This document shows positions 1 to 22,867 of a DNA stretch of 22,867 nucleotides, one piece after another. This stretch comes from Planctomycetota bacterium (GTDB taxonomy: Bacteria > Planctomycetota > UBA1135 > GCA-002686595). Positions within the stretch are counted from its first letter, which is position 1. Every line of letters starts with the position of its first letter. A program made the position numbers and the translations under genes. Where the stretch lies: positions 1-22,867 of the forward strand of contig JAJDEV010000081.1 in assembly GCA_029259605.1 (NCBI GenBank). The letters run 5' to 3'. The notes below the pieces were generated by a model, which worked only from the letters and a program-made list of their open reading frames with translations, was not told where the DNA came from and did not search any database.

Positions 1-135
1 CCCGCAGAACGCCGTCCTCCACTCCGGCTTGGCCCCCGAAAGCCTCGCCGAATCCACCGATTCGCCTACGTTTCCGGAGACCAACCCGGAGCGGATGCCG
101 ACGCTCTGCGGGCGAAGCACTTTCGCCACAGCCTG

Positions 136-2211
136 CTAGACGAACCAGGGCAGGAAGACGAGGCCGACGACGGTCATCAACTTCACGAGGATGTTGAGCG
201 ACGGGCCGGAGGTGTCCTTGAAGGGGTCGCCGACCGTGTCGCCGACCACCGCGGCCTTGTGCGGTTCGGAGCCCTTGCCGCCGTGCGCGCCGCCTTCGAT
301 GTACTTCTTCGCGTTGTCCCACGCACCACCGGCGTTGGACATGAAGATGGCCATCATGACGCCCGTGACGAGCGCGCCCGCCAGCAGGCCGCCGAGCGCC
401 TCGATGCTCCACAGGCCGACGAGGATCGGAGCCGCGACGGCGATGACGCCGGGCAGGATCATCTGCTTGAGCGCTCCGTCGGTCGAGATCGCGACACAGC
501 GGGCGGCGTCCGGCTTGCCGGTGCCCTCCATGATGCCGGGGATCTCGCGGAACTGACGGCGCACCTCTTCGACCATGGCGAACGCGGCGTTGCCGACGGC
601 GCGCATGGTCAGGGCGCTGAACAGGAACGGCAGGATGCCGCCGAGCAGCAGGCCGATGATCACGTTCGTCGAGTTGATGTCGAGCACGAGGTTGCCCGCG
701 CCGCCGCCCGTCAGGACGCCCGCGCGGCTGCAGAACGCGCTGAACAGCGCGAGCGCCGTGAGCGCGGCCGAACCGATCGCGAAGCCCTTGCCGATCGCCG
801 CCGTCGTGTTGCCGACCGCGTCGAGCGCGTCCGTGCGCTGGCGCACTTCCGGGGGCAGCTCGGCCATCTCGGCCAAACCGCCGGCGTTGTCGGCGACCGG
901 TCCGTACGCGTCGACGCCGAGCGAAATGCCGAGCGTCGACAGCATGCCGACCGCCGCGATGGCGACGCCGTACACGCCGGCCATGTAGTTCGACAGGAAG
1001 ATCGCGACGCAGATCAGGAGCACGGGAATCGCGACCGACTCCATGCCCGTCGCGAGGCCGTGAATGATGTTCGTCGCCGCGCCCGTTTCGGACTGCTTGG
1101 CGATGTTGCGCACCGGCTTCGTGTCCGTCGACGTGTAGTACTCGGTGACCTTGCCGATGAGGACGCCGATCGCGAGACCGGCGACGATGGAGATGAGCAG
1201 CGCCATGCCGGTGCTGTAGTCGTGCGTCACACCGGTGAGCGTCTCGGGCAGGGTCAGGCCGCCACCGATGGTGAGCCAGACCGACGCAGCGACGACCGCG
1301 ATCGATGCGATGATCAGGCCCTTGAAGAGCGCAGCGTGCAGTGCGTGCTCGTCGTTCGCGCTCACGAAGAACGTGCCGATGATCGAGGCGATGATGCCCA
1401 GGCCGGCCACAGCGAGCGGAAGCAGGACGATGCCGTTCATCCCCGGGTCGCCCGCATACGCGAACGCGCCGAGCGTCATGGCCGCGATGATCGATCCGAC
1501 GTACGACTCGAAGAGGTCGGCGCCCATGCCGGCGACGTCGCCGACGTTGTCACCGACGTTGTCCGCGATCGTGCCGGGGTTGCGGGGGTCGTCCTCGGGA
1601 ATACCCGCTTCGACCTTGCCGACGAGGTCGGCGCCGACGTCCGCCGCCTTGGTGAAGATGCCGCCGCCGACGCGCGAGAAGAGCGCGATGGAGGAAGCGC
1701 CGAAGCTGAAGCCGAGGACGTTCTCGAGGCCCGCGGAGCTCAGGTCGCTCGCGTACATCAGCGTGAAGAGCGAAACGCCGAGGAGCGCGAGCCCGACGAC
1801 GCTCATACCCATGACGACGCCGGAGCTGAACGAGACGCCGAGCGCGTCCGCGAGGCTGTTCGTCGCCGCCTGCGTGGTGCGGACGGCGGCGCGCGTCGCC
1901 GTGTGCATGCCGAAGTAGCCGGCGATGGCCGACGCGGCCGCACCTGCGACGAAGGCGATGGCCGTGTTCGGGCCGAGTCCGCCTTCCGCGGACGACATGC
2001 CGATCGCGGCGGCGACGATGATGACGAAGACCGTCAACCACTTGTATTCGGCCTTGAGGAACGCGGCCGCGCCCTCCTGGACCATGCGGGAGATGTCCTG
2101 CATCTTCTCGCTGCCAGCATCGCGCTGCATGATGGCGCCGTACTTCATGACGGCGAACACGAGCGCCATGACAGACGTGACGATGGCGACGTAGAGGAAT
2201 GTGAGGTCCAT
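136..2211 (-). CDS. hppA: Membrane-bound (H+/Na+)-translocating pyrophosphatase, M-PPase/V-PPase family; GNTTAA signature suggests K+-dependent subfamily
   Basis: 691-aa multi-TM protein with the canonical M-PPase motifs [20 protein letters not shown] and [21 protein letters not shown], plus a C-terminal AKKYIE..GxxxxKGS motif. [11 protein letters not shown] has Ala rather than Lys at the K+-dependence position. N-terminus [17 protein letters not shown] is typical. Confidence 0.95.
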
Positions 2212-2439
2212 GCCGGGGAGAGTCCTTTGGGCTTGGTTCGGGTCGAGCGGAGCGTGGCCGAGCGGACTCCGAGCCGCACTCGGCTGGCGCTCCGACCAGG
2301 GATGGCGTGATCGCGAACGGGCCCGGATCGGGCGCGACCTCCGCGGCTCCTCAGAGCGGAGGACGAAGGGGACTCAAACCCCTGTCCATCAACGATTTGG
2401 GCAAAGAGTCTAGCGACGTCGCGTCGTGCGTCAATGGGC

Positions 2440-2472
2440 GAAAAACGCGCGTTGTCCCGGCGCGGCGGGGGG
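2440..2472 (-). terminator. Possible intrinsic terminator of dedA (minus-strand RNA ...CGCGCCGGGACAACGCGCGUUUUUCGCC)
   Basis: GC-rich short hairpin (CGCGC / GCGCG arms around the 10-bp palindrome AACGCGCGTT) followed by a U5 run on the minus-strand transcript ~50 nt after the dedA stop. The stem is short. Confidence 0.3.
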
Positions 2473-2517
2473 GCGCGCTCGCCTCGCCCGAACGCGAAAT
2501 CGACCTTCTCGGCCCCC

Positions 2518-3213
2518 TCAGGGCCGATCGGCCGCGGATCCGGGCGCTTCGGGCGGGGCCTCGTCCGCGTCGTTCGCGGCCGAAGCTTTCGCAGCCGCGG
2601 CGCGCGCCAGGCGCGATCGCCGGCGTGCGCCGACGATCATGATCAGCGCCAGCGCGACCGCGACGAAGGCGAGGATCATGTGGAAGTCCGCCACCCGCTC
2701 GTTGAGCTTGTCGATCTGACCACCGAACAGCTCGCCCATGTAGATCGAGAGGGGCACCGAGATCAGGATCCCGAGCGCGTCGAGGATCGCGAAGCGCGCG
2801 TAGCGCATGCCCATCGTTCCGGCCACGAAGTAGCCCGGGATGCGGATGCCGGCGAAGAAGCGACAGGCGAAGGTCGCCCAGTTGCCGTGGTCCTCGAAGC
2901 GCTTGCGCACCTTCTCGAATCGCTCCGGATGGAGGACGCGCGCGACCCAGCGAATGCGGAGCGCGCTCGTTCCGTAGCGGCGGCCGAGCAGGAAGGGGAC
3001 GGAATCGCCCAGCAAGACGGCCGTCGAGCACACCAGCACGATGGGGAGGAACTCGACCTTGCCCTCGTGAACCAAGATCCCCGACAGGATCAGCGTGACT
3101 TCCTCGGGAATCGGCAATCCGATGCCGCAGAGGAGCAGAACGACGAACGGCCCGACGTAGCTGAACTCCCCGAAGATCCCGCTCAGGAAGCTAGTTTGCT
3201 CGATCAGGCCCAT
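2518..3213 (-). CDS. DedA/SNARE-associated (VTT-domain) family inner-membrane protein
   Basis: 231 aa, 4-5 TM helices. Characteristic DedA core: GIGLPIPEEVTLILSGILV, FLLGRRYG, ATFACRFFAGIRIPGYFVAGTMGMRYARF. Arg/Ala-rich C-terminal tail. Confidence 0.85.
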   Translation of the reverse strand: MGLIEQTSFLSGIFGEFSYVGPFVVLLLCGIGLPIPEEVTLILSGILVHEGKVEFLPIVLVCSTAVLLGDSVPFLLGRRYGTSALRIRWVARVLHPERFEKVRKRFEDHGNWATFACRFFAGIRIPGYFVAGTMGMRYARFAILDALGILISVPLSIYMGELFGGQIDKLNERVADFHMILAFVAVALALIMIVGARRRSRLARAAAAKASAANDADEAPPEAPGSAADRP

Positions 3214-3436
3214 GGATAATCCGCCTCGGTGGCCTGCCTCGTGGAGGCGGAGCCTTCAGAAGGAGGACGAGTATAGGCAGGAGCGGTCGAGACGAGTGCG
3301 TGAGTCGCGTTGAATCCTCGTCACCGAGGCGAGTAGCCACCGCTCCCTGCCCACCTGTCGATCGGCAATCACGCCGCTCGCTCGTCCGATTGCACCCGCA
3401 CTCGTCACCGACTTTGTGCGACGTCGCCTCGGGCCC

Positions 3437-3442
3437 GGGTCT
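3437..3442 (+). promoter_or_regulatory. Shine-Dalgarno (GGAGGA) for nfeD
   Basis: GGAGGA 14 nt upstream of ATG 3457, in the divergent dedA/nfeD intergenic region. Confidence 0.5.
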
Positions 3443-3456
3443 GCGGAGGATCTGAA

Positions 3457-4059
3457 ATGGACGAGATCTGGGACAAGGTCGTCAGCTGGACGAAGGACGG
3501 ATTCGCGGACTTCACGCTCGTGAAGATCTACATCGGCTGCGCGATCGCCGGCGGAACCGTCCTCATCGGCCAGACCGGCCTGAACCTGTTCGGGCTCGGA
3601 GGGGACGGCGACATCGATCCGGACATCGACGTCGACGACATCGATGGCGGCGACTCGCTGAGCTTCCTGTCGATTCGCGCGCTCGCCGGTTTCCTGACGT
3701 TCTTCGGCCTCATCGGCTGGAAGGGGACGTCGGCCGAGTGGGGCGGAGGGATCACCGCGATCGCCGCGTTCTTCGCGGGCTGCACCGTCATGGTGTTCGT
3801 CGCCGTGATGATGCGCTTCTTCAAGCGCCTCCACTCCTCCGGCACCCTGAACCCCGAGAGCGCGGTGGGCAAGACGGCCCGCGTCTATCTCAAGATCCCG
3901 GGCGCGCACGCCGGCAAGGGAAAGATCACCGTGACCGTTCAAGGACGGTCGGTCGAGTTCGACGCGATGACGTCGGGCGGCGAGCTTCCGACGGGAAGCG
4001 AATGCCGCGTCGTCTCGATGATATCGGAAGGCATATTCGAAGTTGCTCCACTGGTCTGA
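3457..4059 (+). CDS. nfeD: NfeD-family membrane protein (short form: TM helices plus C-terminal OB-fold beta-barrel), partner of flotillin
   Basis: 200 aa. N-terminal hydrophobic helices, an acidic loop GGDGDIDPDIDVDDIDGGD, further TM helices, then a C-terminal soluble region (GKTARVYLKIPGAHAGKGKITVTVQGRSVEFDAMTS...CRVVSMISEGIFEV) typical of the NfeD OB-fold. Sits immediately upstream (18-nt gap) of an SPFH/flotillin gene, as YuaF-FloT does in Bacillus. Confidence 0.75.
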   Translation: MDEIWDKVVSWTKDGFADFTLVKIYIGCAIAGGTVLIGQTGLNLFGLGGDGDIDPDIDVDDIDGGDSLSFLSIRALAGFLTFFGLIGWKGTSAEWGGGITAIAAFFAGCTVMVFVAVMMRFFKRLHSSGTLNPESAVGKTARVYLKIPGAHAGKGKITVTVQGRSVEFDAMTSGGELPTGSECRVVSMISEGIFEVAPLV

Positions 4060-4077
4060 AGTCGAGGAAGAGAACAC

Positions 4078-5739
4078 ATGCTCAACGCACCGCTACTAGT
4101 CGTGGCCCAGGGACTCACCGAGTCGATTCCGAACGCGATCATCGGACTCGCGGTCGTACTCGTCATCTTCTCGCTGATGGTGGTCCTGTCGCGCCGTTAC
4201 AAGCGCTGCCCCAGCAACCGCATCCTCGTCATCTACGGAAAGACGAACGCCGAGCGCGCATCGCGGCCGATCCACGGCGGCGGCGCCTTCGTGATGCCGC
4301 TGATCCAGGACTACGAGTACCTGTCGCTCGATCCGATGCAGATCGAGATTCCGCTGCAGGGCGCGCTGTCGATCGAGAACATTCGCGTGTCGGTGCCCAG
4401 CGTCTTCACGGTCGCGATCGGCACGGACGAGGCCAGCATGACGAACGCGTCGGTGCGCCTCCTCGGCCTGTCGACGTCCGAGATCATGAAGCAGGCGGAG
4501 GACATCATCTTCGGCCAGCTGCGCCAGGTGATCGCGTCGATGAAGATCGAGGAGATCAACCGCGACCGCGACGTCTTCCTGACCAGCGTGCAGAGTTCGC
4601 TCGAACCCGAGCTGCGCAAGATCGGCCTCGTGCTGATCAACGTGAACATCAAGGACATCACCGACGAGTCGGGCTACATCGAGGCCATCGGCCGCAAGGC
4701 CGCGTCGACGGCGATCAACCAGGCCGAGATCGACGTCGCGATCCAGCAGAAGCTCGGCGCGATCGGTGTCGCGGACGCGGAGCGCGAGCGCATGGTCCAG
4801 GTCGCGCAGCAGAACATGGCGCGCGACATCGGCACCAACGACGCCGACCGCGAGCGCCGAGTGCGCATGGCCGAGCTCGAGAAGGACCGCATCGTCGGCG
4901 AGCAGACCGCGCACTTCGCCCAGGAGGCGAGCGTTCGCGATCAGGAGCGCGCGATGCGTGTTCGCGTCGCCGATGCCAACGCGAAGGCGGTCGTCGGCGA
5001 GAACATGGCCAAGGCCGAGATCGCCAAGACGAACGCCGACCTCAAGGTGCAGGAGGCCGACGCCTTCCAGATCGGCGAGACGCGTGCGCGCGAGGCCAAC
5101 GCGGCCGTGCTCGAAGCGCAGTACCGCGCCGAGGCGCGCGCCGCCGCCGCGCAGGGCGAGAAGATCGAAGCCGAGAAGCGCGCCGAGCTGGAAGCGACGT
5201 CGCGCGCCCAGAAGGCGAAGACGATCGTCGACGCCGAGGCGGACGCCGCGATGCGCAAGATCCACGCCGAGGCCGAGGCCGCCGCGATCTACGCGACGCT
5301 CGAGGCGCGCGCCCGCGGTGAGTACGAGATCCTGGCCAAGAAGGGCGAGGGTTTGAAGAAGATCGTCGAGAGCTGCGGTGGTTCGCAGGAGGCGTTCTCG
5401 ATGCTGATGCTCGAGCACATCGACCACCTGTCCGAGACCGCGGCCAAGGCCATCTCGAACGTCAAGTTCGACAAGGTCATCGTGTGGGACAACGGCCAGG
5501 GCGAGGGCGGTGGCAACGCGGCCGCGAAGTTCCTGTCCGGGTTGGGCGGAGCGCTGCCGCCCGTCCTGCAGATCATGAAGGACATCGGCGGCGTCGAGAT
5601 GCCCGAGTACTTCGGCAAGCTCGTCGCGGGTGAGGAGCCCGAACACGAGCTGCGTCCGAGCAAGGCCGCGCGCCCGAAAGCGAAGGCGAAGGTCGAGGCC
5701 GAGCCGGACGACACGGCGCCCTCCGAGACGGACGAGTAA
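4078..5739 (+). CDS. floT: Flotillin (SPFH/band-7 domain) with long coiled-coil A/E/K/R-rich C-terminal region
   Basis: 553 aa. N-terminal membrane hairpin (IIGLAVVLVIFSLMVVLS), SPFH domain (NRILVIYGKTNAERASRPIHGGGAFVMPLIQDYEYLSLDPMQIEIPL...NIKDITDESGYIEAIGRKAASTAINQAEIDVA) aligning with B. subtilis FloT/YuaG landmarks, then several hundred residues of EA-repeat-like coiled coil. RBS GAGGAAG 8 nt upstream of ATG. Confidence 0.9.
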   Translation: MLNAPLLVVAQGLTESIPNAIIGLAVVLVIFSLMVVLSRRYKRCPSNRILVIYGKTNAERASRPIHGGGAFVMPLIQDYEYLSLDPMQIEIPLQGALSIENIRVSVPSVFTVAIGTDEASMTNASVRLLGLSTSEIMKQAEDIIFGQLRQVIASMKIEEINRDRDVFLTSVQSSLEPELRKIGLVLINVNIKDITDESGYIEAIGRKAASTAINQAEIDVAIQQKLGAIGVADAERERMVQVAQQNMARDIGTNDADRERRVRMAELEKDRIVGEQTAHFAQEASVRDQERAMRVRVADANAKAVVGENMAKAEIAKTNADLKVQEADAFQIGETRAREANAAVLEAQYRAEARAAAAQGEKIEAEKRAELEATSRAQKAKTIVDAEADAAMRKIHAEAEAAAIYATLEARARGEYEILAKKGEGLKKIVESCGGSQEAFSMLMLEHIDHLSETAAKAISNVKFDKVIVWDNGQGEGGGNAAAKFLSGLGGALPPVLQIMKDIGGVEMPEYFGKLVAGEEPEHELRPSKAARPKAKAKVEAEPDDTAPSETDE

Positions 5740-5759
5740 GCACCGACCGGGAGGATGCG

Positions 5760-5797
5760 CGCGAGCGAGGCGTGGCCACGGCCGTGCCTCGCTCGCG
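5760..5797. terminator. Bidirectional terminator hairpin between convergent flotillin (+) and MauE/Trx (-) genes
   Basis: Perfect 12-bp stem CGCGAGCGAGGC (5760-5771) / GCCTCGCTCGCG (5786-5797) with a 14-nt loop, lying exactly between the two stop codons (5739 and 5803). Only a weak T-rich tail (TCGTTTC) on the + side, as is common in high-GC genomes. Confidence 0.45.
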
Positions 5798-5802
5798 TCG
5801 TT

Positions 5803-6711
5803 TCAGTGCTCCTCGCCCGCCGCTTCGCGCGCGCTGACGATGCGACCGCCCTCGAGCTCCATGTCGCCGGGCGTCTGGATGATGTAGTCGAGCGTGTCCG
5901 GCAGCGCGACGTGCTGCACGAAGTCGCCCGTCGGCACCGCGTGCACGACGCGGTTGGCTTCCGTGTCGGTGCGCTCCTTCAGGCGAATCAGCGTGACCAT
6001 GCGCGCGCCGACCTCGGTCTGCTGCAGCGTGGCGAGGTGCTCCGCGCAGTGTTCGCACGTGCTGCGGTAGATCACCCACAGCCCGTCGAGCGGCAGGTTG
6101 GAGGAGTCCTCCATGCGCGCGTAAAGCGGCGTGTCCCACACGTCCTTGCCGACCCAGTTCTCGATGTCGAGCTCGAGCCACTGTCCGTCGACGGGTCCGC
6201 GCTCGTTCGCCGCGGAGGACGGCGCGTCGCTCGCCTGGCGGTCGAGCACCCACGGCAACACGACTCCGAGCGCGAGCGCGCCGACGACCAGCACGAAGTT
6301 CGCGCCACCGGGCCTGAGGTTCTTCCACGGCTTGGTGACGATCAGGAGCAACAGGAAGGTCGAGTCGATCGCCAGCATGACCCACGGCGGGAGCGTGATC
6401 GTCGACCCGAAGCACTTGCAGCTCTCGTCGCCGATCATCGTGAGGAGCACGGCGTCGAACGTCACGAACGCGCCGATCAGCAGGAGCCAGGCCCAGCGCG
6501 GACGCAGGAACGCGAGCGCCGCGACGCACAGCTCGACCGTGATCGCGAGGTTGTAGGTCAGGCCAAGCTCGAGCGGCAGGTCGCGGACGACCGGCGGCAG
6601 GTCGGCCGGCGTTCCGGCGAAGAGCTTGAACAGCGCGCCGGCGAGGAGCCAGGCGCCCGCGAGGCGCGGGACCAGGGCGGTCAGGGGATTCGTTCTCGTT
6701 GCGTCGCTCAT
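5803..6711 (-). CDS. MauE/DoxX-family redox-associated membrane protein fused to a C-terminal thioredoxin-like CxxC domain
   Basis: The ORF track extends to 6897, but the upstream portion is Arg/Pro-rich. Likely start is the internal Met (MSDATRTNPLTALV...) at 6711. Four predicted TM helices with the Cys-containing motif GDESCKCFG (MauE/DoxX-like), then a soluble domain with WVIYRSTCEHCAEHL (thioredoxin-fold CxxC). Confidence 0.7.
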   Translation of the reverse strand: MSDATRTNPLTALVPRLAGAWLLAGALFKLFAGTPADLPPVVRDLPLELGLTYNLAITVELCVAALAFLRPRWAWLLLIGAFVTFDAVLLTMIGDESCKCFGSTITLPPWVMLAIDSTFLLLLIVTKPWKNLRPGGANFVLVVGALALGVVLPWVLDRQASDAPSSAANERGPVDGQWLELDIENWVGKDVWDTPLYARMEDSSNLPLDGLWVIYRSTCEHCAEHLATLQQTEVGARMVTLIRLKERTDTEANRVVHAVPTGDFVQHVALPDTLDYIIQTPGDMELEGGRIVSAREAAGEEH

Positions 6712-6841
6712 GGTCGATGGTCGGGCCCGGTTGTCCGATGTCGCCGGCGGCTCGTTCCCTGGCGGGGCCCGAGGTTCTTGGCGGCGAAGGATACGGGGTA
6801 CGCTGCACGCCCGCGACCCGCCATACGCCGACCCGCCGCCC

Positions 6842-8404
6842 GTGACCACGCTCTGGACTCTCTTCGAAGCCGCGACCGCCGCGCACGCGGAGCGCACCGC
6901 CGTGCTCGCCGCCGGCGACCCGCGATCCGCGTCGACCTACGCCGCGCTCGATCGGCGCGTGCGCGCCCTCGCGCTCCGGCTGCGCGCGGCCGGCGTCCGA
7001 CCCGGCGACCGCGTGGCGCTCCTCGCGCCCAACGTACCGGCCTACCTCGACGCGACGTTCGCCGTGGCGGGTGTCGGCGCGGTGCTCCAGCCATTGAATT
7101 CGCGCTTGGCCGTCCGTGAGCTGAACGAGGTGCTCGCCGACGCGGAGACGCGCGTGCTCCTCGCGACGGCGGAGTTCGTTCCGCTCCACGCGTCGCTCGC
7201 CGGCGCGGGAGCGTCCGTCCCCTTGCTCGAGCTCGACGGGATCGACCCGGACGAGCACGACCCCGCCTCGTTCCGACCCGACGCTTCGCACGCGACCGAC
7301 CTCGCGCACCTCTACTATACGAGCGGCACGACCGGCCGGCCGAAGGGCGTCATGCTGACGCACCGCAACGTGTGCACGCATGCGTTCGCGGCGATCGACG
7401 AGCTCGAACTGGACGCGTCGGATCGCTGGGGGCACTTCGCTCCGATGTTCCATCTCGCGGACGCGTGGGCGACCGTCGCGATCACGGCCGCCGGTGGCAC
7501 GCACGTCTTCGAGCCGCGCTTCACACCGGAGGGTGCGCTGGACCGGATCGCGAACGCGCGCGTCACGATCACGAACCTCGTTCCGACGATGCTCAACGCG
7601 ATGATCGCCAATCCGCGCGCGCGGGGCTTCGATCCGTCCAGCCTGCGCATGATCCTCTCGGGGGGCGCACCGATCTCGCCGGCGCTGGTCCGGCGCGTGA
7701 TCGAGACCTTCCGGTGCGAGTACGTCCAGACGTACGGGATGACGGAGACGAGCCCGTACCTCACGCTGAGCCTCCTGCACGATCACCTGCGCGAGCTGCC
7801 CGAGGAAGAGGCGCTGCGCTACCGCGCGCGCACCGGGCGGCCGTTCGCGGGAGTCGAGCTCGAGATCGTCGACGCATCGGGAGCGCGCGTTCCGGCGGAC
7901 GATACCACCGTGGGCGAGATCCGCGTGCGCGGCGCGAGCGTATCGCCCGGCTATTGGCGTCGTCCGGAGGAGACGGACGCCGCGTTCCGCGACGGTTGGC
8001 TGCACACGGGCGACCTCGCCGTCGTCGATGACGAAGGCTACGTCAACATCGTCGACCGCAAGAAGGACATGATCGTGACGGGCGGCGAGAACGTGTACTC
8101 GACCGAGGTCGAGAACGCGCTGTCCGAGCACGCGAGCGTGCGCGAGGTCGCGGTCTACGGCGTGCCCGATGCGGAGTGGGGCGAGCGCGTCTGCGCCGCC
8201 GTCGTGCTGCACGGGGACGCCGTGGCGAGCGCGGACGAGCTCGTTGTCTGGTGCCGCGAACGCATCGCCGGATACAAGCTCCCGCGGCACATCGAGCTGT
8301 GTGAAGACCTGCCGAAGACGGCGACGGGCAAGGTGTCCAAGGCGACGCTGCGCGACCGCCACGCGTCGGGCGCGCGAGAAAACCGCCCAATCGATCGGGG
8401 TTGA
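6842..8404 (+). CDS. AMP-dependent synthetase/ligase (long-chain fatty-acid--CoA ligase, FadD-like)
   Basis: Adenylate-forming enzyme motifs: YTSGTTGRPKGVMLTHRN (AMP-binding motif I), YGMTETSP, GWLHTGDLAVVDDEGYVNIVDRKKDMI, and a C-terminal GYKLPRHIELCEDLPKTATGKVSK. Start is uncertain: GTG at 6842 gives a typical N-terminus (TTLWTLFEAATAAHAERTAV). The upstream in-frame extension to 6626/6710 is Arg-rich and overlaps the divergent gene, so I reject it. Confidence 0.8.
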   Translation: MTTLWTLFEAATAAHAERTAVLAAGDPRSASTYAALDRRVRALALRLRAAGVRPGDRVALLAPNVPAYLDATFAVAGVGAVLQPLNSRLAVRELNEVLADAETRVLLATAEFVPLHASLAGAGASVPLLELDGIDPDEHDPASFRPDASHATDLAHLYYTSGTTGRPKGVMLTHRNVCTHAFAAIDELELDASDRWGHFAPMFHLADAWATVAITAAGGTHVFEPRFTPEGALDRIANARVTITNLVPTMLNAMIANPRARGFDPSSLRMILSGGAPISPALVRRVIETFRCEYVQTYGMTETSPYLTLSLLHDHLRELPEEEALRYRARTGRPFAGVELEIVDASGARVPADDTTVGEIRVRGASVSPGYWRRPEETDAAFRDGWLHTGDLAVVDDEGYVNIVDRKKDMIVTGGENVYSTEVENALSEHASVREVAVYGVPDAEWGERVCAAVVLHGDAVASADELVVWCRERIAGYKLPRHIELCEDLPKTATGKVSKATLRDRHASGARENRPIDRG

Positions 8405-8509
8405 GGCCGCGCTCGAACGCACGATGCCGGGGCGCGGGGCGGGTATCGATCGTGTGTCGTGGGCGCGCGTGCTTGACGCCCCGTCCGAGGCCCTGATGAT
8501 GGACAGGCT

Positions 8510-9820
8510 ATGCAACGATGGATCGGTTGGATCGTGGCGGGGATCGGAACGGTGGTCCTGGTGCTCGTCGGGTTGTGGATGGCGCAGCCGGATCATGCGG
8601 CGGAGGGCGGTGCGGCGACGCGCCCCTTCGTCGTCCCGGTAACGCTCGCGACGCTGGAACGCGGTGACCTGCGGCCGCAGGTCTCGCTCCGCGGACCCGT
8701 GCGCGCCGGCAGGCGCGCGAAGCTCGGGTTCGACACGAGCGGGATCATCAGCGAGCTCGTCGTCGTCGAGGCGGACATCGTCGAGGGCGACGCCACGCTC
8801 GCGCGGCTGCACCGGGGCGACGAGGAGCACGAGCTCGCGTCGGCCGAGGCCGCGTTCGCGCTCGCGCAGCGCCAGCACGATCTGCTGCTCGCCGGCGAGC
8901 GCGATGAGGAGAAGCGCCGCCTGTACGCCGTGCTCGAGGCCACACGCGCCGAAGCCGAGCTCGCACGCCTGGAGGTCGAGCGCGGCGCTAAGCTGCTGGA
9001 GGATCGGATCCTCTCGCAGTCCGACCAGGACCGACGCATGACCGCGTCCAACGCGGCCGAACAACGGCGCGCGGCGGCCAAGGAGGAGTACGAGCAAGCG
9101 CTCGCGGGCGCGCGCTCCGAGGACCTGGCGATCGCGGCGGCCCGCGTCGACGAGGCGCGCGCGCGGGTCTCCTCGGCGAAGCACTTGCTCGGCAAGACCG
9201 AACTCGTCGCGCCGTGGACCGGCTCGATCGTGCAGCGCTTCGTTTCGGTCGGCGACTACGTTTCCGCCGGCGACCCGGTCTTCGAGCTCGTCGACCTGGA
9301 GAACCTCGAGGTCCACATCGAAGTCCCGGCGCGCTTCGCGCCGCGGCTCGGCTCGCACTCGGACGCGCGTTTGCGCATCGACGGCGAGTCGGGGTTCGCG
9401 ATCAACAAGCCGATCGCAGCGACCATCGCGGCCGCCGACGAGTCGGCGCGCAGCTTTCGCGCGATCGTGCGTCTCAACGCGACGGACGACGGCGGGCGGC
9501 ACCTGAAGCCCGGGATGTTCGTCCGCGCCGAGGTCGACCTCGGGACGGTCGAAGACGCGCTCCTGGTCGCGTCCGATTGCGTCCTCGCGAACGAGAACGG
9601 CACCTACGTCGTGCGCGCGGTCGCGGCGGAAGGCGGCGAAGGCGGGCTCGCCGCCGAGTTCGTGCCCGTGCGCGTCCTCGCGCAGGCGGAAGGACGCTCG
9701 GCGATCGCGAGCGAGTCGGTCGATCTCGCCGCGGGCGATCGGATCGTGCTCACCGGCGGGGACAACGCGTTCCCGGGCGCGACGCTCGTGGCGCACGAGC
9801 GTCCAGAGGCGGCCGAATGA
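8510..9820 (+). CDS. Efflux RND periplasmic adaptor subunit (membrane fusion protein, HlyD/AcrA family)
   Basis: 436 aa. N-terminal TM anchor (WIVAGIGTVVLVLVGLWMA), long coiled-coil hairpin (AEAAFALAQRQHDLLLAGERDEEKRRLYAVLEATRAEAELARLEVER...), lipoyl/beta-barrel segments (LVAPWTGSIVQRFVSVGDYVSAGDPVFELVDLENLEVHIEVPA) and a C-terminal MP domain. Stop overlaps the start of the RND permease (ATGA). Confidence 0.85.
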   Translation: MQRWIGWIVAGIGTVVLVLVGLWMAQPDHAAEGGAATRPFVVPVTLATLERGDLRPQVSLRGPVRAGRRAKLGFDTSGIISELVVVEADIVEGDATLARLHRGDEEHELASAEAAFALAQRQHDLLLAGERDEEKRRLYAVLEATRAEAELARLEVERGAKLLEDRILSQSDQDRRMTASNAAEQRRAAAKEEYEQALAGARSEDLAIAAARVDEARARVSSAKHLLGKTELVAPWTGSIVQRFVSVGDYVSAGDPVFELVDLENLEVHIEVPARFAPRLGSHSDARLRIDGESGFAINKPIAATIAAADESARSFRAIVRLNATDDGGRHLKPGMFVRAEVDLGTVEDALLVASDCVLANENGTYVVRAVAAEGGEGGLAAEFVPVRVLAQAEGRSAIASESVDLAAGDRIVLTGGDNAFPGATLVAHERPEAAE

Positions 9821-12800
9821 ACCCGATCCAAGCCTCGGTCAATCGACCCTACACGGTCGCCGTCGCGGTCATCCTCACCGCGCTCTTCAGCGCGATGGCC
9901 GTGCGGCGCATTCCGGTGCAGCTCAAGCCGACCGTCGACACGCCGCGCATCTCCGTGAACACGAACTTCCGTGGCGCGAGCGCGTCGGAGGTCGAGGAAC
10001 AGGTGACGCGCGAGCTCGAGGACGTGATGCAGAACGTCCAGGGCCTCGCCGAGATGACGAGCACCTCGAGCCAGGGCTCGAGCTCGATCACGCTCGAGTT
10101 CGACCACGGCTTCGACACGCAGGTCGGCCTCGTCGACGTGATCAACAAGCTCAACCAGGTCCCCAGCCTGCCCGAGGAAGCGGACGAGCCGATCGTCTCG
10201 ATCGCGAGTGCCGGCGATCAGCAGGTCGTGAACTGGATCATGGTTCGGTCGCGCTACGACCCGAACAAGGTGCGCCGCATCGTCGAGGACGAGGTCAAGG
10301 CACGCATCGAACGCGTTCCGGGCGTGTCGTCGCTGTTCGTGGTCGGTGGCGCCGAGCGCGAGATCCAGATCCGCATCGACACCGAGCTGCTCGTCGCGCG
10401 CGGCGTGACGTTCGACGACGTGTTCGCCGCCGTCCGCGGCGCCAACGTCAACGTGCGCGGTGGAACCGTCGAGACGATCGGGCGCCAGCCGGTCGTCCGC
10501 ACCGTCGGCCGCGCGGACCGCGCCGTGGACCTCGCGAGCATCATCGTCAAGGAGCTGCCCGCCGGCGCCGTGCGCTTGACCGACGTGGCCGAGATCGTCG
10601 ACGGCTTCCGCGAGAAGTCGGGTTTCGTGAACATGAACGGCAAGGCCGCCACGGGGATGGGCGTCCGACGTCAGGTCGGAACGAACGTCGTCGAGCTCAT
10701 CGAGCGCATCGATGAGGAGATCCTCGCGATCAACGCGGACTTCTCCGTGCGCGGTATCGACGTCGAGCTGTGGCCTGTCTATCGCGAGACGACGTACATC
10801 AACGCCGCCATGGGTTTCGTGAAGCAGAACATGGGCTTCGGCGCGTTGCTCGCGGTCGTCGTCCTCTTGTTCTTCCTGCGCAGCCCGCGCTCGGTGCTGA
10901 TCGCTTCGGTCACGATTCCGATCTCGCTCGCCGCCGTCTTCCTCGTGCTGCTGTGGGCCGACCGATCGCTGAACGTGATCAGCCTCGCCGGTCTCGCGTT
11001 CGCGAGCGGGATGGTGGTCGACAACGCGGTCGTCGTGCTCGAGAACATCTTCCGCCACCTCGAGATGGGCAAGTCGCGCGTGCGCGCCGCGGTCGATGGG
11101 GGGCGCGAGGTGTGGGGCGGTGTGCTCGCGTCCACGCTCACGACCGTCGCCGTCTTCATCCCGATCCTGCTCGAGGCGGACGAGGCGAGTCAGCTCTTCA
11201 CGGATATCGCGCTCGCGATCTCGGCCGCCGTCGGGTTCTCGCTCGTCGTCGCGCTCACGGTCGTCCCCGTGCTCTCGTCGCTCCTCTTCAAGGAGCGCGC
11301 CCCCGACGACGGTCCGCGGCGTGACGGTCCGGTCGGTCGCATGTACGCGCGCTTCTGCGATTGGCTCGCGACGCCGCGCGCCGGCGCCGTGCCGGCCAAG
11401 GCCGGGTTCGTGATGCTCGTCGCGGCCGGCGCGATCGCCGCGGTCGGCGTGGCGCCGCCGGCGGAGTACCTCCCGACGGGGAACCGCAACCTCATCATGT
11501 TCTTCGCGGACCCGATTCCGGGCACGCGGCCCGAAGCCATCGCCGAGAACTACCGTCCCTTCGAAGAGTGGGTGCTCGCGCAGCCCGAGACCGAGCGCAT
11601 GTTCACGGTCTCCGGCGGCTTCAACGGCGGGGGCATCGTGCTCAAGGACGAGTTCGCCGACGGCGCGTCGCTCGCCGCGTTCCACGGGAAGATGTTCGGG
11701 CCCGGGTCGATGCTGCCCGGCTTCCGCTTCCTGGTGCCGGTGCGTTCCAGTCTGTTCGAGAACCCGGGCAAGCAGTTCGAGATCGAGCTGTCGGGACCGG
11801 ACCTCGCGCTGCTCGAGGGAGCGGGCGATGAGCTGCAGCGTTTGCTCCGTTCGGTCTCCGGCGTGGAGTCGATCCGCAGTTCGCTCGTCTCGGGGCAACC
11901 CGAGCTGCGTGTCGTGGTCGACGAGGTGCGCGCGAAGAAGCTCGACCTCGACGTGGCCGAGATCGGTCGCATCGTCGAGGCGGTCGTCGCCGGTCGGCGC
12001 GTGACCGAGATGCTCGACGGCGGACGCGAAGTCGACCTGAACGTCGTCGCGCCGCAGGCGCACGTCGGCTCACTCGAAGACCTCGCCGGGGTTCGCTTCC
12101 GGACGAAGTCGGGCGACGTCATCGCGCTCGGCGACGTGGCGACGATCACGCAAACCGCCGGGCCGCAGTCGATTCGCCGGCTCGAGCGCGTGCGCAATGC
12201 GCTCCTCACGGTGAACATCGCGCAGGACGCACCGCTGGAGGCCGTGCTCGAGCACGTCGAGCAGGAGGTCTTCCCCGTGGTGCGCGCGCGGCTCGGTCCA
12301 GCCTACAGCATCCGCTTCGGCGGCTCGGCCGACGCGCTGCGCCAGTCGCTGTCGTCGCTTTCGTCCGGGTTCGGCTTCTCGGTCCTCATCATCTATCTGT
12401 TGCTCGTCGCGCTGTTCAGGAGCTGGGTCTCGCCGTTCGTGATCCTCGTCTCCGTTCCGCTCGCGCTGTCGGGTGGCTTGATCGCGATTCGCCTGGCGAG
12501 CGACTGGACCGGCGGCGCGGCGTCGTTCGACGTGATCTCGATGCTCGGTTTCGTGATCCTCGCCGGGCTGGTCGTGAACAACGCGATCCTGATCGTGCAC
12601 CAGGCAAACAACTTCCGCGACGAGGGCATCGAGCGTCGTCGCGCACTCGCCGAATCGGCCAAGTCGCGACTGCGTCCGATCCTGATGAGCGTGACGACGA
12701 CGGTCGTCGGCATGACGCCGCTCGCGTTGGGGGGCGGCGCGGGCGCGGAGCTCTACCAAGGGCTCGGCGTCGTGATCGTCGGCGGCCTGCTCTGCTCGAC

Positions 12801-12927
12801 GCTCTTCACGCTGTTCCTCGTTCCGGTGCTCATCAGTCTCGGATACGACGCGAGCGACTGGGCCCTCGCCCGGCGCGGCGCTCCGGCGTCGCGCGACGGC
12901 GACACGGTGCAGCCGGCGAGCGCGTAG
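9817..12927 (+). CDS. Efflux RND transporter permease subunit (AcrB/HAE1-like), 12-TM with two large periplasmic loops
   Basis: 1036 aa from ATG 9817 (SD GAGGCGG 6 nt upstream; ATGA overlap with the MFP stop). MNPIQASVNRPYTVAVAVILTALFSAMAVRRIPVQLKPTVDTPRISVNTNFRGASASEVEEQVTRELE is a textbook RND N-terminus. Conserved TM4/TM10 regions (ASGMVVDNAVVVLENIFRHLE; ILAGLVVNNAILIVHQAN). The upstream part of the track ORF (9214-9816) is an Arg-rich artifact. Confidence 0.95.
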   Translation: MNPIQASVNRPYTVAVAVILTALFSAMAVRRIPVQLKPTVDTPRISVNTNFRGASASEVEEQVTRELEDVMQNVQGLAEMTSTSSQGSSSITLEFDHGFDTQVGLVDVINKLNQVPSLPEEADEPIVSIASAGDQQVVNWIMVRSRYDPNKVRRIVEDEVKARIERVPGVSSLFVVGGAEREIQIRIDTELLVARGVTFDDVFAAVRGANVNVRGGTVETIGRQPVVRTVGRADRAVDLASIIVKELPAGAVRLTDVAEIVDGFREKSGFVNMNGKAATGMGVRRQVGTNVVELIERIDEEILAINADFSVRGIDVELWPVYRETTYINAAMGFVKQNMGFGALLAVVVLLFFLRSPRSVLIASVTIPISLAAVFLVLLWADRSLNVISLAGLAFASGMVVDNAVVVLENIFRHLEMGKSRVRAAVDGGREVWGGVLASTLTTVAVFIPILLEADEASQLFTDIALAISAAVGFSLVVALTVVPVLSSLLFKERAPDDGPRRDGPVGRMYARFCDWLATPRAGAVPAKAGFVMLVAAGAIAAVGVAPPAEYLPTGNRNLIMFFADPIPGTRPEAIAENYRPFEEWVLAQPETERMFTVSGGFNGGGIVLKDEFADGASLAAFHGKMFGPGSMLPGFRFLVPVRSSLFENPGKQFEIELSGPDLALLEGAGDELQRLLRSVSGVESIRSSLVSGQPELRVVVDEVRAKKLDLDVAEIGRIVEAVVAGRRVTEMLDGGREVDLNVVAPQAHVGSLEDLAGVRFRTKSGDVIALGDVATITQTAGPQSIRRLERVRNALLTVNIAQDAPLEAVLEHVEQEVFPVVRARLGPAYSIRFGGSADALRQSLSSLSSGFGFSVLIIYLLLVALFRSWVSPFVILVSVPLALSGGLIAIRLASDWTGGAASFDVISMLGFVILAGLVVNNAILIVHQANNFRDEGIERRRALAESAKSRLRPILMSVTTTVVGMTPLALGGGAGAELYQGLGVVIVGGLLCSTLFTLFLVPVLISLGYDASDWALARRGAPASRDGDTVQPASA

Positions 12928-13024
12928 AAGTTCGAAAGCGGGCCGCAGGAGTTCGCGCGCGCGGCGGTAGGCTCGTCGCGTACGCGGCTCCCGAAGCCGC
13001 CGTAACCCGCCCGACGTCCGCATC

Positions 13025-13030
13025 GAGGAG
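13025..13030 (+). promoter_or_regulatory. Shine-Dalgarno (GAGGAG) for terC-family gene
   Basis: GAGGAG 5 nt upstream of GTG 13036. Confidence 0.45.
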
Positions 13031-13035
13031 CGCCC

Positions 13036-13758
13036 GTGTTCGATTGGATCTTCGACCCCCAGGCTTGGATCGCGTTCGCGACGCTCACGCTGCTCGAGAT
13101 CGTGCTCGGCGTCGACAACATCGTCTTCTTGTCGATCCTCTCCGGTCGACTGCCGGCCGCACAGCAGGAGCGCGCGCGGCGGCTCGGTCTCGCGATGGCG
13201 CTCTTCGGCCGCATCGCGCTTCTGCTCTCGATCACGTGGATCATGCGTCTGGTCGAGCCGCTCTTCTCCGTGATGGAGACCGAGATTTCGGGGCGTGACC
13301 TGATCCTGCTCGCGGGAGGCTTGTTCTTGCTCGCGAAGGCGACGCACGAGATCCACAACAACATCGAGGGGGATGGGCCGCACGCGCGCGATGCGAAGCG
13401 CGCGACCTTCGGCTCCGTCCTGGTGCAGATCTTCCTGTTCGACCTCGTCTTCTCGCTCGACTCGGTCATCACCGCGGTCGGGATGGCGGACGACATCGGC
13501 GTCATGGTCGCGGCCGTCGTCGTGGCGGTCGGTTTCATGATGTTCAGCGCGCGCGCCGTCGCGGCGTTCATCGACAAGCACCCGACGGTCAAGATGCTGG
13601 CGCTCTCGTTCCTGCTGCTCGTCGCCGTCGCGCTCATCGCGGACGGACTCGAGTTCCACATCCCGCGCGGCTACATCTACTTCGCCATGGCGTTCTCGAT
13701 CTTCGTCGAGATGCTCAACCTGCGCATACGTCGATCGCACGGAGCGCCCGGCGAGTAG
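13036..13758 (+). CDS. TerC-family integral membrane protein (YkoY/Alx-like)
   Basis: 240 aa, ~7 TM. TerC hallmark N-terminus AFATLTLLEIVLGVDNIVFLSIL and second-half repeat FLFDLVFSLDSVITAVGMADDIGVMVAAVV. GTG start with SD. Confidence 0.85.
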   Translation: MFDWIFDPQAWIAFATLTLLEIVLGVDNIVFLSILSGRLPAAQQERARRLGLAMALFGRIALLLSITWIMRLVEPLFSVMETEISGRDLILLAGGLFLLAKATHEIHNNIEGDGPHARDAKRATFGSVLVQIFLFDLVFSLDSVITAVGMADDIGVMVAAVVVAVGFMMFSARAVAAFIDKHPTVKMLALSFLLLVAVALIADGLEFHIPRGYIYFAMAFSIFVEMLNLRIRRSHGAPGE

Positions 13759-13817
13759 CGAAGCGCGCGCCTGACAGCGGAGCCGCGCCCGGCTACCATC
13801 TCGCCTCGCGCCCTGAC

Positions 13818-13826
13818 GGAAGGAGG
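13818..13826 (+). promoter_or_regulatory. Shine-Dalgarno (GGAAGGAGG) for M14 peptidase gene
   Basis: Strong SD 5 nt upstream of GTG 13832. Confidence 0.55.
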
Positions 13827-13831
13827 ACTCC

Positions 13832-16318
13832 GTGCGATCGAGATCAGCCCTTTGGTTCCTGTTGTGTGCTTCGATTGCGAGCGCGGTCCCGTCCGCGCAA
13901 GTCACGAGCCCCGAAGCCCACCTTGGGCGTCCGGTCGGCGCGGACTTCGAGCTCGCGGATTGGGGCGAGGTGTCCGGCTACTACCGCGCGCTCGCCAACG
14001 ACAGTCCGCGCGTGCGCGTCGAGACGGTCGGCGCGACGACCGAGGGACGCGACTTCCTGCTGGCGACGATTTCGAGCGAAGCGAACCTCGCGCGCCTCGA
14101 GGAGATCCGCGCCGCCGCGCGCCGCATCGCCGATCCGCGCGGTATCGGTGACGACGAGCGCGAAGCGCTGCTCGAACGCGCGAAGCCGATCGTCTTCGTC
14201 TCGATCGCGATGCACTCGACCGAGACCGCGGCGCCGCAGTTCGGCATGGAGTTCGCGCACCGGCTCGCGACGTCCGACGAGGAGCCTTACCGCTCGGCGC
14301 GCGAGGAACTCGTCGTCCTGATCGCACCGTGCCTCAATCCCGACGGCCTCGACCACGTCGTCGAGTGGTATCGCGAGACGGTCGGCACGCCGTACGAAGC
14401 GGCGGGGTTGCTCAAGCTCTATCAGTTCTACGCGGGGCACGACAACAACCGCGACTGGTTCATGCTGTCGCAGTCCGAGACGCAGATCGTGACGCGGCTG
14501 CTCTACTCCGAGTGGTTCCCGCAGGTCTATTGGGACGTGCACCAGCAGGGTCGCTCCGAGGAGCGTTTCTTCGTTCCGCCGTTCCGCGACCCGCTCAACC
14601 CGAACCTCGACGCCGGAGTCATCGCCGGCATCGGCCAGCTCGGCGCGCGCGCGCTCTTCGACATGACGGGCGAGGGCTTCTCGGGCGTGTCCACCGGCGT
14701 CTCGTACGACATGTGGTGGAACGGCGGCAACCGCAACGTTCCCGTGCGCCACAACATCATCGGACTCCTGACCGAAGCCGCGTCGGTCAACATCGCGTCG
14801 CCGGTGTTCCTGCCGAAGCGCGAGCTGCGCGCGCCCGGCGGATTGAACGAGTACGGACCGTCGAACCGCTTCCCGAAGCCGTGGCCCGGCGGTTGGTGGC
14901 GCCTGCGCGACATCATCGAGTACGAGCACGCGTTCTCGCGGTCGCTCGTTTCGAGCATCGCGCGCGAGCCGCGGCTTTGGCTCGAGAACTCGCTGGATGC
15001 GGCCGAGCGCGCGATCGCCGCCGGCACGCACGATGCGCCGCGCGCGTGGATCCTCCCGAACTCGAATACGGACCGCGGCGCGACCCAGCGCCTGGCCGAG
15101 ACGCTCCTCCTCAGCGGCGTCGAGCTCTTCGTCGCGGACGCGCCGATCGACGCCGACGGACGCACGTGGCCCGCGGGCTCGATCGTCATCCGTCGTGACC
15201 AGCCCTACGGCCAGCACGTGAAGGACCTCTTCGAAGTGCAGCGCTATCCGGAAGGCGAGGCGCCGTACGACGTCGCCGGCTGGACGCTGCCGTTCCTGCT
15301 CGGTGTGCGTCGGGTCGAGGTCATGCAGTCGCTCGACGGTTCGTTCCGTCGCGTCACCACGGCGGCCGACGCGGTGGCGTCGTTCGAGAGCGGCGTCGCG
15401 GACGGGCGCGCCGACTCGCGCGACAGCGACGCGTGGGTCGACGTGTTCCGGCGCCTGGGCGCGGGTGAAGAGCTGGCGTTCGCGTTCGACGGCGACGACG
15501 CGGGCGTGTTCACGCCATCGAGCGGAACGAGTGCGGCAGAAGAATCCGACGAGGACGCGCTCCCCACGCAGGCCCAGTTCGCCGGCGTCCCGCGGATCGG
15601 CGTCTACGCGCCGTGGAGCGGGAGCATGGATGAGGGTTGGCTGCGCTTCGCGCTCGATCGCTTCGGTGTTCCGTTCCTCTCCGTGCGCAACGAGATGGTT
15701 CGCGCGGGGGATCTCGGGGATCTGGTCGACGTGCTGGTGATCGCGAGCATCCCCGGCCGCCAGCTCGACGCGGGGCGAACGGAGGGCAGCGTGCCCCCCG
15801 AGTTCGCGCGCGGGCTCGATCCCGAAGGCGCCGCGGCGATCGATGAGTTCGTTCGCACCGGCGGTCGCCTGGTCGCGATCGGCAGCTCGGCGACCTGGGC
15901 GATCGAGCTCTTCGACCTGCCGCTCGAGGACGTGACGCGCGGCGACGAGGCGGGCGAGTTCTCGTGTCCGGGCAGCGTGTTGCGCACGGTCCCCGAGACC
16001 GCGGGGCGCGGCGCGCGGCTGACCGCCGGCCTGCCCGCATCGATCCCGATCTTCTTCTCGCGGTCCGCGGCGTGGAAGCCCGCAGACGACGCGGGCGACG
16101 AGGCCGACGAGCTCGAGGTGCTCCTGCGCTACGCGCCGACGCGCGTCTTGCTGTCCGGTTGGGTGCGCGCGCCCGAGGTCATCGCCGGGGCGTCGGCGTG
16201 GATCCGCGCGCCGCATGGTGCGGGCTCGGTCGATCTCTTCGGCTTCCGGCCGCAGTATCGCGGCTGGTCCCAGGGGACGTTCCAGCTCCTCTTCCGCGCC
16301 ATCCTCTTCGGGGATTGA
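13832..16318 (+). CDS. Secreted M14-family zinc carboxypeptidase with C-terminal class-I glutamine-amidotransferase-like (ThuA/DJ-1-like fold) domain
   Basis: 828 aa. Sec signal peptide (MRSRSALWFLLCASIASAVPSA). M14 zinc-ligand/catalytic motifs in canonical order: HSTE (HxxE), NPDG, GHDNNRDW (N-R substrate-binding pair), later His (DVHQQG). C-terminal ~300 aa (RIGVYAPWSGSMDEGWLRFALDRFGVPF...DVLVIASIPG...FVRTGGRLVAIGSSATWAIELF) resembles a GATase1-like fold; this is inference from pattern, not a search. Confidence 0.8.
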   Translation: MRSRSALWFLLCASIASAVPSAQVTSPEAHLGRPVGADFELADWGEVSGYYRALANDSPRVRVETVGATTEGRDFLLATISSEANLARLEEIRAAARRIADPRGIGDDEREALLERAKPIVFVSIAMHSTETAAPQFGMEFAHRLATSDEEPYRSAREELVVLIAPCLNPDGLDHVVEWYRETVGTPYEAAGLLKLYQFYAGHDNNRDWFMLSQSETQIVTRLLYSEWFPQVYWDVHQQGRSEERFFVPPFRDPLNPNLDAGVIAGIGQLGARALFDMTGEGFSGVSTGVSYDMWWNGGNRNVPVRHNIIGLLTEAASVNIASPVFLPKRELRAPGGLNEYGPSNRFPKPWPGGWWRLRDIIEYEHAFSRSLVSSIAREPRLWLENSLDAAERAIAAGTHDAPRAWILPNSNTDRGATQRLAETLLLSGVELFVADAPIDADGRTWPAGSIVIRRDQPYGQHVKDLFEVQRYPEGEAPYDVAGWTLPFLLGVRRVEVMQSLDGSFRRVTTAADAVASFESGVADGRADSRDSDAWVDVFRRLGAGEELAFAFDGDDAGVFTPSSGTSAAEESDEDALPTQAQFAGVPRIGVYAPWSGSMDEGWLRFALDRFGVPFLSVRNEMVRAGDLGDLVDVLVIASIPGRQLDAGRTEGSVPPEFARGLDPEGAAAIDEFVRTGGRLVAIGSSATWAIELFDLPLEDVTRGDEAGEFSCPGSVLRTVPETAGRGARLTAGLPASIPIFFSRSAAWKPADDAGDEADELEVLLRYAPTRVLLSGWVRAPEVIAGASAWIRAPHGAGSVDLFGFRPQYRGWSQGTFQLLFRAILFGD

Positions 16319-16321
16319 GCG

Positions 16322-17224
16322 ATGGCAACGGGCGAGGACGACGGAGGACCGGCGGCGACGATCGAGATCGTGCGCGGCGACAACCTCGACGTCCTGCGCA
16401 CCCTCGCGGACGCGTCGTTCCAGCTCGTCTACATCGACCCGCCGTTCAACACGGGCAAGCGGCAGCGGCTCACGCGGTTGCGCACGTCGCGCGACGAGGA
16501 CGGGGACCGCGTCGGGTTCGGCGGACATCGCTACCGGTCCGAGCTCGTTTCCGACGTCGCCTATGGCGATCGGTTCGACGACTACCTCTCGTTCCTCGGA
16601 CCGCGACTCGAGGAAGCGCAGCGCGTGCTCGACGCGACCGGCAGCCTGTTCGTTCACGTCGACCCGCGCGAGTCGCACTACGTGAAGGTCTTCCTCGACG
16701 GCCTGTTCGGGCGCGACTGCTTCCAGAACGAGATCATCTGGTCGTACGACTACGGAGCGCGGTCCAAGCGGCGCTGGCCCGCCAAGCACGACACGATTCT
16801 GTGGTACGTGCGCGACCCGAAGAACTACGTCTACCGCTACGACGACATCGACCGCATTCCCTATCTCGCGCCCGGGCTGGTCGGTCGCGAGAAGGCGGCG
16901 CGCGGCAAGACGCCGACCGATGTCTGGTGGAACACGATCGTCCCGCCGAGCGGACGCGAGCGCACCGGCTATCCGACGCAGAAGCCGCTGGCGATCCTCG
17001 AACGCATCGTTTGCGTGCATTCGAACCCCGGTGACCGGGTGCTCGACTTCTTCGCGGGCAGCGGGACGACGGGGGAGGCCGCTTGGAAGCACGGGCGGTC
17101 GTGCGTCCTGGTCGACTCCCACCCGGAGGCGATCCAGACCATGGAGCGCCGGCTGGCCCCCGCGGAGCCCCGCGTGCGCGAGGTCGACCAGGCGGCGGAG
17201 ACCGGTCGCGAAACGGATCGTTGA
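16322..17224 (+). CDS. Site-specific DNA amino-methyltransferase, beta class (N6-adenine or N4-cytosine; N6_N4_Mtase family), orphan
   Basis: 300 aa. Motif IV IDPPFNTGK near the N-terminus and motif I (VLDFFAGSGTTGEAA) near the C-terminus, i.e. the IV-then-I order of beta-class MTases (CcrM/PvuII/RsrI-like); YPTQKPLAILERIV precedes motif I. Starts 3 nt after the M14 peptidase stop. No restriction endonuclease candidate anywhere in the window. Confidence 0.85.
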   Translation: MATGEDDGGPAATIEIVRGDNLDVLRTLADASFQLVYIDPPFNTGKRQRLTRLRTSRDEDGDRVGFGGHRYRSELVSDVAYGDRFDDYLSFLGPRLEEAQRVLDATGSLFVHVDPRESHYVKVFLDGLFGRDCFQNEIIWSYDYGARSKRRWPAKHDTILWYVRDPKNYVYRYDDIDRIPYLAPGLVGREKAARGKTPTDVWWNTIVPPSGRERTGYPTQKPLAILERIVCVHSNPGDRVLDFFAGSGTTGEAAWKHGRSCVLVDSHPEAIQTMERRLAPAEPRVREVDQAAETGRETDR

Positions 17225-17434
17225 ATCCGTTCGACGCGGGCCCAAGAGAGGGGCCGGAGCCCGGCGGTTGTGTGAGCGCGAGTCACGGTTTCCACGACCC
17301 CTCCTCATCGGAAACCTCCGAAGACTCATCGGCTCGCGCTTTCCTGCGCTTCGTGATGGCCTTCTTAGGGATGGAGACCGCCGGGCTCCCCCTCGCCCCC
17401 CGCGCGATCGAAGCCGTTCTCCCGGACGCAGGGG

Positions 17435-17620
17435 CTGCTAGCCCGGGTTATTCATGAGGCTTTGCCGAGATCGACGCAGATGCGCGCCAGATCAGCGCTT
17501 CGCGACCGACGCGCGTGCTGGCGACCTTGACGGGTCGTCGACCCCGGTGAGGGAGGGAAGGGCTGAGATGGCGCGTAGCTGCGTCGATCTCGGTGAAGCC
17601 TCATGAATGATCTGGGCTAG
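17435..17620 (+). repeat. ~185-bp element with ~55-bp near-perfect inverted-repeat arms (17435-17489 / 17569-17620) and a 79-nt central loop, directly upstream of HMGR
   Basis: Core arms TTATTCATGAGGCTTTGCCGAGATCGACGCAGATGCGCGCCA (17448-17489) and TGGCGCGTAGCTGCGTCGATCTCGGTGAAGCCTCATGAATGA (17569-17610) match 37/42 as reverse complements. Four of the five mismatches become G-U pairs on the + strand RNA, leaving one A-G mismatch in 42 bp. Arms extend a further ~12 nt outward (GCTAGCCCGGG / CTGGGCTAG), again with wobble-compatible differences. The element ends 12 nt before the HMGR ATG (17632). Confidence 0.8.
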
Positions 17621-17631
17621 GATGCGCCGCG

Positions 17632-18831
17632 ATGAGCGTGCCCTTGCCCCCGATTCCCCGTCGGCGCGACGACGACCACGGCCCCGACGCTGTTCGCGAA
17701 CGGATCGAGCTCTGTGAGGAGGTGGCCGGCCGACCGCTGCCCTTCCTGCGCGGCGCCACCGTTCCCTCGGCCGAGGCGCGCGGGAACGTCGAGAACCTGA
17801 TCGGCTACGCCCAGGTTCCGATCGGGATCGCCGGACCGCTGCGCGTCGACACGAGCGCCGGCATCCGTGAGGTGTTCGTCCCGATGGCGACGACGGAGGG
17901 CGCGATGATCGCCTCGTACTCGCGCGGGATGAAGGCGCTCCGCGGCGCGAGCGCGCGCGCGCGCGTCCTTTCCGAGTCCCTGTCACAGCATCCCGTGCTG
18001 CTCTACGCGAACGCGGAGACGTGCGCGCGCGCCGCGGAGATCGCGCGCGAACAGGTGCCGCGGATGGAAGAGTTGACGCGCTCGATCACGACCCACGGTC
18101 GGTTGGTCGGCGTGAAGCCCGAACCGATCGGCCGCCGGCTCGTCCTGTGCCTCTCGTTCTCCACCGGCGACGCGATCGGGATCAACATGGCGGCGCACGC
18201 GGCCGAGCTGTGCTCCGCTCACCTCGCCGAATGCACGGGCGCGACCGATCGCTATGTGCACGGCGAGGACGTGGAGAAGCGTGCGAACACGCGCGCGTCG
18301 ATCGAGGGACGCGGGCGCACGGTCGTGTGCGACGCGACGATCCCGCGCGACGAGCTCGAGCGCGTCCTGCGCGTGACCCCCGAACAACTCGTCGCGATCC
18401 ACCGCACCTACAGCTTCGGCTTCGCGCGCCTGGGGACCGAGAACCAGCTCGTTCAATCCGCGAACGGGCTCGCGGGCGTGTTCGTCGCGTGCGGGCAGGA
18501 CGTCGCGTACGTCACCGAATCGGCGACGGGCGCGCTCGACTTCGAGGTCACTCCGAACGGAGACTGCTACGCGTCCGCGTACTTGCCGTCGCTGCTTGTC
18601 GGCACGGTGGGGGGAGGAAGCGCGCAAGGAACCGCGGCCGAGTGCCTCGCGTTGCTCGGCGTCGCCGGGACCGGCGGCGCCAACGTGTTCGCCGAGTTGA
18701 TCGGCGCGACCGTGCTCGCCGGTGACCTCTCGCTGCTCGCTTCGTTCTGCACGCACGAGTTCATCGCTGCGCACGAGCGTCTCGGACGCAACCGGCCGTC
18801 GACCGCTGCGCGGGGAGGCGACGCGACGTGA
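17632..18831 (+). CDS. Hydroxymethylglutaryl-CoA reductase, class I (NADPH-dependent, catalytic domain only, no membrane anchor)
   Basis: 399 aa. Class I signature blocks: ENLIGYAQVPIGIAGPL (human ENVIGYMPIPVGVAGPL), TGDAIGINM (DAMGMNM) and VGTVGGGS...ECLALLGV (GTVGGGT...ACLQMLGV). No N-terminal sterol-sensing/membrane domain. Confidence 0.9.
   Translation: MSVPLPPIPRRRDDDHGPDAVRERIELCEEVAGRPLPFLRGATVPSAEARGNVENLIGYAQVPIGIAGPLRVDTSAGIREVFVPMATTEGAMIASYSRGMKALRGASARARVLSESLSQHPVLLYANAETCARAAEIAREQVPRMEELTRSITTHGRLVGVKPEPIGRRLVLCLSFSTGDAIGINMAAHAAELCSAHLAECTGATDRYVHGEDVEKRANTRASIEGRGRTVVCDATIPRDELERVLRVTPEQLVAIHRTYSFGFARLGTENQLVQSANGLAGVFVACGQDVAYVTESATGALDFEVTPNGDCYASAYLPSLLVGTVGGGSAQGTAAECLALLGVAGTGGANVFAELIGATVLAGDLSLLASFCTHEFIAAHERLGRNRPSTAARGGDAT
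18813..18819 (+). promoter_or_regulatory. Shine-Dalgarno (GGGGAGG) inside the HMGR 3' end for the downstream coupled gene
   Basis: GGGGAGG 8 nt upstream of GTG 18828. HMGR stop TGA (18829-18831) overlaps that GTG (GTGA). Confidence 0.5.
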
Positions 18832-19658
18832 GCCGTTCGAAGAAGGAAGGCGCCGAGCCGTGGGTTCCGTGCGCGTACGCGCTGGTCGGCCTCACCGCGC
18901 TCTCGTTCGTGATCCTCGGAAGCCGCCCCGGCGGGCCCATGCCGACGTGGATCTACACGCGCGGTCTGATCGCCCTCGGGATGACGTCGGCGCTCTTGCT
19001 CGCGACGGCGCTCGCATGGAGCGCCTATCGCCGGCCGTTTCTGCAGCGCGGTCGCCTCGGCGGCCTCGCGTCCGTCGCCGGCGTGCTTTGGGTCGCGTCG
19101 TTCCCGCTCGCGTATCCGTCGTCGCACGACGGCCACCCGAGCCGGGTGGCCTTCCGCGTTCCGTTCGAGGGCGAGTGGATCGTCCGCGACGCGGGGAACG
19201 ACCGGATGGGGAACACGCTCGTGCTCCACCCGGCGACGCGCTTCGGCTACCGCTTCAAGCCGGCCGACGCCGGCTCCGGCGAGGTCGTCGCCCCGGCTGA
19301 CGGGACGGTCGTTCGCAGCGACGAGGCGCGGTGGGTCGCGCGGGTTGCCGAGGGCGAATACCTCGTTCTCGAGGGCCTGGGGCCCGTTTCTGACCCGACG
19401 GGGCCGGCGGCGCGGCACCGCGAGGTCGGGGCCTCCGTCGCCGCGGGGGACGCCCTCGGTCCGGGCGGCTCCGGCCCCGCCGGGCTCGTTCTCTACCTCG
19501 CGGACCAGGACCAGCCCCGGGCCGGCGAGGGCATTCCGCTCCGGTTCTCGGACACCCTGGCCGATGGACGGTCGCTCGGAGCCGCGAATCCGGCCCGCGG
19601 CCAGCGCGTCCGGGCCGTTTCCGAGATTCCGGACGCCGGGGAGCCCTCGCCGCGTTGA
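18828..19658 (+). CDS. Uncharacterized membrane protein (2 N-terminal TM helices) with possible degenerate LytM/M23-like beta-barrel domain
   Basis: 276 aa. GTG start with good SD, overlapping the HMGR stop. TM helices (ALVGLTALSFVILG; LIALGMTSALLLATALAWSA). Soluble part has Gly/Asp-spaced beta-strand patterning reminiscent of the M23/LytM fold (VVAPADGTVV...GEYLVLEGLG...VGASVAAGDALGPGGSGPAGLVLYLA), but without recognisable HxxxD/HxH catalytic histidines. Domain call is low-confidence. Confidence 0.55.
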   Translation: MSRSKKEGAEPWVPCAYALVGLTALSFVILGSRPGGPMPTWIYTRGLIALGMTSALLLATALAWSAYRRPFLQRGRLGGLASVAGVLWVASFPLAYPSSHDGHPSRVAFRVPFEGEWIVRDAGNDRMGNTLVLHPATRFGYRFKPADAGSGEVVAPADGTVVRSDEARWVARVAEGEYLVLEGLGPVSDPTGPAARHREVGASVAAGDALGPGGSGPAGLVLYLADQDQPRAGEGIPLRFSDTLADGRSLGAANPARGQRVRAVSEIPDAGEPSPR

Positions 19659-19783
19659 CAGGCGGCCGCATCCCGTTAACCTATTTCGCTTGAAATCCCG
19701 CGCGCGCCCGACCTCCATCCCGCCTTGCGGGTCGGGTCCTGCCGCCGACGGGATCCGCTTCGCTCGCCCCGACCCCGCCGCCC

Positions 19784-19802
19784 GGATTCCCGAGGGGAAT
19801 CC
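19784..19802 (+). other. Small hairpin in EF-G 5' leader (GGATTCCC-GAG-GGGAATCC)
   Basis: Perfect 8-bp inverted repeat with a 3-nt spacer, 25 nt upstream of the EF-G ATG. Confidence 0.4.
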
Positions 19803-19826
19803 CTGTCTCCAACCAAGCCAAGAGCC

Positions 19827-21938
19827 ATGTCGTCCGTCGTCAAAGCCCAACCGTCCGCCGACGCGAGCAACTTCGCCAAGCAACTCGTCAAGCGACGCAA
19901 CATCGGCATCATGGCCCACATCGATGCCGGCAAGACGACCGTCACCGAGCGGATCCTGTTCCTGTCGAGCAAGATCCACAAGACGGGTGAGGTTCACGAT
20001 GGCAAGGCCACGATGGACTTCCTCGAGGAAGAGCAGAAGCGCGGCATCACGATTCAATCGGCGGCGACGAGCGTTGAGTGGAAGGACCACTCGATCAACA
20101 TCATCGACACGCCCGGCCACGTCGACTTCACGGCCGAGGTCGAGCGTTCGCTGCGCGTCCTCGACGGTGCGGTCGCGGTGTTCGATGCGGTGCAGGGCGT
20201 CGAGGCGCAGTCGGAAACGGTCTGGCGCCAGGCGAACCGCTACGGCGTGCCGCGCATCTGCATGATCAACAAGATGGATCGCGTCGGCGCGGACTACTAC
20301 CGCGCGATCCAGACGATCACGGACCGCTTGAACGCGCGTCCGATCACGCTGCAGATGCCGGTCGGTCAAGAGAAGGACTTCAACGGCGTGATCGATCTCG
20401 TCGCGATGAAGATGTTCGAGTTCAACGAGGAGGACACGGGCAAGGCGTTCAACGAAGTGCCGATCCCGGACTCGTTGCGCGACGAAGCGGACTTGCATCG
20501 CCACGACCTGTGCGAGATCGCGGCCGAGTTCGACGAGGCGCTGCTCGACCTCTTCGTCGACGACCAGCCGATCCCCGAGGAGATGCTCAAGGCGGCGATC
20601 CGCAAGGGCACGCTCGGCATGGAAGTCACGCCGATCTTCTGCGGCTCCGCGCTCAAGGACAAGGGCATCCGCTTCCTCATGGACGCGGTGATCGACTATC
20701 TGCCGAGCCCGCTCGACATCCCGCCGGTCGAGGGCATCGACCCGAAGACGGACGGGCCCGCGACGCGCGCGGCCGATCCGAGCGAGCCGATGTCGATGAT
20801 GGCGTTCAAGACGGTCGCCGAGATCACGGGCGACCTGACGTTCGTTCGCGTCTACTCCGGCATCCTCAAGAAGGGCGTGCGCGTCCTGAACCCGCGCACC
20901 CGTAAGCACGAACGCATCGGGCGTTTGGTCCGTATTCACGCCAACAAGCGCGAGTCGGTCGACGAGGTGGGCGCGGGCGACATCGCCGCGGTGCTCGGCC
21001 TCAAGAACACGGCGACCGGCGACACGCTCTGCGACGAGAACGCGCCGATCCTGCTCAGCGAGATCCAGTTCCCGGACTCCGTCATCTCGATGTCGATCGA
21101 GCCGAAGTCGGGTCAGGACCGCGACAAGCTGACCGAGGTGATCTCGCGCATGATGCGTGAGGACCCGACGTTCCGCGCGCAGACGAACGAAGAGACCGGC
21201 GACCTGGTCATCTCGGGCATGGGCGAGCTGCACCTCGAAGTCACGGTCAACCGCATCGTCAACGAGTTCAAGTGCGAGGTGACCACGGGCCGCCCGAAGG
21301 TCGCGTACAAGCAGACGCTGCGGAAGACGAAGGAAGTCGAGACGCGCTACGTGCGCCAGTCCGGCGGCCGCGGTCAGTTCGCCGTCATCTACGTCCGCTA
21401 CGAAGTCGGCGAGCCGGAGGACGGCGTCTACGAGTTCGAATCGGCGATCAAGGGCGGCAACGTCCCGCGCGAATACATCGCCCCGGTCGGCGACGGCATC
21501 CGCGAAGGCGTGCTCGGCGGCGGCCCCGCGGGCTACCCGTTCGTCAACGTGCGCGCGGTCCTGTACGACGGCAAGGCGCACGACGTCGACTCGAGCGAGA
21601 TGGCGTTCCGCGCGGCGGGCGTCCAGTCGTTCCGCGAAGCCTGCGACGGCAACTCGGTCCTGCTCGAGCCGATCATGAAGATCGAAGTCCGCACGCCCGA
21701 GGAGTTCCTCGGAAGCGTCGTCGGCGACCTCAACTCGCGTCGCGGCGAGGTCTCCGAAGTCGAGGCCCTCGACGACCTCCGGATCGTCCGCGGCCTCGTG
21801 CCGATCTCGGAGATGTTCGCCTACACGTCCGCCCTGCGCGGCGCGACCCAGGGCCGCGGCTCGTTCGCCATGGAACTGCAGGAATACCGCCAAGTGCCGA
21901 ACTCCGTCGCGACGAAGGTGCTGGCCGGCGACGTCTAG
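19827..21938 (+). CDS. fusA: Translation elongation factor G family GTPase (EF-G paralog, likely EF-G2-like rather than the str-operon fusA)
   Basis: 703 aa from ATG 19827; the upstream part of the track ORF is Arg/Pro-rich and I exclude it. G1 [10 protein letters not shown]3 DTPGHVDF, G4 NKMD; EF-G domain IV/V blocks ([10 protein letters not shown]..., [27 protein letters not shown]). Several near-universal EF-G positions are substituted ([25 protein letters not shown] versus canonical [22 protein letters not shown].FW). No rpsL/rpsG/tuf neighbours. Confidence 0.9.
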
Positions 21939-21974
21939 GTAGGCGTCGGGCGGGCGAGGGTTCGCCGGTTCGGT

Positions 21975-22867
21975 CGAGTGTCGGGGGCAGGGAGTGCTGA
22001 CGTTCCTGTGAGCGCGAGGCGCCGGGTGGTTCGGTTGCGCGAATCGAATCGCGGAGGGAAGTTCCGAACGTCGTCCTTCGCTCCGGTGGAGGTCTCGGGG
22101 ACGGGGAGTTGTGGACGTTCGTTGGACCGTGACGGTGCGGGTGGGGTGGAAGTCCGAGGGACGGGAAGTCGTGCACGTCCGTCGGATCGTGACGGAGCAG
22201 GTGTTTCCGGGGATCGAATCGCCCTTGGAGACTCCGAACGTGTTCCTCTCCTCCGTTGGATCTCTCAGGGACGGGGAGTCGTGGACGTTCGTTATCGATT
22301 CACGCGCAGCGCTTCTCGCTGCTGCGGCACGGGCTCGCTTCGCTCGCGTGCCGGGGGGGGCACTGGAGTCGCGGGGAGTTGTGGGCGATCCCTACCGATT
22401 CGGGGCAACGGACCAGGCGAAGACGCGGCAGCGGTTGCGGTCTTCGGATCGACCGATGCCGATGAGACGTTCGGGGACTTGTCCGTTGGATCTCTCCGGG
22501 ACGGGGACTTGTTGACGTTCGTTATCGATTCACGCGCAGCGCTTCGCGCTGCTGCGGCACAGGCTCGCTTCGCTCGCGTGCCGCGGTTCGCAACGGAACA
22601 GGGGTTTGCACGGCAGCCGCGACGGCTCCGGAACGGCCGATGAGGGGTTCGGGGAGTTGTTGACGCTCGTTCGATCCTGACGGTCTGGGTGGTTCCGAGA
22701 AGTGACTCGCTCTTGGGGGTTCCGAACGTGTTCCTCTCCGCCGTTGGGTGTCTCAGGGACGGGGAGTTGTTGACGTTCGTTATCGATTCACGCGCAGCGC
22801 TTCGCGCTGCTGCGGCACAGGCTCGCTTCGCTCGCGTGCCGCGGGTCGCAACGGCCCAGGGGTTTAC
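21975..22867 (+). repeat. Mosaic tandem repeat array (non-coding), at least 8 copies of a ~26-nt core with two alternating flanking modules; ~240-bp higher-order period; continues beyond the window end
   Basis: Core GGGACGGGGAGTTGT(T/G)GACGTTCGTT at 22097-22123, 22156-22185, 22268-22293, 22498-22523, 22756-22781. Degenerate copies at ~21983-22010, 22371-22395, 22644-22672. Module Y2 (ATCGATTCACGCGCAGCGCTTCGCGCTGCTGCGGCACAGGCTCGCTTCGCTCGCGTGCCGCGG) follows the core at 22294-22355, 22524-22585 and 22782-22843, nearly identical each time. Module Y1 (CGATCCTGACGG...GGGTGG...) follows the other copies. An upstream segment (GAATCGAATCGC...TCCGAACGT.GT.C.TC) is also repeated at 22041-22080, 22212-22247 and 22721-22740. 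Confidence 0.85.

Follow-up and report, generated by a model that had tools for sequence, protein, structure and literature searches.

A MITE-like hairpin repeat, probably inserted at a CTAG site, lies just upstream of the HMG-CoA reductase gene in a planctomycete genome

A long inverted repeat lying immediately before the start codon of an HMG-CoA reductase (HMGR) gene raises the question of whether it belongs to that gene, as an RNA regulator, or came to the locus from elsewhere. The window, by which we mean the whole stretch of 22,867 nucleotides analyzed here, has a G+C content of 68.6%, and from position 3457 onward all of its listed coding open reading frames are on the + strand, except 5803-6897. 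At the locus, genes for an AcrB-type transporter, TerC, an M14 peptidase, and an N6/N4 DNA methylase (16322-17224) are followed by the HMGR gene (17632-18831, + strand, 399 amino acids; Pfam PF00368, E = 1.3e-83), whose reading frame is intact, and then by a 276-amino-acid protein without a Pfam match and an EF-G paralog. The repeat occupies the 407-bp gap separating the methylase and HMGR genes, with HMGR directly downstream. A sequence-only reading of this DNA had taken a G-U asymmetry between the arms as a record of selection on an RNA helix in the HMGR-sense orientation and had named three candidates, namely, an RNase III-processed leader, an attenuator, and a MITE-like element sitting in the HMGR promoter or 5' untranslated region. 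We favor the last of these, with a probability of about 85%: the inverted repeat would be one copy of a family of MITE-like nonautonomous transposable elements and would have entered a CTAG that lies 11 nt before the HMGR start codon.

The near-complementary arms described earlier are real. A repeat search of the window returned inverted-repeat arms of 75 nt each at 17427-17501 and 17557-17631, 80% complementary, within which the well-paired element spans 17438-17620. Its outer stem of 42 bp joins 17438-17479 to 17579-17620, pairing extends inward from this stem to an apical hairpin at about 17519-17540, and the predicted fold of 17438-17620 is a single hairpin of ~88 bp. The last base of the element lies 11 nt before the ATG at 17632. 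From left to right, the element consists of a CTAG at 17438-17441, which we read as the target site or flanking duplication; a 175-nt hairpin body at 17442-17616 (+ strand; 160 bits and E = 3e-48 against the nhmmer family profile); and a second CTAG at 17617-17620. Within the body, the 5' terminal inverted repeat (17442-17479, + strand), or TG arm, carries CATGAGGCTTTGCCGAGATCG at 17453-17473, a 21-mer that is identical in every complete copy of the family described below. The 3' terminal inverted repeat (17579-17616, + strand), or CA arm, pairs with it and has the reverse complement ATTCATGAGGCTTCACCGAGATCG (17585-17608). Away from the ends, no part of the element is better conserved across the family than the apical hairpin GGCGACC..GGGTCGTC (17519-17540, + strand). 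A small hairpin in the loop had been proposed earlier as CGACG-GGT-CGTCG; a hairpin does exist there, but its register is better given as CGACC(U)/(G)GGUCG.

The strand asymmetry also held up as an observation. Folded as RNA, the + strand of the element reaches -156.1 kcal/mol (z = -12.6; none of 200 shuffled sequences was as stable) versus -119.2 kcal/mol (z = -8.2) for the - strand. Placed on the family consensus structure, the + strand of the window copy forms 62 Watson-Crick pairs and 7 G.U pairs with 5 mismatches, none of them an A.C clash, while the - strand forms the same 62 Watson-Crick pairs with no G.U pair and 12 mismatches. Compared arm against arm, the copy shows 9 differences of the G.U type, 1 of the A.C type, and 11 transversions. 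A palindrome of this kind could in principle be a chance structure or a chimeric fold-back, as errors of assembly can yield long palindromes that look perfect, and the window itself is a contig of a metagenome-assembled genome (MAG). Chance is contradicted by the z score of -12.6 against shuffles, and the arms differ at defined positions, which exact fold-backs would not. An independent Logan assembly, the only other public assembly of exactly the same HMGR gene, has the same right arm joined to HMGR and breaks inside that arm, behavior expected of a repeat, and members of the family turn up in four further independent assemblies. These independent copies refute the chance or artifact explanation, whose probability we regard as virtually nil.

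Seen from this locus alone, there is something to be said for a cis-regulatory leader specific to HMGR, whether processed by RNase III or acting as an attenuator, in which the G-U pairs would record selection on the sense strand. The element is 11 nt from the ATG in the sense orientation and probably lies within a transcript that starts at a conserved leader promoter (see below), its + fold beats its - fold by 37 kcal/mol, and three G.U pairs are private to the window copy, again with no A.C clashes. Against it, scans of 17100-17750 called no sigma-70 promoter and no terminator-like site; the element hairpin is followed by GGAUGCGCC, with no U-tract. Rfam 15 returned no match at gathering thresholds in the window, and at E ≤ 10 the sole match was a chance hit to VA RNA (18 bits, against a threshold of 62).

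Further evidence against an HMGR-specific leader comes from orthologous loci. The closest HMGR homologs are 64 to 78% identical and labelled Planctomycetes, and synteny is well kept. In the comparison set of 10 syntenic HMGR loci (L002-L007, L019-L021), none has the element upstream of HMGR, either as an inverted repeat or as similar sequence. The alignment reads GCTG-CTAG-(175 nt)-CTAG-GATGCGCCGCGATG in the window and GCG-CTAC-CATGCGCCGCC(G)ATG in L002 and L003, and the flanks of the element rejoin across it: the window's GCTG-CTAG-GATGCGCCGC, in which GATGCGCCGC is the sequence to the right of the second CTAG, corresponds to GCG-CTAC-CATGCGCCGC in these orthologs. The nearest empty sites come from genomes whose HMGR is only 78% identical, and they read a single CTAC rather than CTAG. 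From this comparison, the element appears to have been inserted at a CTAG-like site, which now stands on both sides of it, and to be polymorphic for presence and absence at orthologous sites, as a mobile element would be. Riboswitches and attenuators are recognized by covarying conservation at orthologous loci, which the element lacks and which a separate leader RNA at 17256-17389 possesses. An RNase III-processed leader or attenuator tuned to HMGR is therefore contradicted at 10 of 10 orthologous loci, and so, by the refuting condition set out in the sequence-only reading, is a leader role for the structure.

The element is, in addition, repetitive. Searching for other copies, as had been suggested, and for target-site duplications around them yielded at least 10 copies, every one from MAGs or metagenomes, that are dispersed, mixed in their orientation relative to genes, and bounded by a duplicated CTAG, the pattern that the sequence-only reading had named as pointing to a MITE with no specific link to HMGR. 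A genome scan with the shared 21-mer found at least 7 copies on 7 contigs of one MAG (CAZGTQ01, "uncultured Planctomycetaceae bacterium binchicken_co31_237"), and an arm-pattern scan of JGI metagenomes found 2 further copies in unrelated contexts. In an nhmmer profile search, 9 complete copies and 1 truncated copy were recovered at E = 1e-42 to 1e-66, together with a diverged relative at positions 3634-3818 of L003 that has the same ends (CTAGCCCG...CGGGCTAG) and the same apex but different stems. Copies fall into size classes of 183/184, 197-199, or 213 nt (range, 183 to 213). Identity is 90 to 99% among the copies of the MAG and 81 to 85% between the window copy and the others, falling to 74 to 78% for the L003 subfamily. 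The apical hairpin (A3 columns 101-121) is invariant or nearly so in 10 copies, the diverged L003 subfamily included, and the terminal ~38 nt of both arms are conserved in all copies as CCCGG..ATTCATGAGGCTT[TG/CA]CCGAGATCG. The family is previously undescribed and consists of small noncoding mobile elements in Planctomycetes that form near full-length hairpins.

Other searches delimit where the family was found. A scan of the genome collection with the window-specific arm pattern TGAGGCTTNNCCGAGATCGACG gave no match, nor did a plasmid blastn search with the element as the query, and three scans of viral contigs gave a single chance match with four mismatches (L010). An exact 21-mer in a "Pygmaiobacter" MAG (L013) was considered as the end of a parent insertion sequence (IS) and rejected, being a single arm inside a coding gene and a chance match; we take that gene to encode a methylglyoxal synthase.

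The ends of the copies, which read CTAGCCCGG, indicate the target. CTAG is present at both ends in 8 of the 10 copies, and the other 2 have a variant of 1 to 2 nt at one (left) end. Beyond CTAG, the flanks are unrelated among copies, and the flanking genes are unrelated housekeeping genes. Since CTAG is rare in the 22.9-kb window (7 sites versus ~66 expected from base composition) while TA dinucleotides are plentiful (179), the target is the tetranucleotide. In five copies, a genuine TAG stop codon of the neighboring gene (encoding SSB, FtsY, a DUF2203 protein, an FG-GAP protein, or a MORN-like protein) lies inside the terminal CTAG, showing that CTAG existed before the insertion and was duplicated or regenerated by it. 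Strict CTAG targeting also explains why copies pile up on TAG stops and gene ends.

Whether the duplication would be of 2 bp (TA) or 4 bp (CTAG), the sequences fit equally well. Insertion sequences of the IS5/IS701 type make a 4-bp duplication, and a CTAG duplication of that type fits the ends of the element just as well as a TA duplication. Members of the IS630 family duplicate TA, and IS630 itself prefers a TA inside 5'-CTAG-3', as stated by Feng and Colloms (2007, PMC2170065, with the Tenzen and Ohtsubo references cited there). The likeness to IS630/Tc1-mariner elements is that every copy sits in CTAG, with TA or CTAG on both sides; the difference is that the searches turned up neither an IS630-type transposase nor a full-length element carrying these termini. 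More generally, no transposase or autonomous parent was seen among the neighbors of the copies, in ~45 kb of flanking DNA, or elsewhere in the genome and metagenome DNA scanned. No reading frame stays open across the size classes of the element, and the open frame that it does contain gave no candidate when searched against 5.8 billion proteins.

The properties of the family are those by which MITEs are defined: it is small (MITEs being about 70 to 300 bp) and noncoding, it has terminal inverted repeats and a short flanking duplication, and in CAZGTQ01 it occurs as at least 7 dispersed copies with unrelated flanks within one genome. Like bcr1, ERIC, and Correia/NEMIS, it combines small size (about 100 to 300 bp), lack of coding capacity, terminal inverted repeats, and short flanking direct repeats (PMC3184786; PMC3733652), and like them it is dispersed between genes, close to where these end, and occurs in some related genomes but not in others. 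It differs from them in having no sequence similarity to them (no Rfam match) and in being GC-rich, CTAG-specific, and paired over nearly its whole length, with a polarity common to two diverged subfamilies. Among the candidates named at the outset, the MITE-like element is the one borne out, by the dispersed copies, the CTAG ends, and the orthologous absence.

The strand polarity requires separate treatment, as it was the original argument for selection at HMGR. In each complete copy, one arm reads ...GGCTTTGCCGAG... and the other ...GGCTTCACCGAG..., giving a TG arm and a CA arm; the two arms pair through a U.G and a G.U, both invariant, in columns 26/192 and 29/191 of alignment A3. As all copies have TG/CA arms, the two core wobble pairs are inherited family-wide. 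With the TG arm placed 5', which in the window is the + strand, all 9 main-family copies fold 16 to 34 kcal/mol better as RNA than their reverse complements, and with DNA parameters the TG-first strand is still better by 6 to 14 kcal/mol. The L003 subfamily has the same polarity relative to the apex (-128.1 versus -107.3 kcal/mol). On the consensus structure, the 9 copies have 48 G.U cells on the TG-first strand and 5 on the other. When each column and state is counted once, the distinct events number 17 G.U versus 4 A.C (two-sided binomial P = 0.007); all 7 of the events shared between copies are G.U, and the singleton substitutions alone (10 G.U versus 4 A.C) are not significant. The remaining mismatches on the TG-first strand are mostly purine.purine, tandem G.A among them, and G exceeds C by 11 to 19 nt in every copy. 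The family has about 74 consensus pairs, and complementarity extends along ~85 bp. Two or more kinds of Watson-Crick pair occur at 10 pair-columns: at 42/178, for instance, most copies have U-A, L009 has U.G, and the window copy has C-G.

This polarity is found whatever the orientation of the neighboring genes. The best-folding strand is sense to its neighbors in the window and L015, lies between convergent genes in L012 and L014, and is antisense in L003, L009, L016, and L017, and probably also in L008 and L011, so that orientation is mixed and mostly antisense. Because the polarity is the same in all copies regardless of gene orientation, it must be ascribed to the element itself and not to the HMGR transcript. 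The G-U pairing of the + strand at HMGR would then have been inherited from the family rather than shaped at this locus, and most of the G.U positions are indeed common by descent to copies elsewhere. The claim that the asymmetry reflects selection on an HMGR-sense helix consequently does not survive: all 10 copies share the polarity in mixed orientations, and the TG/CA difference is inherited. Taken with the absence of the element from all 10 orthologous loci examined, these comparisons leave the HMGR-specific leader largely refuted and, in our estimation, scarcely credible. Mutational skew from background replication or transcription was weighed as a source of the G.U bias, and a purely local explanation of this kind was rejected, given that the GC skew of the window is ~+0.02 and that polarity follows the element and not the host strand.

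What has maintained the polarity bears on how the element is recognized. A constraint on the single-stranded form of one element strand, as RNA or as single-stranded DNA during mobilization, is likely, since selection on a transposing lineage acts mainly on whether it can move; the G.U bias may also have been acquired in the family's source lineage. A plain cut-and-paste MITE does not predict what is seen. Such an element needs only its terminal ~20 to 30 bp, yet complementarity has been kept along ~85 bp with a strand-polar bias toward G.U and purine.purine. It is possible, although we consider it unlikely, that the family comprises ~90-bp hairpin elements recognized or selected as one specific single strand, either as single-stranded DNA on which an HUH-type (RAYT/TIRYT-like) enzyme acts, with CTAG as the cleavage and target site, or as a mobile structured-RNA gene. 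Recognition as a single strand would explain the shared polarity, the tandem G.A mismatches, the G-rich strand, and the full-length compensatory pairing in subfamilies that are 74 to 78% identical. To our reading of the literature, no direct description of G-U polarity in bcr1/ERIC-type MITEs was found.

The first of these two forms would make the element similar to a REPIN or PATE, moved as single-stranded DNA by an HUH tyrosine transposase of the RAYT, TIRYT, or IS200/IS605 type, with the polar hairpin as the substrate and CTAG as the cleavage or target site and not a true duplication. Such a mechanism would account for pairing that is specific to one strand, is retained in diverged subfamilies, and shows under DNA folding parameters too, as well as for the upkeep of the whole hairpin, and an element inserted 3' of a CTAG and itself ending in CTAG would mimic a duplication. 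REP/RAYT and TIR/TIRYT systems, for which single-strand mobilization has been proposed, occur in Planctomycetes, where tyrosine transposases with repeat families have been reported, e.g., in R. baltica (PMC3733652). The likeness to REPINs and to the REP-RAYT and TIR-TIRYT systems extends to dispersed extragenic hairpin repeats, often just downstream of genes, with strand-specific structure. REP units, however, are palindromes of 20 to 40 nt tagged with GTAG (or CGTC) at one end (PMC3733652), whereas our element ends in CTAG, carries no GTAG or CGTC tag, and has arms of ~85 nt, and so falls outside the definition. Similarly, IS200/IS605 elements have no terminal inverted repeats, and the PATEs derived from them have no terminal inverted repeats, no target duplication, and separate subterminal hairpins, while the long terminal inverted repeats of our element pair with each other over its whole length. 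The loci flanking the copies contained no RAYT/TIRYT tyrosine transposase gene, and no HUH gene of any kind was seen in the flanking DNA near any copy. If genes follow replication, the best-folding strand is mostly opposite to the lagging-template expectation, although 10 copies are too few to give this weight. For the empty site of a copy, a DDE and an HUH mechanism lead to the same expectation, a single CTAG, and such sites would not tell the two apart. On balance, we hold mobilization by an HUH enzyme to be decidedly unlikely.

In the second form, the element would be a mobile small-RNA gene transcribed from the TG-first strand, whose hairpin RNA is functional for the element or the host, e.g., as an antisense RNA or a processing substrate. 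The G.U pairs, tandem G.A mismatches, excess of G over C by 11 to 19 nt, and compensatory pair changes all falling on one strand are in keeping with this, and there is a precedent in the bcr1 MITE of B. cereus, which is transcribed and is reported to maintain its structure through compensatory changes at the RNA level (PMC3184786). While bcr1 is transcribed, the CTAG family is known here from DNA sequence. An RNA gene is also poorly matched by the lack of promoter-like or terminator-like signals in or beside the element (17100-17750), by the lack of an Rfam match, and by the fact that DNA-parameter folding gives the same polarity, so that RNA is not required to explain it. We therefore regard this as a highly unlikely account of the family.

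The MITE-like reading draws on a repeat family with defined ends, a CTAG target, absence from orthologous loci, mixed orientation, and a family-wide polarity. As we picture it, the element was mobilized in trans by a transposase, and insertion into a rare CTAG would have left CTAG at both ends, through either a 4-bp duplication or an IS630-like TA duplication inside CTAG. One copy would have landed in a CTAG upstream of the HMGR start and downstream of a conserved structured leader RNA.

This leader RNA (17256-17389, + strand), which is not part of the element, is present at 10 of the 10 syntenic loci and shows covariation. It comprises a long-range helix P1 (17256-17267/17378-17389), a long stem P2 (17274-17284/17331-17341) around a GGUUUCC/GGAAACC hairpin whose loop is CCCCUCCUC, a helix P3 (17287-17293/17310-17316), a small hairpin P4, and an invariant strand at 17346-17384, all on the + strand. 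A 38-nt stretch of the leader is almost invariant although the proteins are 70 to 78% identical, and in 6 of 8 distinct leader sequences P1 is directly followed by a GC hairpin and then a T-run. In a covariation test of P1, P2, and P4, from which the variable interior of P2 (holding no tested pair) was removed so that MAFFT kept the stems in register, 97.5% of cells were paired versus 32 to 48% with the partners slid. Double-sided changes occurred in 10 of 26 pairs, and the covariation score was 0.456 versus 0.232 in shuffles, with 0 of 500 shuffles reaching 0.456. The leader had no match in Rfam, even at E ≤ 10, and we found no direct description in the literature of a riboswitch linked to HMG-CoA reductase in Planctomycetes.

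Several features suggest that HMGR is probably transcribed through this leader. Promoter-like boxes (TTGAA, a spacer of 16 to 17 nt, and CAWGAG) precede it at 17221-17250 (+ strand), with sequence and spacing kept in 8 distinct loci; judged by this conservation, they may be the leader promoter, although the sigma-70 consensus scan did not call them. At L020, the distance from the T-run to the HMGR start codon is only ~32 nt, which would leave no room for a separate promoter. If HMGR is transcribed through the leader, then the MITE in the window lies inside the HMGR 5' leader in its well-folding orientation, and the HMGR transcript probably carries an extra hairpin of ~88 bp. In the predicted fold of 17245-17645, the inserted hairpin and the helices of the leader form domains that are independent of each other. 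It is plausible that the inserted hairpin affects translation, processing, or read-through, and it may affect HMGR expression. If the family is recognized as a single strand, a hairpin between a riboswitch-like leader and a start codon could be co-opted to alter HMGR expression. Secondary co-option of the element at the HMGR locus alone is conceivable, and nothing in our data supports it.

The main consequence of these results is that an apparent gene-specific RNA regulator is better understood as the insertion of a mobile repeat, which guards against annotating it as a control element of HMGR. The family itself would be a useful marker in Planctomycetes MAGs and is also a source of assembly breaks, and its consistent strand polarity poses a small question about how the element is recognized, by its double-stranded ends or as a single-stranded hairpin. 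The neighboring covarying leader RNA is a more promising lead than the element. Should that leader prove to be ligand sensing, it would become a candidate for regulating the bacterial mevalonate pathway. The genome of the window would in that case offer a natural variant, with a large hairpin lying between the leader and HMGR.

A conserved, structured RNA lies 5' of the HMG-CoA reductase (HMGR) gene (window 17632-18831, + strand) in a clade of Planctomycetes. It takes the shape of a three-way junction (helices P1, P2, and P4) in which P2 bears a hairpin with a C-rich loop (CCCCUCCUC), and it contains a nearly invariant strand (GCUUCGUGAUGGCCUCCUAGGGAUGGAGACCGCCGG). Conserved promoter-like boxes stand 5' of this leader RNA, and an intrinsic terminator stands 3' of it in most loci. 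Covariation is strong, with 97.5% of cells paired, double changes in 10 pairs, and a score that was reached by 0 of 500 shuffles. The leader and its upstream boxes occupy window positions 17221-17389 (RNA core, 17256-17389) and recur in HMGR loci syntenic with the window (L002, 3016-3204; L003, 4737-4922; L004, 4692-4900; L006, 4720-4924; L019, 2233-2416; L020, 2265-2445; and L021, 2182-2351). The HMGR loci of different synteny (L022-L024) are without it, and comparison with Rfam gave no match. The leader may act as a riboswitch/attenuator or as an sRNA.

The gene slot flanked by the M14 peptidase/MORN gene on one side and the leader on the other varies in content among loci. An N6/N4 DNA methylase gene on the + strand fills it in the window (16322-17224), in L002 (2049-2951), and in L003 (3808-4707), where the gene is split into two ORFs and is for that reason probably a pseudogene. 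A cytidine/dCMP deaminase gene on the - strand replaces the methylase gene in L004 (4114-4581), L006 (4167-4616), L020 (1550-2017), and L021 (1634-2101).

The same region of L003 carries, on the - strand at 3634-3818, a copy of the MITE-like hairpin element that lies 5' of HMGR in the window (17438-17620). This copy represents a second, diverged subfamily, 74 to 78% identical to the main family, with which it shares its ends (CTAGCCCG) and apex but not its stems. The strand polarity of the main family (better folding on one particular strand) and its tandem G.A mismatch are also present. The insertion point is the TAG stop of the MORN-like gene, and at its far end the copy overlaps the methylase gene's called start.

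A Logan assembly contig with an identical HMGR gene (L001, run SRR15505512) begins within the right arm of the window's hairpin element (L001 1-49 corresponds to window 17583-17631), which suggests that the repeat breaks short-read assemblies. The ends of this element account for two of the seven CTAG sites in the window (136, 2410, 3191, 4096, 17438, 17617, and 21935), and two others, at 136 and 21935, overlap stop codons. Base composition predicts ~66 such sites, making CTAG ~9-fold underrepresented; an order-2 Markov model predicts 12.5.

Elsewhere in the window, the longest ORF of the AcrB-type transporter gene (9214-12927) overlaps the HlyD-type gene (8510-9820) by ~600 nt. Its AcrB Pfam match begins only from residue 205, and the true start is therefore probably near 9820.

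Downstream, HMGR is always followed, in the window and the orthologous loci, by a gene for a ~265- to 277-amino-acid protein without a Pfam match (window 18828-19658; orthologs, for example, in L002, 4456-5277, and L003, 6182-6973). The start of this gene usually overlaps the HMGR stop by 4 nt, and an EF-G paralog comes next. The ~265- to 277-amino-acid protein is a conserved partner of HMGR in the window's clade.

Follow-up and report, generated by a model that had tools for sequence, protein, structure and literature searches.

The window analysed here is the whole of one contig (22,867 bp) of a Planctomycetota MAG, and its final ~930 bases are taken up by a repeat array that follows an EF-G gene on the + strand and is cut on its right side, inside a unit, by the end of the contig. 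Fourteen genes lie 5' of the array: they encode an H+-pyrophosphatase (H+-PPase), a VTT/DedA protein, an SPFH protein, a MauE-like protein, an AMP-binding enzyme, an HlyD/AcrB efflux pair, TerC, an M14 peptidase, an N6/N4 DNA methylase, HMG-CoA reductase, EF-G and two proteins without a Pfam family. One of these proteins without a family match has 276 amino acids and is listed between HMG-CoA reductase and EF-G. The G+C content of the contig ranges from 62 to 76% (in 500-nt windows) and the real genes have GC3 values of 0.83-0.93.

The upstream neighbour of the array is an EF-G gene of the canonical fusA type (19827-21938, + strand) with a TAG stop codon at 21936-21938. Its product has all EF-G Pfam domains and matches the equivalog TIGR00484 with 931.8 bits (cut-off: 659.4); the closest EF-G sequences, with 70-81% identity, are from Planctomycetota MAGs, while among named species Engelhardtia mirabilis comes closest (71%). 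The initial annotation of this DNA had placed the stop codon at the same coordinates and had the array running off the contig edge, and both statements agree with our data. It had also called the gene an EF-G paralog; as the protein passes the canonical equivalog, nothing in the window justifies this label, and the gene order is the one found for the EF-G genes of relatives. Between the stop codon and the first repeat remnant lies a short, unique leader (21939-21983, + strand). Small hairpins span the stop codon: the region 21925-21990 folds with -29 kcal/mol (z -1.66). A search of the leader for a T-run terminator found none.

The array is built around a core of 26 nucleotides, GGGACGGGGAGTTGTTGACGTTCGTT, which has five copies with up to three mismatches, starting at 22098, 22268, 22498, 22646 and 22756; in 100 shuffled sequences, not a single copy was found at this threshold. 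Two weaker copies at 22158 (6 mismatches) and 22368 (8 mismatches) bring the total to seven, all on the + strand, and two core remnants can be read from the sequence at ~21984 and ~22471, the former being recovered by the alignment as well. This is in good agreement with the at least eight cores, five of them near-perfect, that had been initially noticed. The core has no dyad symmetry; it prolongs to ~38 nucleotides, with weaker conservation in the additional part. There is no copy of it elsewhere in the 22,867-bp window on either strand, including the other ~1.5 kb of intergenic DNA. Successive cores start at distances of 60, 110, 100, 130, 148 and 110 nucleotides; spacings of 59, 112, 230 and 258 nucleotides had been annotated, and these are correct for distances between the better copies but not for successive starts, which are 60-148 nucleotides apart.

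The sequences between the cores are repeated too: they belong to recurring families (D1-D4) and are of two types that alternate with the core, segment A of ~84 nucleotides and segment B of 74-122 nucleotides. Every copy of the core and of the modules has the same orientation (+). A repeat family of 201 nucleotides at 22162, 22392 and 22650 defines a higher-order period of 230/258 nucleotides, consistent with the ~240-bp higher-order repeat that had been described, and a second family of 89 nucleotides has four copies. Pairs of B copies have 6-8 mismatches in 95-126 nucleotides, and pairs of A copies have 14-22 mismatches in 89 nucleotides.

When each core is taken as the start of a unit, eight units (u0-u7, all on the + strand) can be read from the alignment. 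The unit next to EF-G, u0 (21984-22097), is A-type and the most degenerate of all: its core (GGGGCAGGGAGT-GCTGACGTTCCTG) has an indel and is followed by an A segment, with a copy of the D2 family at 22035-22123. It is followed by u1 (22098-22157), a truncated A-type unit of 60 nucleotides with one mismatch in the core (TRF detects a period of 60 at 22085-22203), and by u2 (22158-22267), an A-type unit with six core mismatches and a D2 copy at 22205-22293 that is 78% identical to the reference copy. The first B-type unit, u3 (22268-22367), consists of the core and a block of two hairpins (22306-22322, with a stem of 6 bp, and 22325-22353) and differs from u5 by six mismatches in 95 nucleotides. 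u4 (22368-22497) is a hybrid in which a degenerate core (8 mismatches) is followed by a B-tail, the partial core at ~22471 and an A-tail, with sequences of the D3 and D4 families. u5 (22498-22645) is a full B-type unit with core, hairpins (22536-22552 and 22554-22584) and B-tail, and u6 (22646-22755) is again A-type, with three mismatches in the core and 84% identity to 22162-22362. The last unit, u7 (22756-22867), is B-type with a perfect core and is the one cut by the contig end; 22740-22865 differs from 22482-22607 by eight mismatches in 126 nucleotides.

Two hairpins of the B unit (Y2), GCAGCGC-TTC-GCGCTGC and GCGGCAC-N17-GTGCCGC, are perfect in copies 2 (22536-22552, 22554-22584) and 3 (22794-22810, 22812-22842). 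Both had been recognised before, and the 6-bp stem in copy 1 is also present as annotated; however, the change in this copy is a single G-to-T exchange (GCAGCGCTTCtCGCTGC) and not a 2-nt change from CG to TC. There are six perfect hairpins with a stem of at least 7 bp in the array, in comparison to 1.6 in shuffled sequences. When the repeated copies are collapsed, three distinct hairpin types are left in 0.93 kb, compared with 3.5 per kb in the window outside the array: the hairpin density of the array is at background.

An additional, imperfect hairpin (H1; 22235-22291, + strand) was found with RNAalifold: the end of the A segment (CGAACGT..CTCC.CCGT) forms the 5' arm and pairs with the core (ACGGGGAG..ACGTTCG), which forms the 3' arm. 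H1 recurs at 22065-22121 and 22723-22779. Its consensus structure has 18 pairs, one of which is compensatory, in four copies. Folds of single copies on the + strand have z values from -0.7 to -2.9 and modestly beat shuffled sequences in two copies (-2.9 and -1.4); the energies are -24 to -26 kcal/mol for the + strand and -10 to -21 kcal/mol for the - strand. Whole units do not fold better than shuffled sequences on the + strand (z +1.3, +0.7 and +0.4), and the fold of the whole array has a z value of -0.13 on the + strand and of -2.55 on the - strand.

The array is non-coding. Its G+C content by codon phase is 0.71/0.63/0.63, in comparison to 0.64/0.40/0.93 for EF-G, and the GC3 signal of the real genes is absent from every frame of the array. 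Between copies, mismatches fall in all three codon phases (9, 9 and 15 for the longest pair) with no codon periodicity, and the lengths and spacings of the units are mostly not divisible by three. No Pfam match at E ≤0.001 was returned for the + strand ORF of 221 amino acids, for the whole open frame of the + strand or for the open - strand frame, which continues past the contig edge. A search of the concatenated six-frame translation against 5.8 billion protein clusters returned no match, but this search is insensitive, as the contig's own ORFs were not returned either. A reading as repeat protein is thus ruled out by the G+C phases, the non-periodic mismatches and the absence of Pfam matches. 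The low third-position G+C for which the ORFs in this region had been dismissed as non-coding is confirmed by the comparison with EF-G, and the description of the region as a genuine, non-coding mosaic tandem array holds.

The + strand of the array is rich in G and T (GC skew +0.19, AT skew -0.26), more so than all other intergenic regions of the window that are longer than 200 nucleotides. This strand asymmetry fits transcription in + sense.

To see what follows EF-G in related genomes, we compared ten loci with seven distinct EF-G proteins of 75-81% identity. In all ten, the same gene order runs from EF-G into a conserved gene for a protein of 326-332 amino acids that begins with MTRTARRRWSREF; the longer loci have the order methylase, HMG-CoA reductase, a protein of ~270 amino acids, EF-G, the 326-332-aa protein, DJ-1/PfpI and Tex. 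The spacer between EF-G and the next gene is 53-266 nucleotides long in nine of the ten loci: mostly it has 53-73 nucleotides, and the one spacer of 266 nucleotides contains a plain terminator hairpin. The remaining locus has a sulfatase gene inserted 3' of EF-G, indicating that the junction after EF-G is a place where changes occur. The array is found in none of the ten loci, and there is no comparable tandem repeat after EF-G in any of them. The gene for the 332-aa neighbour is not hidden within the array or elsewhere in the window (tblastn). It had been suggested that a dedicated partner gene of the array lies past the contig edge; synteny instead makes it most likely that the next gene is the ordinary, conserved 332-aa neighbour.

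The array has no similarity to the 13 loci retrieved for comparison and none to the rest of the window, and an origin from flanking sequence or from sequence of the relatives is thus ruled out. A degenerate pattern of the core (~40 bits) had two unrelated single matches, in a Chloroflexota and an Accumulibacter MAG, among 185,579 species genomes, a collection from which the source contig itself was not returned. In 241 million metagenome records it had one match, to the same Accumulibacter sequence. Viral contigs had no match to the core or to the hairpin block, and blastn against plasmids and phages found no match. Chance single matches aside, the array thus appears private to its lineage in the public collections scanned.

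Several known classes of repeats and sites can be rejected. Like a CRISPR, the array has a direct repeat of ~26-38 nucleotides that recurs on one strand, but the spacing is irregular (60-148 nucleotides), the segments between the repeats are themselves repeated (D1-D4), the repeats are degenerate and there is no Cas domain in the 14 genes and 22 kb upstream. An integron attC array is excluded by the absence of a coding signal between the repeats and by the arm ends TCCGAAC and GTTCGTT, which are off the RYYYAAC...GTTRRRY consensus; the window has no integrase gene. The units do not fit MITEs, which are bounded by terminal inverted repeats and target-site duplications: they are arranged head to tail and there is no inverted pair of at least 14 nucleotides within 21900-22867. 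They also do not fit classic REP/BIME elements: the hairpins are flanked by CACGC/T and T/GG, not by GTAG or CGTC, and all copies are on the + strand. No transposase gene was found in the window. An oriC, iteron or parS region was discarded because there is no DnaA box or parS, no AT-rich stretch (G+C 0.66) and no reversal of the cumulative GC skew. The misfit with CRISPR, attC, iterons and simple REP that the initial annotation had pointed out is therefore real, each of these classes failing on its own defining features. A sponge of the CsrB/RsmZ type was rejected since GGA is not significantly enriched (32, in comparison to 26.1 ± 3.4 in shuffled sequences) and AGGA is absent, and an array of G-quadruplexes because only two G4-type sites are present, even if loops of up to 12 nucleotides are allowed. 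Ends of Tn7-like elements or arm sites of recombinases do not fit the scale of more than 900 nucleotides, nor the fact that the segments between the sites are themselves repeated. Sigma-54 and ECF promoters were judged by eye not to fit the spacing. Of the features of an intergenic direct-repeat minisatellite, which also include several loci per genome and a copy number that differs between strains, the array has the direct repeats, the recurring sequence between the repeats, the lack of a coding function and a position that is intergenic by synteny.

Among known systems, the architecture of the array is closest to the STAR elements of Staphylococcus aureus, in which short direct repeats take turns with sequences that recur; these elements are intergenic and have no known function (PMC3532100). 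Shared features are the short, GC-rich direct core, the recurring spacers, the intergenic position, the restriction to a species or lineage and the local expansion and contraction (PMC3532100). The STAR core has 14 nucleotides and spacers of ~40 nucleotides or more, whereas here the core has 26 nucleotides and the segments have 34-122 nucleotides and are of two types (PMC3532100). STAR elements are found at many loci per genome while only one locus is known here, and there is no sequence similarity between the two. The MIRUs of mycobacteria have homogeneous units of 40-100 nucleotides and are present at ~40 loci, in contrast to the mosaic units of 60-148 nucleotides and the higher-order period of 230-258 nucleotides of this array. 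MIRUs, which are intergenic minisatellites, are believed to be transcribed as parts of operons, and the array resembles them in having direct tandem repeats in a spacer between co-oriented genes of a high-GC genome, with presumed co-transcription and slippage (PMC3635867).

The enterobacterial REP/BIME elements resemble the array in that a few hairpin-containing modules form a mosaic after the stop codon of a gene. REPs are palindromic units of 20-40 bp tagged by an unpaired GTAG or CGTC (PMC3733652) and alternate in orientation within a BIME cluster (PMC2817692); BIMEs number over 100 in a genome and are linked to RAYT transposases (PMC2817692, PMC3733652). The units of the array, in contrast, are direct and without tag, with no dispersal seen within the contig and no transposase gene in the window. 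Between tandem genes, the REP325 cluster terminates and stabilises the transcript as a 3' UTR element, and in such a setting repeats with hairpins reduce read-through and protect the message that lies upstream of them (bioRxiv 10.64898/2026.03.23.713779).

The reading that we favour, with somewhat more confidence than doubt, is that the window ends in the degenerate left edge of a higher-order tandem repeat that is non-coding and private to the lineage, an intergenic bacterial minisatellite of the STAR/MIRU/BIME kind. It would sit in the spacer between EF-G and the gene for the 332-aa protein, which is short in close relatives, so that an insertion is suggested by the comparison with these. 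The array may have grown locally, with the cores as sites of unequal recombination or replication slippage: the A units, now 75-84% identical, would have been duplicated earlier, and the B+A block of 230-258 nucleotides later, as its B parts are still 93-94% identical. Such local amplification by recombination or slippage would explain why all units are direct, why there is a higher-order period, why the identities are graded and why the unit at the edge is decayed. The near-identical inner copies are probably the reason why short-read assembly stopped here. As the array is co-oriented with both genes that flank the spacer in relatives and its sense strand is rich in G and T, it is probably transcribed from EF-G, as 3' UTR or intercistronic spacer. 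By analogy with REP/BIME and MIRU, the GC-rich hairpins might at most act as a barrier to decay or attenuate read-through. Nothing points to a dedicated RNA gene or to a protein-binding function, and the region looks unlike a novel RNA or a defence system.

The main rival is that the region is a nested hot spot within a dispersed family of REP/BIME-, BOX- or MITE-like elements and that the contig ends because the sequence recurs elsewhere in the genome. In its modular mosaic and in the imperfect palindrome H1, the region resembles BIME or BOX elements, the contig end falls within a repeat unit and there is a MITE-like element on the same contig, at 17427-17631. Still, we consider a dispersed family unlikely, given that the units are all direct with a higher-order period, that no terminal inverted repeats were detected in the array, that the GTAG/CGTC tag defining most REP families (PMC3733652) is missing, and that copies are absent both from the other ~1.5 kb of intergenic DNA of the contig and, beyond chance single matches, from the other genomes and metagenomes scanned. 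An assembly artefact, i.e. a looped or chimeric path of the graph through a repeat at the contig end, is the least probable of the explanations and in our view can hardly be correct: it would account for the position of the array right where a MAG contig ends and for the stretch of ~77 nucleotides that the last two B units have exactly in common, but copies that differ by 6-25% and by indels are unlike graph loops, and the units proximal to EF-G are unique, degenerate versions.

Two further explanations assign a function to the units. The array could consist of tandem small RNA genes or of cis-acting structured RNA cassettes, with one hairpin transcript per unit, similar to the NsiR1 array of Nostoc, a system of heterocystous cyanobacteria. 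Ionescu and colleagues are said to have reported in 2010 that every repeat of NsiR1 carries a promoter and a terminator and produces an RNA of ~60 nucleotides. The likeness lies in tandem direct repeats at an intergenic position (Ionescu et al. 2010, cited in PMC4030482). The conserved hairpins of the B units, the co-orientation of the units, the better fold of H1 on the + strand and the G+U-rich sense strand, which permits G-U pairs, would agree with such an RNA array. In contrast to NsiR1, a scan of the array for these consensus types detected no sigma-70-like promoter and no intrinsic terminator. Rfam 15 covariance models give no hit in the array at E values up to 1, and none in the window at gathering score; there is also no tRNA or tmRNA. 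The folds of the units, and that of the whole array on the + strand, are like those of shuffled sequences, the hairpin density is that of the background, a single compensatory pair is seen in four copies of H1 and the array is conserved in no relative examined. The tandem small structured RNAs that had been proposed for this locus are therefore very unlikely. The second proposal, regulator-binding cassettes, is part of a wider explanation, in which the cores would be bound by a nucleoid protein, a regulator or a centromere-like system, or form a methylation-sensitive cluster of GANTC sites. The core is indeed the best-conserved part of the array and recurs at least seven times. GANTC has a density of 11.8 per kb in comparison to 3.1 per kb elsewhere, a ~4-fold excess that is inflated by the repeated copies, and the gene for an N6/N4 DNA methylase lies 4.7 kb upstream of the array. 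But the core lacks dyad symmetry, the spacing is irregular and, when tested against known motifs only, the array has no DnaA box (TTRTCCACA with up to one mismatch), no parS (up to three mismatches) and no significant enrichment of GGA. Moreover, most of the additional GANTC sites go back to a single motif that was copied with the unit, the methylase scores far under the cut-off for CcrM (84.6 versus 830), and its gene is conserved in relatives, which keep it without having the array. We regard binding cassettes as very unlikely, too.

A bolder version takes up these functions: the array would be a functional, lineage-specific element, either a battery of hairpin RNAs or of GANTC-rich binding sites, transcribed off the highly expressed EF-G gene, with a core that is read by a protein or nuclease encoded past the contig edge. 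We judge this to be quite improbable. As a minisatellite, the preferred reading, the array is one more private intergenic repeat among the many that are known in bacteria. It marks a probable assembly break, which explains where the contig ends, and it might serve as a variable-number marker with which to distinguish strains of this uncultured lineage of planctomycetes; the array would gain interest only with unit-length RNAs or with a protein that reads the core. As a separate observation, the MITE-like element further upstream on the contig is palindromic, indicating that this genome carries small repeat elements.

The EF-G gene that precedes the array (window positions 19827-21938) encodes a canonical EF-G as judged by TIGR00484 (931.8 vs. 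659.4) and has no ribosomal-protein operon around it. Its surroundings follow an order that is common to related Planctomycetota MAGs: methylase, HMG-CoA reductase, hypothetical protein, EF-G, 332-aa hypothetical protein, DJ-1/PfpI and Tex. The junction at the 3' end of EF-G, where the array is found, has changed repeatedly in this lineage, because in one relative (L012), whose EF-G is 79% identical to the EF-G of the window, an inserted sulfatase gene on the opposite strand separates EF-G from the conserved 326-aa gene (L012 4433-5803). In one further relative (L009) the spacer 3' of EF-G measures 266 nt (L009 3633-3897), and in it a T-run comes after a clear hairpin (GAGACGCGGAGCCG...CGGCTCCGCGTC GTTCTTTT); a terminator of this hairpin and T-run type is absent 3' of EF-G in the window.

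The array (21939-22867) has a GANTC density of 11.8 sites per kb compared to 3.1 per kb in the remaining contig, an excess that is inflated by the repeated copies of the unit. A conserved N6/N4 DNA methylase gene (16322-17224) lies 4.7 kb upstream of the array, and its product resembles CcrM only weakly (84.6 bits, with the cut-off at 830). In relatives, two extra genes are present between the M14 peptidase and this methylase (L001 3617-4683; L004 6239-7296): one encodes a protein of about 195-200 aa, with a faint match to MORN_2 in L001 only, and the other a dCMP-deaminase. Both genes are missing from the window, as the stop codon of the M14 peptidase is separated from the methylase start by only 3 nt (16318-16322).

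A near-perfect hairpin of 205 nt (17427-17631) takes up the whole spacer that separates the methylase gene from the HMG-CoA reductase gene. It starts with CTAGCCCGGGTTATTCATGAGG..., finishes with ...CCTCATGAATGATCTGGGCTAG and abuts at its 3' end the ATG of HMG-CoA reductase (17632). The arms are 75 nt long, 80% complementary and separated by 55 nt, and the predicted RNA fold (-156 kcal/mol, z = -12.6) makes this element far more structured than the array downstream of EF-G. None of the 13 loci fetched from relatives contains it. Judged by its ends, the hairpin looks like a MITE with terminal inverted repeats, perhaps with a TA duplication.

Within the coding region of HMG-CoA reductase there is also a (CG)n run (17941-17965; 13 copies according to TRF), which belongs to a 29-nt imperfect inverted repeat (region 17938-18039) with its partner arm at 18011-18039.
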